Positions 1 through 64,000 of a stretch of DNA of 64,000 bases are shown piece by piece. Positions within the stretch are counted from its first letter, which is position 1. Each line of letters opens with the position of its first letter. Source of the stretch: Escherichia coli. GTDB taxonomy: Bacteria > Pseudomonadota > Gammaproteobacteria > Enterobacterales > Enterobacteriaceae. Under the pieces are notes generated by a model. It saw nothing but the letters and a program-made list of their open reading frames with translations. It searched no databases and was not told the origin of the DNA. The DNA is taken from the NCBI RefSeq assembly GCF_017348835.2, contig NZ_CP071375.1; one strand, given 5' to 3'. A program made the translations under genes and the position numbers.

Positions 1-148
1 AATTTACTTTTCTTTAACAGTTGATTCGTTAGTCGCCGATTACGACGGCATTAATGCGCAAATAAGTCGCTATACTTCGGATTTTTGCCATGCTATTTCT
101 TTACATCTCTAAAACAAAACATAACGAAACGCACTGCCGGACAGACAA

Positions 149-1336
149 ATGAACTTATCCCTACGACACTCTACCAGCGCCCTTCTTGCCTCGTCGTTGT
201 TATTAACCATCGGACGCGGCGCTACGCTGCCATTTATGACCATTTACTTGAGTCGCCAGTACAGCCTGAGTGTCGATCTAATCGGTTATGCGATGACAAT
301 TGCGCTCACTATTGGCGTCGTTTTTAGCCTTGGTTTTGGTATCCTGGCGGATAAGTTCGACAAGAAACGCTATATGTTACTGGCAATTACGGCCTTCGCC
401 AGCGGTTTTATTGCTATTCCCCTGGTGGACAGCGTCACGCTGGTGGTACTTTTTTTCGCACTCATCAACTGCGCCTATTCCGTTTTTGCCACAGTGTTGA
501 AAGCCTGGTTTGCCGACAATCTTTCATCCACCAGCAAAACGAAGATCTTCTCGATCAACTACACCATGCTCAATATTGGCTGGACCGTCGGCCCGCCACT
601 CGGCACGCTGTTGGTCATGCAGAGCATCAATCTGCCCTTTTGGCTGGCCGCTATCTGCTCTGCGTTTCCCATGTTTTTCATTCAAATTTGGGTAAAGCGC
701 AGCGAGAAAATCATCGCCACGGAAACAGGCAGTGTCTGGTCGCCGAAAGTTTTATTACAAGATAAAGCACTGTTGTGGTTTACCTGCTCTGGTTTTCTGG
801 CTTCCTTTGTTAGCGGCGCATTTGCATCATGCATTTCACAATATGTGATGGTGATTGCTGATGGGGATTTTGCCGAAAAGGTGGTCGCGGTTGTTCTTCC
901 GGTGAATGCTGCCATGGTGGTTACGTTGCAATATTCCGTGGGCCGCCGACTTAACCCGGCTAACATCCGCGCGCTGATGACAGCAGGCACCCTCTGTTTC
1001 GTCATCGGTCTGGTCGGTTTTATTTTTTCCGGCAACAGCCTGCTATTGTGGGGTATGTCAGCTGCGGTATTTACTGTCGGTGAAATCATTTATGCGCCGG
1101 GCGAGTATATGTTGATTGACCATATTGCGCCGCCAGGAATGAAAGCCAGCTATTTTTCCGCCCAGTCTTTAGGCTGGCTTGGTGCCGCGATTAACCCATT
1201 AGTGAGTGGCGTAGTGCTAACCAGCCTGCCGCCTTCCTCGCTGTTTATCATCTTAGCATTGGTGATCATTGCTGCGTGGGTGCTGATGTTAAAAGGTATT
1301 AACGCCAGACCCCAGAGGCAACCAGCACTCTGTTGA
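149..1336 (+). CDS. ydeE: MFS family transporter (12-TM-like hydrophobic profile)
   Basis: 395 aa ORF; MFS-like sequence; position upstream of mgtS/dgcZ as in K-12. Confidence 0.7.
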   Translation: MNLSLRHSTSALLASSLLLTIGRGATLPFMTIYLSRQYSLSVDLIGYAMTIALTIGVVFSLGFGILADKFDKKRYMLLAITAFASGFIAIPLVDSVTLVVLFFALINCAYSVFATVLKAWFADNLSSTSKTKIFSINYTMLNIGWTVGPPLGTLLVMQSINLPFWLAAICSAFPMFFIQIWVKRSEKIIATETGSVWSPKVLLQDKALLWFTCSGFLASFVSGAFASCISQYVMVIADGDFAEKVVAVVLPVNAAMVVTLQYSVGRRLNPANIRALMTAGTLCFVIGLVGFIFSGNSLLLWGMSAAVFTVGEIIYAPGEYMLIDHIAPPGMKASYFSAQSLGWLGAAINPLVSGVVLTSLPPSSLFIILALVIIAAWVLMLKGINARPQRQPALC

Positions 1337-1376
1337 CGTTCGTGCCGTTCCACTACTGGCACGGCTTCGCTAATCA

Positions 1377-1772
1377 TTATTCTGAGGCAAAGGCATAGCC
1401 TTCATCTTCCCAGCCGGTTATCCCGCCGAGCATGATTTTAACCGGCTTTCCGAGTCGAGCCAGTTTGAGTGCCGCACGGTCTGCACCGTTACAATGTGGC
1501 CCCGCGCAATACACCACAAATAGCGTATCGTCGGGCCATTCGGCCATTCTTTCTGCGGTCATTTGCTTATGGGGTAAATGGAGAGCGCCTGGGATATGCC
1601 GACGCGCGAAGTCCTCTTCACGTCCAACCACATGAAGTAAAACGAAATCATCGCCAATATAAGCCAGAGAGTCATGAACATCGGCGCAATCTGTTTCGAC
1701 ACTCAAGCGCGCGAGAAAATGCGCCTCAGCAACTTCTGGCTTCGCTGTGGTAAATTCAGTGACATAACGCAT
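1377..1772 (-). CDS. Rhodanese-domain sulfurtransferase-like protein
   Basis: 131 aa ORF with rhodanese-like motifs including an active-site Cys context (VVYCAGPHCNGA). Confidence 0.65.
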   Translation of the reverse strand: MRYVTEFTTAKPEVAEAHFLARLSVETDCADVHDSLAYIGDDFVLLHVVGREEDFARRHIPGALHLPHKQMTAERMAEWPDDTLFVVYCAGPHCNGADRAALKLARLGKPVKIMLGGITGWEDEGYAFASE

Positions 1773-1845
1773 ATTGCTTTGTCCTTTTGGTTTGTTGTGT
1801 TAACAATAATGTAACTAATCTACCTTTCACTGACCGCCTCTCGAT

Positions 1846-2838
1846 ATGCCAGAAATGAGCAAAATGATGACAACGTTACAACGTCCGCTGGTCATTGCAC
1901 TGGCATATGACGGGCTATGTACTTTTGAATTTGGCGTTGCCGTTGAAATATTCGGCCTGCCACGACCGGAACTGGGCGATAATTGGTATCGTTTTGCTGT
2001 TGCTGCGGTAGAACCTGGTGCGCTACAAGCCACCGGGGGGATCCACGTGGTTGCAGATGGTGGACTGGAGTTATTGCCCAACGCCGATATGATTATTATT
2101 CCTGGCTGGCGCGGAATAGATGCCAAAGTGCCGGAGATGCTATGCCAGTCATTGCGCGAGGCACACCAGCGCGGTACTCGCCTGGTATCAATATGCTCTG
2201 GCGTGTTTGTCCTTGCTGCTGCGGGCCTTCTTCATCAGCGAAAAGCAACCACCCACTGGCGCTACACTGAACAACTCCAGCACCGTTACCCTTCAATCAG
2301 CGTAAGTGACAATGTGTTATATCAGGATGAAGGACAAGTGATGACCTCCGCCGGAAGCGCCGCGGGGATCGATCTGTGTTTACATATCGTGCGCAAAGAT
2401 TTTGGTCATGAGATTGCTAATAATGTCGCCCGGCGACTGGTCATTCAGCCACATCGCCAGGGGGATCAACCACAAAATCTGACGCGCCCAATGGCCTCAC
2501 CGCGTGAAAGCCAGACGTTAGGTGCCTTATTCGACTTTTTGCAGCAGAATCTGGCACAAACACATACTGTGTCTTCCCTCGCCGAACGGGTAAATATGAG
2601 TCCGCGCACTTTTTTAAGACGTTTTGAGGCGTTAACTGGCATGACGCCCGCCCGCTGGCTGCTCAATGAGCGCTTAATACGAGTACAGGATTATCTGCAA
2701 AATTCGGTTTTTAACATCGAGAAAATTGCCGAGCTGACGGGTTTTGGCAATTCAGCGTTATTGCGTCATCACTTTCACCAACGTTTTTTATTATCTCCTT
2801 CGCAATATCGCAAAAACAGCCGTTCCCCATCACAATAA
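1846..2838 (+). CDS. GlxA-type transcriptional regulator (DJ-1/PfpI N-domain + AraC-type HTH C-domain)
   Basis: 330 aa ORF; N-terminal DJ-1/PfpI-like region (ICSGVFVLAAAGLL) and C-terminal AraC-type HTH. Confidence 0.65.
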   Translation: MPEMSKMMTTLQRPLVIALAYDGLCTFEFGVAVEIFGLPRPELGDNWYRFAVAAVEPGALQATGGIHVVADGGLELLPNADMIIIPGWRGIDAKVPEMLCQSLREAHQRGTRLVSICSGVFVLAAAGLLHQRKATTHWRYTEQLQHRYPSISVSDNVLYQDEGQVMTSAGSAAGIDLCLHIVRKDFGHEIANNVARRLVIQPHRQGDQPQNLTRPMASPRESQTLGALFDFLQQNLAQTHTVSSLAERVNMSPRTFLRRFEALTGMTPARWLLNERLIRVQDYLQNSVFNIEKIAELTGFGNSALLRHHFHQRFLLSPSQYRKNSRSPSQ

Positions 2839-2843
2839 TCGCC

Positions 2844-2879
2844 TGATTCAGCCTTTGTTTAGATAACCTCTGCTAATAT
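2844..2879 (+). promoter_or_regulatory. Candidate PhoP-box-like direct repeat (TGATTCA N4 TTGTTTA) plus -10 TAATAT upstream of mgtS
   Basis: Direct repeat 12 bp upstream of a TAATAT hexamer, about 65 bp before the mgtS ATG. Confidence 0.3.
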
Positions 2880-2945
2880 CTTTCTCATTGAGATGAAAAT
2901 TAAGGTAAGCGAGGAAACACACCACACCATAAACGGAGGCAAATA

Positions 2946-3041
2946 ATGCTGGGTAATATGAATGTTTTTATGGCCGTACTGGGAATAATTTTATTTTCTG
3001 GTTTTCTGGCCGCGTATTTCAGCCACAAATGGGATGACTAA
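2946..3041 (+). CDS. mgtS: Small membrane protein MgtS (31 aa)
   Basis: Translation MLGNMNVFMAVLGIILFSGFLAAYFSHKWDD; below the 60 aa cut-off of the ORF track. Confidence 0.85.
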   Translation: MLGNMNVFMAVLGIILFSGFLAAYFSHKWDD

Positions 3042-3068
3042 TGAACGGAGATAATCCCTCACCTAACC

Positions 3069-3108
3069 GGCCCCTTGTTACAGTTGTGTACAAGGGGCCT
3101 GATTTTTA
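3069..3108 (+). terminator. Rho-independent terminator after mgtS
   Basis: 10 bp perfect stem (ggccccttgt / acaaggggcc) followed by a T-run. Confidence 0.7.
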
Positions 3109-3116
3109 TGACGGCG

Positions 3117-3230
3117 AAAAAAAACCGCCAGTAAACCGGCGGTGAATGCTTGCATGGATAGATTTGTGTTTTGCTTTTACGCTAACAGGCATTTTCCTGC
3201 ACTGATAACGGATCGTTGACACAGTAGCAT
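3117..3230 (-). ncRNA. mgrR: Candidate MgrR-like PhoP-regulated sRNA (ends approximate)
   Basis: Minus-strand hairpin plus U7 terminator at 3117-3143 and PhoP-box-like repeat at 3250-3266; exact MgrR sequence not recalled. Confidence 0.4.
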
Positions 3231-3249
3231 CAGTTTTCTCAATGAATGT

Positions 3250-3266
3250 TAAACGGAGCTTAAACT
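3250..3266 (-). promoter_or_regulatory. PhoP-box-like direct repeat (AGTTTA N5 CGTTTA) on minus strand
   Basis: Two hexamers separated by 5 nt, overlapping the dgcZ stop codon. Confidence 0.4.
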
Positions 3267-4150
3267 CGGTTAATCACATTTTGTTCGTCAATAAACATGC
3301 AGCGATTTCTTCCGGTTTGCTTACCCTCATACATTGCCCGGTCTGCTCTTCCAATGACCACATCCAGAGGCTCTTCAGGAAATGCGCGACTCACACCTGC
3401 TGTCACGGTAATGTTGATATGCCCTTCAGAATGTGTGATGGCATGGTTATCGACTAACTGGCAAATTCTGACACCTGCACGACATGCTTCTTCATCATTA
3501 GCCGCTTTAACAATAATGATAAATTCTTCGCCCCCGTAGCGATAAACCGTTTCGTAATCACGCGTCCAACTGGCTAAGTAAGTTGCCAGGGTGCGTAATA
3601 CTACATCGCCGATTAAATGCCCGTAGGTATCATTAACCAATTTAAATCGGTCAATATCCAACAACATTAAATAAAGATTCAGAGGATCAGTGTTGCGTAA
3701 CTGATGATCAAAGGATTCATCAAGAACCCGACGCCCCGGCAATCCCGTCAAAACATCCATATTGCTACGGATCGTCAGCAAATAAATTTTGTAATCGGTT
3801 AATGCCGCAGTAAAAGAAAGCAACCCCTCCTGAAAGGAGTCGAAATGCGCGTCCTGCCAGTGATTTTCAACAATAGCCAGCATTAATTCCCGACCACAGT
3901 TATGCATATGTTGATGGGCAGAATCCATTAGCCGAACGTAAGGTAATTCATCGTTATCGAGTGGCCCCAGATGATCAATCCACCGACCAAACTGGCACAG
4001 TCCATAAGAATGGTTATCCGTTATTTCTGGCTTACTGGCATCTCTCGCGACCACGCTGTGAAACATACTCACCAGCCACTGGTAGTGGGCATCGATAGCC
4101 TTATTGAGATTTAACAAGATGGCATCAATTTCCGTTGTCTTCTTGATCAT
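3260..4150 (-). CDS. dgcZ: Diguanylate cyclase DgcZ (zinc-sensing domain + GGDEF)
   Basis: ORF with GGEEF motif; start taken at MIKKTTEID. Confidence 0.85.
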   Translation of the reverse strand: MIKKTTEIDAILLNLNKAIDAHYQWLVSMFHSVVARDASKPEITDNHSYGLCQFGRWIDHLGPLDNDELPYVRLMDSAHQHMHNCGRELMLAIVENHWQDAHFDSFQEGLLSFTAALTDYKIYLLTIRSNMDVLTGLPGRRVLDESFDHQLRNTDPLNLYLMLLDIDRFKLVNDTYGHLIGDVVLRTLATYLASWTRDYETVYRYGGEEFIIIVKAANDEEACRAGVRICQLVDNHAITHSEGHINITVTAGVSRAFPEEPLDVVIGRADRAMYEGKQTGRNRCMFIDEQNVINRV

Positions 4151-4404
4151 TGCCACTCCTTTTTCACAGTTCCTTGTGCGCGCTATTCTAACGAGAGAAA
4201 AGCAAAATTACGTCAATATTTTCATAGAAATCCGAAGTTATGAGTCATCTCTGAGATAACATTGTGATTTAAAACAAAATCAGCGGATAAAAAAGTGTTT
4301 AATTCTGTAAATTACCTCTGCATTATCGTAAATAAAAGGATGACAAATAGCATAACCCAATACCCTAATGGCCCAGTAGTTCAGGCCATCAGGCTAATTT
4401 ATTT

Positions 4405-4797
4405 TTATTTCTGCAAATGAGTGACCCGAACGACGGCCGGCGCGCTTTTCTTATCGAGACTGCCGCTAATGTTGATCATCTGGTCCGGCTGAACTTCTCG
4501 TCCATCAAAGACGGCCGCAGGAATCACGACATTAATTTCACCGCTCTTATCGCGAAAAACGTAACGGTCCTCTCCTTTGTGAGAAATCAAATTACCGCGT
4601 AGTGAAACCGAAGCGCCATCGTGCATGGTTTTTGCGAAATCAACGGTCATTTTTTTTGCATCATCGGTTCCGCGATAGCCATCTTCTATTGCATGAGGCG
4701 GCGGTGGCGCTGCATCCTGTTTTAAACCGCCCTGGTCATCTGCCAACGCATAAGGCATGACAAGAAAACTTGCTAATACAATGGCCTGAAATTTCAT
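4405..4797 (-). CDS. ydeI: Periplasmic OB-fold (YgiW/BOF family) protein
   Basis: 130 aa with signal peptide; position between dgcZ and ydeJ. Confidence 0.75.
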
Positions 4798-5072
4798 ACT
4801 GACTCCTTAATTGCGTTTGGTTTGACTTATTAAGTCTGGTTGCTATTTTTATAATTGCCAAATAAGAATACTGCCAATTGTTATAAGGCATTTAAAATCA
4901 GCCAACTAGCTGTCAAATATACAGAGAATTTAACTCACTAAAGTTAAGAAGATTGAAGAGTCTTAAACATATTTTCAGAATAATCGGATTTATAAATTTG
5001 AATATTATTATAATGGAAGAGCATACAGAAAAAGCAAATCACCTTTACATATAATAGCGTGGACAAAAAACA

Positions 5073-5591
5073 GTGAACATTAATAAAGATAAAATTGTAC
5101 AACTCGCAGATACCGACACTATTGAAAACCTGACATCCGCGTTGAGTCAAAGACTTATCGCGGATCAATTACGCTTAACTACCGCCGAATCATGCACCGG
5201 CGGTAAGTTGGCTAGCGCCCTGTGTGCAGCTGAAGATACACCCAAATTTTACGGTGCAGGCTTTGTTACTTTCACCGATCAGGCAAAGATGAAAATCCTC
5301 AGCATAAGCCAGCAATCTCTTGAACGATATTCTGCGGTGAGTGAGAAAGTGGCAGCAGAAATGGCAACCGGTGCCATAGAGCGTGCGGATGCTGATGTCA
5401 GTATTGCCATTACCGGCTACGGCGGACCGGAGGGCGGTGAAGATGGTACGCCAGCGGGCACCGTCTGGTTCGCGTGGCATATTAAAGGCCAGAACTACAC
5501 TGCGGTTATGCATTTTGCTGGCGACTGCGAAACGGTATTAGCTTTAGCGGTGAGGTTTTCCCTCGCCCAGCTGCTGCAATTACTGCTATAA
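5073..5591 (+). CDS. ydeJ: CinA C-terminal domain (PncC-like) protein
   Basis: 172 aa ORF. Confidence 0.75.
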   Translation: MNINKDKIVQLADTDTIENLTSALSQRLIADQLRLTTAESCTGGKLASALCAAEDTPKFYGAGFVTFTDQAKMKILSISQQSLERYSAVSEKVAAEMATGAIERADADVSIAITGYGGPEGGEDGTPAGTVWFAWHIKGQNYTAVMHFAGDCETVLALAVRFSLAQLLQLLL

Positions 5592-5635
5592 CCAGGCTGG
5601 CCTGGCGATATCTCCAGGACAGCCATTGGTGGTGT

Positions 5636-7681
5636 TTATACGTTCAAGCCACGATGTTGCAGCATCGGCATAATCTGAGGTGCCTTACCGCGCCATTGTC
5701 GATACAGGCGTTCCAGATCTTCGCTGTTACCTCTGGAAAGGATCGCCTCGCGAAAACGCAGCCCATTTTCACGCGTTAGTCCGCCCTGCTCAACAAACCA
5801 CTGATAACCATCATCGGCCAACATTTGCGTCCACAGATAAGCGTAATAACCTGCGGCATATCCGCCACCAAAAATATGGGCGAAATAACTGCTGCGATAG
5901 CGTGGCGGTATAGCAGGAAGATCCATATTTTCCGCCACCAGCGCCCGCAATTCGAAATCATCGACATCCTGCATTGCTTCGTTTTCTTCCAGGCAATGCC
6001 AGCGCATATCGAGAAGTGCGGCGCTAAGCAGTTCGCTCATCTCATACCCTTTGTTGAACAGGCTGGCATTACGCATTTTCTGTTGCAGTTCGTCAGGCAT
6101 TGCTGCCCCGCTCTGATAATGCCGGGCGTAGCGAGCGAATACCTGCGGATGCGTTGCCCAGTGTTCGTTGATTTGCGAAGGAAATTCGACAAAATCACGC
6201 GGCGTGTTGGTGCCGGAAAGCGTGGCATAACGCTGGCGGGCAAAAAGGCCGTGCAGCGTATGACCAAATTCATGGAATAAGGTTATGACATCATCCCAGA
6301 GTAACAACGTAGGCTCACCGGCAGCAGGTTTCTGATAATTGCAGACGTTATAAATTACCGGATGCGTTTCATTAAGCGTTGATTGCTCAACAAAATTGCC
6401 CATCCATGCACCGCCGCTTTTTGAATCACGGGCGAAGAAATCACCGTAAAATAACGCCAGCCCCACGCCATTATGATCAAAAATTTCCCACACCCGAACG
6501 TCAGGATGGTAGACAGGAATATCAAAACGTTCGACAAACTTAATACCGAAGAGCTGATTCGCGGTCCAGAATACACCTTCATTCAACACCGTGTTTAATT
6601 CAAAATATGGCTTGAGCTGCGCCTCATCAAGATCAAATTTCTCCCGCCGTACCTGTTCGGCATAAAATGCCCAGTCCCACGGCTGCGCGCTAAACCCGCC
6701 TTGCTGCTTATCGATAACCGCCTGTATGGAGGCTAATTCATCGCTCGCACGTTGACGCGCCGCTGGAACAATTTCCCGCATAAAGTTAAGTGCTGCTTCA
6801 GGTGTTTTTGCCATCTGATCGGCGATTTTCCATGCGGCATAATGAGGAAAACCAAGTAATGTCGCCTGTTGTGCACGGATCTCCACCAGACGTTGAATGA
6901 TAGCGCGGGTATCATTGGCATCATTTTTTTCCGCTCGCGTCCAGCCCGCAATAAACAGTTTTTCACGCGTCGCACGATCGCGCATTTCGGCAAGCGCCGG
7001 TTGTTGGGTGGTATTCAGCAGCGGAATCAGCCATTTGTTATCCAGACCTTTCTCGCGAGCCGCCTCTGCCGCCAGCGCAATCTCTTGCTCACTCATTCCT
7101 GCCAGCTGCGCGATATCGTTCACAACCAGACCGCCGGATTTATTTGCTGCCAGTAATCGCTGGTTAAACTGGCTGGTCAGGGTCGCAGCTTCTGTATTCA
7201 GTACTTTTAATTTTGCTTTATCAGCTTGAGCAAGTTTGGCTCCGGCAAGGACAAAACGTTGATGAATCACCTCCACCAGGCGGATGGATTCACTATCAAG
7301 CCCCAGGGATTCACGGCGCTGCCAGACAGCATCTACCCGCGCGAATAATTCACCGTTCAGATAGATATCATTAGCAAGTTCCGCCAGTTCAGCGGAAAAC
7401 TGTTCATCAAGACGCTGTAATTCATCATTGGTATGCGCCGCAGTCATCGCAAAAAAGACGCTGGTAACGCGGGTAAGTAATTCTCCGCTTTGTTCCAGTG
7501 CCAGAATAGTATTGTTGAAATCAGGCGTTTGCGGGTTAAGCGCGATGGCAGCAATTTCTGCCCGCTTTTGCTGCATTCCCTCATCGAATGCCGGGCGATA
7601 GTGATGATTGGCAATTTGATCAAAATGAGGAGCCAGATACGGCAATGTGCTTTGCACAAGGAAAGGATTCATTGTTGTCAT
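5636..7681 (-). CDS. dcp: Peptidyl-dipeptidase Dcp (M3 zinc metallopeptidase)
   Basis: HEFGH zinc motif; start taken at MTTMNPF (681 aa). Confidence 0.9.
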   Translation of the reverse strand: MTTMNPFLVQSTLPYLAPHFDQIANHHYRPAFDEGMQQKRAEIAAIALNPQTPDFNNTILALEQSGELLTRVTSVFFAMTAAHTNDELQRLDEQFSAELAELANDIYLNGELFARVDAVWQRRESLGLDSESIRLVEVIHQRFVLAGAKLAQADKAKLKVLNTEAATLTSQFNQRLLAANKSGGLVVNDIAQLAGMSEQEIALAAEAAREKGLDNKWLIPLLNTTQQPALAEMRDRATREKLFIAGWTRAEKNDANDTRAIIQRLVEIRAQQATLLGFPHYAAWKIADQMAKTPEAALNFMREIVPAARQRASDELASIQAVIDKQQGGFSAQPWDWAFYAEQVRREKFDLDEAQLKPYFELNTVLNEGVFWTANQLFGIKFVERFDIPVYHPDVRVWEIFDHNGVGLALFYGDFFARDSKSGGAWMGNFVEQSTLNETHPVIYNVCNYQKPAAGEPTLLLWDDVITLFHEFGHTLHGLFARQRYATLSGTNTPRDFVEFPSQINEHWATHPQVFARYARHYQSGAAMPDELQQKMRNASLFNKGYEMSELLSAALLDMRWHCLEENEAMQDVDDFELRALVAENMDLPAIPPRYRSSYFAHIFGGGYAAGYYAYLWTQMLADDGYQWFVEQGGLTRENGLRFREAILSRGNSEDLERLYRQWRGKAPQIMPMLQHRGLNV

Positions 7682-7817
7682 TTTCTTCTCCTGAACGCGA
7701 GGTGTTCCATAGCGTAGGCTTACTGATAACGGAGTGCAATCTTGCAAACCAGTATTACCCGCTCTTAAGCATCACGTGCTATGTTATTGACACACAAAAG
7801 CGTTGAGGAACAGTGAG

Positions 7818-8564
7818 ATGATCGTTTTAGTAACTGGAGCAACGGCAGGTTTTGGTGAATGCATTACTCGTCGTTTTATTCAACAAGGGCATAAAGTTAT
7901 CGCCACTGGCCGTCGCCAGGAACGGTTGCAGGAGTTAAAAGACGAACTGGGAGATAATCTGTATATCGCCCAACTGGACGTTCGCAACCGCGCCGCTATT
8001 GAAGAGATGCTGGCATCGCTCCCTGCCGAGTGGAGCAATATTGATATCCTGGTAAATAATGCTGGCCTGGCGTTGGGCATGGAGCCTGCGCATAAAGCCA
8101 GCGTTGAAGACTGGGAAACGATGATTGATACCAACAATAAAGGCCTGGTATATATGACGCGCGCCGTCTTACCGGGTATGGTTGAACGTAATCATGGTCA
8201 TATTATTAACATTGGCTCAACGGCAGGTAGCTGGCCGTATGCCGGTGGTAACGTTTACGGTGCGACGAAAGCGTTTGTTCGTCAGTTTAGCCTGAATCTG
8301 CGTACGGATCTGCATGGTACGGCGGTGCGCGTCACCGACATCGAACCGGGTCTGGTGGGTGGCACCGAGTTTTCCAATGTCCGCTTTAAAGGCGATGACG
8401 GTAAAGCGGAAAAAACCTATCAAAATACCGTTGCATTGACGCCGGAAGATGTCAGCGAAGCCGTCTGGTGGGTGTCAACGCTGCCTGCTCACGTCAATAT
8501 CAATACCCTGGAAATGATGCCAGTTACCCAAAGCTATGCCGGGCTGAATGTCCACCGTCAGTAA
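7818..8564 (+). CDS. ydfG: NADP-dependent 3-hydroxy acid dehydrogenase (SDR family)
   Basis: TGATAGFG Rossmann motif; 248 aa from MIVLVTG. Confidence 0.85.
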   Translation: MIVLVTGATAGFGECITRRFIQQGHKVIATGRRQERLQELKDELGDNLYIAQLDVRNRAAIEEMLASLPAEWSNIDILVNNAGLALGMEPAHKASVEDWETMIDTNNKGLVYMTRAVLPGMVERNHGHIINIGSTAGSWPYAGGNVYGATKAFVRQFSLNLRTDLHGTAVRVTDIEPGLVGGTEFSNVRFKGDDGKAEKTYQNTVALTPEDVSEAVWWVSTLPAHVNINTLEMMPVTQSYAGLNVHRQ

Positions 8565-8652
8565 TTTTTATACCCGGCGTAACTGCCGGGTTATTGCTTG
8601 TCATAAAAAAGTGGTAGACTCATGCAGTTAACTCACTCACAAGCAAGAACGA

Positions 8653-9339
8653 ATGACCGTCGAAACGCAACTTAATCCCACACAGCCTGTCAATCAGCAG
8701 ATTTATCGTATCCTTCGTCGCGACATTGTCCATTGCCTGATTGCTCCAGGCACACCGTTGTCGGAAAAAGAAGTTTCTGTTCGTTTCAATGTGTCACGCC
8801 AGCCGGTTCGTGAAGCCTTTATTAAACTGGCGGAAAATGGTCTGATTCAAATTCGTCCGCAGCGTGGCAGCTACGTCAACAAAATTTCCATGGCCCAGGT
8901 GCGCAACGGCAGTTTTATCCGTCAGGCCATTGAGTGCGCGGTGGCGCGTCGGGCGGCGAGCATGATTACCGAAAGCCAGTGCTACCAACTGGAACAAAAT
9001 CTTCACCAGCAACGCATTGCCATTGAGCGCAAGCAACTGGATGATTTTTTTGAACTTGATGACAACTTCCATCAACTCCTGACGCAGATTGCCGACTGTC
9101 AACTGGCGTGGGATACCATTGAGAACCTGAAAGCGACCGTTGATCGCGTGCGCTATATGAGTTTCGACCATGTTTCTCCACCAGAAATGCTGTTACGCCA
9201 GCATCTTGATATTTTCTCTGCCCTGCAAAAACGTGATGGCGATGCGGTAGAACGTGCAATGACGCAACATTTGCAGGAAATCAGCGAATCCGTGCGCCAG
9301 ATCCGCCAGGAAAACAGCGACTGGTTTAGCGAAGAGTAA
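8653..9339 (+). CDS. ydfH: GntR-family transcriptional regulator
   Basis: 228 aa; N-terminal wHTH and FCD-like C-domain. Confidence 0.8.
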
Positions 9340-9515
9340 TTCATTTCCTCTCATCCCATCCGGGGTGAGAGTCTTTTCCCCCACCTTATGGCTCATGCAT
9401 GCATCAAAAAAGATGTGAGCTTGATCAAAAACAAAAAATATTTCACTCGACAGGAGTATTTATATTGCGCCCGTTACGTGGGCTTCGACTGTAAATCAGA
9501 AAGGAGAAAACACCT

Positions 9516-9719
9516 ATGACGACCTACGATCGTAACCGTAACGCAATCACCACTGGCAGCCGTGTTATGGTTAGCGGCACCGGTCACACTGGCAAGATCC
9601 TGTCGATTGATACTGAAGGTCTGACCGCTGAGCAAATCCGCCGCGGAAAAACCGTAGTTGTTGAAGGTTGTGAAGAGAAACTGGCACCTCTGGACCTGAT
9701 TCGTCTCGGCATGAACTAA
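9516..9719 (+). CDS. ydfZ: Small protein YdfZ (67 aa)
   Basis: ORF with RBS, followed by a strong terminator. Confidence 0.7.
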
Positions 9720-9726
9720 GCGTGTG

Positions 9727-9757
9727 AATGCCGCCGATGGCGGCATTGCTTTTTTTA
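9727..9757 (+). terminator. Rho-independent terminator after ydfZ
   Basis: aatgccgcc gatg ggcggcatt stem followed by T7. Confidence 0.7.
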
Positions 9758-11215
9758 CTTCACGGAATATTTCGCCGCGGTCGCTTTCGCGCCATGCGCT
9801 AATAAAGACAAGTACGCTTCCGTCACTTTTGCAGTAAACAAGCTATTGTCTGGCAAATCATCACCAAAGATTGCCTTAATCGCCAGCAATGACTGGACGC
9901 GCGCTTTACCTTCGGCACTACTTTGTACAGCCTTCTGAATAACAGGTAACAGTGGGTCACTGATTTCAATCGGATTTCCCTGTTCATCAACACCACCGAC
10001 ATAACGCATCCAACCCGCGACGCCCAGCGCCAGCAGATCGAACTTGCTGTCATGCGCCAGATGCCAGCGAACAGAATCCAACATCCGCTGTGGCAATTTC
10101 TGGCTGCCATCCATCGCAATCTGCCAGGTTCGATGGCGTAACGCCGGGTTGCTATAGCGTGCAATTAATCGGTTAGCGTAATCTTGCAAATCAACGCCCT
10201 TCACTTTCAGCGTCGGCGCTTGTTCCTGCAACATCAAGCCATACGCCGCATGACGATAATGTTCATCTTCCATACAGTCATTAATGTGCTGATATCCGCT
10301 AAGATAACCCAGATACGCCAGGAATGAATGACTGCCGTTGAGCATGCGCAACTTCATCTCTTCATAAGGCAGTACATCGCTAACCAGTTCTGCTCCCGCT
10401 TTTTCCCATTCCGGACGTCCGGCAACAAAATTATCTTCTATTACCCACTGGCGGAAAGGTTCACAGGCAACGCCAGCAGGATCGCGCACACCGGTAAGTT
10501 GTTCGATTTTCGCCAGCGTATCCTCTGTCACTGCGGGCACAATACGGTCCACCATTGTTGATGGGAAAGTCACGTTATCTTCGATCCATTGTGCCAGTTT
10601 TACATCAACGGCTTGTGCGTAAGAAGTGACAACGTCACGCGCAACATGACCGTTTTCTGGCATGTTGTCACATGACATGACGGTAAATGCGGGAAGTCCT
10701 GCCGCTTTACGGCGAGCCAGCGCCTCAACAATCACCCCTGTTGCTGTTTTCGGCTGGTGGGGATTTTGCACGTCGGCAGCGACCATCGGGTGATCGAGCA
10801 TTAACTGTCCGGTCGCCGGAGAGTGGAAATACCCTTTTTCGGTGATTGTCAGAGAGACAATCGCGATTTGTGGTTCACACATCGCAGCCAACACGGTTTC
10901 TAAGCCATCTATCTGTACGTGCAAGGCTTTTTTAACGACGCCAACGACGCGAGCCGTCCACGCATCGGCCGACATTTCCGCAACGGTATAAAGATTATCT
11001 TGCTGTTGTAAATCGGCAATTTGCTGTTCGCCACCGATTATGTTGACCTCATAATATCCCCAGTCACTGAAATGTTCTGTAGCAAGAATATCGGCATACA
11101 CGCCCTGATGCGCACGGTGAAATGCACCAAAGCCTAAATGAACAATTCTTGGGGCCAGGTTATTACGATCATAAACAGGGAGCGTCGCTTTTGCTGATAA
11201 CAAATTATTTCCCAT
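9755..11215 (-). CDS. ydfI: Mannitol/mannonate-dehydrogenase-family oxidoreductase
   Basis: 486 aa; long-chain mannitol dehydrogenase-like sequence. Confidence 0.8.
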
Positions 11216-11304
11216 AACTATTCCTTAAATATAAATATGGCAAGCTACATGTTTTGTTATATGAATAAAAAATCCCCTCTCCGGTAAGAGAAGGGATTGA
11301 GGAT

Positions 11305-12588
11305 TTACAGACTTCTGGAAGGTTGCGCAGCTCTTACAACACGCGGTTGATCTTCCGCGGCGTCTTCCAGCGCACTTAAATCACGGTCTTTCACTTCTGG
11401 CATTTTCAGCGCAGAGATTAAACCAATCACTGAATATGCCATGATCATAATGGCGATCGGATACCAGGATTCCGTCATGGTGCAGAAAATACCCGCCAGG
11501 ATAGGACCAAAACCGGAAGCGATAAGACCACCAATTTCTTTAGAAATAGCCATCCGGGTAAAGCGGTTTTTACAGCCGAACATTTCTGCCATGGTAATGT
11601 TTTCCAGAGCAAATAATCCCAGCACCGCACAGTTATGAATCACAATCAGTGCAACCATAATGGTGCTCGGGGCATAGCTTTTATCTACGATGATAGAAAG
11701 CATTGGCCATGCCAGCACAATCGCAGAGGTATTCATAATAATATACGGGATCCGGCGACCAATTTTATCGGATAACCAACCAAGGAACGGAATGGTCATA
11801 AAGCCGAGAATCGAACTGATCATCAATGCATCTGTTGGAATTGCTTTGTTAAACAATAACGTCTGTACTAAATAGCCTGCAAGGAAAGTCTGAATTAAAC
11901 CGGAGTTACCCGCCTGACCAAAACGCAGCCCTGTTGCCAGCCAGAAGGATTTGCTCTGGAACATGCTACCAGCAGGTGCAGGTTTTGCTGTCGGTTGGTT
12001 GCTGTCGTTAACCTTCTCAAAGACCGGGCTTTCTTTCAGATTCATACGCAACCAGATAGCAAAGACCATCACGACAACGCTCGCCAGGAACGGTATACGC
12101 CATCCCCACGCCAGCAGTTCCTCTTTACTGAGAATGAAGAACATAAAGGCCCAGATTGCCGTTGCGCTTAAGGTTCCGCAGTTAGTTCCCATAGCCACAA
12201 ATGAGGAGATAATTCCGCGCTTACCTTTTGGCGCATATTCCGCCAGCATCGTACCGGCACCGGAAATTTCCGCACCCGCACCCAACCCCTGAATAATACG
12301 CAGCGTCACCAGCAAGATGGGGGCAAAAACACCAATCTGTGCATAGGTCGGTAACACTCCAATTAAGGTGGTACAGATCCCCATCATGGTGATGGTAATA
12401 AAGAGCACTTTTTTACGCCCTATTCTGTCGCCCATTTTGCCGAAAATAAATGCTCCGACAATACGCGCCACATAACCTGCACCGCAGGTTCCCATTGCCA
12501 AAATTAACGCCATTGCCGTTGATGATTCAGGAAAAAATATTTCATGAAACACTAACGCAGCGCCGAGCGAATATAACTGGAAATCCAT
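11305..12588 (-). pseudogene. ydfJ: MFS metabolite transporter YdfJ, 5'-truncated by prophage insertion
   Basis: 427 aa ORF starts exactly at the prophage junction; the missing N-terminal 28 codons are at 33292-33374 on the other side of the prophage. Confidence 0.75.
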
Positions 12589-12594
12589 AATTCA
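12580..12594. repeat. Prophage att core copy (gaaatccataattca)
   Basis: Near-identical to 33292-33306; lies at the ydfJ junction. Confidence 0.55.
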
Positions 12595-13374
12595 CAGGTG
12601 TTTTTTCCCATCCTGTGGTTTCCTTGGCGTTTTCTAGGTTTTTTCAGATAGTTGCATTTTTTAAAAAGCATCCTAAGTTCGATCTCAGTGTCTATCTGGG
12701 GCCTATTTCTGTCCCATATATGCCCCAAAAAAAACTCCCCAACAGATAAGTAGTTTTTTCATGGATTTATGCGTAAAATCAAGAACGGCTGGAAATCATT
12801 CAATACTCACACTATCGAAAAATTTACCAGCCAACCGCAGCACGTTCTTGCATAAGGCGTGTCTGCGGTTTTTCAACTATTCAGATACATCACTCCCATC
12901 ACATTCATTCCTCCGCATCAAAGGCATATAGGCTATATCACCTTGATATTTTTATTTTTCAGATAAAAACTGTTATCTATGTATACTTTTAAACCCAATC
13001 CGTGTAGAGTCTCTGCATAAGATAGTTTGCAGTTGCCGCTTCAGCTTGCGCCATAAATCGCCTGATTTTTGCTGCCACCTGTTAGCATTCCTGTATACCT
13101 GAAACGACAATGTTTATCTACGAACTTTAAGAACACCCAAGATAAAAATTGTCAACTATATCATATATAACACATTACTAATTCGAGGCTATATGAACAG
13201 CATACTGATAATCACATCTCTCCTTATCATATTCAGCATTTTTAGTCATGCCCTAATAAAATTAGGGATTGGCATATCCAATAACCCAGACAAAACCGAT
13301 GTATAAGTCAACATATCCTGAATCAGACATACAATATCGCAATGAAAATCAATAATATTTTAAGGAATATCTTC

Positions 13375-13608
13375 ATGAAATCAAAAGACACCCTAAAGTG
13401 GTTCCCTGCGCAGCTTCCTGAAGTAAGAATTATCCTAGGGGATGCTGTAGTGGAAGTAGCAAAACAGGGAAGACCTATCAATACCAGAACATTGCTTGAT
13501 TACATTGAAGGAAACATAAAGAAAAAATCATGGCTGGATAACAAAGAATTATTACAAACAGCGATATCAGTTCTTAAAGACAACCAAAATTTAAATGGTA
13601 AAATGTAA
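13375..13608 (+). CDS. ydfK: Small prophage protein YdfK (77 aa)
   Basis: MKSKDTLKWFPAQLPEVRIILGD...; AT-rich upstream leader. Confidence 0.7.
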   Translation: MKSKDTLKWFPAQLPEVRIILGDAVVEVAKQGRPINTRTLLDYIEGNIKKKSWLDNKELLQTAISVLKDNQNLNGKM

Positions 13609-13924
13609 TATAATAAACTTACTTTTTTATCATTTTTCCACTTTAACAACATTTTGCTCCACTTTTCCACGACCAAACAACTTGAAATCTGGTTAAAATA
13701 ACACGCAACACTATTCTTCTTCCTTGAGTCCGCCCGGAACTCGAAAAACAAACCGAGTTAAAGCCATTTTTCACAAAATCGATTTTGGGTCTCACCAAAA
13801 TTACGGGGTTGCATACGCATTCGTTTATTTTCGAACGTGTACATACAAATATGCACAAAAATAATCAAAATTATTTTCTGAGATGCATTATGATATGAAC
13901 ACCAATTTCGTATAGAGTCTCACT

Positions 13925-14515
13925 ATGTCTCGAATTTTTGCTTACTGTCGGATATCAACGCTGGATCAGACCACCGAAAATCAACGCCGGGAAATCGAAA
14001 GTGCAGGTTTTAAAATCAAACCTCAGCAAATAATCGAAGAACACATTAGCGGCTCAGCAGCAACCAGTGAGCGTCCTGGTTTTAACCGGTTGCTTGCTCG
14101 CCTGAAATGTGGTGATCAATTGATTGTGACAAAACTGGATCGCCTTGGTTGTAATGCAATGGATATCAGGAAAACAGTGGAACAACTGACCGAAACAGGT
14201 ATCAGAGTGCATTGCTTAGCATTGGGGGGCATTGACCTGACCAGTCCAACAGGAAAAATGACGATGCAAGTAATTTCAGCAGTCGCTGAATTTGAACGAG
14301 ACCTTTTACTTGAACGCACTCATTCCGGGATAGTAAGAGCCCGGGGCGCAGGGAAACGTTTTGGTCGACCACCTGTGTTAAATGAAGAACAGAAACAGGT
14401 GGTATTCGAACGAATTAAGTCAGGTGTAAGTATAAGTGCCATTGCCCGGGAATTCAAAACCTCGCGGCAAACCATTTTAAGAGCCAAAGCAAAACTTCAG
14501 ACACCTGACATATAA
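13925..14515 (+). CDS. pinQ: Serine recombinase / DNA invertase Pin
   Basis: 196 aa; resolvase catalytic N-domain and C-terminal HTH. Confidence 0.85.
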
Positions 14516-14612
14516 AAAATAATCTCGGTGTGAGATGCTTTACGTCTTCCAAGCCACCTTCCTTGCCGTAAATGGAAAGATACATCTAATTATAGAATTT
14601 ATATGTTTTACC

Positions 14613-15188
14613 CTACGGCAGTGCTGGCCATTCAATATCCTGTGCAGTTGACGTATCAACACGGTTCAGCAATACCCGATACTTTTTCCATGCTTCCAGC
14701 AACGAGATTTCTTCCTCCGTTGCAATTTCCAGATCTGCAGCATCCTGAAGCGGCGCAATATGCTCACTGGCTACCTGCATCAGGCTGTTTTTTGTTTCTT
14801 CCGCCTCCCGGATCCGGAACAGTTTTTCTGCTTCCGTATCCTTCACCCAGGCTGTGCCGTTCCACTTCTGATATTCCCCTCCCGGCGATAACCAGGTAAC
14901 ATTTTCCGGTAACGGACCGAGTTCAGAAATAAATAACGCGTCGCCGGAAGCCACGTCATAAACCGTTTTACCCCGATGATCTTCAACGAGATGCCACGAT
15001 GCCTCATCACTGTTGAAAACAGCCACGAAGCCTGCCGGAATATCTGGCGGTGCAATATCGATACTGTTTGCTGGCAGACCTGTATGAGGCGGAATATATG
15101 CGTCACCTTCACCAATAAATTCATTAGTTCCGGCCAGCAGATTATAAATTTTTATGGTCCGTGGTTGTTCACTCATTCTGAATGCCAT
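14613..15188 (-). CDS. tfaQ: Tail fibre assembly protein
   Basis: 191 aa; adjacent to tail-fibre C-terminal module. Confidence 0.75.
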
Positions 15189-16741
15189 TATGCAAGCCTC
15201 ACAATATAGTTAAATGCGATGTTTTTGACGGTGTTTTCCGCGTTACCAGCAGCGTTAACGGTGATGGTATGTCCATGTGAACCAATCGCAACGGAGTGCG
15301 TATGAGCACCAATACCGACAGTATGTGCGTGTGCACCTGCGCTTGCAGCAGTACCCGATACAGAGTGCGTATGAGCGCCTGCAGAAGAAGTGTTAACACT
15401 GTATTTAGAGTAATCAGGTGATCCACTTCCCGGAGCACCACTGGAACCACCTGAAACAAATGTCATCGAATGGGTATGTGCACCGGCTGAAGCAGCCGTA
15501 CCGCTAACACTATGGGTATGCGCACCAGTGTTATTCGTGGATTTAGTGCCGTAATCAAACGACGATGTGGTTTTCGTCCCCAAATCCGTACTGGATACGC
15601 TGGCGCTGTGGGTGTGTGATTTAATGCCGTCCTGTTCCTGAGACAATACGGCTCGATCACTGGCGGGCTTGCCCTTAATCGTCCAGCCACGCATATCCCC
15701 TTTCGTTTTCATCCAGTCTTTGACAATCTGCACCCAGGTGGTGAACGGGCTGTACGCTGTCCAGATGTGAAAGGTCACACTGTCAGGTGGCTCAATCTCT
15801 TCACCGGATGACGAAAACCAGAGAATGCCATCACGGGTCCAGATCCCGGTCTTTTCGCAGATATAACGGGCATCAGTAAAGTCCAGCTCCTGCTGGCGGA
15901 TGACGCAGGCATTATGCTCGCAGAGATAAAACACGCTGGAGGGGTCATCCGGCGTCCATTTGAGGCCAAACGGCGTCTCTTTGTCGCCAAATTTAAGATA
16001 CTGCTCCTCCCCGCAGTGCGGGCAGGCAACATGAAAACGCATAAAATGCGGGGATTCACTGGCTGCACGCTCAATCTGGCAGGTGCCTCTCACTTTGGGC
16101 GTGGAGCCACGGATGGACTTTGGCCAGACCGAGCCTTCAATACGTTTGTCGCCAAGGAACGTCGGAGAGCCTTCCTGTTCAATATCCTCATCAAAGGCAG
16201 CAAGTTCATCATAACCCGCCACATCCACCGACTTTTCACGGTAGTTTTTTGCCGCTTTACCGCCCAGGCACCAGAAGCCACGACCATTGGAAAAACGCTT
16301 CATAGTGAGCGTGTTATCCCGGTGCTTTTTGCCATACCACGGAGCCAGCGCCAGCAGCGACGGAATATCGCGGATGGTCGGCTCAACGTGGGTTTTCATA
16401 AAGTTCTCGGCATCACCATCCGTCGGCAACCAGATAAGTGTGTTGCGCTGCTTATGCTCTATAAAGTAGACATAAACACCCAGCAGCATTTTGGAATAAC
16501 CGACACGGGCAGACTTCACCACATTCACCTCACGGATGTAGTCGCTGCCCATCGCATTCATGATGGCCCGCTGAAAGGGCAGTGTTTCCCAGCGCCCTTC
16601 CTGGTATGCGGATTCTTTCGGGAGATAGTAATTAGCATCCGCCCATTCAACGGCGGTCTGTGGCTCCGGCCTGAACAGTGAGCGAAGCCCGGCGCGGACA
16701 AAATGCCGCAGCCTGTTAACCTGACTGTTCGATATATTCAC
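15188..16741 (-). pseudogene. stfQ: Chimeric ORF: lambda gpA-like large terminase N-terminal region fused in frame to side-tail-fibre C-terminus
   Basis: N-terminal ~345 aa match lambda gpA from memory; C-terminus has GAHTHS repeats typical of lambda Stf; morphogenesis genes in between are absent. Confidence 0.75.
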
Positions 16742-17261
16742 TCAGCAACCCCGGTATCAGTTCATCCAGCGCGGCTGCTTTGTTCATGGCTTTGATGATA
16801 TCCCGTTTCAGGAAATCAACATGTCGGTTTTCCAGTTCCGGAAAACGCCGCTGCACCGACAGGGGGATCCCGTCGAGAATACTGGCAATTTCACCTGCGA
16901 TCCGCGACAGCACGAAAGTACAGAATGCGGTTTCCACCACTTCAGCGGAGTCTCTGGCATTTTTCAGTTCCTGTGCGTCGGCCTGCGCACGCGTAAGTCG
17001 ATGGCGTTCGTACTCAATAGTCCCTGGCTGGAGATCTGTCTCGCTGGCCTGCCGCAGTTCTTCAACTTCCCGGCGCAGCTTTTCGTTCTCAATTTCAGCA
17101 TCCCTTTCGGCATACCATCTTATAACGGCGGCAGAGTCATAAAGCACCTCATTACCCTTGCCACCGCCTCGCAGAACGGGCATTCCCTGTTCCTGCCAGT
17201 TCTGAATGGTACGGATACTCGCACCGAAAATGTCAGCCAGCTGCTTTTTGTTGACTTCCAT
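16716..17261 (-). CDS. nohA: Small terminase subunit, Nu1 homologue
   Basis: 181 aa, [29 protein letters not shown]...; lambda-type cos immediately upstream. Confidence 0.85.
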
Positions 17262-17438
17262 TGTTCATTCCACGGACAAAAACAGAGAAAGGAAACGACA
17301 GAGGCCAAAAAGCCCGTTTTCAGCACCTGTCGTTTCCTTTCTTTTCAGAGGGTATTTTAAATAAAAACATTAAGTTATGACGAAGAAGAACGGAAACGCC
17401 TTAAACCGGAAAATTTTCATAAATAGCGAAAACCCGCG

Positions 17439-17450
17439 AGGTCGCCGCCC
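17439..17450 (-). other. Lambda-type cosN cohesive-end sequence (GGGCGGCGACCT on minus strand) with lambda right-end-like flank
   Basis: Exact 12-mer; flanks resemble lambda left and right ends as recalled. Confidence 0.75.
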
Positions 17451-17649
17451 CGTAACCTGTCGGATCACCGGAAAGGACCCGTAAAGTGATAATGATTATC
17501 ATCTACATATCACAACGTGCGTGGAGGCCATCAAACCACGTCAAATAATCAATTATGACGCAGGTATCGTATTAATTGATCTGCATCAACTTAACGTAAA
17601 AACAACTTCAGACAATACAAATCAGCGACACTGAATACAGGGCAACCTC

Positions 17650-17844
17650 ATGTCAACGAAGAACAGAACCCGCAGAACAACAACCCGCAACATCCGCTTT
17701 CCTAACCAAATGATTGAACAAATTAACATCGCTCTTGATCAAAAAGGGTCCGGGAATTTCTCAGCCTGGGTCATTGAAGCCTGCCGCCGGAGACTAACGT
17801 CAGAAAAGAGAGCATATACATCAATCCAGAGTGATGATGGATGA
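17650..17844 (+). CDS. Small prophage protein (YnfO-like position)
   Basis: 64 aa ORF; function unknown. Confidence 0.4.
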   Translation: MSTKNRTRRTTTRNIRFPNQMIEQINIALDQKGSGNFSAWVIEACRRRLTSEKRAYTSIQSDDG

Positions 17845-18094
17845 ACATCCCGGTTTCTTTACCTTCCCTCCCTCCCCGCACAGAACTGGCGAGCGTGAGG
17901 GACCAATATGTGAGCCATAAATGCCTTATCTTCAGAAATGCAGTTGGTATCCGAACAGGACGATATTGTAAATTCACCTAAATACGAGGCATTGCTGTAG
18001 TTGAATTGCAGTACTGTATTAGCCTGACAGTGACAGAATACGATATTGACTCTGTCACTTGTGAAATGGTCAGAATGGTTAGCAGTTATGGTGA

Positions 18095-18301
18095 TCAGTC
18101 AACCAACAGGGAATAATCCTTCGTATTCTTATCGTGCTTTACTAACGCGGCCTCAATTGCCCTGAATGCTTCCAGAGATACTTGATGTTCTATACATGCA
18201 ATTACAACATCCGGGTAACCCATCGAAATGGTGCTATTAAGCATAGTTTTTACACGAACCTGCTCCTGGGAGGGGGCATCAATGTATTGATCTTTATGCA
18301 T
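18095..18301 (-). CDS. Hypothetical prophage protein
   Basis: 68 aa ORF only. Confidence 0.3.
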
Positions 18302-18596
18302 TTTGTCGCTCCATTCGTTTGCTCTTCACTTGCGGCTAAAAATATAACGTCAAATCACTCAGCATGAAAGAGTGAAAGTTTCAGCGCGTTTCCCTTACAT
18401 AATCTGTCGTTTGTATTCTCTTCAGGCATACCGGAAAGACTAGGTATTGTCACACAACCAATACCATCGACAATCGAGATTTATATCTATTCGGTAATGT
18501 TTAAATATAACAAAACCCCGTAAAAACGAGGTTTATGGGTAATTTGTATTGTTGAATAGCATCTGATGAGAAATTGATGCTAATACTATAAACATG

Positions 18597-18770
18597 CTAG
18601 ATTAAATCAATCTTGATATCATAGCTTTCAAGACCAGTCATTTTTTCCCGTGCAGTAAACTGGATACTGGTAACTTCTTTCCCGGTCTTTTTCTTAAGCT
18701 CAATGATTTTTTTTGTTATATATTCAGAAATATCTGCTTCTGTTTTTGTTTTTAACTCTTCAATGTTCAT
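18597..18770 (-). CDS. gnsB: GnsA/GnsB-family small protein (57 aa)
   Basis: MNIEELKTKTEADISEYITKKIIELKKKTGKEV...; start at the internal Met of the 88 aa ORF. Confidence 0.7.
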   Translation of the reverse strand: MNIEELKTKTEADISEYITKKIIELKKKTGKEVTSIQFTAREKMTGLESYDIKIDLI

Positions 18771-18942
18771 CATTTCCTCTTTTAGTCTGTTATGACTGTC
18801 CTGGTACACAGTAGTGTCAATTATATGGAGCAAACGTATAAAAGATAAGATGAAACATCGCAATAATCAACATACGACGGTCTAAATTTCACACAAACAG
18901 ATAAAAATGATTATCATTTATTATCAATGCATTAGAATCAAA

Positions 18943-19212
18943 TCAATTCAAGAGTCTCATTGCTGCTTCCAGAATTTCTTCTGAAGTTACATGTCGATCC
19001 GCTGCTACATAAATGACTTTATGATCTCCGGTCAGAGATGGAAACCCTGCAGCCATTACAGTGAGGTGTGTTGTTTCGCCATTTGGATATTCACGCATGA
19101 TGGTGTTAACTCCGGTCATCACTGGCACTACCATTGCTGGTTCAGAGTTAAAAAAAACTATTATTTTTTTCATAATGTTACCGTAATATGTGAGTATCCA
19201 TCGACTAGACAC
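18943..19212 (-). CDS. Small prophage protein (YnfN-like position)
   Basis: ORF only; true start may be an internal Met. Confidence 0.4.
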   Translation of the reverse strand: MSSRWILTYYGNIMKKIIVFFNSEPAMVVPVMTGVNTIMREYPNGETTHLTVMAAGFPSLTGDHKVIYVAADRHVTSEEILEAAMRLLN

Positions 19213-19444
19213 TAAGCAAAAAAGCTCCCGAAGGAGCCTTCATTTTCACTTTCTTAAATCTAACGACAGATGGCTAACATTTAAGTATTGTGAAATATTA
19301 TCAAATGTAATCATCATTGATTTACAAAAGATACATTTTGCCCCGAAAGGATTTCTGTCAGAAACATCAAAAGATGATGTTCTATACTGAGAACCATGGC
19401 AACACGGGCATCTAAAGTGAATATGGTTTGTAATATTTTCTACC

Positions 19445-19657
19445 TCAAAGTGCCACTACATGAACAGCTGCAGGGCCTTTAGGTCCGTTCTCAATACCAA
19501 ATTCGACTTCCTGATTCTCAGTTAACGTTTTGAAATCGTTGCTCTGAATAGCTGAGAAATGCACAAACACATCTTTGCTACCATCTTTCGGCGTGATGAA
19601 ACCAAAACCTTTTTCAGGGTTAAACCATTTCACTAAACCAGTCATTTTGTTAGACAT
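19445..19657 (-). CDS. cspI: Cold-shock protein CspI
   Basis: 70 aa CSD protein ([21 protein letters not shown]...); long AT-rich leader. Confidence 0.85.
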
Positions 19658-20020
19658 CATTATTACCTTTTGAAGAAGTTAGCCCTTGGGCAGAATGGTC
19701 CGAAAAAAAATATCAGAGAGAAAAACCAACAAGGAAATCTCAAGAGGTACAAATAATAAAATTATAACAATGACTGCTTCAGATAATTTTGTAACAAACC
19801 AGAACACCATTAACGCATGATTAACCAACCATAGCAAGGATTACTTTTGTAAAGAAAAACACACGAATGAAACAATAGCTTTATTTATTAATAAAACGTG
19901 TCATTCTGTCTAATGACCTTTTATCTTACCCTTAAGATTTCAAGGATTTTGACTCATGGAAGAGTCCTTTTTATTTAAATTTCACATTCAGCGCTAAAAA
20001 TAATCCGATTTAATATTAAT

Positions 20021-21050
<1,030 letters not shown>

Positions 21051-21371
21051 GGATATTTATCAGGATTTATCGGCTTCAAATCCCCGGATATGTTAAATCT
21101 TACCTCACCAGTGATGGGCACTGGCGGGAGGAGGATGTCAATCTGATAAACACAGAGGTGACTATGGATTACACAAATCTACCAAAACAAACTTTTGCTG
21201 ATTTAATCGCACTCAGGCAAGCAGTCGTAGCTCTAATCAACTTGTTGCCGGAGAAGGAAAAGGAATTAGTTAAAGCGCTTCTTAACAGAACTGCCGCCGA
21301 TTTTTCATCATATCCACTGACAGATGACCTTGCGGACCTTCCTGAATTAATTGCAGCGTCCGCCATTAAGC

Positions 21372-21923
21372 TTACTGAAGAGATTTACCCTCCTCAAAAA
21401 TCTTCACAAAATTCCTGCGAGTAACTTCAATGCAATAATCGTAAAACGCCGCAAACTGCTCATCGCGGCGTTTTTTTTCATCTTCAGAAGGAATCAGCAC
21501 CGACAATTTTTTATTCAGATCAGCGACGCTGCCCTCCAGTTTTTCAATGGGCGATTCAATATCATCTTTTTCTGACCGCAATGCCGTCGGTGGCGTCTTC
21601 AGAGAACCAGTAATTCTTCCCGGTAGCTTTCCTTTGTAGGTTATCCACACATTCTGCGCCTCTAAAATTATGGGGCGCTTTTCCGGCGACTGCTCATCCC
21701 CTTCACATAACCCGGCAGCAACATCCAGGAAGACCTGTCTGATGCTCATTCTGGCTGCTGCCTCATAAAACTCCAGCGCGGCACCTTCAACACGGTCCAG
21801 CGAGATGTCCAGGTCAAAAATTTCACCGTCAAAGCGTTCTTTGTCCTGTAATGCTAAAGTTACCGTAACTTTATTCTCAAAATTGCGGATCCCTTTCACA
21901 ATCAGTTCATAGTTTTGAGTCAT
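21372..21923 (-). CDS. Prophage protein between holin and lysozyme (YdfR position; possibly DUF1327-like)
   Basis: 183 aa ORF; family assignment from memory only. Confidence 0.45.
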   Translation of the reverse strand: MTQNYELIVKGIRNFENKVTVTLALQDKERFDGEIFDLDISLDRVEGAALEFYEAAARMSIRQVFLDVAAGLCEGDEQSPEKRPIILEAQNVWITYKGKLPGRITGSLKTPPTALRSEKDDIESPIEKLEGSVADLNKKLSVLIPSEDEKKRRDEQFAAFYDYCIEVTRRNFVKIFEEGKSLQ

Positions 21924-21927
21924 TGAA

Positions 21928-22143
21928 TTACTCTCCTCTCGCAGCCTTACGCCTGTCTTCTTTAATCTTGAAATAAAGATTTGTCAGATACGTCAGCAGG
22001 CCAAAAACCAGGCTACCCAGCACACCGATTGCAGCCCACTGTGACGGAGTTACTTTATCGAGTAACTGCAATGCCCAGAAACCAGCATTACCCGCCGATG
22101 TGCCATAGGCAACACCTGTTGTTAACTTATCCATTGATTTCAT
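21928..22143 (-). CDS. essQ: Holin
   Basis: 71 aa from MKSMDKL with TM segments; upstream of the lysozyme gene. Confidence 0.7.
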
Positions 22144-22363
22144 ATCCTCACCCCGATGTACACGGATGGTGCAATATGTTTGAAAAGATCGGAGTCTACG
22201 GGGTAGTTTTGACAGCACACGTTGTTCTCAACGGCGCTAAAGAAACATACACATTAAAAATGTGAGTAATTATTTTTTAAAGAAAGTCATATATAAAATA
22301 ATAATACGAGAAATGTTTTCATATTTAGTGTACTGTATACGGCCATTTATACAGGAAAAGCCT

Positions 22364-22534
22364 ATGTCAGAACGTAAAGACTCAAAATCACGCCGTAATT
22401 ATCTCGTTAAATGTTCCTGCCCAAACTGCACCCAAGAGTCAGAACACAGTTTTTCAAGAGTACAAAAAGGTGCCCTTTTGATCTGCCCTCATTGCAACAA
22501 AGTATTCCAGACAAATCTTAAAGCTGTAGCCTGA
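22364..22534 (+). CDS. Small zinc-ribbon protein (CxxC...CxxC)
   Basis: CPNCTQ...CPHCNK motifs; start uncertain. Confidence 0.35.
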   Translation: MSERKDSKSRRNYLVKCSCPNCTQESEHSFSRVQKGALLICPHCNKVFQTNLKAVA

Positions 22535-22597
22535 TTGATTTTATTAGTAACAAGTATTTTTTATATTTTAATAATATATTTAAAGCAGATAATAAAA

Positions 22598-22615
22598 AAC
22601 CCGCCTGAGCGGGTT
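22598..22615. terminator. Bidirectional hairpin terminator (aacccgc ctga gcgggtt)
   Basis: Flanked by an A-run on plus and therefore a U-run on minus; downstream of cspB. Confidence 0.55.
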
Positions 22616-22897
22616 TGAGATTGTGGTGCTTTTTGTGGGAGTCATCCACTTACGCACTTTGTTTTGCCATGCCAGCAGTTAGCTTCTGCTGTAAAACTAT
22701 TCATGCAGCAAACCTGCACTTCACCACAATGGTTAGCATACTTTTCCTGATTAAGATTTTGCCAAATATGCTGGCCATTGTTTCATGTATTGGACCTCCT
22801 TAATTTTCATTAAAGAGATCCAATATTCACTACTCTGTCCGTATCTCTACTCAGGCATCAGCCTTCTTCGTTATCGTATACAGACGAGCGATGAATT

Positions 22898-23110
22898 TTA
22901 ATCAGTAATGATGACATTTGCTGCTGCAGGACCTTTAGCACCACTCTCTATAGAGAAGGTAACCTTTTGACCTTCAAATAAGGTTCGATAATTATCATTC
23001 TGAATCGCAGAAAAATGCACAAACACATCTTTACTACCATCAACAGGAGAAATAAAGCCGAAACCTTTATCAGCGTTAAACCATTTTACTAAACCAGTCA
23101 TTTTATTTGA
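22898..23110 (-). CDS. cspB: Cold-shock protein CspB
   Basis: [23 protein letters not shown]... CSD protein. Confidence 0.85.
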
Positions 23111-23433
23111 CATTCTACATTCCTTAACTTGAGCCTTTCGGCATAAATGGTTTGCATAACAGAAACGACTTCGTACTTAATTGGAGAGACTCAAAGAAGG
23201 AATAAGTGAATAACACCTGAAATGAGAACTGCTTTAGTAAACTACTTCGTATATCGTCTGTTCTTCAAACCGACGCAGTCATTAACTCATAGTTGAACAT
23301 ATGAAGCAATGTTTATTTTAGACATCCAGCCACCTTCAACCCTATCAAAAAAGTAGTTTTCTCCAGGAACGTGTGTATGGTGCACCAGGTTATCAGTATT
23401 AAGGAGTTTTTCTGTCCCCTAAAATGACAGGAA

Positions 23434-23650
23434 TTGTCAAAAACTTTGACTACAAAAGCAGCAAAGGTCTTATATTCCCATCCGATGGCGTATCGATGCC
23501 CAGCTTCACGTTTCAGCTCTCAATCTTCGAGATGCAGAAGAAATTACCACAGGATTACGCGTGGAATTTTGCCGGATAAATGGTTCGCGTGGACCTTCAA
23601 CTGCCAATGTTTATCCCGGGATGAGATTCAATATCTCTATTGCCCCATTT
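23434..23650 (+). pseudogene. cspF: CspF/CspH-like cold-shock gene remnant (frameshifted)
   Basis: N-terminus [22 protein letters not shown], then CSD C-terminus ([19 protein letters not shown]) in another frame. Confidence 0.6.
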
Positions 23651-23656
23651 AAAGCA

Positions 23657-23692
23657 CAAAAACCCGCTTATAAGCGGGTTTTCTACTTTTTT
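23657..23692. terminator. Bidirectional terminator (aaacccgcttataagcgggttt)
   Basis: Palindromic hairpin with T-runs on both strands, between the cspF remnant and quuQ. Confidence 0.6.
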
Positions 23693-23788
23693 CTAAACGT
23701 CGGATACACAAAGCCCATCGTTGAGAAAATCTTATCCATGTTTTTTGAAAAATGCAAACATCATGTCGCCATCTTCAGCAAAAATCAT

Positions 23789-24493
23789 TTATCTCGTCAC
23801 CTTCCTCAATTGCGCTTCCGCGTATGCTTCTTCCTGCCAGCACTTTGTTACCAGTTTACCAATGACGTCAGCATACCCCTTATACCACTGATAATCGGTC
23901 AGGTCTGGTACCAGCTTCTGGACATGACGTCGTGCCAGCGTGGTCGGTAAACGACTAAACCGGTTTCCATTACAACGCCCACAAATCTTATATACCGGTA
24001 CGCCATGAAACCGGGTTCTTTTTTCATCCAGAACAATCCCTTTACCCTTACACCCTCTGCACGCTGTGCTGACTTCGCCCTTACCATGGCAATGCTGACA
24101 TAGTTCCTTTACCCATTCTTCCTTGATTACAGATTCCCCGCGTCTGTAGTGTTTCACCACTTCGCGCAATACATTATAAAATCCCGTACCTGAACAATGC
24201 TCACAGCGAGCCTTACTTGCCGCAGACCTAGAGTAATCAGCAAAGGCAAAATTCACGAGGTAAGGAATAATCTGTAACCGGATTTCTTCACTCAATTTGT
24301 TCAATGTCGGGTTATCCAGTGCCATCGCGTAATTTAGCAGGCCTTCAATCGCAAACTGAGGGTCCTGAACACCAACTTTTGCCAGAAATAAGGCCAACCC
24401 AAGTGGTGCTTTCGACTGCACCATCCCCTGCGCTGCCATTACATCCGTAATTGTTAAACAACCGGTGCCTGTCGCTGGAGCGTCATCGCTCAA
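23789..24493 (-). CDS. quuQ: Q-like late-gene antiterminator
   Basis: 234 aa with Cys-rich zinc-finger region (CEHCSGTG...CQHCHGKG...CRGCKGKG). Confidence 0.75.
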
Positions 24494-24555
24494 TTTTGGA
24501 GATTTTGGGGAGTTGAACCGCCCCGGGTTTCCTGGAGAGTGTTTTATCTGTGAAC

Positions 24556-25443
24556 TCAGGCTGCCAGATCATTATTTCCGATGGAAGCATAATAAGCTTT
24601 TTCTGCTTCTGCCGGAGGAATATGGCCCAGCCTTTCCAGCAATCGTCGATTGTTATACCAGTCCACCCACGTTAGTGTGGCCAGTTCCACTTCTGTCCGG
24701 TTTTTCCAGCTCTTACGGTGTATTACCTCCGCTTTGTAAAGACCATTGATGCTCTCAGCCATCGCGTTGTCATACGAGTCGCCAGTACTCCCTGTTGATG
24801 CCAGTAATCCGGCTTCCTTAAGCCGCTGCGTGTAGGCCAGCGATACATACTGAGAACCTTTATCACTGTGATGGATTGTGCCGGACGGCCGACGGGCCCA
24901 CAACGCCTGCTCCAGTGCATCCAGCACGAATGTTGTTTCCATGGATGATGAGACCTGCCATCCCACGATGTATCCGGCGAACACATCAATGATGAACGCC
25001 ACATAAACGAAGCCCTGCCATGTGCTTACCCAGGTAAAATCAGCCACCCACAACTGGTCTGGACGTTCTGCCACGAACTGACGGTTTACGCGGTCGCATG
25101 CGGCAACGGCTTTCCGGCTGACGGTAGTGCGGACCTTTTTACCCCGGAGAACACCGGCAAGTCCCATAACTGCCATGAGACGTGCCACAGTGCATCTGGC
25201 CACTCTGATACCTTCCCGTAACAACTGACGCCAGACTTTACGCACACCGTATACCTGGTGATTTTCATCGTATACGCGCTGTATCTCTTTCTTCAGCCAG
25301 TCATCGTGCTGCGCACGGGCACTGCGTTTATCCGGATGATGTCGCTGTTGCTGACAATGGTAATACGTTGACGGGGCAATATGCAGTTCGCTGCATACCG
25401 GTCCGACCCCGTACTGCTCACGCAGCTTATCCAGCAGTGGCAT
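24556..25443 (-). CDS. IS3-family transposase OrfB (DDE catalytic domain)
   Basis: 295 aa integrase-core ORF. Confidence 0.85.
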   Translation of the reverse strand: MPLLDKLREQYGVGPVCSELHIAPSTYYHCQQQRHHPDKRSARAQHDDWLKKEIQRVYDENHQVYGVRKVWRQLLREGIRVARCTVARLMAVMGLAGVLRGKKVRTTVSRKAVAACDRVNRQFVAERPDQLWVADFTWVSTWQGFVYVAFIIDVFAGYIVGWQVSSSMETTFVLDALEQALWARRPSGTIHHSDKGSQYVSLAYTQRLKEAGLLASTGSTGDSYDNAMAESINGLYKAEVIHRKSWKNRTEVELATLTWVDWYNNRRLLERLGHIPPAEAEKAYYASIGNNDLAA

Positions 25444-25769
25444 TATTTTTTCCAGAGGCGGTCGAACTCCGCCTTCGCAAAATAAGCGGAAGCCTGGCGA
25501 AGGATATCGTTACTGCGGCGCAGTTCACGATTTTCACGTTCCAGCTCTTTCAGACGCTGACGTTCAGCGGTGGTGAGTCCACCATCACCACTCCCGGTAT
25601 CCCGCTCATGCTGGCGAACCCAGACACGCAGAGTCTCCGGCGTACAGCCAATCTTTGGGGCAATGGAACAAATTGCCGCCCACTGTGAGTCATATTCATC
25701 CTGACTTTCCAGAACCATACGAATCGCCCGCTGACGGACTTCGGGGGAAAAACGAGTATTTTTAGTCAT
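25443..25769 (-). CDS. IS3-family transposase OrfA (HTH + leucine zipper)
   Basis: 108 aa, [33 protein letters not shown]... Confidence 0.85.
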
Positions 25770-25874
25770 CCTGTTTACCTCTTTCTCAGGGAGTTTAGTC
25801 TCCAGGATTTCCGGGGCGGTTCATTAAAGATTTTTTTGTGCATGCCGATAGTGCTTTTTTAAAAGGAGAAATCT

Positions 25875-26207
25875 ATGTCTGTCACAATTCAGGGAAATAC
25901 CTCAACCGTTATTTCAAACAACTCCGCCCCGGAAGGAACATCAGAAATAGCCAAAATCACAAGACAAATTCAGGTGCTGACTGAAAAGCTTGGGAAAATC
26001 TCATCGGAAGAGGGGATGACGACACAGCAGAAAAAAGAAATGGCTGCATTGGTACAGAAGCAAATTGAAAGCCTCAGGGCTCAACTGGAGCAGTTGTTAA
26101 GGCAGCAGGCAGAGAAAAAGAATGAAGACGCGACAGTTCAGCCTGATAAAAAAGAAGAGAAAAAAGACGATACAAATACCGCTGGCACCATTGATATTTA
26201 CGTCTAA
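25875..26207 (+). CDS. flxA: FlxA-like protein (110 aa)
   Basis: Length and coiled-coil-like sequence; Qin context. Confidence 0.6.
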   Translation: MSVTIQGNTSTVISNNSAPEGTSEIAKITRQIQVLTEKLGKISSEEGMTTQQKKEMAALVQKQIESLRAQLEQLLRQQAEKKNEDATVQPDKKEEKKDDTNTAGTIDIYV

Positions 26208-26221
26208 GTGACAGCCGTATT

Positions 26222-26244
26222 GTGGCCCTCATCGGGCCACTTTT
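26222..26244 (+). terminator. Rho-independent terminator after flxA
   Basis: gtggccc tcatc gggccac followed by TTTT. Confidence 0.65.
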
Positions 26245-26643
26245 CGCCATCAGCCTTTTCTTTAAAGACATATTATCTTTGTATCATTTCTGATAGTTAA
26301 CATTACAAGATATAAGTAATGGACGCACTCCCAATTAGTCTATTTAAATCGCCACGAGTTTAACTGACAACCCATGATCAATTATGAATTGCAACTATTT
26401 CTGTAGTCACTTTTGTGGGGACAGTCCACAAAACTGCCAACTTCCGCTTCTTGCTCTTAGCGGACATTAGCATAGGCTATTTACCATAACGCCTCATTAC
26501 GCGCACCGCCCAGACTGACTCAGCGCGTTTCTGGCATATCCCCGGTAAAACAAGTAACAAACCACCCGAAAATGAACACCAGAAACGCGACTTAAGAATC
26601 TACCCTATGAATGGATATGCACTCAACCGAATCGATCTTGGTT

Positions 26644-27985
26644 TCAATCTTTTTTATCGGGATCAGGCTTCTTTTTAGGTAACTTCGGGGGCTTAACTTG
26701 CTGATGACTTTGCGTTCGGCGCGTAAGCCAGGGATGGTCAGCTTTAGGTTTAACATAGTATTTTGAGCGTAAATCAATACGGGCATTATCCACTCGTTCA
26801 TGGACACTCTTTTCATCATCCAGTGGTATAGGCTCCGGGCCATCAACATACTTTTCCCAGCCCAGCGCTTTCCCGTCATACAGAACGTTAATTTCACCGT
26901 CAAAGTTCTCGCATACAGTAACAACCGAATGCCTAAGTCGATATCCCCGGCCCTCACTGCGTACCTGAAACGCACTGCTTTTGTACTGGAAAGTGAGATT
27001 TTTAGACAGAACGCGCTTCGCCTGTAGGCTGAAGATATAACCCAGTTCCTCTTCAGAATGGTGCACATCAAGATGAGCATTATCAGTAGTACGAGGCGAC
27101 GTAGCGAACCGGTTGTTATAGGCTTCAATAAAGGTCGGCAACCATGCATTTGCTGTTTCAATATCACTGATATTCTGAAGCCGCATTTCTTTGACCAGCC
27201 TGTCCTGTAGTGTCTGATTGGCGCGCTCTACCCGCCCTTTTGCCTGCGGGCTGTTGGCATGGATTGGCTCGATGCCCAGTGTCTTTATCGCACGAGTGAA
27301 CTGGGTCAGCTCACCTTCCCGCTCTGGGTTATTTACCCTGAATATACTGTGTCTATCAGAGTAGAGAGCGAGCGGTACGCCATGATCATTAAGGTAACCC
27401 CGGAGGGTTTCCATGTAAGCCCGGGTTGTTTCAGCAGGCACAAAACGCAACGCCATCAACGCACTGGTGGCATCATCAATGAAAACGATCAGTGTACATC
27501 TGGGGCCTCGATTTTCAAACCAGTCATGAGGTGAGCCATCAATCTGGATCAGTTCACCGTAAGATGGTCGTCGCATGCGGCGTTGATATATACGGGCAAT
27601 TTTACGACGGCGTTCACGCCATACCCCCCTCTTCTATCATCCACTTTCTGAGAGTTTCAACGGATAAAGATAAACCGTGTATCTCGCGCAATTTTTCGCA
27701 CGCAAACGTAGGTCCAAAATCAGCGTAACGGCCTTTGAGGAGTGAAATTACTGTTGCTCTGAATTCAGTAGAAAAGGAATTATTAGGACGCTTTCCACGT
27801 CGGTGGGAAACCAGACCAGAAGGCCCTTCATTTCTATACCGTTGCACCAGACGTTTAACCTGCCGAATAGAAATGCCAATGCGTGCCGCAGCTTGTTCCT
27901 GAGTAATATGTCGATTAATTGACTCCTGAATAATCTGAAGTCGGTGGAGTTCCTTATGACTCATCGTAACAGTTTCTTTGGTCAT
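26644..27985 (-). pseudogene. DDE transposase (integrase-core; IS481/ISNCY-like) split by a frameshift
   Basis: N-terminal HTH part 27614-27985 and catalytic part 26644-27576 are in different frames; junction at a C6/G6 run around 27624-27629. Confidence 0.65.
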
Positions 27986-29651
27986 GAAAAATCCCCCAGA
28001 GAATTGTCTGGGGACATTTTAGAATGGTTCAAAGGGGACATTACAGCTTGGTGTTAACAATAGCCTGCTTCTCCTTGCCTTTCGGCACGTAAGAGGCTAA
28101 CCTACATGTGTCTGGCATGAAATTGGCCTCAGATTAATGTTAAGCGTCTTGCAGGACGCGTAATGTTAACTGGGGCTTTTCTCTACCTGCCGTTGGTGTT
28201 CGTGCCCGAGGCAGATAGCCTCAAGCACCCGCAGTCATTCTACTTAACTAAGATTTCCCCGCAAACCGTTTTTGTCCAGCACAGTAAATATCCAACTAAA
28301 CCAATGGAGTTCGCTGTATTTACCGCCAGTATTCAATGCACATGACCGCCATGAACACCCCTAAAAAAAGGGCATTTATATATCCAAATATTAATATCAA
28401 AACATCAACTTTTTCCATATACCTTGCTGTGAAGATGATGGGCATACATGATGCGAACAACCAGAACGCAACAAACAAAAACTGCAATGCGTTTTTCATT
28501 ATTCCTCCTACAATCAATGTGCAATTACATTTAAACACACCTCAATTTGGCCGGACATATAAATATCTAAACCAGAAAAAATCACTTACATAGCGTTACA
28601 AACTCTTTAGTCTAAAGGTTCATCGTAAAACATTCCCCATACTTATCAGTCCGTTCCGCGCCAGGTAGCTCATTGCCTTATCTGGCAACCTGTAATCAGG
28701 TTTCCGCTTTTTCAGTTGGCTGGTCGTTTAACCGACATAGTTAACCCATTAATCTAGTTGCCGGATGTTGGTGGATTTTCGCGTTTTAGTTGTTCATAAA
28801 AGTGCACAGCTTTAACCAATTCTTCTGATGTAACCGGGACTGGTGAGGCAGTGAATAAGGCCTGAATTTGATAGTTCGGCCTGTCGTTACAATCCTCTTT
28901 TTTCGGTACATATTTCCAGTCACCAGACCACTACTTCCCCTGAAAGTCCGTAACGCCTTTTTTCACGTAGCGATATCGCCATGTCACTGGTTTTGCTTGC
29001 CCCGCCGTTTCATGCCCTTCCTGATAATTAATCTCGCTCATTCATCGCCCCACTCATCACAATATGCTTCGACCGGAGTTTTTCCCGCTTCATAGTCATC
29101 ACGCTAGGATTCGACATCAGCAGCACTTCCACCGCGTAACTCACCATAGTCCATTAATAGTTCATCCCGCTCTTCAAAACTGATGTTATATTTAGCTGAA
29201 CAAAAATCAGCCACTTTGTTCTTCCTCATCGTCTTTTATTTCGTGGTATGAGTAATTGCAGTAGTTAAAGAAAATTTCTTATGCTCCGTCATGAATTTCA
29301 TCAGGTGTTGCGTCATCGTCCACTTCGAATACATCCTCAAAATCTCCACCAGCTATTCCCGTTTCAATAATAATTTTGAACTTTCGCATTTCACTACCGC
29401 CCTTTCGGGCGGCCTCCTGATGTTCTGAGGGTGCAGAAATCCATCCGGTTAAGGATTAAGTTTTATTTACAGAACTGAATTTAATTATTCAGATATACGT
29501 ATCTGTAACCTTACGAATCTACTCACTGGATGCCTCTTTCATAAAAATAATCCAGTGGGTTTTATCGTTTTTTCCCTGTTCGTTGACAGATAACAGGCTT
29601 TCTATCTGTCAGTGCCAGAATCTGGCTTACCGGTATTTGCGTTTCATTCCA

Positions 29652-30008
29652 TTAAAAAATCAGAACGCCGTGCGGCCTCAACACCCGAAAAGCTTCTTTA
29701 AATCTCTGTCGCAAATCATCACGCCAGGCATCTTTATTCAGCCGTCCATATTTCTTTCCCATCCAGGCGTTATCACCAACACGCTCAAGATGCGGAGGGT
29801 CTAATACAACCATCGAAAAAGATGCGTCTGCAAATGATAATGCACGAAAATCTGCGATAATGTCAGGGCTGATAATCAAGCGTCTCCCATTGCGTAATGT
29901 GTATCCTTCTTTTCTGATATCGCTAAATATCGCCCGTTCGTCAGACTTATCGAACCAGAACATGCGGCTGCCACAGCACATATCAAGAATGGTTGCCGGT
30001 GCACTCAC
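29652..30008 (-). CDS. DNA methyltransferase fragment (DPPH-type motif)
   Basis: 118 aa with VVLDPPHL motif; short for a complete MTase. Confidence 0.45.
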   Translation of the reverse strand: MSAPATILDMCCGSRMFWFDKSDERAIFSDIRKEGYTLRNGRRLIISPDIIADFRALSFADASFSMVVLDPPHLERVGDNAWMGKKYGRLNKDAWRDDLRQRFKEAFRVLRPHGVLIF

Positions 30009-30535
30009 TGCGCCACGTCCTGAAAATTACCCTGATAGAAAGCCAGTATGCGCTGCATAACTTCGCTCTTCCGGCACTCGCGACAGATTATGTTTAGGCG
30101 ACTGTCGTAGCGACGTATTTCTCCGTCAGGTGATGACCAGATAAGGTCCGGATCAACCACAGCAGGTTTCTTCACCTTTGCCCTCGAGAGTTTTTTGCGG
30201 GCGTTTTGCCAGTCCTTACGCGCCTGTTCAGAGGGGAATAACCCGTATCTGATATCCCAAAAAATGAAACCGCACCGGAAGCTGAACCATCTGTAGAGCG
30301 TGAGGGGCCGTTCTATTTCCTCTTCGCAGATAAGGACGGAGAAAAATACGGTCGCGCAAACAAACTTTCTGGTCTGGATAAGGCACTGGCTGCTGGCGCC
30401 ACTGAAATCACAAAAGAAGAATATTTTGCCCGAAAAAATGGCACATACACGGGCTTACCGCAAAATGTAGATACCGCTGAAGATTCAGAACAACCAGAGC
30501 CGATAAAAGTTACCGCTGACGAAGTAAACAAAATT

Positions 30536-31615
30536 ATGCAGGCAGCCAATATCAGCCAGCCTGACGCCGATAAGTTGCTTGCTGCATCACGTGGTGAATT
30601 TGTTGAAGGGATTAGTGACCCGAATGATCCGAAATGGGTTAAGGGGATCCAGACCCGCGATTCTGTGAACCAGAACCAGCATGAATCGGAACGGAACTAC
30701 CAAAAAGCGGAACAAAACAGCCCAAATGCGTTACAAAACGAGCCAGAAACGAAACAGCCTGAATCAGTGGCGCAACAGGAAGTGGAAAAAGTCTGCACCG
30801 CCTGCGGTCAGACCGGCGGCGGCAACTGCCCTGATTGTGGCGCGGTGATGGGCGACGCAACATACCAAGAAACATTCGATGAAGAGTATCAGGTTGAAGT
30901 TCAGGAAGATGATCCGGAGGAAATGGAAGGCGCTGAACATCCACACAAGGAGAACGCTGGCGGCAATCAGCATCACGATAGCGATAATGAAACTGGCGAG
31001 ACGGCAGATCACTCAATTAAGGTGAACGGTCATCACGAAATCACATCCACCAGCAGGACGTGTGACCATCTAATGATCGACCTTGAAACCATGGGAAAAA
31101 ATCCTGATGCCCCGATCATCTCAATAGGTGCAATATTTTTCGATCCGCAAACCGGAGATATGGGACCGGAATTTAGTAAGACTATCGATCTGGAAACTGC
31201 TGGCGGAGTCATTGATCGGGACACCATTAAATGGTGGCTTAAGCAATCACGCGAAGCGCAATCGGCCATTATGACCGATGAAATCCCGTTAGATGATGCA
31301 CTGTTACAATTGCGGGAATTTATCGACGAAAACTCCGGTGAATTTTTTGTTCAGGTTTGGGGAAATGGAGCCAACTTCGACAACACGATTTTGCGCCGTT
31401 CATACGAACGGCAGGGGATCCCCTGCCCGTGGCGTTACTACAACGATCGCGATGTACGCACAATCGTTGAGCTGGGGAAAGCCATAGACTTCGATGCCAG
31501 AACGGCTATTCCATTCGAAGGTGAGCGCCATAATGCACTTGATGACGCCCGTTACCAGGCAAAATACGTTTCAGTTATCTGGCAAAAACTGATCCCGAGT
31601 CAGGCTGATTCTTAA
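30536..31615 (+). CDS. Prophage protein with C-terminal DEDDh-type 3'-5' exonuclease domain
   Basis: MIDLETMG... and HNALDDARY motifs; acidic low-complexity N-region; the frame is open upstream without an ATG. Confidence 0.6.
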
Positions 31616-31687
31616 TGTTCAACTGTCGCCGGTTGTGACTGGTATTCTGCAACCGGCGCTCGTCTGATGTAAGAGATAAAGAAATCG

Positions 31688-31939
31688 ATGAGCGAAGTAA
31701 TCATGATTGTCTCTCCCGGCAAATGGGTATCCGAAGAGCAGTTAATTGCGCTGAAAGGAATAAAAAAAGGTACGTTAAAAAAGGCCCGGGAAAAATCGTT
31801 TATGGAAGGAAGGGAATATAAGCATGTCGCTCATGACGGTATGCCATGGGATAACAGTCCATGCTTTTACAACCTGGAAGAAATTGATCGCTGGATTGAG
31901 CGCCAGGCATCAGCAAGACCAAGACGTCATCTTACTTGA
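31688..31939 (+). CDS. Excisionase-like protein
   Basis: 83 aa basic ORF immediately upstream of the integrase. Confidence 0.55.
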   Translation: MSEVIMIVSPGKWVSEEQLIALKGIKKGTLKKAREKSFMEGREYKHVAHDGMPWDNSPCFYNLEEIDRWIERQASARPRRHLT

Positions 31940-31958
31940 CTAAAAGCCACACTAACTA

Positions 31959-33254
31959 ATGAGAGAAGTTGAAATGAAATATCCGACAGGCGTGGAAAAC
32001 CATGGAGGGAAATTACGTATCTGGTTTGTTTATAAAGGCGTAAGAGTCAGGGAAAACCTGGGGGTTCCTGACACAGCAAAAAACAGGCGCGTTGCAGGTG
32101 AGCTACGCGCCTCTGTTTGTTACGCAATAAAAACTGGTGTTTTCGACTATGCAAAACAGTTTCCCTCCTCACGCAATCTGGAAAAATTTGGTGAGACTCG
32201 ACAAGATTTAACCATAAAAGAACTGGCTGAAAAATTTCTGGCACTGAAAGAAACTGAAGTCGCAAAAACATCACTCAACACATACCGTGCCGTCATCAAA
32301 AATATCCTGAGCATAATCGGTGAAAAAAATCTTGCCTCATCGATTAATAAAGAAAAATTACTGGAGGTTCGTAAAGAGCTACTGACTGGATACCAGATCC
32401 CCAAAAGTAACTATATTGTTACACAACCAGGGAGATCGGCTGTAACTGTAAATAATTACATGACAAATCTTAACGCCGTGTTCCAGTTTGGTGTTGATAA
32501 CGGTTACCTGGCAGATAACCCGTTTAAGGGGATCTCGCCATTAAAGGAATCAAGAACCATTCCGGATCCTCTTTCGCGGGAGGAATTCATCCGTCTTATC
32601 GATGCGTGCAGAAATCAGCAAGCCAAAAATTTATGGTGTGTTTCTGTTTATACTGGCGTTCGCCCTGGTGAGCTGTGTGCACTTGGATGGGAGGACATAG
32701 ATCTGAAAAATGGAACAATGATGATCAGGAGAAATTTAGCAAAAGACCGTTTCACGGTACCAAAAACACAGGCGGGAACCAATCGGGTCATTCATCTTAT
32801 TAAGCCAGCAATCGACGCTCTCCGGAGTCAGATGACATTAACGAGACTGAGCAAAGAGCATATCATTGATGTTCACCTCAGAGAGTATGGCAGAACAGAA
32901 AAACATAAATGCACCTTTGTTTTTCAACCTGAAGTGTCAGCGAGAGTAAAAAATTATGGTGACCATTTTACCGTTGACTCAATAAGGCAGATGTGGGACG
33001 CAGCGATAAAACGTGCCGGACTCCGCCATCGAAAATCATATCAGTCGAGACATACTTATGCCTGCTGGTCGCTGACAGCTGGTGCTAATCCGGCATTTAT
33101 AGCAAACCAGATGGGCCATGCAGATGCGCAAATGGTATTTCAGGTATACGGAAAATGGATGTCTGAAAACAATAATGCACAGGTAGCTTTGTTAAATACA
33201 CAGTTAAGCGAGTTTGCCCCAACCATGCCCCATAACGAAGCAATGAAAAATTAA
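31959..33254 (+). CDS. Tyrosine-type site-specific integrase (apparently intact)
   Basis: 431 aa; C-terminal catalytic region with R...HxxR...Y context; ~40 bp from the att repeat. Confidence 0.85.
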   Translation: MREVEMKYPTGVENHGGKLRIWFVYKGVRVRENLGVPDTAKNRRVAGELRASVCYAIKTGVFDYAKQFPSSRNLEKFGETRQDLTIKELAEKFLALKETEVAKTSLNTYRAVIKNILSIIGEKNLASSINKEKLLEVRKELLTGYQIPKSNYIVTQPGRSAVTVNNYMTNLNAVFQFGVDNGYLADNPFKGISPLKESRTIPDPLSREEFIRLIDACRNQQAKNLWCVSVYTGVRPGELCALGWEDIDLKNGTMMIRRNLAKDRFTVPKTQAGTNRVIHLIKPAIDALRSQMTLTRLSKEHIIDVHLREYGRTEKHKCTFVFQPEVSARVKNYGDHFTVDSIRQMWDAAIKRAGLRHRKSYQSRHTYACWSLTAGANPAFIANQMGHADAQMVFQVYGKWMSENNNAQVALLNTQLSEFAPTMPHNEAMKN

Positions 33255-33291
33255 TTTAATATTTATCAAATAGTTGACACGTATGACTCTT

Positions 33292-33306
33292 GAAATCCAT
33301 AAATTC
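33292..33306. repeat. Prophage att core copy (gaaatccataaattc)
   Basis: Direct repeat of 12580-12594. Confidence 0.55.
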
Positions 33307-33374
33307 AAGCGCAGTGCCCAGCCATCCCGATACTGCTGCTTTCACCAAATCCTTAGTGCTTCTTTCGTGTTTTT
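33292..33374 (-). pseudogene. 5' fragment of ydfJ (N-terminal 28 codons) separated from the gene body by the prophage
   Basis: Minus-strand MTIEKHERSTKDLVKAAVSGWLGTALEFMDF runs into the att repeat; continues logically into MDFQLYSLG at 12588. Confidence 0.55.
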
Positions 33375-33441
33375 CTATTGTCATAATGGTTATCTCTAAA
33401 AAAGAGGTAAGATGCGTACTACTTACTCGCAGTTATTGGTA

Positions 33442-34461
33442 TTATTCAGAAAAAGTGAGTAAGACTTTGCAGCAATGTTTTTGATCCTGTTCAAATAAAC
33501 TAATGGCATCAGCAACATGCTGGAAATCAAACGTATGGGTAATTAATTTTTCTGGTTTAATTAACCCTTTACTTAACCAGTCGATAACGACCGGAAATTT
33601 ATTTGCATTTAAGCGTGAAGAGAAAATAGAGAGTTCTTTTCCGGTAATTCCTTGCTGAATCACTTCAGACGGTTCACTGGAGAACCCCATCAATACAATA
33701 CGTGCCGCTGGAGAAGCCAGCGTTACGGCCTCTTTCAGGATAGAAGGATGACAAGCCGCATCGATAATTAATGTCGGCTTGATGCCTTTTTCAGTGAAAA
33801 TCTCGCCAAGCGGTGTCTGGCTGTTATTAATCGCCCAGTCAGCCCCGCTCTCTTTCGCTTTTTCCAGTCGTTCATCAATGCGATCGGCAACAATCACATT
33901 TTTAACGTTATAGACGCCTTTTAATACCTGAACGATCGTCAGGCCGATTGGACCGGCACCGTAAACCAGAACGGTATCATTTTCAGTCGGTTGACCATGA
34001 CCGGTTACGTTAGCCGCAATGGTAAAAGGTTCGATCATCACCGCATATTGATCGGCCACTGCTTCAGGAATTTTCCACGCATTTTTTGCCGGAACCACAG
34101 CATATTCACTGAAACCACCGTCAACGTGCACACCTAATACAGCGAGTGTCGTACAAACGTTCGGCTTACCTATAGAGCACGGATAGCAATGACCACAGCT
34201 GACCACCGGATCGACAGCAACACGTTCACCGACTCTGGTGCTTTCCACACCTTCACCCACCGCATCAATGACGCCAAAGAATTCATGTCCAATGACGCGC
34301 GGATATTTCGCAAAAGGATTATGCCCACGATAAATATGGCTATCTGAACCACAAATTCCGGCAAGTTTTACTTTTACTCGTACTTCACCCGCTGACGGGG
34401 TGGGTATTTCACGTTCGACAATCGCCAGTTGATTCGGTTTTTCAATTAATATGCTTTTCAT
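33442..34461 (-). CDS. rspB: Zn-dependent alcohol-dehydrogenase-like starvation-sensing protein RspB
   Basis: GHE...C zinc-ADH signature; 339 aa from MKSIL. Confidence 0.85.
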   Translation of the reverse strand: MKSILIEKPNQLAIVEREIPTPSAGEVRVKVKLAGICGSDSHIYRGHNPFAKYPRVIGHEFFGVIDAVGEGVESTRVGERVAVDPVVSCGHCYPCSIGKPNVCTTLAVLGVHVDGGFSEYAVVPAKNAWKIPEAVADQYAVMIEPFTIAANVTGHGQPTENDTVLVYGAGPIGLTIVQVLKGVYNVKNVIVADRIDERLEKAKESGADWAINNSQTPLGEIFTEKGIKPTLIIDAACHPSILKEAVTLASPAARIVLMGFSSEPSEVIQQGITGKELSIFSSRLNANKFPVVIDWLSKGLIKPEKLITHTFDFQHVADAISLFEQDQKHCCKVLLTFSE

Positions 34462-34472
34462 TATCTTACTCC

Positions 34473-35687
34473 TTACCAGTTCCACAGCGTGCCATCTTCC
34501 AGACGTGCGACTGGCAGATAAGCAGGTTCATAGGGATATTTCGCCGCCAGCTTTTCATCGAATTCGATGCCAAGACCCGGTTTGTCTCCCGGATGCATAT
34601 AGCCGTTATCGAAAGTCCAGTTGTGCGGGAAGACTTCGAGCATTTGTTCGGAATAACCCATGTATTCCTGGACACCGAAATTGGGGACCCACAGATCAAA
34701 GTGCAGCGCCGCAGCCATGCAGACTGGTGACAAATCGGAAGGACCGTGTGAGCCAGTACGTACCTGATACAGCGAAGCAAAATCGGCAATCCGGCGCATA
34801 CCGGTAATTCCGCCTGCATGGGTCAGCGTGGTGCGGATATAATCGATAAGTTGCTCTTCAATCAGTTGCTTGCAGTCCCAGATGCTGTTGAAGACTTCAC
34901 CCACTGCGATGGGTGTGACGGTATGTTGGCGAATGAGACGGAAGCATTCCTGGTTTTCCGCAGGCGTCGGGTCTTCCATCCAGAACATGCGATAATCTTC
35001 AATGCTTTTACCAAAGCGCGCCGCTTCAATAGGCGTTAAGCGATGGTGCATGTCATGCAGCAAATGTTCATTAAAACCAAACTTGTTACGTACCGCGTCA
35101 AACAATTTCGGCATGAAATCGAGGTATTTCTCCGTCGACCACAGCTGCTCTTCCGGCCACTGTCCTTTGGTTGCGGGTTCATAAGCCAGACCTTTACCTT
35201 TCGACATGCCGTAGGTGGTTTTCATACCAGGGATTCCGCACTGCACGCGGATGGCTTTGAATCCAAGCTCCTGATGACGGGCATAATCATCCAGAGCTTC
35301 ATCAATACTGTGACCGGTGGTATGGCAATAAACCATCCCCCCTTCACGAGACGCGCCGCCGAGTAACTGGTAAAGCGGCATGTTGGCAGCTTTGGCTTTA
35401 ATATCCCACAGCGCCATATCAACCGCTGAAATGGCCGACATCGTAACCGGACCGCGACGCCAGTAAGCACCTTTATAGAAAAACTGCCAGATATCTTCGA
35501 TACGGTGCGCATCGCGACCAATAAGCTGCGGACAAAGGTGATCCTGCAAATAAGAGGCCACGGAAAGCTCACGTCCATTGAGGGTGGCATCCCCAAGGCC
35601 CGTAATACCGTCCTCAGTGGTGATTTTTAATGTGACGAAATTACGTCCCGGACAGGTAACAAAAACTTCAGCCTTTACGATCTTCAT
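34473..35687 (-). CDS. rspA: Enolase-superfamily mannonate dehydratase RspA
   Basis: 404 aa from [10 protein letters not shown]. Confidence 0.85.
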
Positions 35688-35892
35688 GTTCGATTCCTTG
35701 CATCGCTTGTCGTGATGCATGAAATCTACGCAACTGAGCTACTACCATACAAGTATGAAGATCGAAAAAAGCCGGAGTGATCGCAAAAAAAGGCGTATAT
35801 TTGCGCTGTGAATGGTTGACAAAAGATGAAATAGAATACCTTTTGTCAGCTGACACTTCCTCGTATCTTATTGATAAAATGGATTTATGTTC

Positions 35893-36219
35893 CTACGTGC
35901 GCCCCCAGCCCGCAACAATGATCAACATGCCGCAAAGCGCAATCAACGCCCCCGTCCAGTCATAAAGAGTCAGTTTCACGCCATCCACAACGCGCAGCCA
36001 AATCAACGCAGTGCAGACATAAACGCCACCATAAGCCGCGTAAACACGCCCACTCGCCGCAGGATGCAACGTTAACAACCAGACAAACAGCGCCAGTGAA
36101 ATTCCCGCCGGAAGCAACAGCCAGATACTGGCGTTTCGTTTTAACCACAACCAGGGCAGAAAGCATCCAATAATTTCACACAGCGCAGTAGCAAAAAATA
36201 GTAACGTTGTTTTAATCAT
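35893..36219 (-). CDS. ynfA: UPF0060 small membrane protein
   Basis: 108 aa, 4-TM-like profile. Confidence 0.8.
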
Positions 36220-36353
36220 CTTTGTCTCTTATTGACATCATGTATAGTTATAGGGCGACATAATATCATCAATATAAACACCCTCCTGGTACGTTTTGCG
36301 TTCGCAGTGGATGGTGTAGAATCACCTTTAATCATTCATACAGGGAATGAATT

Positions 36354-36695
36354 ATGAAAATCACTCTCAGCAAACGAATCGGCCTGCTCGCTTTTCTGCT
36401 GCCTTGCGCACTGGCATTGAGCACAACTGTTCATGCCGAAACTAACAAACTGGTGATTGAGTCTGGCGACAGTGCACAAAGCCGCCAGCACGCCGCTATG
36501 GAAAAAGAGCAATGGAATGACACGCGCAATCTGCGCCAGAAAGTGAATAAACGCACTGAAAAAGAGTGGGATAAAGCCGACGCCGCTTTTGATAACCGCG
36601 ATAAATGTGAGCAAAGCGCCAACATCAATGCCTACTGGGAGCCCAATACTTTGCGCTGCCTGGACCGTCGAACTGGCCGCGTTATTACCCCCTAA
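36354..36695 (+). CDS. ynfB: Secreted protein YnfB
   Basis: 113 aa with signal peptide. Confidence 0.75.
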
Positions 36696-36729
36696 CCTGT
36701 TATTGATTTAAGGAATGTAAGGACACGTT

Positions 36730-37290
36730 ATGCCAAGCGCCCACAGTGTTAAGCTACGCCCGCTGGAGCGTGAAGATTTACGCTATGTACATCAACTCGA
36801 CAATAACGCCAGTGTGATGCGTTACTGGTTTGAGGAACCCTACGAAGCCTTTGTTGAACTCTCTGATCTGTATGATAAGCATATTCACGATCAGAGCGAA
36901 CGGCGCTTTGTGGTGGAATGTGACGGCGAAAAAGCCGGTCTGGTGGAGCTGGTGGAAATTAACCATGTTCATCGCCGCGCAGAATTTCAGATAATTATCT
37001 CCCCGGAGTATCAGGGGAAAGGTCTGGCAACCCGTGCCGCCAAATTAGCAATGGACTATGGCTTCACCGTTCTCAATCTCTATAAGCTGTATCTGATCGT
37101 TGATAAAGAGAATGAAAAAGCGATTCACATTTACCGCAAGCTTGGCTTTTCGGTTGAAGGTGAATTGATGCACGAGTTCTTTATTAATGGTCAATATCGT
37201 AATGCCATTCGCATGTGTATATTCCAGCATCAGTATCTGGCAGAGCACAAAACACCGGGTCAGACTCTCCTGAAGCCGACCGCACAATAG
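36730..37290 (+). CDS. speG: Spermidine N1-acetyltransferase
   Basis: 186 aa GNAT-family sequence. Confidence 0.9.
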
Positions 37291-37292
37291 CA

Positions 37293-38039
37293 TTAATAAT
37301 AATCGATTGTATTTTTGATGGTGTAAACCCGTTCAACGGCGGGTTTTACTCCTTCATCAACAATGATCAGCTGACAGTCCACCGGATTGGCGTGACTGTC
37401 ATATTCACAGCTCTGTTTTACATTACCAACTCGTTGATTATTCAGTAAAGTAACCGCTGTGTAATCTAATTTTTTGATCGGGTCCGTTGATGGCGTGGCG
37501 CTGACAGATAATGTTTTGTCGTTACTTTTCGTGGTTTTACCCAGTGGATAACCCTGATCATCATAGCGATATTCCATCTGCATTTGTTTGCTGCTGGCTT
37601 TAATCACGAAGCCATTATCATCGGTTTCCCAACTCACCCCGGCAGAAGGTAATTCTGCTAGCTGGCATTTTCCCTGTAAACGTACTCTCTTCTCCAGCGT
37701 CTCGGCATCACGGTAATAATTGGCGTCCAGTACCAGAGCGACCACGGTATTATTTTCCAGATCCAGTAATTCGAGTGAATCAAAACAGCCTTCTTCCGAC
37801 AAAGTCCCCGAAACACGTTTCGTCACTTCACCTTGCTCATCCATTAATGTCTGAGTGAAATCTTTTACCGGACCACGCAGCGGATCAAAATCGAATTCAT
37901 TAGAGAAACTGGCCATCTCAGGAGTAAATGAAAGTGTTACCTCTGTGCGGTCACATCCTGTGAGGAATATCGCGAGTAAGCATGGTAGTAATTTGTATTT
38001 CACAACAGTCACCAGAGAGTAGAGATGATTCTCAATCAT
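37293..38039 (-). CDS. ynfC: Lipoprotein YnfC
   Basis: Lipobox LTGC; the true start may be a GTG downstream of the ORF-track Met. Confidence 0.7.
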   Translation of the reverse strand: MIENHLYSLVTVVKYKLLPCLLAIFLTGCDRTEVTLSFTPEMASFSNEFDFDPLRGPVKDFTQTLMDEQGEVTKRVSGTLSEEGCFDSLELLDLENNTVVALVLDANYYRDAETLEKRVRLQGKCQLAELPSAGVSWETDDNGFVIKASSKQMQMEYRYDDQGYPLGKTTKSNDKTLSVSATPSTDPIKKLDYTAVTLLNNQRVGNVKQSCEYDSHANPVDCQLIIVDEGVKPAVERVYTIKNTIDYY

Positions 38040-38107
38040 AGTAGCAAATACAGTACTTTACACGTTAAATGCTATGCTTAAAGAAGTTATCTTCGCGTAA
38101 GGAGCTT

Positions 38108-38416
38108 ATGATGAAACTCTCAACCTGCTGTGCCGCGCTTCTGCTCGCCCTCGCCTCACCCGCGGTACTTGCCGCGCCGGGATCCTGTGAGCGCATACAG
38201 AGCGATATATCACAGCGCATTATCAATAATGGCGTACCCGAAAGCAGCTTCACGTTAAGTATTGTACCCAATGACCAGGTTGATCAGCCTGATTCCCAGG
38301 TCGTCGGGCATTGTGCTAATGATACGCATAAAATTCTCTACACCCGCACCACCAGCGGTAACGTCTCTGCTCCCGCGCAGTCTACCCAGGATGGCGCGCC
38401 TGCCGAACCGCAGTAA
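38108..38416 (+). CDS. ynfD: Secreted small protein YnfD
   Basis: Signal peptide; start at MMKLST. Confidence 0.7.
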   Translation: MMKLSTCCAALLLALASPAVLAAPGSCERIQSDISQRIINNGVPESSFTLSIVPNDQVDQPDSQVVGHCANDTHKILYTRTTSGNVSAPAQSTQDGAPAEPQ

Positions 38417-38614
38417 CACATTATCGACTGAACGCCGGATATGACACATCCGGCGATTTGAACATACAACATAATCCCACCATATTACTCATACCCTTCT
38501 ATTGATGTGGATTAATAATTCTTAACCCAAAATGGGTAGACTCCCTCTATTGTTAGCGCGCTAAATATTCAATATATAAACATTTATATAACGATAAAGA
38601 ACAGGGAGTGAGTT

Positions 38615-41041
38615 ATGTCCAAAAATGAACGAATGGTGGGCATCAGCCGCAGAACACTCGTTAAATCTACCGCGATAGGTTCTCTGGCGCTGGCTGCAGG
38701 CGGTTTTTCTTTGCCGTTTACCCTGCGCAGTGCAGCAGCAGCGGTACAACAGGCCCGCGAAAAAGTGGTCTGGGGTGCCTGTTCCGTCAACTGTGGTAGC
38801 CGCTGTGCACTTCGTCTACATGTTAAAGATAATGAAGTGACCTGGGTGGAAACTGACAATACCGGCAGCGATGAGTACGGCAACCATCAGGTACGCGCCT
38901 GTTTGCGCGGTCGCTCCATCCGCCGGCGTATTAATCATCCCGATCGCTTGAATTACCCAATGAAACGCGTGGGTAAACGCGGTGAAGGCAAATTCGAACG
39001 GATTAGCTGGGATGAAGCCCTGGATACTATCGCCAGTAGCCTGAAGAAAACCGTCGAACAATATGGCAATGAGGCTGTATATATTCAGTACTCTTCGGGG
39101 ATCGTTGGCGGCAATATGACCCGCTCTTCGCCATCAGCCTCGGCGGTCAAACGCCTGATGAACTGCTACGGCGGTTCACTCAATCAGTATGGTTCCTACA
39201 GCACCGCACAAATTTCCTGTGCCATGCCCTACACCTACGGCAGTAATGATGGCAACAGCACCACGGATATTGAAAACAGCAAGCTGGTCGTGATGTTTGG
39301 TAACAACCCGGCAGAAACCCGCATGAGCGGCGGTGGCATCACTTATCTTCTTGAAAAAGCGCGCGAGAAATCGAACGCCAAAATGATTGTTATCGATCCG
39401 CGATATACCGATACGGCTGCTGGTCGTGAAGATGAATGGCTTCCTATTCGCCCGGGCACCGATGCCGCGCTGGTTGCGGGGATTGCCTGGGTATTGATTA
39501 ACGAAAATCTCGTTGATCAACCTTTTCTCGATAAATACTGCGTCGGCTATGACGAAAAAACCTTACCCGCAGATGCACCCAAAAATGGTCACTATAAAGC
39601 CTATATTCTTGGTGAAGGTGACGATAAAACAGCGAAAACGCCGCAGTGGGCTTCGCAAATTACCGGTATCCCGGTGGACCGTATCATCAAACTGGCGCGT
39701 GAAATTGGCACAGCAAAACCCGCTTATATCTGCCAGGGCTGGGGGCCGCAACGCCAGGCAAACGGCGAGCTGACTGCACGCGCTATTGCTATGTTGCCTA
39801 TTTTGACGGGCAATGTCGGCATCAGCGGCGGAAATAGTGGCGCGCGTGAGTCGACCTATACCATTACCATAGAGCGACTGCCGGTGCTGGATAATCCGGT
39901 CAAAACGTCAATTTCCTGCTTCAGCTGGACAGATGCTATCGATCATGGTCCGCAAATGACGGCAATCCGCGACGGCGTCCGCGGCAAAGATAAACTGGAT
40001 GTACCCATTAAGTTCATCTGGAACTACGCGGGAAATACCCTGGTTAATCAGCATTCTGACATCAACAAAACGCATGAAATTCTGCAAGACGAATCGAAAT
40101 GCGAAATGATTGTGGTCATCGAAAACTTTATGACCTCATCGGCAAAATATGCCGACATTCTGCTGCCAGACCTGATGACCGTTGAGCAGGAAGATATTAT
40201 TCCTAACGACTACGCCGGTAACATGGGATATCTCATTTTCCTCCAGCCAGTCACCAGCGAAAAATTCGAACGTAAACCGATTTACTGGATCCTGAGTGAA
40301 GTCGCGAAACGTCTTGGACCTGACGTCTATCAAAAGTTCACTGAAGGTCGCACGCAGGAACAATGGTTACAACATCTGTACGCCAAAATGCTTGCCAAAG
40401 ATCCGGCGTTACCATCTTACGACGAACTGAAAAAAATGGGTATCTATAAGCGTAAAGATCCCAATGGTCATTTTGTCGCCTACAAAGCATTTCGTGACGA
40501 CCCCGAGGCAAATCCACTTAAAACACCTTCCGGTAAGATTGAAATTTATTCCAGCAGGCTGGCGGAAATTGCCCGTACCTGGGAACTGGAAAAAGATGAA
40601 GTGATAAGCCCACTGCCAGTTTATGCCTCTACCTTTGAAGGCTGGGACTCACCTGAACGTAGAACCTTCCCACTGCAACTGTTTGGTTTCCATTACAAAT
40701 CCCGTACTCACTCGACCTACGGCAACATTGATGTCCTGAAAGCAGCCTGCCGTCAGGAGGTGTGGATCAACCCTATAGATGCACAGAAACGTGGGATTGC
40801 CAACGGCGATATGGTGCGGGTGTTTAACCATCGTGGCGAAGTTCGGCTACCAGCCAAAGTGACACCACGTATTCTCCCTGGAGTTAGCGCTATGGGCCAG
40901 GGAGCCTGGCACGAGGCCAATATGTCTGGCGATAAAATCGACCATGGAGGCTGTGTGAATACGCTAACCACTCTGCGCCCTTCACCACTGGCGAAGGGAA
41001 ACCCGCAGCACACGAATCTGGTCGAGATCGAAAAAATATAA
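38615..41041 (+). CDS. ynfE: Molybdopterin oxidoreductase catalytic subunit (DMSO/selenate-reductase paralogue)
   Basis: 808 aa; twin-arginine signal (SRRTLVKS); N-terminal Cys cluster. Confidence 0.85.
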   Translation: MSKNERMVGISRRTLVKSTAIGSLALAAGGFSLPFTLRSAAAAVQQAREKVVWGACSVNCGSRCALRLHVKDNEVTWVETDNTGSDEYGNHQVRACLRGRSIRRRINHPDRLNYPMKRVGKRGEGKFERISWDEALDTIASSLKKTVEQYGNEAVYIQYSSGIVGGNMTRSSPSASAVKRLMNCYGGSLNQYGSYSTAQISCAMPYTYGSNDGNSTTDIENSKLVVMFGNNPAETRMSGGGITYLLEKAREKSNAKMIVIDPRYTDTAAGREDEWLPIRPGTDAALVAGIAWVLINENLVDQPFLDKYCVGYDEKTLPADAPKNGHYKAYILGEGDDKTAKTPQWASQITGIPVDRIIKLAREIGTAKPAYICQGWGPQRQANGELTARAIAMLPILTGNVGISGGNSGARESTYTITIERLPVLDNPVKTSISCFSWTDAIDHGPQMTAIRDGVRGKDKLDVPIKFIWNYAGNTLVNQHSDINKTHEILQDESKCEMIVVIENFMTSSAKYADILLPDLMTVEQEDIIPNDYAGNMGYLIFLQPVTSEKFERKPIYWILSEVAKRLGPDVYQKFTEGRTQEQWLQHLYAKMLAKDPALPSYDELKKMGIYKRKDPNGHFVAYKAFRDDPEANPLKTPSGKIEIYSSRLAEIARTWELEKDEVISPLPVYASTFEGWDSPERRTFPLQLFGFHYKSRTHSTYGNIDVLKAACRQEVWINPIDAQKRGIANGDMVRVFNHRGEVRLPAKVTPRILPGVSAMGQGAWHEANMSGDKIDHGGCVNTLTTLRPSPLAKGNPQHTNLVEIEKI

Positions 41042-41098
41042 CCCACGACAACCATAAATTCTGGCATGACATTTTGTTTGAAAAGCAATAAGTGAGTA

Positions 41099-43524
41099 AT
41101 GATGAAAATCCATACCACAGAGGCGCTCATGAAGGCTGAAATCAGCCGTAGAAGTCTGATGAAAACCTCCGCACTTGGCAGTCTTGCGCTGGCAAGCAGT
41201 GCTTTCACTCTGCCATTTTCCCAAATGGTCCGGGCGGCAGAGGCTCCGGTAGAAGAGAAAGCGGTCTGGAGTTCCTGCACCGTTAACTGCGGGAGCCGCT
41301 GTCTGTTACGTTTGCATGTGAAAGATGACACCGTGTACTGGGTGGAGTCTGATACGACAGGTGACGACGTCTACGGTAATCATCAGGTTCGAGCGTGTTT
41401 ACGCGGTCGCTCTATCCGCCGACGGATGAATCATCCTGATAGGTTGAAATATCCCATGAAGCGCGTCGGCAAGCGCGGTGAAGGTAAATTTGAACGGATA
41501 AGTTGGAACGAAGCCCTGGATACCATCAGTGATAATCTTCGGCGGATCCTAAAAGATTACGGCAATGAGGCTGTACATGTCCTGTACGGAACAGGTGTAG
41601 ATGGCGGAAACATCACCAACTCAAACGTCCCGTACCGTCTGATGAACTCTTGCGGTGGTTTTCTCAGTCGCTATGGCAGCTACAGTACCGCACAGATCAG
41701 TGCCGCATGAGTTATATGTTCGGTGCCAATGATGGCAACAGCCCGGATGATATCGCCAATACGAAACTGGTCGTTATGTTCGGAAATAACCCGGCAGAAA
41801 CACGGATGAGCGGCGGTGGTGTCACTTACTACGTCGAGCAAGCCCGCGAACGTTCAAACGCACGCATGATCGTCATCGATCCACGTTATAACGACACAGC
41901 TGCCGGGCGTGAAGATGAATGGCTGCCCATTCGCCCTGGCACCGATGGCGCACTGGCCTGTGCGATTGCCTGGGTACTGATTACTGAAAACATGGTCGAA
42001 CAGCCATTTCTCGACAAATATTGTGTTGGTTATGATGAAAAAACGCTGCCCGCCAACGCACCACGTAACGCGCATTATAAAGCCTATATTCTGGGCGAAG
42101 GGCCTGACGGCATAGCTAAAACGCCGGAATGGGCAGCAAAAATCACCAGCATCCCGGCAGAAAAAATTATCCAGTTGGCGCGAGAGATCGGTTCAGCAAA
42201 ACCTGCTTATATTTGTCAGGGTTGGGGGCCACAACGACACTCCAACGGCGAACAAACATCCCGCGCTATTGCCATGCTTTCCGTTCTCACCGGTAACGTC
42301 GGCATAAACGGCGGCAACTCAGGCGTACGCGAAGGTAGCTGGGATCTGGGGGTAGAATGGTTTCCGATGCTCGAGAATCCTGTTAAAACGCAGATTTCCG
42401 TCTTTACATGGACAGATGCCATCGACCATGGTAAGGAAATGACCGCGACCCGTGATGGTGTTCGTGGAAAAGAAAAACTGGATGTCCCCATCAAGTTTTT
42501 ATGGTGCTACGCCAGTAACACATTGATCAATCAACATGGTGACATCAATCACACCCATGAGGTGCTTCAGGATGACAGCAAGTGCGAGATGATTGTTGGC
42601 ATTGACCACTTCATGACTGCCTCGGCTAAGTATTGCGATATCCTGTTGCCCGACCTGATGCCAACAGAGCAAGAAGACCTTATCTCTCATGAATCTGCCG
42701 GGAATATGGGCTATGTGATCCTCGCCCAACCCGCAACCTCAGCAAAATTTGAACGCAAACCCATCTACTGGATGCTGAGTGAAGTCGCCAAACGCTTAGG
42801 ACCGGACGTTTATCAAACCTTTACTGAAGGTCGCAGTCAGCATGAATGGATCAAATATCTCCATGCGAAAACGAAGGAACGTAACCCTGAGATGCCCGAC
42901 TACGAGGAGATGAAAACAACCGGGATCTTTAAGAAAAAATGCCCGGAAGAACACTACGTCGCTTTCCGCGCATTCCGTGAAGATCCACAGGCAAACCCGT
43001 TGAAAACACCTTCGGGGAAAATCGAAATTTATTCTGAACGACTGGCGAAGATTGCAGATACCTGGGAATTGAACAAAGATGAAATTATTCATCCCCTTCC
43101 TGCGTATACCCCAGGTTTTGATGGCTGGGACGATCCCCTGCGGAAAACCTATCCACTGCAGTTAACGGGCTTCCACTACAAAGCGCGTACCCACTCCAGC
43201 TACGGCAATATTGATGTGTTACAGCAGGCCTGCCCACAAGAGGTGTGGATCAACCCCATTGATGCTCAGGCTCGCGGTATCCGTCATGGCGATACCGTAC
43301 GGGTATTTAACAATAATGGAGAAATGCTGATTGCCGCAAAAGTGACTCCGCGTATTCTGCCTGGCGTTACCGCCATCGGGCAAGGTGCGTGGCTTAAAGC
43401 AGATATGTTTGGTGACCGGGTCGATCACGGCGGCAGTATCAATATTCTGACCTCTCACCGCCCTTCACCGCTGGCAAAGGGAAACCCGTCGCACAGCAAT
43501 CTTGTCCAGATCGAAAAGGTTTAA
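41099..43524 (+). pseudogene. ynfF: Second DMSO-reductase-family catalytic subunit, split by a frameshift near 41706
   Basis: ORFs 41099-41710 and 41650-43524 are N- and C-parts of one ynfE paralogue; stop TGA at 41708-41710. Confidence 0.75.
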
Positions 43525-43534
43525 GGAGTAGCCC

Positions 43535-44152
43535 ATGACCACACAATATGGATTTTTTATCGATTCCAGCCGCTGTACTGGCTGTAAAACCTGCGAACTG
43601 GCGTGCAAAGATTTTAAAGATCTTGGCCCGGAAGTCAGTTTCCGCCGTATTTATGAATATGCTGGCGGCGACTGGCAGGAAGATAATGGCGTCTGGCACC
43701 AGAACGTGTTCGCTTATTATCTCTCCATCTCCTGTAACCATTGCGATGACCCCGCATGTACAAAAGTCTGCCCCAGCGGCGCAATGCATAAGCGTGAAGA
43801 TGGCTTTGTGGTGGTTGATGAAGATGTTTGTATCGGCTGCCGCTACTGCCACATGGCTTGTCCGTACGGCGCACCACAGTACAATGCTGAAAAAGGGCAC
43901 ATGACGAAGTGCGATGGTTGTTATTCGCGCGTCGCCGAGGGGAAACAACCCATATGTGTCGAATCCTGCCCGCTGCGTGCACTTGAGTTCGGTCCAATTG
44001 AAGAGCTGCGCCAGAAGCACGGCACTCTTGCTGCCGTCGCGCCACTGCCGCGCGCGCATTTCACAAAACCCAATATCGTTATCAAACCTAACGCCAACAG
44101 CCGCCCGACCGGCGATACCACTGGTTATCTGGCTAATCCGGAGGAAGTGTAA
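43535..44152 (+). CDS. ynfG: Fe-S subunit (4x[4Fe-4S] ferredoxin-like)
   Basis: 205 aa with four Cys clusters. Confidence 0.85.
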   Translation: MTTQYGFFIDSSRCTGCKTCELACKDFKDLGPEVSFRRIYEYAGGDWQEDNGVWHQNVFAYYLSISCNHCDDPACTKVCPSGAMHKREDGFVVVDEDVCIGCRYCHMACPYGAPQYNAEKGHMTKCDGCYSRVAEGKQPICVESCPLRALEFGPIEELRQKHGTLAAVAPLPRAHFTKPNIVIKPNANSRPTGDTTGYLANPEEV

Positions 44153-44153
44153 A

Positions 44154-45008
44154 ATGGGAAATGGATGGCATGAATGGCCACTGGTTATCTTTACCGTATT
44201 GGGTCAATGCGTAGTAGGCGCGCTGATTGTTAGCGGAATTGGCTGGTTCGCCGCCAAAAATGACGCAGACCGTCAGCACATTGTTCGTGGCATGTTTTTC
44301 CTCTGGCTGTTGATGGGCATCGGGTTTATTGCCTCTGTCATGCACCTGGGATCGCCACTGCGGGCGTTTAACTCGCTGAATCGAATCGGAGCTTCTGGTC
44401 TGAGTAACGAGATTGCTGCCGGTTCCATATTTTTTGCCGTTGGCGGACTATGGTGGCTGGTGGCGGTCATCGGTAAAATGCCGCAAGCGTTGGGGAAACT
44501 CTGGTTACTTGTCAGCATGGCGCTCGGCGTCATTTTCGTCTGGATGATGACCTGCGTTTATCAAATCGACACTGTGCCAACCTGGCATAACGGTTACACT
44601 ACGCTGGCTTTCTTCCTGACGGTATTGTTGAGTGGTCCAATACTTGCTGCCGCAATTCTGCGGGCAGCCCGCGTTACATTTAATACCACACCATTTGCCA
44701 TCATTAGCGTTCTGGCGCTGATCGCTTGTGCCGGGGTGATTGTGCTGCAAGGTTTGTCTCTGTCGTCTATTCACTCATCCGTGCAACAAGCCAGCGCACT
44801 GGTACCAGATTACGCCTCCTTACAGGTCTGGCGTGTGGTATTGTTATGCGCAGGTCTAGGATGCTGGCTTTGTCCGCTCATACGTCGCCGTGAACCTCAC
44901 GTTGCCGGACTTATTCTGGGGTTAATCCTCATTCTTGGCGGTGAGATGATCGGGCGTGTGCTCTTTTATGGCCTGCACATGACGGTAGGAATGGCTATTG
45001 CAGGTTAA
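44154..45008 (+). CDS. ynfH: DmsC-like membrane anchor subunit
   Basis: 284 aa from MGNGWHEW; the ORF-track entry is over-extended upstream. Confidence 0.8.
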   Translation: MGNGWHEWPLVIFTVLGQCVVGALIVSGIGWFAAKNDADRQHIVRGMFFLWLLMGIGFIASVMHLGSPLRAFNSLNRIGASGLSNEIAAGSIFFAVGGLWWLVAVIGKMPQALGKLWLLVSMALGVIFVWMMTCVYQIDTVPTWHNGYTTLAFFLTVLLSGPILAAAILRAARVTFNTTPFAIISVLALIACAGVIVLQGLSLSSIHSSVQQASALVPDYASLQVWRVVLLCAGLGCWLCPLIRRREPHVAGLILGLILILGGEMIGRVLFYGLHMTVGMAIAG

Positions 45009-45050
45009 CAAATTGGTGCGGGGCAACCCGCACATTTCAGGATGTTAGGA

Positions 45051-45665
45051 ATGACCCATTTTTCACAGCAAGATAATTTTTCTGTCGCGGCGCGCGTGTT
45101 GGGCGCGCTGTTTTATTACGCTCCAGAGAGTGCTGAAGCCGCACCTCTGGTTGCGGTACTCACCAGTGACGGCTGGGAAACTCAGTGGCCTCTACCAGAA
45201 GCGTCATTAGCGCCGCTGGTGACGGCTTTTCAGACACAGTGTGAAGAGACTCACGCCCAGGCCTGGCAGCGTTTGTTTGTCGGCCCGTGGGCACTGCCGT
45301 CTCCGCCGTGGGGGTCGGTCTGGCTGGATCGCGAATCTGTGCTGTTTGGCGATTCAACATTGGCACTTCGTCAGTGGATGCGCGAGAAAGGCATTCAGTT
45401 TGAAATGAAGCAAAACGAACCGGAAGATCATTTTGGTTCACTGCTGTTGATGGCTGCGTGGTTGGCGGAGAATGGTCGCCAGACAGAATGCGAAGAATTG
45501 CTGGCATGGCACCTTTTTCCGTGGTCAACACGTTTTCTTGATGTTTTTATCGAAAAAGCAGAACACCCTTTCTACCGTGCACTGGGTGAACTGGCTCGCT
45601 TAACGCTGGCGCAATGGCAATCACAACTGTTAATTCCTGTCGCGGTTAAACCGCTGTTTCGATAG
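45051..45665 (+). CDS. dmsD: Tat proofreading chaperone DmsD
   Basis: 204 aa from MTHFSQQDNF. Confidence 0.85.
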   Translation: MTHFSQQDNFSVAARVLGALFYYAPESAEAAPLVAVLTSDGWETQWPLPEASLAPLVTAFQTQCEETHAQAWQRLFVGPWALPSPPWGSVWLDRESVLFGDSTLALRQWMREKGIQFEMKQNEPEDHFGSLLLMAAWLAENGRQTECEELLAWHLFPWSTRFLDVFIEKAEHPFYRALGELARLTLAQWQSQLLIPVAVKPLFR

Positions 45666-45859
45666 GATCACCGTAATATTGCCGGATGGTGACGATTACG
45701 CGCAATCCGGCAATAATAGGTTACAGTGTCACGTTTTTTTATCTCTTAAAGCACGCACTGCTTTTGCGGCTGGCCTCTTTTGCCGCAAAATAGTCGCCCG
45801 TGTTTCATTGCCCATTTCTGCTCATGCATCATCTACACATCTATCCGGATCTGCGCACT

Positions 45860-47116
45860 ATGTTCCGCCGTCTGCTTATCGCAACAGTCGTCGGTATTCT
45901 CGCGGCCTTTGCCGTTGCCGGGTTTCGTCATGCGATGCTGCTACTGGAGTGGTTATTCCTCAATAATGACTCCGGCAGTCTGGTCAATGCAGCGACAAAC
46001 CTTTCCCCCTGGCGACGGCTGCTAACTCCGGCGCTCGGCGGACTGGCGGCGGGTTTGTTGCTGATGGGCTGGCAGAAATTTACCCAGCAACGCCCTCATG
46101 CGCCGACCGATTATATGGAAGCGTTGCAAACCGAGGGTCAGTTTGATTACGCAGCAAGCCTGGTTAAATCGCTTGCCTCTCTGCTGGTAGTAACCAGCGG
46201 CAGTGCAATTGGTCGCGAAGGTGCGATGATTCTTTTAGCTGCCCTTGCCGCCTCCTGTTTTGCCCAACGTTTTACGCCACGCCAGGAGTGGAAATTATGG
46301 ATCGCCTGTGGGGCCGCGGCGGGAATGGCTGCGGCCTATCGTGCCCCGCTTGCTGGCAGTTTATTTATAGCCGAAGTGCTGTTTGGCACTATGATGTTGG
46401 CCTCTCTCGGCCCGGTGATTATTTCCGCCGTCGTGGCATTGCTGGTTAGCAATCTGATTAATCATAGCGACGCGTTACTCTACAGCGTACAACTCTCAGT
46501 GACGGTTCAGGCTCGTGACTATGCGCTGATTATCAGTACAGGTGTGCTGGCAGGTCTGTGCGGACCACTGTTGTTAACGTTAATGAACGCCTGTCATCGT
46601 GGATTTGTGAGTCTCAAACTTGCGCCGCCCTGGCAACTGGCACTAGGCGGGTTGATCGTGGGTCTGCTTTCCCTGTTCACACCTGCAGTGTGGGGCAACG
46701 GCTATAGCACCGTACAATCCTTTTTAACCGCCCCGCCACTGTTAATGATCATTGCCGGGATCTTCCTTTGTAAACTGTGTGCCGTGCTGGCGAGTAGCGG
46801 TTCCGGCGCACCCGGTGGTGTCTTTACACCGACGCTATTTATCGGTCTTGCCATTGGCATGTTGTATGGTCGTAGCCTGGGATTATGGTTCCCTGATGGC
46901 GAAGAAATTACGCTTTTACTCGGATTGACCGGGATGGCGACACTGTTGGCGGCAACCACGCACGCGCCGATTATGTCGACGTTGATGATATGTGAAATGA
47001 CCGGGGAGTATCAGCTACTCCCCGGTTTATTGATTGCCTGCGTAATTGCGTCGGTAATCTCGCGGACGTTACACCGTGACTCTATCTACCGCCAGCACAC
47101 TGCGCAGCATAGCTAA
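45860..47116 (+). CDS. clcB: ClC-family voltage-gated chloride channel
   Basis: GREG-type selectivity motif ([11 protein letters not shown]); start taken at MFRRLL. Confidence 0.8.
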
Positions 47117-47764
47117 GCGGATGTATTGCCCCAGTTCACGCTGTTCGGCGCGCGGCAGATAAGGCAGTTCACCAATGAGCGGTGCCGGAAGTTTTTTACC
47201 GAGCACATCAATGATTTCCGCATAATGCGCAAGTCCTGGGTTGATTCGGTTAGCCACCCAGCCAATGAGCGGCAGCCCGTCGTTGGCGATCGCCTGAGCT
47301 GTTAGCAGTGCATGGTTAATGCAACCTTCCTGAATACCGACAACCATCAACACCGGCAGTTGTTCCTGCACCACCCATTCAGAGAGTGGACGCAAATCAT
47401 TCATCAGACTGCGCCAGCCGCCAGTCCCTTCTACCACGACATGATCGACTTTTTCGGTCAGGTTTGCCAGGCCGTTTGAAATGAGGGTGTAATTGATTGG
47501 GCAACTGTGCGCCACGCTACTTTCTTCTTCGCTTAACGCGATAGGATTAACTGCTTCATAAGGCAGTTCGATGGTTGAAACACTCTGCAACACCAGGGCA
47601 TCTTTATTACGCAGCCCTTCGGGTGTCTCTTTGCTCCCCTTCGCTACGGGTTTATATCCCGCAACCGTTTTTCCCTGGGAGGCTAACGCTTGTAGCAATG
47701 CGCGGGAAACCACCGTTTTCCCTACAGAAGTGTCTGTACCGGTAATAAAGAAACGCTTCAGCAT
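47069..47764 (-). CDS. bioD2: Dethiobiotin-synthetase paralogue
   Basis: P-loop GTDTSVGKT; 231 aa from MLKRFF. Confidence 0.8.
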
Positions 47765-47888
47765 CACTAACTCCACCGTTATGCTTCACAAATATAAACC
47801 AGGAAAATAATTAACCTTGAAAGTCTAAGTTATGCTTTCCTGGCCCAAATTGAGATAGCGCAAATTTTGGTAGAACAGTTAAAAAATG

Positions 47889-49109
47889 TTAACCCTGCAA
47901 CAGACGAATCAACAAAGAACCGTTATACATCGCGTCTTTTACCAGCGCAGCCCCTGCCATCGTGCCCTGGTTAGAAAACTGAGTACTCTCAACGCTAATG
48001 TGCTGACTATACGCAGGAAGGGCCTGCTGACGGATGCTGTCCGAGATGACCGGGAAGAGGATATCTGCCGCTTTACTTAACGGTGAGCCAATCAGTATTT
48101 TTTGTGGGTTAAATAAATTCACCATGATGGCAAGAATGCGCCCTACATGCGCGCCCACCCCGGTAATGATGTCTTTTGCCAGCAGATCGCCGCGCAATGC
48201 CGCCTGACACAATGAGTCCACGGTTAACGGTTGCCCATGTAACATTGAGCTCATGGATTGATTAAGACGCAGCTGTGCCAGCTCAAGAATACTGTCCACA
48301 CTGGCGATGGTTTCGAGGCAGCCGTGGTTCCCGCAATAACAGCGTTTACCATATGGGTCTACCTGTGTGTGACCTATTTCCACGAGGCTACTGCTGCCTG
48401 CGTGTAGCAGATGACCATCGGTAATGACGCCCGCCCCCACGTTGTGATCGATAACCACCTGAATCACATCGCGCGCCCCGCGTGAGGCACCAAACAAGGC
48501 CTCTGCCATCGTCCATGCGCTGATATCATGCTGAATATAAACCGGAACGCCGGTATGCTGCTCCAGAGCCTCGCCGAGCGGCATCTCTTTTACATCCTCG
48601 TAGAACGGCATGCGATGTACAATGCCATTTTCCGTATCAATAATTCCCGGCAGGGTTATGGCAATCGAAGTTAGACGCTCAAGTTTTTTCTGGTGGCGGA
48701 TAAAAAACTGATCGATATGGGAAATGATACGATCCAGCAATGGCGAGTCATCTTTTAACGCCAGTTCCTGCGACTCTTCCACCACCAGTTTGCTGCTCAG
48801 ATCGCGCAGAGCAAGGAAAATCTCCCCGCGACTAATGCGCAGAGAAAGATAGTGCCAGGCTTCAGTTTCAACCACCAGCCCCACCGCCGGACGGCCACGG
48901 TTCCCCGCTTCTTTGATTTCCAGCTCTTGCACCAGGTGTGCTTCGAGCATCTCACGGACAATTTTAGTGATACTGGCAGGAGCCAGCTGCGCCAGACGGG
49001 AAAGATCGATACGCGAGACTGGACCAAGCTGATCAATCAGGCGATAAACCGCGCCCGCGTTGGTCTGCTTTATTTGATCAATGTGCCCAGGCTGGTTTTC
49101 AGCAACCAC
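47889..49109 (-). CDS. mlc: ROK-family repressor Mlc (DgsA)
   Basis: 406 aa; N-terminal HTH and ROK motifs. Confidence 0.9.
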   Translation of the reverse strand: MVAENQPGHIDQIKQTNAGAVYRLIDQLGPVSRIDLSRLAQLAPASITKIVREMLEAHLVQELEIKEAGNRGRPAVGLVVETEAWHYLSLRISRGEIFLALRDLSSKLVVEESQELALKDDSPLLDRIISHIDQFFIRHQKKLERLTSIAITLPGIIDTENGIVHRMPFYEDVKEMPLGEALEQHTGVPVYIQHDISAWTMAEALFGASRGARDVIQVVIDHNVGAGVITDGHLLHAGSSSLVEIGHTQVDPYGKRCYCGNHGCLETIASVDSILELAQLRLNQSMSSMLHGQPLTVDSLCQAALRGDLLAKDIITGVGAHVGRILAIMVNLFNPQKILIGSPLSKAADILFPVISDSIRQQALPAYSQHISVESTQFSNQGTMAGAALVKDAMYNGSLLIRLLQG

Positions 49110-49243
49110 CGCATACTCCCTATATTTTCGCGCTCCGAAATAATCTGTAGGCTATGGTGAAGCACTTCAATACGTGTCGTCAAATTTTTACTTAGGCATG
49201 TGATTAACAGCACATTTTTCGGGCTTTTTCGCTGAAATTTCCC

Positions 49244-50137
49244 TCACCTGAGAGCATTCAGCAGATGAATACGAAAGTTACGCGCAGCTGGACTTTGTTC
49301 ATGATGTTTCGGCCAGACCAACCACATTTCAGAAACCGCATCCTCTTCAGCAATCGGCACCCAGCGCATTTCGTTGAGCTGAACACGTTTAAATGACGCA
49401 GGCAAAATTGAAACACCCAGACCGGCGGAAACCAGACCGATGATGGTCATTGCCTCGCCCACCTCCTGAGTGATGACGGGCGTCAAATGGTAACGTCGCA
49501 TCAGCCCGAGAATATCGTCATACAGCCCTGTCCCGACGTGCGGATCAAAAAAGACAAAGGGTTCTTTCGCCAGTTCAGCCAGCGTTACATTCGGGTTATT
49601 TGCCAGGGGATGATCGTGCGGGATCATCGCCATAAGCGGTTCATGGACGATGACTGCGTGTTCAAGCGTCTCCGGTAACGCTGTGTTACGCAGCAATCCC
49701 ATATCCAGCGTTCCTTCAATGAGCGGAACGATTTGCTCGCGAGTGTTCATTTCGCGGGTTTGTAAATGGACATCAGGATAATCACGGCGAAACAGCGATA
49801 ACGTATCGGACACCGCCCGAATAAAAGGAGCCGACGAAGTAAAACCAATGCGCAACTCCCCCGCTTCACCCTGATGCAGTCTTTCAGCGCGAGCGGCAGC
49901 GTCATCCACCATAGACAGGATTTGCCGACTATCTGCAAGAAACTGTTTTCCTGCTGCCGTCAGCAATACACTGCGATTGGTTCGTGCCAGCAGTCGGGCA
50001 CCAATTTGTTGCTCCAGCGCCTGAATCTGCTGACTTAGCGGCGGTTGCGAAATATTCAGGCGGGCAGCGGCGCGCCCGAAATGCAGCTCTTCCGCAACAG
50101 CAACAAAGTAACGCAGATGACGAAGTTCAATATTCAT
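49244..50137 (-). CDS. ynfL: LysR-family transcriptional regulator
   Basis: 297 aa; N-terminal LysR HTH. Confidence 0.8.
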   Translation of the reverse strand: MNIELRHLRYFVAVAEELHFGRAAARLNISQPPLSQQIQALEQQIGARLLARTNRSVLLTAAGKQFLADSRQILSMVDDAAARAERLHQGEAGELRIGFTSSAPFIRAVSDTLSLFRRDYPDVHLQTREMNTREQIVPLIEGTLDMGLLRNTALPETLEHAVIVHEPLMAMIPHDHPLANNPNVTLAELAKEPFVFFDPHVGTGLYDDILGLMRRYHLTPVITQEVGEAMTIIGLVSAGLGVSILPASFKRVQLNEMRWVPIAEEDAVSEMWLVWPKHHEQSPAARNFRIHLLNALR

Positions 50138-50243
50138 ATTTAAAACATCTTATTTGAGATTATTAATATATTAGACAGAACAATTCGATTTTCCTAACCT
50201 ATGTATAAGCCTGATCCACAGGCATATTTAGCAAGGATTTCAA

Positions 50244-51496
50244 GTGAGCCGTACTACAACTGTTGATGGCGCTCCGGCAAGCGACACTGACAAGCAAAGC
50301 ATTTCTCAGCCAAATCAATTTATTAAACGCGGTACGCCGCAATTTATGCGCGTTACCCTGGCGCTGTTCTCTGCCGGACTGGCAACATTTGCACTTCTCT
50401 ATTGTGTACAGCCTATCCTTCCGGTGCTTTCGCAGGAGTTTGGCTTAACGCCCGCGAACAGTAGTATTTCACTGTCCATTTCCACGGCGATGTTGGCTAT
50501 TGGTTTGCTGTTTACTGGCCCCCTATCCGATGCCATTGGTCGCAAACCAGTGATGGTCACGGCGCTACTGTTGGCCTCCATTTGTACGTTACTTTCGACA
50601 ATGATGACCAGCTGGCACGGCATTTTGATTATGCGCGCCTTGATTGGGCTTTCGTTAAGTGGCGTGGCAGCTGTTGGCATGACTTATCTTAGCGAGGAAA
50701 TCCACCCCAGTTTCGTGGCCTTTTCGATGGGGTTGTATATCAGCGGCAACTCAATTGGCGGCATGAGCGGACGCTTAATTAGCGGTGTCTTCACGGACTT
50801 TTTCAACTGGCGAATTGCTCTGGCGGCAATCGGTTGTTTCGCGCTGGCCTCGGCGTTGATGTTCTGGAAAATCCTCCCGGAATCACGCCATTTTCGCCCG
50901 ACTTCGCTGCGCCCTAAGACGTTATTTATCAACTTTCGTCTGCACTGGCGTGACCGGGGATTACCGTTATTGTTCGCAGAAGGCTTTTTGCTGATGGGGT
51001 CGTTCGTCACGCTGTTTAATTACATCGGCTATCGGTTGATGCTCTCCCCCTGGCATGTCAGTCAGGCCGTGGTTGGCTTATTATCGCTGGCTTATTTGAC
51101 CGGTACATGGAGCTCACCCAAAGCCGGAACCATGACCACCCGCTATGGGCGTGGTCCAGTGATGTTGTTTTCGACGGGGTTATGCTGTTTGGTTTACTGA
51201 TGACCTTATTCAGCTCGCTGTGGCTGATCTTTGCCGGAATGTTACTCTTCTCAGCAGGATTCTTCGCAGCCCACTCAGTTGCCAGCAGCTGGATCGGCCC
51301 CCGCGCAAAACGCGCTAAAGGCCAGGCCTCCTCGCTGTATCTGTTCAGTTACTATCTGGGGTCGAGTATTGCCGGGACGCTGGGTGGTGTTTTCTGGCAT
51401 AACTATGGCTGGAACGGCGTCGGCGCATTTATTGCTCTGATGCTGGTCATTGCTCTGCTGGTCGGGACGCGTTTGCATCGTCGTCTGCACGCCTGA
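50244..51496 (+). pseudogene. ynfM: MFS transporter YnfM split by a frameshift near 51176-51179
   Basis: ORFs 50244-51200 and 51107-51496 are contiguous parts of one MFS protein in different frames; junction at a G4 run. Confidence 0.7.
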
Positions 51497-51919
51497 AAAA
51501 TAAGTCCGGACTGCGGTAAATACCCGTCCGGACTTATTGCCTACTCAAACCAACGTTAATAGCCATCCTAAAATAGACGAAGCGCCAGCCAATTCCCGCA
51601 GCGCGTCTAGCGTCATCAGGATTATAAGTACCCAAATAAACGGATTCATTTTGCTGTGTGTCATTTATTACTGATGCGCAGTTATTCTACCGCTTTGTAA
51701 GTAGTAAAATAGTTAACCCGATCAAGACTACTATTATTGGTAGCTAAATTTCCCTTAAGTCACAATACGTTATTATCAACGCTGTAATTTATTCAGCGTT
51801 TGTACATATCGTTACACGCTGAAACCAACCACTCACGGAAGTCTGCCATTCCCAGGGATATAGTTATTTCAACGGCCCCGCAGTGGGGTTAAATGAAAAA
51901 ACAAATTGAGGGTATGACA

Positions 51920-52228
51920 ATGAAAAAAGTATTAGCTCTGGTTGTTGCCTCTGCTATGGGTCTGTCTTCTGCCGCCTTTGCTGCAGAGACTGCGACCACA
52001 CCTGCTCCGACTGCGACGACCACCAAAGCAGCGCCGGCGAAAACTACACATCATAAAAAACAGCATAAAGCAGCACCTGCCCAGAAAGCGCAGGCGGCTA
52101 AAAAGCATCATAAAAAAACGAAAGCTGAACAGAAAGCCCCTGAACAAAAAGCGCAGGCAGCGAAGAAACACGCCAAGAAACACAGCCATCAGCAACCGGC
52201 AAAACCTGCTGCACAACCCGCAGCGTAA
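51920..52228 (+). CDS. asr: Acid shock protein Asr (low-complexity K/H/A-rich)
   Basis: Signal peptide plus repetitive KKHHKK / [10 protein letters not shown] units. Confidence 0.85.
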
Positions 52229-52320
52229 GTTTTCAACAGTAATGCTGGCGCGCCCCCTCGCGCCTGAAAATTACGGTGCTAAGCGGGTAACGTTTAGCAC
52301 CGCCTTTAGCGGAGGGTAGT

Positions 52321-52404
52321 ATGGTGGGCCGTTATCGCTTTGAGTTCATTCTTATCATTCTTATTTTATGCGCACTGATTGCCGCCCGTTTTTATCTTTC
52401 CTGA
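52321..52404 (+). CDS. ydgU: Small membrane protein YdgU (27 aa)
   Basis: MVGRYRFEFILIILILCALIAARFYLS; below the ORF-track cut-off. Confidence 0.7.
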   Translation: MVGRYRFEFILIILILCALIAARFYLS

Positions 52405-52503
52405 CTGTAGTTATCTGATTTTACTCCCACTTTCATCCCGTCCCGTCTATAGTATTTATGAGGGTTTGCTTTTAATAATCATAATTACCCACCAGAGTGT
52501 GAT

Positions 52504-53325
52504 ATGCGTACAACCATTGCTGTAGTGTTGGGTGCAATTAGTTTGACGTCTGCTTTTGTGTTTGCAGATAAACCAGACGTTGCCAAATCGGCAAACGATG
52601 AGGTCAGCCCCCTGTTTTTTGGTCATGATGATCGTGTGCCAGTGAATGACACGACCCAATCACCGTGGGATGCGGTTGGGCAACTGGAAACGGCCAGCGG
52701 CAATTTATGTACGGCGACGCTGATTGCACCCAATCTGGCATTAACGGCAGGACACTGTTTATTGACGCCGCCTAAGGGTAAAGCGGATAAGGCGGTAGCA
52801 CTGCGTTTTGTGTCAAATAAAGGTCTTTGGCGCTATGAGATCCACGACATAGAAGGCCGCGTTGATCCGACACTGGGAAAGCGGTTAAAAGCAGATGGGG
52901 ATGGTTGGATTGTTCCTCCCGCAGCTGCACCGTGGGACTTCGGATTGATTGTGCTACGTAATCCCCCTTCTGGCATTACACCGTTGCCGTTATTTGAGGG
53001 AGATAAAGCCGCGCTTACTGCCGCATTAAAATCGGCTGGTCGTAAAGTGACTCAGGCGGGATACCCTGAAGATCATCTCGATACGTTATACAGTCATCAA
53101 AACTGTGAAGTGACTGGCTGGGCGCAAACGTCGGTGATGTCACATCAGTGCGATACCTTGCCGGGTGACAGCGGTTCGCCTCTGATGTTGCATACCAATG
53201 ACGGCTGGCAATTAATTGGGGTGCAAAGTTCGGCTCCTGCCGCGAAAGATCGCTGGCGCGCCGATAACCGGGCCATTTCTGTTACCGGTTTTCGCGACAA
53301 GTTGGATCAACTGTCGCAAAAATAA
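52504..53325 (+). CDS. ydgD: Secreted trypsin-like serine protease family protein
   Basis: 273 aa; signal peptide; TAGHC and GDSGSP motifs. Confidence 0.8.
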
Positions 53326-53363
53326 TGTTCAAACGCTGCCCGACAGCGCGGGCAGCGTCTTCA

Positions 53364-53693
53364 TCAGGCAAGTTTCACCATGATCATTCCAGCCAACAGC
53401 AAGACCAGGCCAATCCAGCCTTTACGATTTAACCGTTGACCAAACAAGATCCAACCTGCGGCTAACGTGGCGGCAATACCAAACCCGCCCCACAATGCAT
53501 AAGCGACAGACAAGTCGATCCCTTTAACGGCCTGAGAAAGCGCACTAAAGGCAGCCAGCACCGCCGCCAGGGAGAGCAAGCCAAATATTTTGCGACGAAA
53601 GCCGTCAGAAAATTTCAAAAAGACGTTAGCAACGATTTCCAGCACGATTGCCAATGCCAGCCAGGCGGCGTGAACCCATTCAAACTGCGCCAT
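53364..53693 (-). CDS. mdtI: SMR-family spermidine exporter subunit MdtI
   Basis: 109 aa, 4-TM. Confidence 0.85.
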
Positions 53694-54045
53694 GGTTCAC
53701 CTCCAGTTCAGGTTTACGCGCTTTACGGGTACCTGATTTTATCAACACAATCCCGGCGACCAGGGTGGTTAACCCGGCAATTTTCATCAGCGATAAACTT
53801 TCGTCGAATAACAAAACGCTAAACAAGGTAATAAATAAAATACCGATACCTTCCCACAGCGCATAAGCCACACCTAAGGCTATTTTTTTAACAGCGAAAG
53901 AGAGAAATATATACGACAGAGAAATCATCACCAGCATTAAAATAAAGCCGCCATTTCCCTCACTGACGCTCGCCCATTTCATAGACAGCGTACCGGTAAT
54001 TTCTGTAGCAATAGCCAGACCTAATAAAATCCAATAAATATACAT
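53680..54045 (-). CDS. mdtJ: SMR-family spermidine exporter subunit MdtJ
   Basis: 121 aa, 4-TM; overlaps the mdtI start. Confidence 0.85.
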
Positions 54046-54456
54046 TGTCCTTCTCCTGCAAGAGAATTATTTTAATTTTCGCTTAATTCAGCGAAACCAA
54101 AGTAAAGTGGTCAAGCCCCGCGCTTAGCGCAAGCTTTGGCAGAAGAAAGGACTAAAGCGCGTTGCGCCAGTGCTGCTCACCTACGAGCAAGATAGTGGAT
54201 GAGGTACGAAGATGGGTAAATGTAGAAAATAACGTCCTGAACAAATTGTCCATAATATTACAATTATCCGCAGTGTTGCTTCTCGTCATCGCGGATGATA
54301 ATTGTCCTCGGTAGTTGAACACGCCTGATTTGTATCATAGCTTAAGAATTAACTCAAAATATTTTCACTTCTTTACCTGAGCGGTTTGATTTTCGTTATG
54401 ATGACGGAGCGAAAAAGACATTATTATTAGCAAAGGAAGAAAAAACGGGGACAAGC

Positions 54457-54621
54457 ATGGCAAAGCCGATCATCACGCTCAATGGCCTAAAAATCGTCAT
54501 TATGTTGGGAATGCTGGTCATTATTCTCTGCGGTATCCGTTTTGCCGCCGAGATCATCGTGCCGTTTATTCTCGCATTATTTATTGCTGTTATATATAAC
54601 TTATTTCACTTAACGCATTGA
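54457..54621 (+). pseudogene. tqsA: tqsA (AI-2 exporter) 5' fragment, truncated after codon 46 by an inserted element
   Basis: [46 protein letters not shown], then 8 unrelated codons and a stop; phage-like DNA follows. Confidence 0.8.
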
Positions 54622-55045
54622 TTTAATTAAATAATTTGCACCACAAAAAGTGCCAAAAATCGCAAAATGACTACACCAGTGACTACACCGTTCGGTGCAC
54701 CGTATGAAACAACGTGGAACAAATAGACACAAGAAATATACAGGCGGATCATCTTTCCAGGGGGAAGCGCACCAATTCATGAGGGGCGTTAATGTCGATA
54801 TGGGGATCCCCACCTACCGGAATTTTTTTCCGGTTAAACGTTAATCAGGCTGGTGGGCTTTACCTGTTCGGTAGGTGTTATGATTATCGTAATACCTTTC
54901 CCCCAATGGGGTAAAAGCATCAACCGTAACGAAAGTCGTTATGGTTGCCACCGATACCCCAAATTTGGGTATCACGAGTAAGCCCCAAAATCTGGGTGTT
55001 ACTCTTACTACCCAAACTACGGGTAGTTTCCGTAGTTTCATGGTC

Positions 55046-55065
55046 GAGTTGCAGATCTGCAACTC
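55046..55065. repeat. 20 bp perfect palindrome (gagttgcagatctgcaactc) within a repeat-rich stretch
   Basis: Read directly; neighbouring CCCAAA(N)GGGT-type repeats at 54957-55030. Confidence 0.6.
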
Positions 55066-55319
55066 CCCCATTAACCACAGGCGAATTTCCGCCTTCGGTC
55101 ATTCCTTAATCATCTGCGTAATCATAATGATTATTCAGCAAGCGCAATTTTGCGCTTTGCTTAAAGTTCAGCGAGTTACCGCGCCGACTTCCTCAAATTG
55201 AGGTTTCCGAAAATATCAGCGGGTTAGCGATTAAGCTGACCATTAATTAAACTGCGAAAATGTCGTAGTTGTGAGGGGTGTAGCCAACCCATTTTTGGGC
55301 CGTCGGGAATATCAACCAG

Positions 55320-55601
55320 TTACCGCCGCAACCGCTCCGGCTTCTTCCAGTGGTACGTTATTTTCTCCTTCTCCCGATACATCTCCACGCGGCGACGGTA
55401 GGCCAGCAACTCAAGAACTCTGGTTCGTATGTTGCGCATATCCACGGCATTAAGTTCTATACCATCACGGCGCATCACCTCCGCAACAACACGCGCATAA
55501 TTTTCAGCGGTCACGCTGTCCGGCTGCATGGCCTGTTCGTCAACCTGCTGGCTGATTCCGGCAACGCGGCGGATTAATCCCAGTATTTCGGCTTCTATCA
55601 T
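55320..55601 (-). CDS. Hypothetical protein (93 aa)
   Basis: ORF only. Confidence 0.3.
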   Translation of the reverse strand: MIEAEILGLIRRVAGISQQVDEQAMQPDSVTAENYARVVAEVMRRDGIELNAVDMRNIRTRVLELLAYRRRVEMYREKEKITYHWKKPERLRR

Positions 55602-55665
55602 TGTGCCCCCATCGTTCTGAAAGTCTGGTGTCGTCGGGTCCTTCCTGGAATTATGGCCCGTTACG

Positions 55666-55677
55666 GGGCGGCGACCT
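55666..55677 (+). other. Lambda-type cosN sequence GGGCGGCGACCT (plus orientation) with lambda-like cosB-type flank
   Basis: Exact 12-mer; downstream flank resembles the lambda left end as recalled (TTTATGAAAATTTT..., AAAAGAAACGACA). Confidence 0.7.
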
Positions 55678-55856
55678 CGCGGTTTTTATCTGTTTATGAA
55701 AATTTTTCTGGAAAAAGCATGTCGGTACTTCTCGAACATAACTATTTGTTTTTAAATAGATACACAATAAAAAGAAACGACACGGTAATCATCTAAAATG
55801 GCGATTTATGACGCTTTCATGTCGTTTCTCAGTTTTGTTCAATAATTGCGCGTCTG

Positions 55857-56369
55857 TTACTCGCCTTTCTTCTGTAGCAACTTTTCCGGTACGTTTCCGG
55901 TTGTTTCTTTCAAGTAATCAGCCAGTATCTGTGGGAGGTTGTCGGCAACTCTGGCACTGGCATTACAGGCTTTAACCACTTCCCTTTTAAGCCTATCCAG
56001 CATGGCGTGGGTAATCTGTGGGAAGCTCCTTTGCATAGTAAGCGGGAGGCTGTCCATGATTGATGAAATCTGACTCGCCAGCTTTGAAAGCGCGTACAGG
56101 CAAAACTCAGTATCAATCACGTCACCGCGATCGCGCTCGTTTTTAAGTTCCTGCGCCTCCGCCTGTGCTGTCAGTAATCTGATCCTGACTCGTAAGAGTT
56201 CATCATCATCAATATCGCCTTTGTCGTTTGTAAGCTGGCTAATTGCATTGTTAACCCTATTGTCTATCACGCTGGCAACATCGTAAAACGCCTCACGGCC
56301 TTTACGTTCAACGGGAGTCACTCCCCACTTGTCGAACGCTGTCGCACTTACACGGCAGCTTTTCGCCAT
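55857..56369 (-). CDS. Small-terminase (Nu1)-like protein with diverged N-terminal DNA-recognition region
   Basis: 170 aa; central/C-terminal region closely resembles NohA at 16716-17261 (LTAQAEAQELKNERD...); N-terminal ~45 aa diverged and shortened. Confidence 0.7.
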   Translation of the reverse strand: MAKSCRVSATAFDKWGVTPVERKGREAFYDVASVIDNRVNNAISQLTNDKGDIDDDELLRVRIRLLTAQAEAQELKNERDRGDVIDTEFCLYALSKLASQISSIMDSLPLTMQRSFPQITHAMLDRLKREVVKACNASARVADNLPQILADYLKETTGNVPEKLLQKKGE

Positions 56370-56399
56370 GTTTTTTTGTTCATCAGGTGCGATTTCATT

Positions 56400-56437
56400 A
56401 ATACACCAACTTAATTACTGCTTCAGGTTGGTGTATT
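56400..56437. repeat. 11 bp inverted repeat (AATACACCAAC N16 GTTGGTGTATT) between cos and the terS-like start
   Basis: Read directly; lies in the terS-like leader. Confidence 0.55.
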
Positions 56438-56531
56438 GTTTGCATCTTTCCCTTTTCATTCATAAAGATAGAGCAAACAACAAAACCACCACCACCCCCC
56501 TGAAAAGGCTCATAAATAGCGAAAAACCGCG

Positions 56532-56543
56532 AGGTCGCCGCCC
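56532..56543 (-). other. Second lambda-type cosN sequence (minus orientation), about 165 bp upstream of the terS-like gene
   Basis: Exact 12-mer AGGTCGCCGCCC on the plus strand; inverted relative to 55666-55677. Confidence 0.7.
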
Positions 56544-56604
56544 CGTAACGGGTCCATATGCCGGAAAGGTCCCGTAAAAAAAGCCGGATTTCTCCGGCCT
56601 TGTC

Positions 56605-57018
56605 TCAGATGGTTTTCAGTATGCGATCGATGTCGCCGTCATCGCCCTGGTTTCTGCCATCGTATGCCATGCCAGCTGATACGGCTTGCGGGCTGTGCAT
56701 GTCCATAAAGTTTTCAAAGGCTGCGGTAAGCTCTGGTGCAACCTTTGGGCGCTCCTGCTCTATGGTCATGTTCAGGATTTCACGAGCATTATCGACGCTA
56801 ATACATGGCACGTTTGCCATTGCACGTAACAGCGGCTGATAGTCTTTATGCTCATGAAGCGCCATAATCGCATCAGCGCGCGGCTTGTCCTGCTCTTCCA
56901 GTTTGTTTAGTTGATATACGGCCTCATAGGTTGATAAACCTCTGTCAGCCATTGCCCGCGCTTCGGCTTTAAATTTACTCGCCAGCGGTAGCGTCATGAT
57001 GCTTTCATTCGTTGCCAT
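56605..57018 (-). CDS. Hypothetical head-module protein (137 aa)
   Basis: ORF between the gpD-like and terS-like genes; no recognisable motif. Confidence 0.3.
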   Translation of the reverse strand: MATNESIMTLPLASKFKAEARAMADRGLSTYEAVYQLNKLEEQDKPRADAIMALHEHKDYQPLLRAMANVPCISVDNAREILNMTIEQERPKVAPELTAAFENFMDMHSPQAVSAGMAYDGRNQGDDGDIDRILKTI

Positions 57019-57030
57019 CGTTCCCCCTGC

Positions 57031-57430
57031 TTATCGGGCCAGCGGCTGAACGGATACGCCGGAACCCGCAAAGGCGGCGCATTTTTTCGCATCGGTGTCG
57101 ACGCTCTCAGGCCAGTTAACGGCGGCAATATTGAATATCCCCGTCTTGTAACACTGTGCTGATTTCTGCTTTGACGTGTCCACAGGATACGAAGTCAGAT
57201 AAACAGCCTTGCCAGATTCCTGACCATCCCACGGCTTAAACTCGCCATTGTCCGCCAGCATCAGCGGGGTAAATTCCTGAATAACGCCAGCATCAGCGGG
57301 GTAAATTCCTGAATAACGCCAGCATCAGCGGGGTAAATTCCTGAATAACGCCAGCATCAGCGGCAAAATGTACCAGCGTCGTGGCGACCTGCTGACTGCC
57401 TGCAAATAACTCAATGTATGGAGTGTCCAT
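57031..57430 (-). pseudogene. Lambda gpD-like head decoration gene disrupted by a 64 bp tandem duplication
   Basis: 5' part (MDTPYIELFAG...TPLML) and 3' part (ADNGEFKPWDG...YKTGIF...AFAG) resemble lambda gpD; frame is restored by removing two 32 bp repeat copies. Confidence 0.65.
57254..57363. repeat. Tandem repeat: 32 bp unit (gccagcatcagcggggtaaattcctgaataac) x3 plus a 14 bp partial copy
   Basis: Perfect copies at 57254-57285, 57286-57317, 57318-57349; partial at 57350-57363. Confidence 0.9.
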
Positions 57431-57441
57431 AGAATCCCCCG

Positions 57442-58497
57442 TTAAGCAATTTTGACAGTAACAAATTTGCGAATATCTGCCGGAACCGGCTGCGGTGCGC
57501 TGTGCGTCTGCACGTACTCAATCGCCGGATCTCCGTCCTCAATCCAGTTTTTCGGGTAGTACATGTTTTGCGTTGCCCCCGTTCTTACTGCGTCCTGATC
57601 CATAATCGCACCATAGGCCACCAGCCCTTTATTGTTGGTGTTGCCCAGGACAAGCAAATCAGGCTCAAGGAAATATTTTTCTGTGCCGTCGCTGTCAGTG
57701 TATTTGCCGGAATAGACGATAAGGGCCAGATCACCAAGATAGCCTTTAAAGCTCACCACTTCGCCCAGGTTTTTACATGCCAGCTCTGCGGCGGATTCTG
57801 AACCACGGGAGAGATCGTACAGTTCACGGAATTTTTTAAAGCTGCGTAACATGCGCCATACATCAACGCCCATAATCATGACGTTGGCGGGGCAACCTGC
57901 CTGATCTGCGTATAGTTCAATGTCATATATTGGGTCGTGTATGTCTTTATCCTGCTCAGACCATTTTTTACCGTCGGCCTGCTCTATGATGTTTTTTTCC
58001 GGTATCTTCCAGTCGATTTCATAGCGTTCTATGCCTTCGCCCTCAATGATGTTTTTTCCGGTCGTTACCGCATTCACCGCCAGCCATTCAACGTGTGCCT
58101 TAATGGCGTTTATCTGGCGGCGCATGTTGCCAGTAATCAGGCGCATACGGCGGTAGGTAGGATCGTTAAGCTGTGCCGGATCTTCTCCAGCCATGCGCAT
58201 TATTGTTTTTAATGGATCGATTTCGTGTTTTGGCTTCATGTAGCCAGGGCGGATAATGCTGGTTTCGTACCCTTTATCGCGCTGAACCTGGCTGCCAACC
58301 ATAGGCGAACAAAACGCCGACATAGTGACTTCTTCAATATCCAGGTTATCTAACATGATGTCCTGCGTGTTGAATGTCGCCACGTTCGGGAAAAACAGCG
58401 CGGTAAACAGCGGACTAAATTTAAATTCCGCAATATCCTCGCGATTCAGGTACGCGAAAAGCTGGTGTGTGTTAAGTGCTATTGCTTTGACTGCCAT
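57442..58497 (-). CDS. Major capsid protein, lambda gpE homologue
   Basis: 351 aa; shared blocks KFxPLF..LFF, PGYxKPKHE, DPxYRR, SxKGxxGDxAIVVYSG, YPKNW..GDPA, SAP with lambda gpE as recalled. Confidence 0.8.
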   Translation of the reverse strand: MAVKAIALNTHQLFAYLNREDIAEFKFSPLFTALFFPNVATFNTQDIMLDNLDIEEVTMSAFCSPMVGSQVQRDKGYETSIIRPGYMKPKHEIDPLKTIMRMAGEDPAQLNDPTYRRMRLITGNMRRQINAIKAHVEWLAVNAVTTGKNIIEGEGIERYEIDWKIPEKNIIEQADGKKWSEQDKDIHDPIYDIELYADQAGCPANVMIMGVDVWRMLRSFKKFRELYDLSRGSESAAELACKNLGEVVSFKGYLGDLALIVYSGKYTDSDGTEKYFLEPDLLVLGNTNNKGLVAYGAIMDQDAVRTGATQNMYYPKNWIEDGDPAIEYVQTHSAPQPVPADIRKFVTVKIA

Positions 58498-58736
58498 TAT
58501 TCGCCCCCATAATTTTTGTGCATCCCAAGCGCCGCAAGTAAATAAGATCGCACAAGTGAACCTATCGACGGCTCCGGCGTCATCAGCGGATCCAGTCCAG
58601 CCGCAACGCCAGCTTCATAGTTTTTTTTGTGGCGCTGCTTGAGCACCTCCACGATTTCGGGGCTTATGTACACCGAAACACCGCCTTTTTTCTCTTCAGC
58701 CATAGTAAGAAATTCCTCTTCGACTAAAAAAATCAT
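58497..58736 (-). CDS. Hypothetical protein
   Basis: ORF only; start may be an internal Met (MAEEKK). Confidence 0.3.
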   Translation of the reverse strand: MIFLVEEEFLTMAEEKKGGVSVYISPEIVEVLKQRHKKNYEAGVAAGLDPLMTPEPSIGSLVRSYLLAALGMHKNYGGE

Positions 58737-58954
58737 AACTGGATGTTTATCCAGTCCTGATTATAATCAGAATTGCATTTTATGCAATGATATTGAGTTA
58801 TGTTGCAAATTATGAAATGATTATCCCGATCACGAACGCCAGTGCATCCAAAAACCTCATATGCAAAAGCCCGATAAGAACCCTCTGACCTTATCGGGCT
58901 TTTTTTGGGCGCAAAAAAGCCGGATTGCTCCGGCTATGTGTGCTGTGTGCTGGC

Positions 58955-59179
58955 TCAGTCTCTGATCTCTTTCAGAAATTCTATCAATGCATCTATCTGT
59001 TCAGGATTTACCGCCAGCATTTCACCGGATAGAGCACATCTCACAAAACCATGCTGATCCTTTTCAATCAGTGCGCCCGTCTCCAGGAATGCGCGGTAAT
59101 CATTGATGCTCATCGTCTCCATGTTGTCAGCATGGTATTTATCACGCTGTTTTAATATCTCATCAAATTTCATCGGCAT
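58955..59179 (-). CDS. Hypothetical protein (74 aa)
   Basis: ORF only. Confidence 0.3.
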   Translation of the reverse strand: MPMKFDEILKQRDKYHADNMETMSINDYRAFLETGALIEKDQHGFVRCALSGEMLAVNPEQIDALIEFLKEIRD

Positions 59180-59305
59180 TGTTTTTTTCCTCTGTTGTGT
59201 CTGTTTGTTTCAGATAGTAACTATGCCTGACCGTGACGAAAACCCGGTAATGCGCCATACCGTTTCAACTGGTGCAAAAAAAGCCGTATTTCTCCGGCTG
59301 TTTGA

Positions 59306-59578
59306 TTAGCTGTCCTGGTAATTGCGCCATATTTCATCACCAGCACCATCTATACCCATTTCGGCATAAGTGCGATCGACTGCCTTTTTCAGGTCTCCGA
59401 AATTATCCGGCGGCTCCGGTGCCCTCTGTGCCTTCCTTGAACATTCCAGCCGTCGCATCGTGATGTGATGCCGTTCCTTGTCTGTCTCCACCAGCTGCAT
59501 GACTTCACCCCATCGCGCCGCCGCCCTCCGGTAAAAGCCTTTCGCCTCCAGTTCCTCCGCTATGCGGTCATGTACCAT
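59306..59578 (-). CDS. PerC-family transcriptional activator-like protein (Pch-like)
   Basis: MVHDRIAEELEAKGFYRRAAARWGEVM... resembles the PerC/Pch N-terminal signature from memory; start at the internal Met of the ORF. Confidence 0.6.
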   Translation of the reverse strand: MVHDRIAEELEAKGFYRRAAARWGEVMQLVETDKERHHITMRRLECSRKAQRAPEPPDNFGDLKKAVDRTYAEMGIDGAGDEIWRNYQDS

Positions 59579-59588
59579 CGTCACCCCC

Positions 59589-59999
59589 TCAGAACGAAAT
59601 ATCATCACCGTAAGGGTCATCGCCTCCCGCTGGTGGCTGATTACCCTGTGTGCCTGTGGTTTTGCGTCTGTTCCCGCCAGGAAGTGCCGCACGGGCACTG
59701 ATTACGCTGTCTGCAATAACCTGATAACCCTGCCGCGTTTCCCCATTCTGTCCGGTCCACTGGCTGACCTGCATCGTGCCGGATACGCTGGCAACGTCGC
59801 CTTTTTGATGTTTAGCCAGGAAGTCGGCCTGCTTACCAAATGCGATGACCGATAGCCATAACGTCGCCTGCCCATCCTGCGCCTGACTACATGGCAGCGA
59901 TACCGCCATACGCGCCAGCGTCATCGGTGTACCCTTGCTGGTCTGTTTTACCTGCTGGTCGTCCACCAGCCGCCCGTAAGCCGCTATCTGTGCTGTCAT
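59589..59999 (-). CDS. SSB-like single-stranded DNA-binding protein
   Basis: 136 aa with Gly/Pro-rich tail ending in the acidic DDISF (compare SSB DDIPF). Confidence 0.55.
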   Translation of the reverse strand: MTAQIAAYGRLVDDQQVKQTSKGTPMTLARMAVSLPCSQAQDGQATLWLSVIAFGKQADFLAKHQKGDVASVSGTMQVSQWTGQNGETRQGYQVIADSVISARAALPGGNRRKTTGTQGNQPPAGGDDPYGDDISF

Positions 60000-60304
60000 G
60001 CCGTCTGCTCTCCGGTTTTAACGTTGATGGTTGTTACCTGTTCCGCTTCGGCAATCTCCCGTTCTGTCAACGTGGCAAAGTTTGCCGCTGCTGTGGTCAT
60101 GAATGCGCTTATCAGTTCGGGATGCTCCTTCGCGTATCCTTCCCCCGCGTGGCGGTCTATCGTTCTGATTGCCACCTTTAAAGCCAGTTCAGCCATATCT
60201 AACGCCTTATATTTCGGCTCTGTTCTGTCTCTGCGTTTTTGGGTCATTTCTCGCAACCTCTCACTTTTTCGCCTCACTTTTTCAAGCGTCTCACTTCGTC
60301 GCAA
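59996..60304 (-). CDS. Hypothetical protein
   Basis: ORF overlaps the SSB-like start by 4 bp. Confidence 0.3.
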   Translation of the reverse strand: MRRSETLEKVRRKSERLREMTQKRRDRTEPKYKALDMAELALKVAIRTIDRHAGEGYAKEHPELISAFMTTAAANFATLTEREIAEAEQVTTINVKTGEQTA

Positions 60305-60447
60305 TTGGGATTTTTGGTTTTTCTATGTGTGTGTTTCATAAGTATTTTTTTACCCCTCACTTTTGAGGATGTATACAGGTAAAAAAGTGAGGGAGAGCAG
60401 GCTAATTTTGGCCCTCTTTCTATCCACCTCGCTTTTGCTCCTCACTT

Positions 60448-61854
60448 TTATAGCGGCGCTACATCATCCCCATCGATACGAATAACCCCATCTTTTTCCA
60501 GCTTGTACAGCCAGCGCCGGAAGTTTTTCATTTCATACCCCAGTTTTTTCATGTCATCACGTAACAGCGGGATCGTGCACTTGTCGCCGTTCTGTGTGCG
60601 TGAACGGATGCACCCCCATAGCGCGGTATGGTTTTCCGTCTTGTTCCCTGCCTCCTCGATGCGCTCCAGTTCTGCCGGTTCGCGTGGGATGTCAATCACC
60701 ACCATGGACACGATTTCTTCACCCTCAGGATCCGTAAATACCTCCACGCTCTTAAGGTCGTAGGCACTTTCTTTTGGCTCCTCCGCGTCCTTCATCTTCG
60801 TACATGCTGCAACCAGCGCCGTAGCCTCTGAATGTTCCCGACTGATTCGGAACTCAGCATCAAGCGCCGCACGGAATGCACTGGAACCCCGCGCCCCTTT
60901 CGTCTCATCCTTGCCGGAATGATGCACAACCAGAACCGTGGCCCCCGTGGCCTGCTTTATCGCGTCACACCCCTGGATAAACGCCCCCATGTCGCGGGAG
61001 TCATTTTCATCATGACCACCAAAGCAACGGGCCAGCGTGTCAATGACAATCATCCGCACCCTTTCGCCCGTTCTGTCCTGCACTAATCCGGCGGTCCTGA
61101 TAACCTGTTCCACATAGTCCGGCGATGCGGGGAATACTGGCGAATTGACGATACACAAATCAGTAACCGCCTTACCGTGGGTTATTTCCCATGCCTTAAC
61201 GCGGCGCTTTACGCCCATACTTCCTTCACCAGCAACATAGATAACCGCGCCTTTACACACCCTGCGGCCTCCCCATTTCATTCCAGTGGCAACATGACAC
61301 GCCCACGAAATGGCAAGGAACGACTTATAGGAACCGCTCGCCCCGTAGGTGCTGCATAATGCTTCCGCCGGAATAAGCCCCTTAATCACGTAGCTTTGCT
61401 GCGCGTCGAACCCTTCCGATCCCCATGAAATCGGTAGCGTGATTTTTTGTTTTCCTCCGTTCATGATCAGGCTTTCCCCTCTCTCCCATGTCTCCCGTAG
61501 CCGTGGAAGCTGGTCGGTCCATTTCTCCAGTAATTCGAAGTTTTCAGAAAGCAGCCGCGCTTCATGGACTCCGGCGATCGCCAGTTTTGTCGCTATGGTT
61601 AACAGCTGCGCTTCGTCAATATTTCCGGCGCGTATCACCGTTACCCTGTATCGCCCCTCATCAACAATCTGCAGGTTGTCCAGTTCGCTTAACTGATAAC
61701 GCCCCAGGTAAACGGGAGGCGTGGAGTCTCCCGCCTTTTTGGCCTGTGCAATGATGTAGTGCTCTGCAAATGAGTGCGCATCATTCCCCGCGAAAATAAT
61801 TGCTTCGGTGTGTTTGTCTTTCGGTAATAGTTTTACGTTCGGTGCCAGTTTCAT
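60448..61854 (-). CDS. RecA-fold AAA ATPase (RepA/DnaB-like replication protein)
   Basis: 468 aa; Walker A GASGSYKS; Walker-B-like MIVIDTL; C-terminal wHTH-like region. Confidence 0.7.
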   Translation of the reverse strand: MKLAPNVKLLPKDKHTEAIIFAGNDAHSFAEHYIIAQAKKAGDSTPPVYLGRYQLSELDNLQIVDEGRYRVTVIRAGNIDEAQLLTIATKLAIAGVHEARLLSENFELLEKWTDQLPRLRETWERGESLIMNGGKQKITLPISWGSEGFDAQQSYVIKGLIPAEALCSTYGASGSYKSFLAISWACHVATGMKWGGRRVCKGAVIYVAGEGSMGVKRRVKAWEITHGKAVTDLCIVNSPVFPASPDYVEQVIRTAGLVQDRTGERVRMIVIDTLARCFGGHDENDSRDMGAFIQGCDAIKQATGATVLVVHHSGKDETKGARGSSAFRAALDAEFRISREHSEATALVAACTKMKDAEEPKESAYDLKSVEVFTDPEGEEIVSMVVIDIPREPAELERIEEAGNKTENHTALWGCIRSRTQNGDKCTIPLLRDDMKKLGYEMKNFRRWLYKLEKDGVIRIDGDDVAPL

Positions 61855-62150
61855 TTTTTACCCCTGAATACGTTAAGCATCTTTTTTATTTCCTGAATAT
61901 TGGCGCGTGCTTTCTCCCTGCTGGTTGGAACGTTACGCGGTACAGCCTGCACCAGAGAAAAATCACGGTCGAACTGATAAACAGGCATCACGCAATCATA
62001 TTCGTAGCCTTCACGACGGTAGGTTACGCGCCGTTCCTCCACGCCCTTAATCATTACCGTGCCGCCGTACTGGTCGCGGTAAATATCACCGCGCATGAAT
62101 TTAGTGCGAGTTTTGCCACTGGCAGTTAAGCCAGAATATTTAAGTTTCAT
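61851..62150 (-). CDS. Hypothetical protein (99 aa), translationally coupled to the ATPase gene
   Basis: Stop overlaps the ATPase start (ATGA). Confidence 0.3.
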   Translation of the reverse strand: MKLKYSGLTASGKTRTKFMRGDIYRDQYGGTVMIKGVEERRVTYRREGYEYDCVMPVYQFDRDFSLVQAVPRNVPTSREKARANIQEIKKMLNVFRGKK

Positions 62151-62155
62151 TATTT

Positions 62156-62389
62156 TTATTCTCCGGTGTGCTGTTCTTTATATCTGTCGTGCAATAGATC
62201 TATTTCTTGCAGTTCCATTATTACATGCTCAAGAATCGTTATTAATGCCGTGGCAATTCTTGATTTTTGTTTGTCGCGTTCATTGTCGCCAAGTGTTTCA
62301 AGCCATATGCGCAATATTTCCAGCATGTTTTCACTGTGAGAAAGTGCAAGAAATGCGCGGTCTATTGTTTCGAGGTAAATATCACGCAT
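62156..62389 (-). CDS. Hypothetical small helical protein (77 aa)
   Basis: ORF; starts MRDI. Confidence 0.3.
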   Translation of the reverse strand: MRDIYLETIDRAFLALSHSENMLEILRIWLETLGDNERDKQKSRIATALITILEHVIMELQEIDLLHDRYKEQHTGE

Positions 62390-62390
62390 A

Positions 62391-62612
62391 TTAATCCCCG
62401 TCCGTTGTTTTTCTTAAAATAACTTCTGTCACGAAATCAGCATAGTTAGCGGCAATATCAAGAATATTTAGCCCTGTATCTCTGTGCTCATCAGTGCAAA
62501 GAAAGAAAAAAGCCACCCGCATAATTTCAGATATTGACGAAAGCGCATCAGCCGCATCATCAGGAACGCCGGAAAATTCTTGTTTCAGGGAATTAAAACG
62601 ATCATCACGCAT
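62391..62612 (-). CDS. Hypothetical small protein (73 aa from MRDD)
   Basis: ORF; possible paralogue of neighbours. Confidence 0.3.
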   Translation of the reverse strand: MRDDRFNSLKQEFSGVPDDAADALSSISEIMRVAFFFLCTDEHRDTGLNILDIAANYADFVTEVILRKTTDGD

Positions 62613-62877
62613 AACCCCCCCCATTTTCATAATCTGCAACAAGAATATTTTTAGCGTCATTCAGCGACCGCGTGGCGGTGTATCGGATACATTCCAGGGC
62701 GAACAATGTGTATTCCTCCCGTTCTTCCTTTTGTGCAAGCTCTGCCGTGCATTCAATATCAATAAGCGCGTGCATCAGCGTAGTGAGTGCGGCTGCGTCC
62801 GGACGGATGTTATTGCACATGGTGTACCCCTCCGCATTTTTTTTCGTTAGAAATAAGCGTTCTTCTTTCCTGTTCAT
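62605..62877 (-). CDS. Hypothetical small protein
   Basis: ORF; start uncertain. Confidence 0.25.
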   Translation of the reverse strand: MNRKEERLFLTKKNAEGYTMCNNIRPDAAALTTLMHALIDIECTAELAQKEEREEYTLFALECIRYTATRSLNDAKNILVADYENGGGYA

Positions 62878-63043
62878 CGCTCAGGAATACGCAGACCTCA
62901 CCGCTAAGGCGTTTAAGTAAGCCGATGATTGCCCCTGATTCGCTGTCGGTCATCATGCCAGGGTAATCCTCTGCCAGTGCGCAAATAACTTCGATTTGGT
63001 GGGCGCGTTCTGCTGCCTGTTGTAGTGTGATTTCCTGGCTCAT
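62810..63043 (-). CDS. Hypothetical small protein (77 aa from MSQEIT), first gene of the leftward operon
   Basis: ORF. Confidence 0.3.
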   Translation of the reverse strand: MSQEITLQQAAERAHQIEVICALAEDYPGMMTDSESGAIIGLLKRLSGEVCVFLSDEQERRTLISNEKKCGGVHHVQ

Positions 63044-63327
63044 AAGCCTACCCCCTGGCGAATACGGGCGGCGAATACAGCAACACAACCTGACGGGCAA
63101 CGGTTACGCGCTTCGCGTTCCGTCCAGGCGGTTACGTGGATTATTTGAGATTCTCCGGCACTCAGTGCCAGAAAACGCCACACAAAGGCCGTTTGTGTGT
63201 GTACAAGGTGTGGTATATGATTTACAGCAACCATAACGGCTCCTAGTTTACGTTGTTGGTTAGAAGCCCTGCGAGTGGTAACGACACTTGCGGGGCTTTG
63301 TCTTTTCATCGATTACCTTGATAAAGG

Positions 63328-63407
63328 TGTCAGCCACTATATTAGTAACGGGTGTCAGCCACGTCAATAGTGTTTTTCCGTTTTCTTGTGTGTATACTGT
63401 CAGCCAC
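63328..63407 (+). promoter_or_regulatory. Three direct repeats of TGTCAGCCAC with a TATACT -10-like hexamer: candidate operator/promoter
   Basis: Repeats at 63328-63337, 63353-63362 and 63398-63407; TATACT at 63392-63397. Confidence 0.55.
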
Positions 63408-63428
63408 CTAATAACGAGGAAATCAGAT

Positions 63429-63608
63429 ATGGCAACAAAAGCAGTTAATGCAAAATCCAAAAAGCTTGAGGCTCGAGTACCACACGCAATAGCTGATGCT
63501 GTAGAAAATTTAAAGGAAGATGGCGAAAGTACAGGGCAATTTATCGTTTCGGCACTTGAAGGCGAGATCAAACGCCGCCAGCGCCGCAAGGCCAAAGAAT
63601 CAGAATAA
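63429..63608 (+). CDS. Small basic DNA-binding-like protein (possible ribbon-helix-helix regulator)
   Basis: 59 aa from MATKAVNAKSKKLEARVPHAIADAVENLKEDGE... Confidence 0.45.
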   Translation: MATKAVNAKSKKLEARVPHAIADAVENLKEDGESTGQFIVSALEGEIKRRQRRKAKESE

Positions 63609-63650
63609 TCACTATCAGCGCCGTGGTGTGAGGTATTACGGCGCATTGCT

Positions 63651-63839
63651 ATGCAGGACAACACAATGACCGATAAAGAATTGACCAAAACATTATCACC
63701 GGCACGGAAAAGACGGCGCAGAAAGATAGAACATGAATCAGAAAGATTCGCGCCATGTGCTTTTGCCCTTGAGCAATTCCTTAAAGAGTACAGGGAAAAG
63801 CGCTCATTGCAGGTATGGCAACGAACTGAACCAGACTGA
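63651..63839 (+). CDS. Hypothetical small basic protein
   Basis: ORF with RRRRK stretch. Confidence 0.3.
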   Translation: MQDNTMTDKELTKTLSPARKRRRRKIEHESERFAPCAFALEQFLKEYREKRSLQVWQRTEPD

Positions 63840-63935
63840 TTGCATTGCCCACCAGCCTGATAGCGGCTATCATCCCCGTGCTTATGTTTGGGATCACACA
63901 CACAAACGGCGCAGCGGGTTATCTGTTCAGAAAGG

Positions 63936-63962
63936 CGGCTCCATTTCGGGGCCGCTTTTTTT
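63936..63962 (+). terminator. Rho-independent terminator
   Basis: cggctcc atttc ggggccg stem followed by T7. Confidence 0.55.
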
Positions 63963-64000
63963 ATGCCTGAAAAACCCCAATTTTGTGGTTTTCCAGTCTC

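What the first reader, a model, noticed from the sequence alone, without database searches (positions are those of the whole stretch)
59306..59578. PerC/Pch-like transcriptional activator carried on the inserted element
The ~90 aa protein starting MVHDRIAEELEAKGFYRRAAARWGEVM resembles PerC-family activators, which in EPEC/EHEC control the LEE type III secretion regulon and are typically prophage-borne. A regulator cargo gene on a mobile element next to packaging genes suggests host-regulatory cross-talk.
Basis: partly seen in the sequence, partly recalled or inferred. Interest (0 to 1): 0.55.

Follow-up and report, generated by a model that had tools for sequence, protein, structure and literature searches.

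The report
pchE regulator on a phage satellite
The 90-residue gene is a real, intact copy of pchE, an already named PerC-family regulator that sits in the backbone of a small phage-satellite island in E. coli; published tests show this subgroup does not switch on the LEE virulence island, so the finding is correct but ordinary.

Summary
The ORF is real: window 59306-59578, minus strand, 90 aa. It matches Pfam PerC (PF06069) over its full length with E = 4e-43. The window comes from E. coli PE164 (pig), where RefSeq already names the gene "PerC family transcriptional regulator" (WP_000233304.1). The identical protein occurs in O157:H7 genomes. It is 90% identical to Sakai PchE (ECs1588, prophage Sp7 = OI-51 = cf-PICI EcCIEDL933) and shares the gene order orf83-ssb-pchE-orf74.

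The carrier is an ~11.5 kb integrase-bearing PICI-type satellite that splits tqsA, not a prophage. In five island types pchE is the last gene of the conserved early/replication block, ahead of variable modules. That makes it a backbone gene rather than variable cargo.

PE164 does carry a complete LEE with ler. However, as cited in the papers read here, group-3 pchE does not activate LEE1. Overexpression instead represses csgD/curli and induces flagella.

The predicted fold is a four-helix, TPR-like hairpin with no helix-turn-helix. There is a family-wide similarity to ANR regulators, always below the curated cutoff. The gene's role in the satellite life cycle has not been tested.

Verdict: family call right, LEE-activator reading not supported, already known, low interest.

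The parts
59306..59578 (-). pchE allele: 90-aa PerC-family regulator (the finding)
   Evidence: Pfam PF06069 E = 4.3e-43, residues 1-89 to model 1-89/90. 81/90 identical to Sakai PchE ECs_1588. RefSeq WP_000233304.1. All family-conserved residues are present.
59275..59299 (-). Intrinsic-terminator-like hairpin plus T-run, 7 nt after the pchE stop codon
   Evidence: AGCCGGAGAAATACGGCT followed by TTTTTTT. Conserved in Sakai Sp7 and PV15-279.
59589..59999 (-). Single-stranded DNA-binding protein (ECs1587 homologue), immediately upstream of pchE in the same unit
   Evidence: RefSeq annotation. phrog_44 SSB, E = 1e-36.
59996..60247 (-). orf83 (ECs1586 homologue), first gene of the orf83-ssb-pchE unit
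   Evidence: phrog_1231, unknown function. In O157:H7 PA20 the pchE transcript starts 10 nt upstream of ECs1586 (PMC7369912).
60248..60447 (.). Iteron-rich intergenic region (AAAGYGAG repeats), ori-like, between the replicase gene and orf83
   Evidence: 6 of the window's 10 matches fall within 60260-60448. The whole 64 kb window is expected to give 4.3 matches by chance.
58955..59179 (-). orf74 (ECs1589 homologue), last gene of the conserved module, bracketed by two terminator-like hairpins
   Evidence: 3/225 nt differences from Sakai. phrog_1957, unknown function. Terminator-like site at 58935..58918.
60448..61854 (-). RepA-family helicase (island replicase)
   Evidence: RefSeq annotation. 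phrog_2850/906.
61851..62150 (-). RgdR homologue (DUF4222), the experimentally shown T3S/LEE activator of OI-51-type islands
   Evidence: 93% identical to Sakai ECs1581, with the R20-G21-D22 motif intact. PMC3378721.
55857..58703 (-). Packaging/capsid module: orf68, lambda-E-like major capsid protein (57442-58497), head-decoration gene (57031-57430, frameshifted), orf137, small terminase (55857-56398, frameshifted)
   Evidence: RefSeq annotation. PHROG matches.
54601..64000 (-). Window portion of the ~11.5 kb PICI-type satellite that splits tqsA. The integrase and HTH regulator lie just beyond the window end.
   Evidence: tqsA fragments flank the island at L001 8458-8601 and 20079-20984, and the integrase is at L001 18673-19902.

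Best explanation
The ORF is an intact allele of pchE, the group-3 PerC homologue of E. coli. It is a small (90 aa), all-helical regulator.

It is the last gene of a three-gene unit (orf83-ssb-pchE) that ends in an intrinsic terminator. The unit lies directly downstream of the replicase gene and an iteron-type origin, in the backbone of a tqsA-integrated PICI-type phage satellite related to EcCIEDL933/OI-51/Sp7.

Shown here: identity, family membership, operon anatomy, conserved position, and the presence of a LEE in the host genome.

From published experiments on the Sakai/PA20 allele: it does not activate LEE1/ler appreciably. When overexpressed it lowers csgD/curli, biofilm, eae and stpA, and raises flhDC/fliC and motility.

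Inferred mechanism: PchE has no recognisable DNA-binding fold. Like PchA-C, which relieve H-NS/StpA/Hha silencing, it most likely acts by protein-protein contacts through its TPR-like N-terminal hairpin. The likely partners are nucleoid-associated silencers or other regulators. This would retune host surface and motility programmes, and possibly the island's own downstream modules.
For: Identity:
- Pfam PerC E = 4e-43, full length.
- 13 of 13 invariant or near-invariant family residues are present.
- 90% identical to Sakai PchE.
- The identical protein and DNA occur in O157:H7 genomes.
- 40% identical over 99% of its length to canonical perC of the perABC operon on pMAR7.

Anatomy:
- Terminator-like hairpins lie right after pchE and after orf74.
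- The orf83-ssb-pchE-orf74 module is ~95% conserved across islands whose flanks differ.
- A polycistronic ECs1586-ECs1587-pchE transcript was mapped by RACE (PMC7369912).

Carrier and position:
- The island has an integrase, an HTH regulator, Icd-like and DUF4222 genes, a replicase and an iteron region.
- pchE holds the same backbone position in L002, L003, L006, L007 and L008.

Function, from the literature: PMC6265319, PMC7369912, PMC11773190, PMC6092414. Pch anti-silencing of H-NS is in PMC4764244.

Fold:
- AF2 model with pLDDT 84.7 and four helices.
- No helix-turn-helix was found, and no PDB relative by sequence.
Against: - All strong PchE phenotypes come from plasmid overexpression. Deleting pchE changed little (PMC7369912).
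- The window allele differs from the tested Sakai-type allele at 9 of 90 residues.
- The promoter region mapped in PA20/Sakai is not conserved upstream of orf83 in this island. No sigma-70-like promoter was found there, so expression in PE164 is not established.
- The island is decaying: the TerS and head-decoration genes are frameshifted.
Confidence: 0.85

Rival explanations
1. One reading: a PerC/PchABC-like activator of ler/LEE1 that links the mobile element to type III secretion in this LEE-positive host.
For: Family membership is solid. PE164 has a complete LEE with ler. pchE overexpression raised ler 2.1-fold in PA20 (PMC7369912).
Against: Group-3 pchE had little or no effect on LEE operons or LEE1 fusions (PMC6265319 and PMC11773190, citing Iyoda & Watanabe 2004 and Porter 2005). 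eae fell 2.7-fold on overexpression (PMC7369912). The protein is only ~40% identical to EPEC PerC. The same gene family sits in islands of genomes from non-EPEC sources and, per PMC11773190, in UPEC CFT073 and the commensal MP1. The T3S activator of this island type is RgdR (PMC3378721), which is present at 61851-62150.
Confidence: 0.08
2. Satellite-internal regulator. PchE is a backbone gene whose main job is in the PICI life cycle, for example activating or de-silencing the downstream packaging or accessory module, or reprogramming the helper or host during induction. On this view the host phenotypes are side effects.
For: Its position is fixed at the end of the early/replication block, right before variable modules, in five different islands. 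It is co-transcribed with ssb (PMC7369912). The homologues above 60% identity detected here were all from E. coli, and no phage genome in the collection holds one. Three copies of the same terminator hairpin partition the downstream units, which leaves room for regulated read-through.
Against: There is no experimental evidence. The cf-PICI papers do not mention the gene. pchE transcription falls, rather than rises, under SOS-inducing SMX-TM (PMC6265319, PMC7369912). In islands without packaging genes it still precedes unrelated cargo.
Confidence: 0.25
3. ANR-like anti-activator. The protein binds and neutralises an AraC-family activator or H-NS, as Aar-type ANR proteins do, and so acts as a repressor of virulence genes. 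This is what was reported for the PICI-borne PerC-like EcCIMP1_025, which silences LEE1.
For: ANR_neg_reg (NF033650) is the top NCBIfam hit for this protein. It is also the top hit for 10 of 10 diverse PerC members including EPEC PerC, always in the same register. The fold is a TPR-like protein-binding hairpin. EcCIMP1_025 represses LEE1-lux, and its authors propose ANR-like action (PMC11773190). pchE overexpression lowers csgD, eae and lpfA1 (PMC7369912).
Against: Scores of 14-23 bits are all below the curated 32-bit cutoff, so this is not a member. The similarity is shared with the activator PerC, so it does not predict the direction of the effect. EcCIMP1_025 is only ~40% identical to the EcCIEDL933 homologue (PMC11773190). 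No partner is known.
Confidence: 0.15
4. A silent passenger in a decaying island, with no current function in PE164.
For: TerS and the head-decoration gene are frameshifted, and a further CDS near the island's integrase end is truncated. No consensus promoter lies upstream of orf83 in this island.
Against: The ORF is intact and 100% identical at the DNA level to copies in many O157:H7 genomes. All conserved residues are retained. The RBS and terminator are intact.
Confidence: 0.1

Closest known systems
PchE (ECs1588 / Z-number homologue) of E. coli O157:H7 Sakai/EDL933, on Sp7 = CP-933C = OI-51 = cf-PICI EcCIEDL933
   Same: 81/90 residues are identical and the length is the same. The orf83-ssb-pchE-orf74 order and the terminators match. 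The identical protein WP_000233304.1 sits at the OI-51 site (roxA/phoQ) in O157:H7 PV15-279.
   Different: Nine substitutions. pchE is the most divergent gene of the shared module: 7% nt difference against 1-2% for ssb and orf74. Here the island is integrated in tqsA. It has a RepA helicase instead of the Sakai primase. It has a lambda-E-like capsid, a decoration protein and TerS instead of the HK97-type capsid, protease, portal, TerS and TerL. The region upstream of orf83 differs.
PerC of EPEC (perABC operon, EAF plasmid pMAR7) and PchA/B/C of EHEC lambdoid prophages
   Same: Same Pfam family and similar length (89-90 aa for EPEC PerC). Alignable end to end at 40% identity. The conserved D4, A7, L10, E11, G14, R17, R18, A19, R22, W23, C46, M74, G75 positions are shared.
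   Different: PerC and PchABC activate LEE1/ler by relieving H-NS silencing (PMC4764244). Group-3 PchE does not (PMC6265319). The genetic contexts also differ: plasmid per operon or prophage moron versus satellite backbone.
EcCIMP1_025, the PerC-like protein of PICI EcCIMP1 (E. coli MP1)
   Same: A PerC-family gene in the backbone of an E. coli PICI (PMC11773190).
   Different: Only ~40% identical to the EcCIEDL933 homologue. It strongly represses LEE1-lux in C. rodentium, whereas the EcCIEDL933 and EcCICFT073 homologues had no LEE1 effect (PMC11773190).
ANR (AraC negative regulator) family, e.g. Aar; NCBIfam NF033650
   Same: Small helical proteins. Residues ~6-52 of PerC-family proteins align to positions 8-54 of the 54-position ANR profile.
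   Different: The score is below the curated cutoff (20.4 against 32 bits). PerC proteins carry an extra C-terminal helix with the M74-G75 motif.

Membership tests
PerC family (Pfam PF06069) | Significant, full-length match to the family profile | tested here: met
   E = 4.3e-43, 146 bits, residues 1-89 to model 1-89/90. It is the only Pfam family hit.
PerC family (Pfam PF06069) | Family-conserved residues (D4, A7, L10, E11, G14, R17, R18, A19, R22, W23, C46, M74, G75) | tested here: met
   All are present in the window protein, in a 61-sequence alignment that includes EPEC PerC.
PerC family (Pfam PF06069) | Small (~90 aa) helical protein | tested here: met
   90 aa. The AF2 model has four helices and pLDDT 84.7.
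PerC family (functional sense: LEE1/ler activator) | Activates the LEE1 promoter / ler | not testable with these tools
   Published tests of the Sakai/EDL933 allele found little or no effect (PMC6265319 and PMC11773190, citing Iyoda & Watanabe 2004 and Porter 2005). ler rose 2.1-fold on overexpression (PMC7369912).
Pch group 3 (PchE) | High identity to ECs1588 and the same length | tested here: met
   81/90 identical with no gaps. The identical protein occurs in O157:H7 genomes.
Pch group 3 (PchE) | Synteny ECs1586-ECs1587(ssb)-pchE-ECs1589 within an OI-51/Sp7-type island | tested here: met
   The integration site and the flanking modules differ (tqsA; RepA helicase; lambda-E-like capsid).
ANR family (NCBIfam NF033650) | Score at or above the curated cutoff (32 bits) | tested here: not met
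   20.4 bits, E = 3e-4. Ten further PerC members scored 14-23 bits.
PICI-type phage satellite (the carrier element) | Integrase at one end; ~10-15 kb; specific attachment site | tested here: met
   A tyrosine integrase lies at L001 18673-19902. The island is ~11.5 kb and splits tqsA.
PICI-type phage satellite (the carrier element) | Own replicase followed by an iteron origin | tested here: met
   RepA helicase at 60448-61854. AAAGYGAG iterons cluster at 60260-60448.
PICI-type phage satellite (the carrier element) | No tail or lysis genes; partial packaging module only | tested here: met
   The annotation lists only a capsid protein, a decoration protein, TerS and hypotheticals.
PICI-type phage satellite (the carrier element) | Induction and mobilisation by a helper phage | not testable with these tools
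   Needs experiment. The frameshifts in TerS and the decoration gene suggest this copy may be defective.

The most novel reading that the evidence does not exclude
PerC-family proteins of E. coli PICIs may not be virulence cargo at all. They may be conserved backbone regulators: TPR-like/ANR-like protein binders that act on H-NS-type silencers or other regulators to control the satellite's own downstream (packaging or accessory) modules, or the host state, during the satellite cycle. On this view the LEE, curli and flagella effects are by-products, and PerC of EPEC would be a domesticated satellite regulator.
Probability: 0.2. Interest if true: 0.5.

Novelty: already known. Interest (0 to 1): 0.15.

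Why it matters
This is an already annotated allele of a gene that has been studied experimentally, so the immediate value is small. It does correct the expectation that a PerC-family hit means a LEE activator. On this island type the documented T3S activator is RgdR, not PchE, while PchE overexpression shifts curli and flagella expression. One question remains open. A PerC-family gene holds a fixed backbone position in many E. coli phage satellites, and nobody appears to have tested what it does for the satellite itself.

Tried and rejected
1. Sequence search of the PDB with the family profile gave nothing significant (best E = 0.28, a 22-residue stretch of ribosomal protein uS3).

3. ANR membership was rejected because the score is below the curated cutoff.

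4. The promoter scan found no sigma-70-like site upstream of orf83 or pchE on the minus strand. The PA20/Sakai promoter region is not conserved here, so the published transcription start cannot simply be transferred to this island.

5. Porter et al. 2005 (PMC543544) is not held in the library. Its result is cited second-hand through PMC6265319 and PMC11773190.

6. The first literature query ('PerC' plus 'PICI' as word starts) returned only noise.

7. LEE check. A chimeric-query count gave PE164 4 places with escN and ler appended, against 2 without. selC was then found empty. The LEE was found directly at the cadC/pheU site.

8. The longer 130-aa reading (GTG at 59698) was rejected as the start because it overlaps ssb and the family profile begins at the ATG.

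Full report
**Observation.** It has an ATG at 59578, a stop codon at 59306-59308, and encodes 90 aa starting MVHDRIAEELEAKGFYRRAAARWGEVM. A GAGGGGG ribosome-binding site precedes the ATG. The mechanical ORF list extends the frame to a GTG at 59698, which overlaps the upstream ssb gene. The family profile and the homologues all begin at the ATG, so the ATG is the start. It is the only PerC-family ORF in the 64 kb window.

**Family.**
- Pfam PerC (PF06069) matches residues 1-89 to model positions 1-89/90 with E = 4.3e-43.
- PHROG 994 matches with E = 3e-47. Weaker matches go to PHROGs labelled 'transcriptional activator'.
- A phmmer search of 1.84 billion representative proteins found only 105 clusters at E <= 0.001, so the family is small.
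- In a 61-sequence alignment that includes canonical EPEC PerC, the window protein carries every invariant or near-invariant residue: D4, A7, L10, E11, G14, R17, R18, A19, R22, W23, C46, M74, G75.
- All 61 sequences hit PerC. One member also has a weak, unrelated Pfam hit.

**Source and identity.** The window is 100% identical to the chromosome of E. coli PE164 (pig, Nanjing; NZ_CP114128.1). There RefSeq already annotates the CDS as 'PerC family transcriptional regulator', WP_000233304.1.
- The gene is 100% identical at the DNA level to copies in O157:H7 genomes. Of 5426 complete E. coli genomes, 962 give a blastn match and 358 match at >=99% identity.
- In Sakai, the gene named pchE (ECs_1588) lies in 'prophage Sp7; untypable', preceded by ECs_1586 and ECs_1587 (ssb) and followed by ECs_1589.
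- The window protein is 81/90 identical to Sakai PchE, without gaps.
- The 1.3 kb module orf83-ssb-pchE-orf74 is about 95% identical between the window, O157:H7 PV15-279 and Sakai. The sequences on both sides of the module diverge.
- Within the module pchE is the most divergent gene: 19/273 nt, with 9 non-synonymous and 6 synonymous codon changes. ssb differs at 9/411 nt and orf74 at 3/225.
- Canonical perC of the perA-perB-perC operon on pMAR7 is 40% identical over 99% of the query.
- No phage genome in the INPHARED collection has a homologue above 60% identity. Phages match only the N-terminal ~52 residues, at ~38% identity.

**The carrier element.** The gene lies in an ~11.5 kb island that splits tqsA. 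All the genes listed below are on the minus strand.
- Just beyond the window end: a tyrosine integrase and a small HTH regulator.
- Within the window: an Icd-like gene, several small ORFs, and a DUF4222 gene (61851-62150).
- Next: a RepA-family helicase (60448-61854), then orf83, ssb, pchE and orf74.
- Next: orf68 and a lambda-E-like major capsid protein (57442-58497).
- Last: a frameshifted head-decoration gene, orf137 and a frameshifted small terminase.

There are no tail or lysis genes. The intergenic region between the helicase gene and orf83 holds 6 of the window's 10 AAAGYGAG motifs within 190 bp, against 4.3 expected by chance in the whole window. It therefore looks like an iteron origin. 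This is the architecture of Gram-negative PICI satellites (PMC6092414). Sakai Sp7 = CP-933C = OI-51 (PMC3378721) is EcCIEDL933, the prototype capsid-forming PICI (bioRxiv 10.1101/2022.09.08.507074). So the element is a phage satellite, not a prophage.

**Position of the gene.** I looked at five related islands: PV15-279, Sakai, VTB96815v, C5 and ZF8-1. In each, the PerC-family gene is the last gene of the block DUF4222 - replicase - (hyp) - (SSB) - (ProQ/FinO). What follows differs every time:
- a lambda-E-like capsid with TerS;
- an HK97-type capsid, protease, portal and terminase;
- TerS with a pyocin and its immunity gene;
- three large unknown proteins;
- a SEFIR-domain protein.

The gene therefore behaves as backbone rather than variable cargo. 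Terminator-like hairpins follow pchE (59299..59282) and orf74 (58935..58918). A third copy of the same hairpin follows orf137. In O157:H7 PA20, RACE placed the pchE transcription start 10 nt upstream of ECs1586, giving a polycistronic ECs1586-ECs1587-pchE RNA (PMC7369912). The region upstream of orf83 in the window differs from Sakai, and no sigma-70-like promoter was found there. Expression in PE164 is therefore inferred, not shown.

**What is known experimentally.**
[quoted passage not shown] Only group 1 is needed for ler/espA expression and adherence (PMC6265319, citing Iyoda & Watanabe 2004 and Porter et al. 2005).
- The PerC-like genes of EcCIEDL933 and EcCICFT073 had no effect on LEE1-lacZ fusions (PMC11773190, citing Porter 2005).
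- Plasmid-expressed pchE represses csgD, csgA, curli-dependent Congo-red binding, biofilm and HEp-2 adherence (PMC6265319).
- It raises fliC about 20-fold, raises flhDC more than 2-fold and increases motility. It lowers eae 2.7-fold, lpfA1 2-fold and stpA 2.5-fold, and raises ler only 2.1-fold. Deleting pchE has little effect (PMC7369912).
- pchE transcription falls under the SOS-inducing SMX-TM treatment (PMC6265319, PMC7369912).
- That PICIs carry PerC alleles was noted in 2018 (PMC6092414) and again in 2025, when the PerC-like EcCIMP1_025 was found to silence LEE1 (PMC11773190).
- The mechanism known for PchA-C is relief of H-NS/StpA/Hha/YdgT silencing at LEE1 (PMC4764244).

**The LEE check.** I first used a counting trick. 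A query made of the PE164-specific island end plus Sakai escN and ler gave 4 places in PE164, against 2 for the island part alone. Two control genomes did not change. I then looked directly. selC is unoccupied. A complete LEE lies next to cadC, at the pheU site, with intimin-beta eae, tir, escN, escV, grlRA and ler at 4,511,338-4,511,709. The island also carries a 93%-identical homologue of RgdR (ECs1581) with its RGD motif intact. RgdR is the gene of OI-51 shown experimentally to activate type III secretion (PMC3378721).

**Structure and mechanism.**
- AlphaFold2 with the 61-sequence alignment gives a confident model (mean pLDDT 84.7) with helices at 5-13, 16-29, 33-50 and 60-74.
- The PDB holds no relative by sequence and none by Foldseek.
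- No helix-turn-helix is apparent.
- The NCBIfam ANR_neg_reg model is the top hit for this protein at 20.4 bits, against a cutoff of 32.
- ANR_neg_reg is also the top hit for 10 of 10 diverse PerC members, including EPEC PerC. The register is always the same and the score is always below the cutoff.

I read this as a family-wide distant relationship of the N-terminal three-helix hairpin, not as ANR membership. Taken with the Pch/H-NS work, the most likely mode of action is protein-protein contact with nucleoid-associated silencers or other regulators, rather than autonomous sequence-specific DNA binding. This step is inference.

**Verdict.** The family assignment is right. The element is a PICI-type satellite rather than a prophage. 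The gene is backbone rather than cargo. The LEE-activator expectation is contradicted by published tests on this subgroup, even though the host has a LEE. The gene is already annotated, named and studied, so novelty is 'already known' and interest is low. The one open point is what a PerC-family gene does for the satellite itself. Its conserved position suggests such a role, and I found no paper that addresses it.

Noticed in passing
window 61851-62150 (-): The DUF4222 ORF is a 93%-identical homologue of RgdR (Sakai ECs1581), with the functionally required RGD motif (R20-G21-D22) intact. RgdR, not PchE, is the experimentally shown T3S/LEE activator of OI-51-type islands (PMC3378721), and PE164 is LEE-positive.
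   Followed up: partly
window 60248-60447: The intergenic region between the RepA helicase gene and orf83 holds 6 copies of AAAGYGAG (5 on the minus strand, 1 inverted) within 190 bp. The whole 64 kb window is expected to give about 4. This is probably the island's iteron-type replication origin.
   Followed up: partly
window 57253-57363 (head-decoration gene 57031-57430): There are three perfect tandem copies of a 32-nt unit. The intact gene in PV15-279 is 336 nt against 400 nt here, a difference of 64 nt or two extra copies. The annotated frameshift is therefore caused by a tandem duplication.
   Followed up: partly
window 56577-56603, 58913-58939, 59277-59303: The same terminator-like hairpin (AAAAAAGCCGGATTTCTCCGGC on the + strand) occurs three times: after orf137, after orf74 and after pchE. 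It partitions the island into short transcription units, which raises the possibility of regulated read-through.
   Followed up: no
window 55857-58703: This satellite carries a lambda-E-like major capsid protein, a decoration protein, an orf137 with weak similarity to the C-terminus of head-maturation proteases, and a TerS. It has no portal, protease or TerL. The Sakai cf-PICI has a full HK97-type set attached to the same early module. The islands are therefore a modular mosaic, and this may be a distinct partial-capsid satellite flavour.
   Followed up: partly
window 55857-56398 and L001 17605-18052: The small terminase is frameshifted and a CDS near the integrase end is truncated. This copy of the island is probably decaying and may not be mobilisable, yet pchE, ssb, rgdR and the replicase gene are intact.
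   Followed up: no
window 59221-59349 (-): RefSeq annotates a 42-aa hypothetical protein (WP_001301569.1) that overlaps the 3' end of pchE and runs through its terminator hairpin. It is probably a spurious call.
   Followed up: no
window 54664-54739 and L001 19924-19999: A 76-nt imperfect (76%) direct repeat lies near both ends of the island, just inside the split tqsA fragments. It may contain integrase arm or att-proximal sites.
   Followed up: no
L011 (PE164 4,488,036-4,516,108), L010 and L009: PE164 carries a complete LEE (intimin beta) at the cadC/pheU site. ETT2 remnants (eilA frameshifted, eip-like genes, iatC) lie near an unoccupied selC. Gene order around oriC is inverted relative to K-12, while the tqsA region is collinear, which implies a large inversion.
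   Followed up: partly
plasmid CP061267.1 161329-161598 (hit H56): A 171 kb E. coli plasmid record (sheep) encodes a protein 100% identical to this PchE allele. This is unusual, because the other copies detected were chromosomal: only 1 of the 1117 blastn places in complete E. coli genomes lay on a plasmid.
   Followed up: no
window 59306-59578 compared with L003 41773-42045: pchE is the fastest-diverging gene of the conserved module: 7% nt difference, with 9 non-synonymous and 6 synonymous codon changes, against 1-2% for ssb and orf74. This suggests allelic diversification of the regulator.
   Followed up: partly

What the first reader, a model, noticed from the sequence alone, without database searches (positions are those of the whole stretch)
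61851..63100. Tightly packed array of five small ORFs at the start of the leftward operon, several possibly paralogous
Five 70-100 codon ORFs are chained with overlapping or adjacent stop/start codons between the divergent regulatory region and the replication ATPase. Two begin MRD, and three share a loose motif (PDAAAL / DAADAL followed by helical I/L-rich segments). Such early-operon arrays in phages and satellites often hold anti-defence, host-takeover or excision-control genes; none is recognisable here.
Basis: inference. Interest (0 to 1): 0.5.

Follow-up and report, generated by a model that had tools for sequence, protein, structure and literature searches.

The report
Small-gene array of an E. 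coli PICI
The five small genes are real but not paralogous: they are the standard early-operon gene string of a known type of E. coli phage satellite (an EcCICFT073-type PICI), the last one is the already studied virulence regulator RgdR, and two of the others are joined or split in different strains by a run of G's that varies in length.

Summary
The ORF chain is real. All five ORFs have Shine-Dalgarno sites, overlapping or abutting stop/start codons, and dN/dS of 0.18-0.38 against about 1 in off-frame controls. It is the early operon of an 11.5-kb EcCICFT073/ED1a-type phage-inducible chromosomal island inserted in tqsA. The prototype EcCICFT073 carries the same icd-ORF1-ORF2-ORF3-ORF4-rgdR-replicase string.

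ORF5 is recognisable. It is an RgdR orthologue (Pfam DUF4222, 93% identical to O157 Sakai ECs1581, RGD motif intact), a published activator of LEE/type III secretion. ORF1-4 match only PHROG families of unknown function and are predicted to be helical.

Paralogy is not supported: no excess in Smith-Waterman scores over shuffles, and hhalign probabilities of 1.3% or less. The shared "MRD" starts come from a reused junction cassette, ATGCGTGA(T).

One new point: the ORF2/ORF3 junction is a poly-G tract, the only G/C run of 7 or more in the 64-kb window. Among 86 related islands it is G7 (23), G8 (38), G9 (19), G10 (4) or G11 (2). G7 and G10 fuse ORF2 and ORF3 into a 142-154 aa protein, fixed in O157:H7. 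G8, as here and in CFT073, keeps them separate. An A8/A7 tract does the same at ORF1/ORF2.

The function of ORF1-4 remains unknown. Overall this is an ordinary member of a known element.

The parts
63040..63234 (-). Icd-like small gene (64 aa), first member of the chained string. Its stop overlaps the ORF1 start (ATGA).
   Evidence: NCBIfam NF033153, E 5e-18. 98% identical to Sakai ECs1577. dN/dS 0.38.
62810..63043 (-). ORF1 (77 aa), an optional cassette of unknown function.
   Evidence: phrog_1478, E 3e-28. 100% identical over 74 aa to the EcCICFT073 homologue and 52% to Sakai ECs1579. Present in 19 of 86 related loci. SD -10.7 kcal/mol. No Pfam hit.
62837..62844 (-). A8 tract near the 3' end of ORF1. 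A7 would fuse ORF1 to ORF2.
   Evidence: Among related loci, A8 in 17 and A7 in 2. Natural 217-221 aa ORF1-2-3 fusion proteins exist, for example P0107 on 52 contigs.
62605..62820 (-). ORF2 (71 aa), predicted helical hairpin, unknown function.
   Evidence: phrog_5146 and the N-terminal half of phrog_2512. dN/dS 0.35. SD GGAGGGG, -10.0 kcal/mol. Occurs without ORF3 in a divergent relative, L088.
62615..62622 (-). G8 tract (C8 on the + strand), 2 nt upstream of the ORF3 ATG. It encodes the Gly-rich C-terminal tail of ORF2 and acts as the SD-like element of ORF3. Its length differs between lineages.
   Evidence: The only G/C homopolymer of 7 or more in the 64-kb window. G7 23, G8 38, G9 19, G10 4, G11 2 in 86 loci. 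Anti-SD pairing -11.1 kcal/mol. A 5.4-kb island otherwise identical to L004 differs only by G8 versus G7.
62391..62612 (-). ORF3 (73 aa), predicted short helix plus helical hairpin, unknown function. Fused to ORF2 in G7 and G10 lineages.
   Evidence: phrog_24341, E 2e-42, and the C-terminal half of phrog_2512. dN/dS 0.31. Occurs without ORF2 in L089. AF2 model of the fusion has mean pLDDT 63.6.
62156..62389 (-). ORF4 (77 aa), an optional cassette of unknown function.
   Evidence: phrog_2196, E 1e-38. 86% identical to the EcCICFT073 homologue. 26% identical to Sakai ECs1580, E 5e-8. tblastn hit in 69 of 86 loci. dN/dS 0.30. No Pfam hit.
61851..62150 (-). ORF5 = rgdR orthologue (99 aa, DUF4222). 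Its stop overlaps the replicase start (ATGA).
   Evidence: Pfam PF13973, E 6.8e-24. 93% identical to ECs1581 and 86% to CFT073 C1493, with R20-G21-D22 intact. ATGA overlap with the replicase gene in 75 of 77 loci. AF2 core pLDDT about 90, SH3/Tudor-like barrel.
60448..61854 (-). RepA-family helicase (468 aa), the replicase of the island, immediately downstream of the array.
   Evidence: RefSeq annotation. phrog_2850, E 1.6e-190, and primase/helicase PHROGs.
63263..63407 (-). Upstream control region: a promoter-like site (63339-63367) bracketed by three GTGGCTGACA repeats, then a conserved 15-bp-stem hairpin (63263-63299) ahead of icd.

Best explanation
**What it is.** The array is the conserved early-operon gene string of an EcCICFT073/ED1a-type phage-inducible chromosomal island (PICI) integrated in tqsA. 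The order is icd-like, ORF1, ORF2, ORF3, ORF4, rgdR, then the replicase.

**Shown:**
- All the ORFs are genuine protein-coding genes under purifying selection. They are unrelated to one another.
- They are joined by short reused junction cassettes: an SD, then an ATG, with the upstream stop inside or next to the first codons of the next gene.
- ORF5 is the orthologue of RgdR.
- ORF1 and ORF4 are optional cassettes. ORF2 and ORF3 alleles reassort freely across their conserved junction.
- That junction is a poly-G tract whose length differs between lineages. G8 and G11 give two overlapping genes. G7 and G10 give one fused 142-154 aa protein. G9 gives an ORF2 with a longer tail.

**Inferred:**
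- After the helper phage induces AlpA, the string is transcribed as one mRNA. This was shown only for EcCICFT073 reporter fusions (PMC6092414).
- Ribosomes pass from gene to gene by termination-reinitiation. This would deliver a set of small helical binder proteins and RgdR just ahead of the replicase.
- RgdR is a basic SH3/Tudor-like barrel plus a C-terminal helix. It binds DNA non-specifically (PMC3378721). It probably also contacts a protein partner, either RNA polymerase or the conserved N-terminal domain of the replicase. On this view its effects on LEE1 and motility are side effects of a role in the PICI life cycle.
- ORF2 and ORF3 probably act together, because stable natural fusions exist.
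- The targets of ORF1-4 are unknown.
For: **Island identity.** The window is a 100% match to E. coli PE164. The annotated context is int, AlpA-type HTH, icd-like, four hypothetical genes, DUF4222, RepA helicase, SSB, PerC, major capsid, decoration protein and TerS, lying between the two halves of tqsA. EcCICFT073 has the same six-gene string with A8 and G8. The ED1a relative sits at the same ydgD-ydgG site (PMC3378721).

**Coding.** dN/dS 0.18-0.38 against off-frame controls of 0.84-1.55. SD sites at every annotated start. Exact proteins found on hundreds to 1000 or more contigs.

**RgdR.**. Published function.

**No paralogy.**

**Junction cassettes.**

**Cassette behaviour.** Architectures. 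ORF2 alone in L088 and ORF3 alone in L089. Ten of 12 allele-class combinations are present.

**Poly-G polymorphism.**. The fused form is fixed in O157:H7.

**Structure.**
Against: - No direct evidence here for transcription or translation of ORF1-4, for translational coupling, or for any activity.
- The AF2 model of ORF2-ORF3 is of low confidence (mean pLDDT 63.6, pTM 0.42), so the helical-hairpin and 'act together' inferences are weak.
- Free reassortment of ORF2 and ORF3 alleles, and the occurrence of each without the other, argue against an obligate co-adapted pair.
- The 82 IMG/VR loci were found with a pattern that requires the junction sequence, so junction conservation and ORF2-ORF3 adjacency are partly due to how the loci were collected.
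Confidence: 0.78

Rival explanations
1. The ORFs are a partly paralogous family of early genes that act in anti-defence, host takeover or excision control.
For: The position is right for such genes: the early operon of a satellite, ahead of the replicase. An Icd-like (cell-division-inhibitor family) gene heads the string. ORF1 and ORF4 are optional and ORF2/ORF3 are highly allelic, as expected for genes in an arms race. ORF1-4 were not among the EcCICFT073 genes tested for lambda interference, because only genes downstream of ori were cloned.
Against: Paralogy was tested and not found. There are no hits to defence-related, NCBIfam or Pfam models. ORF5 has a different, documented activity. dN/dS of 0.3-0.4 indicates purifying rather than diversifying selection overall. 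No anti-defence profile library was available.
Confidence: 0.2
2. ORF2 and ORF3 (and possibly ORF1) are pieces of a single gene that is broken in this window by a homopolymer frameshift. The break would be either a sequencing error in the PE164 assembly or a pseudogene.
For: Deleting one G gives a 142-aa protein that matches the 154-position profile phrog_2512 over profile positions 1-145. Many natural fused proteins of 144-150 aa exist. PGAP labels a G9 copy 'frameshifted'. The PE164 record has other genes marked as frameshifted.
Against: G8 split genes are also present in CFT073, in 38 of 86 loci, in 7 closed genomes sharing one haplotype, and as exact proteins on 907 to 1000 or more contigs. 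Each half keeps its own SD and ATG, even in fused forms. Both halves show dN/dS of about 0.3. Each half occurs alone in divergent relatives, with an ordinary GGAGG junction. At least one of the other PE164 frameshifts is a 32-nt tandem repeat expansion, not a homopolymer error.
Confidence: 0.08
3. The poly-G tract (and the poly-A tract) is a functional switch. It would work either by reversible phase variation or by transcriptional or ribosomal slippage, letting one island make both separate and fused ORF1/2/3 products.
For: Tract lengths of G7 to G11 occupy all three reading frames. Three of nine groups with identical 600-nt flanks differ in tract length. Two islands identical over 5406 nt differ only by one G, and both states are common (907 versus 933 contigs). 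This is the only long G/C run in the 64-kb window. A run of G's allows perfect tRNA-Gly re-pairing in either direction (inference).
Against: The tract is stable within a clone. The top 15 of 60 evenly spaced ranks among 918 hits, mostly O157:H7, are all 100% identical to the G7 query, and the next is O55:H7 with G8. The length distribution is unimodal around G8 with no frame preference, as expected for neutral drift. No gene is switched off in any state. There are no within-strain data.
Confidence: 0.13
4. The ORFs are chance open frames in non-coding or regulatory DNA.
For: Four of the five have no annotated function or Pfam domain.
Against: dN/dS is well below 1 in frame and about 1 off frame. 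There are SD sites at every start, strong PHROG family matches, and conservation across hundreds of genomes.
Confidence: 0.01

Closest known systems
EcCICFT073 (prototype Gram-negative PICI), early region from icd to C1493 to pri
   Same: Same gene order and the same junctions, including A8 and G8. ORF1 is 100% identical, ORF2 77%, ORF3 79%, ORF4 86% and RgdR 86%. The downstream modules are also shared: SSB, PerC, lambda-E-like capsid, decoration protein.
   Different: Different attachment site (tqsA here, the roxA-phoQ region in CFT073). A RepA-type helicase (468 aa) replaces the 584-aa primase. The icd allele is only 49% identical. The operator-like repeats differ. The decoration gene here is disrupted.
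RgdR (ECs1581, O-island 51 / Sp7 of E. coli O157:H7)
   Same: ORF5 has 99 aa, is 93% identical, has an intact RGD motif and a DUF4222 domain, and sits directly upstream of the replicase with an ATGA overlap.
   Different: Sp7 is a capsid-forming PICI with a 710-aa primase. Between icd and rgdR it carries other cassettes (ECs1578-1580), with no ORF2 or ORF3. The activity of this allele is untested.
Satellite phage P4 left (early) operon: small genes ahead of the alpha primase-helicase, including the helper derepressor epsilon
   Same: A string of small early genes immediately upstream of the replicase of a satellite, with a P4-type integrase and an AlpA/Vis-type regulator nearby (own knowledge; PMC6092414 discusses the P4 comparison).
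   Different: No sequence similarity was found for ORF1-5. PICI genes are reported as exclusive to PICIs (PMC6092414). No helper-derepression function is shown here.
Simple-sequence contingency loci (poly-G/C tracts in Campylobacter, Neisseria, Haemophilus)
   Same: A homopolymer inside coding sequence whose length differs among strains and changes the reading frame.
   Different: No ON/OFF outcome: every length still leaves both coding units intact. The tract is stable within the O157:H7 clone. E. coli has intact mismatch repair and no known SSR phase-variation system of this kind (own knowledge).

Membership tests
RgdR / DUF4222 | Match to Pfam PF13973 (DUF4222) | tested here: met
   E 6.8e-24, residues 17-68.
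RgdR / DUF4222 | Full-length orthology to ECs1581 with the R20-G21-D22 motif required for activity | tested here: met
   93% identity over 99 aa, with MRGDI at residues 19-23. The requirement for the motif is from PMC3378721 / PMC10877973.
RgdR / DUF4222 | Activates LEE1/T3S and represses motility | not testable with these tools
   Needs a reporter or complementation assay.
EcCICFT073-type Gram-negative PICI | int followed by alpA and the remaining genes on one strand, own replicase, about 10-15 kb, specific att site | tested here: met
   RefSeq context in L001: int, 62-aa HTH regulator (homologues in related islands carry Pfam Phage_AlpA), operon on the same strand, RepA helicase. About 11.5 kb between the two tqsA fragments. 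Same site as the ED1a element.
EcCICFT073-type Gram-negative PICI | Induction by a helper phage via AlpA, replication, packaging and transfer | not testable with these tools
   Shown for EcCICFT073 only (PMC6092414). This copy has a disrupted decoration gene and a TerS-like gene annotated as frameshifted.
   Among the five ORFs the largest SW z-score is 1.8. hhalign probabilities are 1.3% or less for all 15 pairs, including icd.
Phase-variable contingency locus | Homopolymer in coding DNA whose length polymorphism shifts the frame | tested here: met
   G7 to G11 in 86 loci. G8 versus G7 on otherwise identical 5.4-kb islands.
Phase-variable contingency locus | Frequent reversible switching within a clone, giving ON/OFF expression | tested here: not met
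   Consensus assemblies of the O157:H7 clone are uniformly G7 in the sampled ranks. Both coding units stay intact in all states. Within-culture heterogeneity could not be measured.
Known anti-phage defence proteins (PADLOC) | Match to a defence-system model | tested here: not met
   0 families at E of 0.1 or less for icd, ORF1, the ORF2-3 fusion, ORF4, ORF5, RepA and YlcI.
Anti-defence / helper-interference proteins | Inhibits a defence system or helper phage reproduction | not testable with these tools
   No anti-defence profile library was available. ORF1-4 were not among the EcCICFT073 genes screened against lambda.

The most novel reading that the evidence does not exclude
The homopolymer tracts at the cassette junctions (G7-G11 between ORF2 and ORF3, A7/A8 between ORF1 and ORF2) may be more than tolerated mutational hotspots. 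They could be a working switch, by slipped-strand phase variation or by transcriptional or ribosomal slippage. Such a switch would let a PICI toggle or mix separate and covalently fused versions of its small early proteins, and so change how it deals with helper phages or the host.
Probability: 0.12. Interest if true: 0.6.

Novelty: new member of a known kind. Interest (0 to 1): 0.3.

Why it matters
The main value is clarification. The region is the standard early operon of a well-known E. coli phage satellite family, and one of its 'unknown' genes is RgdR, a regulator of EHEC type III secretion.

Three by-products could guide experiments.

1. ORF1-4 are conserved, PICI-specific, cassette-like genes. 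Nobody appears to have tested them, including in the prototype EcCICFT073.
2. The ORF2/ORF3 gene pair is naturally fused in some major lineages (O157:H7, O111) and split in others (CFT073, Nissle 1917, O103:H2) by a single-base change in a poly-G tract. This is a ready-made natural experiment and a caution for annotation, because PGAP calls some copies pseudogenes.
3. RgdR is predicted to be an SH3/Tudor-like barrel that is almost always translationally coupled to the replicase. That suggests its virulence-gene effects may derive from a replication or RNA polymerase-contact role.

Tried and rejected
- **Rfam.** A scan of 54000-64000 at E of 1 or less found nothing, including no C4/IsrK-type RNA upstream of icd.
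- **Profile libraries.** No PADLOC hit for any of the seven proteins searched. NCBIfam: no hit for ORF1-5. Pfam: no hit for ORF1, the ORF2-3 fusion alignment or ORF4.
- **PDB sequence search.** The RgdR and ORF2-3 profiles gave only chance-level hits, E 0.12 or higher.
- **Foldseek of the ORF2-3 model against PDB.** The model is of low confidence, and nothing scored below E 2.6.
- **AFDB50 search with the RgdR model.** Only other DUF4222 proteins of Enterobacterales were returned.
- **Phage genome collection.** No DNA match to the array. tblastn with RgdR found only one weak hit.
- **Search of 1.84 billion representative proteins with the ORF2-3 profile.** Only 51 clusters were found, so this is a narrow family.
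- **Apparent Icd-ORF1 fusions.** The 153-155 aa 'Icd-like' members of ORF1's 90% cluster looked like such fusions. On inspection they are N-terminally extended Icd-like calls with no ORF1 sequence, so the idea was rejected.
- **icd versus ORF4.** The Smith-Waterman z-score was 3.9, but the profile comparison did not support it (0.3%).
- **Replicase type.** It shows no association with cassette content or with G-tract length.
- **Literature.** Searches for the ORF1-4 locus tags, and for PICI together with 'homopolymeric tract', found nothing relevant.
Full report
**1. What is there**

On the minus strand between 63234 and 60448 lies an uninterrupted chain of genes:
- an Icd-like gene (63040-63234, 64 aa);
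- ORF1 (62810-63043, 77 aa);
- ORF2 (62605-62820, 71 aa);
- ORF3 (62391-62612, 73 aa);
- ORF4 (62156-62389, 77 aa);
- ORF5 (61851-62150, 99 aa);
- a 468-aa RepA-family helicase (60448-61854).

The junctions are ATGA, an 11-nt overlap (ATGTGCAATAA), an 8-nt overlap (ATGCGTGA), a 1-nt spacer, a 5-nt spacer, and ATGA. Each of these starts has an SD-like site, with -6.2 to -11.1 kcal/mol of pairing to the anti-SD against a regional background of -3.0 +/- 2.9.

**2. Are they genes?**

A pattern search for the ORF2/ORF3 junction in IMG/VR returned 82 loci. With four loci taken from complete genomes this makes 86.
- Pairwise Nei-Gojobori dN/dS medians are 0.38 (icd), 0.18 (ORF1, few pairs), 0.35 (ORF2), 0.31 (ORF3), 0.30 (ORF4) and 0.38 (ORF5).
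- The same alignments read in the two other frames give 0.84-1.55.
- The exact proteins of the window occur on 31 to 1000 or more contigs in the public collection.

The ORFs are therefore real coding genes.

**3. What element is this?**

The window's 3' end is 100% identical to E. coli PE164. The annotated context is tqsA', TerS-like, decoration protein, major capsid, PerC, SSB, RepA helicase, DUF4222, four hypothetical genes, Icd-like, [ylcI/ynfO on the other strand], HTH regulator, integrase, then 'tqsA. This is an 11.5-kb island in tqsA (ydgG).
- That is the layout of the Gram-negative PICIs described by Fillol-Salom et al. 2018 (PMC6092414).
- The insertion site is that of the ED1a relative in Flockhart et al. 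2012 (PMC3378721).
- The prototype EcCICFT073 carries the identical string, with ORF1 100%, ORF2 77%, ORF3 79%, ORF4 86% and ORF5 86% identical, and the same A8 and G8 tracts.
- The O157 Sakai cf-PICI Sp7 has the same frame (icd, three small ORFs, ECs1581, primase) but partly different cassettes.

**4. ORF5 is RgdR**

- ORF5 matches Pfam DUF4222 with E 6.8e-24.
- It is 93% identical over all 99 residues to ECs1581, with R20-G21-D22 intact.
- RgdR activates LEE1 and so type III secretion, represses motility, and binds DNA without apparent specificity. An R20C variant is inactive.
- In 75 of 77 loci its stop overlaps the replicase ATG. This holds whether the replicase is the roughly 467-aa RepA type or the roughly 584-aa primase type. 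The same is true for a 108-aa DUF4222 gene ahead of a DUF927 primase in a divergent relative.
- An AF2 model (core pLDDT about 90) is a five-stranded SH3/Tudor-like barrel followed by a basic helix.

**5. ORF1-4**

Each matches a PHROG family of unknown function. None matches Pfam, NCBIfam, PADLOC or PDB. No paper testing them was found. The lambda-interference screen of EcCICFT073 covered only genes downstream of ori.
- ORF1 is present in 19 of 86 loci. tblastn finds ORF4 in 69 of 86 loci.
- The ORF2-ORF3 profile finds only 51 clusters among 1.84 billion representative proteins.

**6. Paralogy**

Smith-Waterman scores against 300 shuffles give no signal among the five ORFs (largest z is 1.8). 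hhalign between family profiles gives probabilities of 1.3% or less for all pairs. The ORF3-ORF4 'alignment' is just residues 1-3, MRD.

The MRD starts are explained by the junction cassette. In ATGCGTGA(T) the upstream gene's TGA lies across codons 2-3 (CGT GAT) of the downstream gene. The same cassette precedes ORF3 and, in most relatives, ORF4. Likewise, the conserved C-terminal tails (...V.HA...TGE) are encoded by the SD-containing junctions.

**7. The poly-G junction**

phrog_2512 (154 positions) matches ORF2 with its N-terminal half and ORF3 with its C-terminal half. Removing one G from the G8 run (62615-62622) gives a 142-aa fusion that covers profile positions 1-145.
- Natural fused proteins of 144-150 aa are abundant. 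Their junctions read ENGG-VMRDD (G7) or ENGGG-VMRDD (G10).
- In 86 loci the run is G7 (23), G8 (38), G9 (19), G10 (4) or G11 (2).
- Three of nine groups with identical 600-nt flanks differ in run length.
- An O121 island (G8) and another island (G7) are identical over 5406 nt except for that one G.
- Among closed genomes with that haplotype, 7 are G8 and 5 are G7. The corresponding exact proteins are on 907 and 933 contigs.
- The split state is not an assembly artefact. It is found in CFT073 and in many independent assemblies.
- The tract is not a fast switch at the level of consensus genomes. In the O157:H7 clone the sampled ranks are uniformly G7 (154-aa fusion), with O55:H7 at G8.
- This run is the only G/C homopolymer of 7 or more in the 64-kb window. 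It gives the strongest anti-SD pairing of all the starts.
- In divergent relatives the equivalent junction is an ordinary GGAGGTGGGG or GGAGGT SD. There, ORF2 occurs without ORF3 and ORF3 without ORF2.
- ORF2 and ORF3 allele classes reassort: 10 of 12 combinations are present.
- An A8 tract (62837-62844) plays the same role at the ORF1/ORF2 junction. A7 occurs in 2 of 19 loci, and 217-221 aa triple fusions exist.

My reading is that ORF2 and ORF3 are two autonomous cassettes. Their SD has become a slippery G run whose length drifts between lineages. Separate, tail-extended and fused products are all tolerated. The stable fusions suggest, but do not prove, that the two proteins act together.

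The AF2 model of the fusion is all-helical (hairpin, Gly linker, short helix plus hairpin) but of low confidence (pLDDT 63.6, pTM 0.42). Its fold search was uninformative.

**8. Verdict**

- The satellite early-operon context is correct.
- The paralogy idea is not supported.
- 'None is recognisable' is wrong for ORF5.
- The array is an ordinary member of a known element family.
- The lineage-variable homopolymer fusions and the untested status of ORF1-4 are the only points of modest novelty.

Noticed in passing
window 63328-63407 (- strand): Three exact copies of GTGGCTGACA bracket a promoter-like site (TTGACG-17-TAATAT, 63339-63367), in the intergenic region between the divergent ylcI/ynfO-family gene and icd. 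At the same positions EcCICFT073 has GTGGGCCACAC repeats and Sakai Sp7 has GTGGTCACCT repeats. These look like operator sites whose specificity differs between PICIs.
   Followed up: partly
window 63263-63299: A 15-bp-stem hairpin (AAAGCCCCGCAAGTGTCGTTACCACTCGCAGGGCTTC) lies between that promoter-like site and the icd SD. It is almost identical in EcCICFT073 and Sakai Sp7 even though the flanking sequences differ. There is no Rfam match, and on the + strand it resembles an intrinsic terminator. Its function is unknown.
   Followed up: partly
window 57253-57363: The island's head-decoration gene contains a perfect 32-nt tandem repeat of 3.5 copies, 64 nt more than in EcCICFT073. This shifts the frame, so the 'frameshifted' annotation here is a repeat expansion and not a homopolymer error.
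   Followed up: yes
window 60448-61854 and related loci: The replicases downstream of rgdR are of different types (RepA-like, about 467 aa; primases of about 584 and 710 aa), yet they share a homologous N-terminal region of about 130 aa (46% identity). All of them start at an ATGA overlap with rgdR.
   Followed up: partly
L002 (E. coli O111:NM FWSEC0005) 2391-2836: PGAP annotates a G9 copy of the ORF2-ORF3 pair as a single 'frameshifted' pseudogene, whereas G8 copies are annotated as two genes and G7 copies as one gene. Annotation of this locus is therefore inconsistent across RefSeq.
   Followed up: yes
window 59306-59578 region (PerC-family gene; L001 11607-11879): The island carries a PerC/Pch-family regulator gene in addition to rgdR. 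It therefore encodes two families of regulators that have been linked to LEE expression in EHEC (PMC6092414).
   Followed up: no

What the first reader, a model, noticed from the sequence alone, without database searches (positions are those of the whole stretch)
63100..63430. Divergent control region with three TGTCAGCCAC direct repeats and two inverted-repeat hairpins
Between the leftward operon and a rightward small basic protein gene there are three copies of TGTCAGCCAC, the last next to a TATACT -10-like hexamer. Two inverted repeats (ggcact ca gtgcc, and cacacaaa ggccg tttgtgtg) lie nearby. This looks like an operator/promoter switch, and the small basic protein is a candidate repressor.
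Basis: seen in the sequence. Interest (0 to 1): 0.5.

Follow-up and report, generated by a model that had tools for sequence, protein, structure and literature searches.

The report
Repressor switch of a phage satellite
The three repeats are very probably the binding sites of a small, so far uncharacterised ribbon-helix-helix repressor (YlcI/YnfO family) that shuts off the main promoter of a phage-parasitic island. A conserved antisense RNA lies next to them, and the same cassette is found in the two model E. coli islands, for which no repressor has been identified.

Summary
TGTCAGCCAC occurs exactly three times (63328, 63353, 63398) and nowhere else in the window. The region is the control cassette of an EcCICFT073-like phage-inducible chromosomal island (PICI) in E. 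coli tqsA.

- **Sites:** each is an 11-bp GTG-N5-CAC pseudo-palindrome. O2 lies in the spacer of a conserved leftward promoter, O1 at its start site, and O3 at the start site of the ylcI promoter.
- **Covariation:** across 84 related loci the site core changes in step with residues 9-19 of the protein, its predicted DNA-reading strand (adjusted mutual information, AMI, 0.95). It does not track AlpA (0.12), the Icd-like gene (0.22) or the downstream ORF (0.30).
- **Chimeras:** two natural chimeric proteins place specificity in the N-terminal part.
- **Missed feature:** a conserved, roughly 80-nt plus-strand RNA, antisense to the icd ribosome site, with compensatory changes and 91 versus 2 strand-specific wobble pairs.

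This is a new member of a known kind, resembling P22 immI. It matters because no repressor has been identified for Gram-negative PICIs.

The parts
63327..63337 (.). O1, operator GTGTCAGCCAC. An 11-bp GTG-N5-CAC pseudo-palindrome, 1 nt downstream of the P_left -10, covering the predicted P_left start site.
63352..63362 (.). O2, operator GTGTCAGCCAC. It lies in the spacer of P_left, and its last base is the first base (on the + strand) of the -35 hexamer.
63397..63407 (.). O3, operator CTGTCAGCCAC. It overlaps the last two bases of the P_right -10 and the predicted ylcI start site, which suggests autoregulation.
63339..63367 (-). P_left, the promoter of the icd-like/replication/capsid operon: TTGACG (63367..63362), 17 bp, TAATAT (63344..63339). 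Predicted start about 63332.
   Evidence: Conserved in 52 (-35) and 50 (-10) of 56 distinct relatives, and also in L083.
63393..63398 (+). P_right -10 (TATACT) of ylcI. No good -35 hexamer; a T-rich stretch lies upstream.
   Evidence: a -10-like hexamer ends 28-31 nt before the ATG in all 56 relatives, TAnnnT in 48 and CATACT in 8.
63429..63608 (+). ylcI, encoding a 59-aa ribbon-helix-helix protein of the YlcI/YnfO family. Predicted strand residues 10-18, helices 19-28 and 35-58.
63651..63839 (+). Small basic ORF (62 aa, or 57 aa from the ATG at 63666) downstream of ylcI. Probably the second gene of the rightward unit; function unknown.
   Evidence: phrog_21027, E 1.6e-15. Annotated in CFT073 as WP_000130015.1. 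No Pfam or NCBIfam match.
63931..63966 (+). Terminator-like hairpin plus a T run that would end the rightward unit. It is weaker on the minus strand.
   Evidence: z -3.9 on +, -1.7 on -.
63216..63309 (+). Predicted cis-antisense RNA unit.
- -10 TATGAT at 63216-63221, with TTGTGT at 63193-63198 as a possible -35.
- Start about 63228.
- Stem-loop 1 at about 63229-63261, with the anti-Shine-Dalgarno CUCCU in its loop.
- Conserved GUUGGUUAGA.
- Terminator stem-loop at 63263-63299, then a T run at 63300-63309.
63040..63234 (-). Icd-like gene (64 aa), first gene of the leftward operon. Its Shine-Dalgarno sequence and AUG are covered by the antisense RNA.
63151..63199 (-). They fold better as mRNA-sense RNA. 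Their role is unresolved, and they are not part of the operator set.

Best explanation
The region is the immunity/control cassette of a Gram-negative phage-inducible chromosomal island.

Proposed mechanism:
- YlcI, a 59-aa ribbon-helix-helix protein, is made from a weak rightward promoter.
- It binds as a symmetric dimer to three 11-bp GTG-N5-CAC sites. It probably reads the variable centre with strand residues 12 and 14, and the fixed GTG/CAC arms with the invariant Arg16.
- O2 lies in the spacer and O1 on the start site of the leftward promoter. Occupancy there excludes RNA polymerase and silences the icd-like, replication and capsid operon.
- O3, on ylcI's own start site, gives negative autoregulation.
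- Leaky leftward transcripts are handled by a second layer: a constitutive plus-strand RNA of about 80 nt. It is fully complementary to the leader, Shine-Dalgarno sequence and AUG of the first gene, and would block its translation.

What is shown: the sites, their placement on conserved promoter elements, the fold, the protein-site covariation, and the strand-specific conserved RNA structure.

What is inferred: binding, the sign of regulation (repression), the transcription start sites, and the action of the antisense RNA.

How AlpA, the published helper-induced activator, overrides this block is not known.
For: Sites and promoters:
- Three exact copies are confined to 80 bp.
- A minus-strand promoter-like site, TTGACG-17-TAATAT, is bracketed by O1 and O2.
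- The same layout is kept in 52 and 50 of 56 distinct relatives.

Fold:
- The AF2 monomer has pLDDT 89.

Covariation:
- Fourteen strand variants map to the site variants, AMI 0.95. For comparison, AMI is 0.22 for the left gene, 0.12 for AlpA and 0.30 for the right ORF.
- One identical AlpA occurs with 4 site types, and one Icd N-terminus with 7.
- The natural chimeras L082 and L083 keep TGTCAGCCAC together with the KKLEARVPH strand, despite carrying foreign helices.
- Between distant loci the sites are 33/33 identical while the surrounding sequence is 38-39/69 identical (Fisher p 5e-7).
- Sites flip orientation in relatives, as expected for a symmetric binder.

Antisense RNA:
- 20 pairs, 13 of them with compensatory changes.
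- 95.5% of cells pair on the + strand against 82% on the - strand, with 91 wobble pairs against 2.
- 0 of 500 shuffles reach the observed values.
- MFE z-score is -4.6 on + and -1.6 on -.
- The TAnnnT positions of the -10 are invariant in 33 sequences.
Against: - There are no experimental data on binding, transcripts or phenotype.
- The sites and the strand codons are only 60-80 bp apart, so part of the covariation could be linkage. However, the icd start is equally close and is shuffled freely.
- P_right has no recognisable -35.
- O1-O2 (25 bp) and O2-O3 (45 bp) spacings do not suggest the usual adjacent-dimer cooperativity of ribbon-helix-helix repressors.
- In EcCICFT073, AlpA overexpression alone induces the island (PMC6092414). 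Any YlcI block must therefore be bypassable.
- The antisense RNA matches no Rfam family, and its promoter is only a consensus match.
Confidence: 0.72

Rival explanations
1. The repeats are binding sites of AlpA, the known helper-induced activator and excisionase-like regulator of Gram-negative PICIs, rather than of YlcI.
For: AlpA activates PICI genes and its own promoter in EcCICFT073 (PMC6092414). alpA lies about 0.7 kb to the right.
Against: One identical AlpA sequence is found with four different site types, and the AMI between AlpA and site type is 0.12. The sites sit on the promoter core (spacer and +1), which is a repressive position, not upstream of -35 where activators usually bind.
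Confidence: 0.05
2. The repeats are iterons of the island's replication origin, bound by the replication initiator.
For: PICI origins are made of short repeats (PMC6092414).
Against: The same TGTCAGCCAC triplet is combined with three unrelated replication proteins: a RepA helicase, a DUF927 primase and a Zn-ribbon/Toprim/DUF927 primase. The sites are more than 1.4 kb upstream of the rep gene, whereas described PICI origins follow rep. They overlap promoter hexamers.
Confidence: 0.03
3. YlcI binds the sites, but mainly as an autoregulating antitoxin of a two-gene toxin-antitoxin-like pair (ylcI plus the downstream small ORF). Control of the leftward operon would be incidental.
Against: The downstream ORF matches no known toxin family. 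It is replaced by unrelated ORFs in many loci, and in 22 of 84 loci no ORF of at least 40 aa follows ylcI. Two of the three sites sit on the divergent promoter, not on ylcI's own.
Confidence: 0.08
4. The sites are bound by the Icd-like protein (some PHROG families that hit it are labelled 'transcriptional repressor') or by the downstream small basic ORF.
For: PHROG labels for the Icd-like protein. Both proteins are small and encoded next to the sites.
Against: One Icd-like N-terminus occurs with 7 site types (AMI 0.22). The right ORF occurs with up to 4 site types (AMI 0.30). L082 has a 318-aa Ash-family gene instead of a short icd, yet carries the same sites.
Confidence: 0.04
5. YlcI binds the sites but activates, rather than represses, the leftward promoter.
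For: Some regulators, such as the MerR family, act from the promoter spacer.
Against: The spacers are a normal 17-18 bp. A second site covers +1. Ribbon-helix-helix proteins at such positions (Arc, Mnt, CopG, omega) are repressors; this rests on established knowledge. The island is quiescent without a helper (PMC6092414).
Confidence: 0.06

Closest known systems
Phage P22 immI region (Mnt and Arc ribbon-helix-helix repressors, divergent Pant/Pmnt, sar antisense RNA)
   Same: A small ribbon-helix-helix repressor is transcribed divergently from the operon it silences. Its operators lie on the promoter cores and it regulates itself. A short cis-antisense RNA is directed at a ribosome-binding site in the repressed operon.
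   Different: There is no detectable sequence relationship (no Pfam Arc/RHH hit). Here there are three separate 11-bp palindromes rather than one 17-21-bp operator bound by a tetramer. The controlled operon is a satellite's replication/packaging operon that starts with an icd-like gene, not an antirepressor gene. The comparison rests on my knowledge of P22, not on a test here.
Phage P1/P7 immI (c4 RNA - icd - ant) and P4 CI RNA
   Same: The first gene is icd-like, and its translation start is the target of a small RNA. PICI 'Bro zones' are reported to carry such immunity RNAs (PMC10111431).
   Different: c4 and CI are made from the same strand as their target and act through short complementary boxes. 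The RNA here is a true cis-antisense transcript. Rfam C4 and IsrK do not match, even at E up to 1.
Stl/Rpr master repressors of Gram-positive PICIs (SaPIs)
   Same: A repressor gene lies divergent from the island's main operon, next to int, and would keep the island silent until a helper phage acts.
   Different: Stl/Rpr are larger helix-turn-helix proteins and are inactivated by helper proteins. YlcI is a 59-aa ribbon-helix-helix protein and no inducer is known. The published Gram-negative trigger is the activator AlpA (PMC6092414).
Omega repressor (pSM19035) and CopG (pMV158)
   Different: Omega units are contiguous 7-bp heptads bound cooperatively. Here the units are 11 bp and 25 and 45 bp apart. 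Those are plasmid copy-number and partition contexts.

Membership tests
Ribbon-helix-helix (MetJ/Arc) superfamily | Strand, helix A, G-x-S/T turn, helix B topology | tested here: met
Ribbon-helix-helix (MetJ/Arc) superfamily | Intertwined dimer whose two N-terminal strands pair into a ribbon | tested here: met
Ribbon-helix-helix (MetJ/Arc) superfamily | Sequence match to a curated RHH family (Pfam RHH_1, Arc, CopG and others) or to a solved chain | tested here: not met
   No Pfam hit even at E up to 10. No PDB sequence hit with the family profile. Foldseek not significant.
Ribbon-helix-helix (MetJ/Arc) superfamily | Sequence-specific DNA binding through the ribbon | not testable with these tools
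   Supported only indirectly, by covariation of strand residues 11-15 with the site core.
NCBIfam NF041551 YlcI_YnfO_N | Score above the curated cut-off | tested here: met
   60.6 bits against a cut-off of 30, residues 9-50. K-12 YlcI itself is only 20% identical.
Gram-negative PICI (EcCICFT073 type) | An island of about 10-15 kb with int, alpA, a primase/replicase, PerC and a few captured head genes, and no tail or lysis genes | tested here: met
   Annotation of L001: int, AlpA-like HTH, RepA helicase, SSB, PerC, capsid, decoration and TerS, inserted in tqsA. The order of gene families matches EcCICFT073 from int to the head decoration gene, with a RepA helicase in place of its primase.
Gram-negative PICI (EcCICFT073 type) | Induction and transfer by a helper phage | not testable with these tools
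   The decoration and TerS genes are frameshifted in this copy, so it may be defective.
cf-PICI (EcCIEDL933 type) | Full head-packaging module (capsid, protease, portal, connectors, HNH, TerS, TerL) | tested here: not met
   Absent from this island. Present in the O157:H7 island at the same tqsA site, which carries the identical YlcI and operators.
Rfam C4 antisense RNA / IsrK | Covariance-model match | tested here: not met
   No match at E up to 1 in window 60000-64000 or in L001 8800-12400.
Type II toxin-antitoxin module with an RHH antitoxin | A conserved, recognisable toxin gene immediately downstream | tested here: not met
   The downstream ORF has no NCBIfam or Pfam match. It is replaced by unrelated ORFs, or no ORF of at least 40 aa follows, in many loci.

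The most novel reading that the evidence does not exclude
YlcI is the missing master repressor of Gram-negative PICIs, including the model islands EcCICFT073 and EcCIEDL933. Its strand/operator classes (at least ten were seen here) would define immunity groups of satellites. Together with the cis-antisense RNA, it would form a two-layer lock that the helper phage must open. That could happen through AlpA-driven read-through across the oppositely oriented ylcI unit, or through a helper protein that inactivates YlcI. One candidate is a phage YlcI/YnfO paralogue that forms mixed dimers with it.
Probability: 0.35. Interest if true: 0.7.

Novelty: new member of a known kind. Interest (0 to 1): 0.55.

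Why it matters

The cassette analysed here is present in both model islands, EcCICFT073 and the cf-PICI of O157:H7. The 1.2-kb region matches 1459 of 5426 complete E. coli genomes.

If YlcI is the repressor:
- a domain-of-unknown-function family (YlcI/YnfO, DUF3950) gains a function;
- satellite quiescence gains a testable mechanism;
- the natural strand/operator pairs give a compact recognition table for engineering orthogonal small repressors.

The antisense RNA would add an undescribed regulatory RNA to these islands.

Tried and rejected
- **Known immunity RNA:** I expected a C4/IsrK-type RNA upstream of the icd-like gene, as in P1 or P4. Rfam gave no match at E up to 1.
- **Phage collection:** a megablast search of the phage collection found nothing. 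The region is chromosomal and island-borne.
- **Rival binders:** AlpA, the Icd-like protein, the downstream ORF and Rep were each considered as the binder. All were rejected on the association analysis and on module shuffling.
- **Further sites in the island:** there is only one 1-mismatch copy, at a chance level.
- **K-12 ylcI:** it lies next to the DLP12 cos site and has no comparable site triplet, so the operator architecture is not general to the whole family.
- **The two coding-region hairpins:** I considered them as a translation-coupled attenuator. The other common icd allele shows no terminator-like hairpin, so I leave them unexplained.
- **Literature:** searches for YlcI, YnfO, DUF3950, PICI plus ribbon-helix-helix, and PICI repressors found nothing on function.
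- **Not run:** the genome-contig scan, because 84 loci already gave enough diversity.

Full report
**1. Where we are**

The last 1.2 kb of the window is identical to E. coli PE164 chromosome NZ_CP114128.1, and it matches 1459 of 5426 complete E. coli genomes. No phage record matches it.

The annotated context is an island of about 11 kb inserted in tqsA. Its genes are:
- an integrase and an AlpA-like HTH gene (phrog_2790);
- a YlcI/YnfO family gene on the opposite strand;
- on the integrase strand, an Icd-like gene, small ORFs, DUF4222, a RepA helicase, SSB and PerC;
- a lambda-E-like capsid gene, a frameshifted decoration gene and a frameshifted small terminase gene.

The gene families follow the same order as in the model Gram-negative PICI EcCICFT073, apart from a RepA helicase in place of its primase. 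The regulatory part, with an identical YlcI protein, also sits in the capsid-forming island of O157:H7 at the same tqsA site.

**2. The observation**

TGTCAGCCAC occurs at 63328, 63353 and 63398 and nowhere else in the window. About 0.12 exact copies of a given 10-mer are expected by chance.

Both inverted repeats exist. However, they lie inside the Icd-like CDS at 63040-63234 on the minus strand. The intergenic region proper is 63235-63428.

The strongest hairpin there is at 63263-63299 and is followed by a T run.

**3. Anatomy of the control region**

On the minus strand, TTGACG (63367..63362), a 17-bp spacer and TAATAT (63344..63339) form a promoter-like site.
- O2 (63352-63362) fills the start of the spacer.
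- O1 (63327-63337) begins 1 nt after the -10 and covers the expected start site.

On the plus strand, TATACT (63393-63398) overlaps O3 (63397-63407). O3 is followed by GAGGAA and the ylcI ATG at 63429.

An alignment of 17 diverse relatives shows the same order of elements. Among 56 distinct intergenic regions:
- 52 keep TTGA[CA]N next to O2;
- 50 have a hexamer with A at position 2 and T at position 6, at 16-19 bp from it;
- all have a -10-like hexamer ending 28-31 nt before the ylcI ATG, TAnnnT in 48 and CATACT in 8.

**4. The sites are palindromes that evolve in concert with the protein**

I collected 80 IMG/VR loci encoding relatives 63-100% identical to the protein. To these I added the window's own locus, two natural chimeras and the O157:H7 island, giving 84 loci.

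In these, the three positions (about -102, -77 and -31 from the ATG) always carry the same 11-mer within a locus, but different 11-mers between lineages. The general form is GTG-N5-CAC.

| YlcI strand (residues 11-19) | Site |
|---|---|
| KKLEARVPH | GTGTCAGCCAC |
| KRFDVRVPH | GTGTCGGACAC |
| KKIDVRVPH | GTGTCAGACAC |
| QALKARVPH | GTGTGGCCCAC |
| QTVAARVPH / QTLAARVPH | GTGTT(G/A)AACAC |
| QKLQARAPH | (C/G)TGGA(T/A)TCCA(G/C) |
| QKMSARVPH | CTGGCACCCA(C/G) |
| QSVTARIAH | GTGTCTTACAC |
| TQLASRVPH | GTG(C/G)TTAGCAC |

Several of these sites are perfect 5-1-5 palindromes. In some loci one copy is the reverse complement of another (L055, L031, L047). Both facts point to a two-fold symmetric binder.

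Adjusted mutual information (AMI) with the site type:

| Feature | AMI |
|---|---|
| YlcI residues 9-19 | 0.95 |
| First leftward gene | 0.22 |
| AlpA | 0.12 |
| ORF downstream of ylcI | 0.30 |

One Icd-like N-terminus occurs with 7 site types. One identical AlpA occurs with 4.

Two natural chimeras sharpen this result.
- The Xenorhabdus protein in L082 has the KKLEARVPH strand on helices nearly identical to those of the QKMS class.
- The E. coli protein in L083 has the same strand on the C-terminal half of the QALK class.
- Both carry three copies of TGTCAGCCAC.

Between the window's cassette and three distant loci (L024, L027, L082), the 33 site positions are all identical. Only 38-39 of the 69 other positions from O1 to the ATG are identical (Fisher p 5e-7).

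The same site triplet is also combined with three unrelated replication proteins. That excludes iterons.

**5. The protein**

It meets NCBIfam YlcI_YnfO_N (60.6 bits against a cut-off of 30). It has no Pfam hit and no sequence-level PDB hit.

The AF2 model built from 38 homologues (pLDDT 89) has an extended N-terminus, helix 19-28, a G-E-S turn and helix 35-58.
- Foldseek found nothing significant.

The predicted strand is exactly the segment that co-varies with the sites. Residues 13, 15 and 17 are hydrophobic and should face the core. Residues 12, 14 and the invariant R16 should then face the DNA. On that reading R16 would read the fixed GTG/CAC arms and residues 12 and 14 the variable centre. 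This last step is inference.

**6. A conserved antisense RNA**

The hairpin at 63263-63299, followed by GTCTTTTCAT, is terminator-like on the plus strand only.

In an alignment of 33 diverse loci, the T, A and T of a -10 hexamer are invariant. In the window this hexamer is TATGAT at 63216-63221.

RNAalifold predicts two stem-loops with 20 pairs, 13 of which show compensatory changes. Further evidence:
- On the plus strand 95.5% of cells pair, with 91 G·U wobbles. On the minus strand 82% pair, with 2 wobbles.
- None of 500 shuffles reaches the observed pairing or covariation, and sliding the partners destroys it.
- The window's 83-nt plus-strand RNA folds to -35.5 kcal/mol (z -4.6). The complementary strand reaches -22.1 kcal/mol (z -1.6).

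Stem-loop 1 displays CUCCU, the complement of the icd Shine-Dalgarno sequence, in its loop. The RNA also spans the icd AUG at 63234..63232. This is the anatomy of a cis-antisense translational repressor.

It matches no Rfam family.

**7. The rightward unit**

A 62-aa ORF lies at 63651-63839. It would be 57 aa if translation starts at the ATG at 63666.
- It hits phrog_21027.
- It is annotated in CFT073.
- It shares a FALExFxxxY motif with divergent counterparts.

RefSeq annotates a minus-strand pseudogene there instead. The ORF has no Pfam or NCBIfam match.

It is replaced by unrelated ORFs in many loci, and in 22 of 84 loci no ORF of at least 40 aa follows ylcI. This argues against an obligatory toxin partner.

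A plus-strand terminator-like hairpin follows at 63931-63966.

**8.

They fold better as the mRNA-sense strand (-24.4 kcal/mol, z -3.2) than as the plus strand (z -2.0). The right arm of the second hairpin coincides with a possible -35 of the antisense promoter.

The other common icd allele shows no terminator-like hairpin at that place. I therefore treat them as allele-specific features of unresolved meaning, not as part of the operator set.

**9. Mechanism and its limits**

The best-supported reading has three parts.
- YlcI dimers on O1 and O2 occlude the leftward promoter.
- O3 autoregulates ylcI.
- The antisense RNA blocks translation of whatever leaks through.

The published trigger of these islands is AlpA. 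Helper phages switch it on, and its overexpression alone induces EcCICFT073 (PMC6092414). How AlpA gets past a YlcI block is open. One possibility is read-through from the alpA promoter across the oppositely oriented ylcI unit.

**10. Comparison and novelty**

Functionally the cassette resembles the P22 immI region: a ribbon-helix-helix repressor, divergent promoters and an antisense RNA. It also resembles P1 immI, where an RNA controls an icd-first operon. By position it corresponds to the Stl/Rpr repressors of Gram-positive PICIs.

It belongs to none of those families by sequence.

I found no paper on the function of YlcI/YnfO, nor on a repressor of Gram-negative PICIs. The founding paper calls the existence of such a repressor unclear.

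I rate it a new member of a known kind, of moderate to good interest for satellite biology. All functional statements still await experiment.

Noticed in passing
window 63604-64000 (L001 9805-10252): RefSeq annotates a minus-strand 'hypothetical, incomplete' pseudogene here. A plus-strand ORF (63651/63666-63839) has PHROG support and is annotated as a gene in CFT073, so the RefSeq call is probably wrong.
   Followed up: partly
L001 2058-3631 (window about 55857-57430): The island's head decoration gene and small terminase gene are both frameshifted, so this copy of the satellite may be unable to package itself.
   Followed up: no
L001, L082, L083, L084, L087: The same ylcI-operator cassette is combined with three different replication modules (RepA helicase, DUF927 primase, Zn-ribbon/Toprim/DUF927). 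It is also combined with two different late modules (EcCICFT073-like capsid and decoration genes, and a full cf-PICI head module). The regulatory cassette therefore travels as an exchangeable unit.
   Followed up: partly
window 63255-63264 and the aligned position in all 33 loci of alignment A2: A nearly invariant GTTGGTTAGA / GTGGTTAGA motif lies between the two stem-loops of the predicted antisense RNA. Part of it pairs with the complement of the start-codon region. It is more conserved than pairing alone would require.
   Followed up: no
L085 4252-4840 (E. coli K-12 DLP12 prophage): K-12 ylcI, 20% identical to the protein here, lies divergently next to the prophage cos site and nohD. It has no triplet of GTG-N5-CAC sites. 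The lambdoid branch of the family may have a different role, possibly linked to packaging.
   Followed up: partly
window 63040-63234: The Icd-like protein hits PHROG families labelled 'transcriptional repressor' (phrog_1743, phrog_6196). This label may derive from the old protein annotation of the P4 cI region and looks unreliable.
   Followed up: no
loci L066-L081 (QTVAARVPH class): In this class the third site is not at -31 on the ylcI start. It lies at about -61, next to the -35 of the leftward promoter, and the ylcI -10 reads CATACT. Autoregulation may be wired differently there.
   Followed up: no
window 63151-63199, minus strand: Two consecutive hairpins in codons 12-28 of the icd-like mRNA (z -3.2). 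The first is followed by GCGUUUUCUG and was flagged as terminator-like. It may be an intragenic attenuator, and it is specific to this allele.
   Followed up: partly
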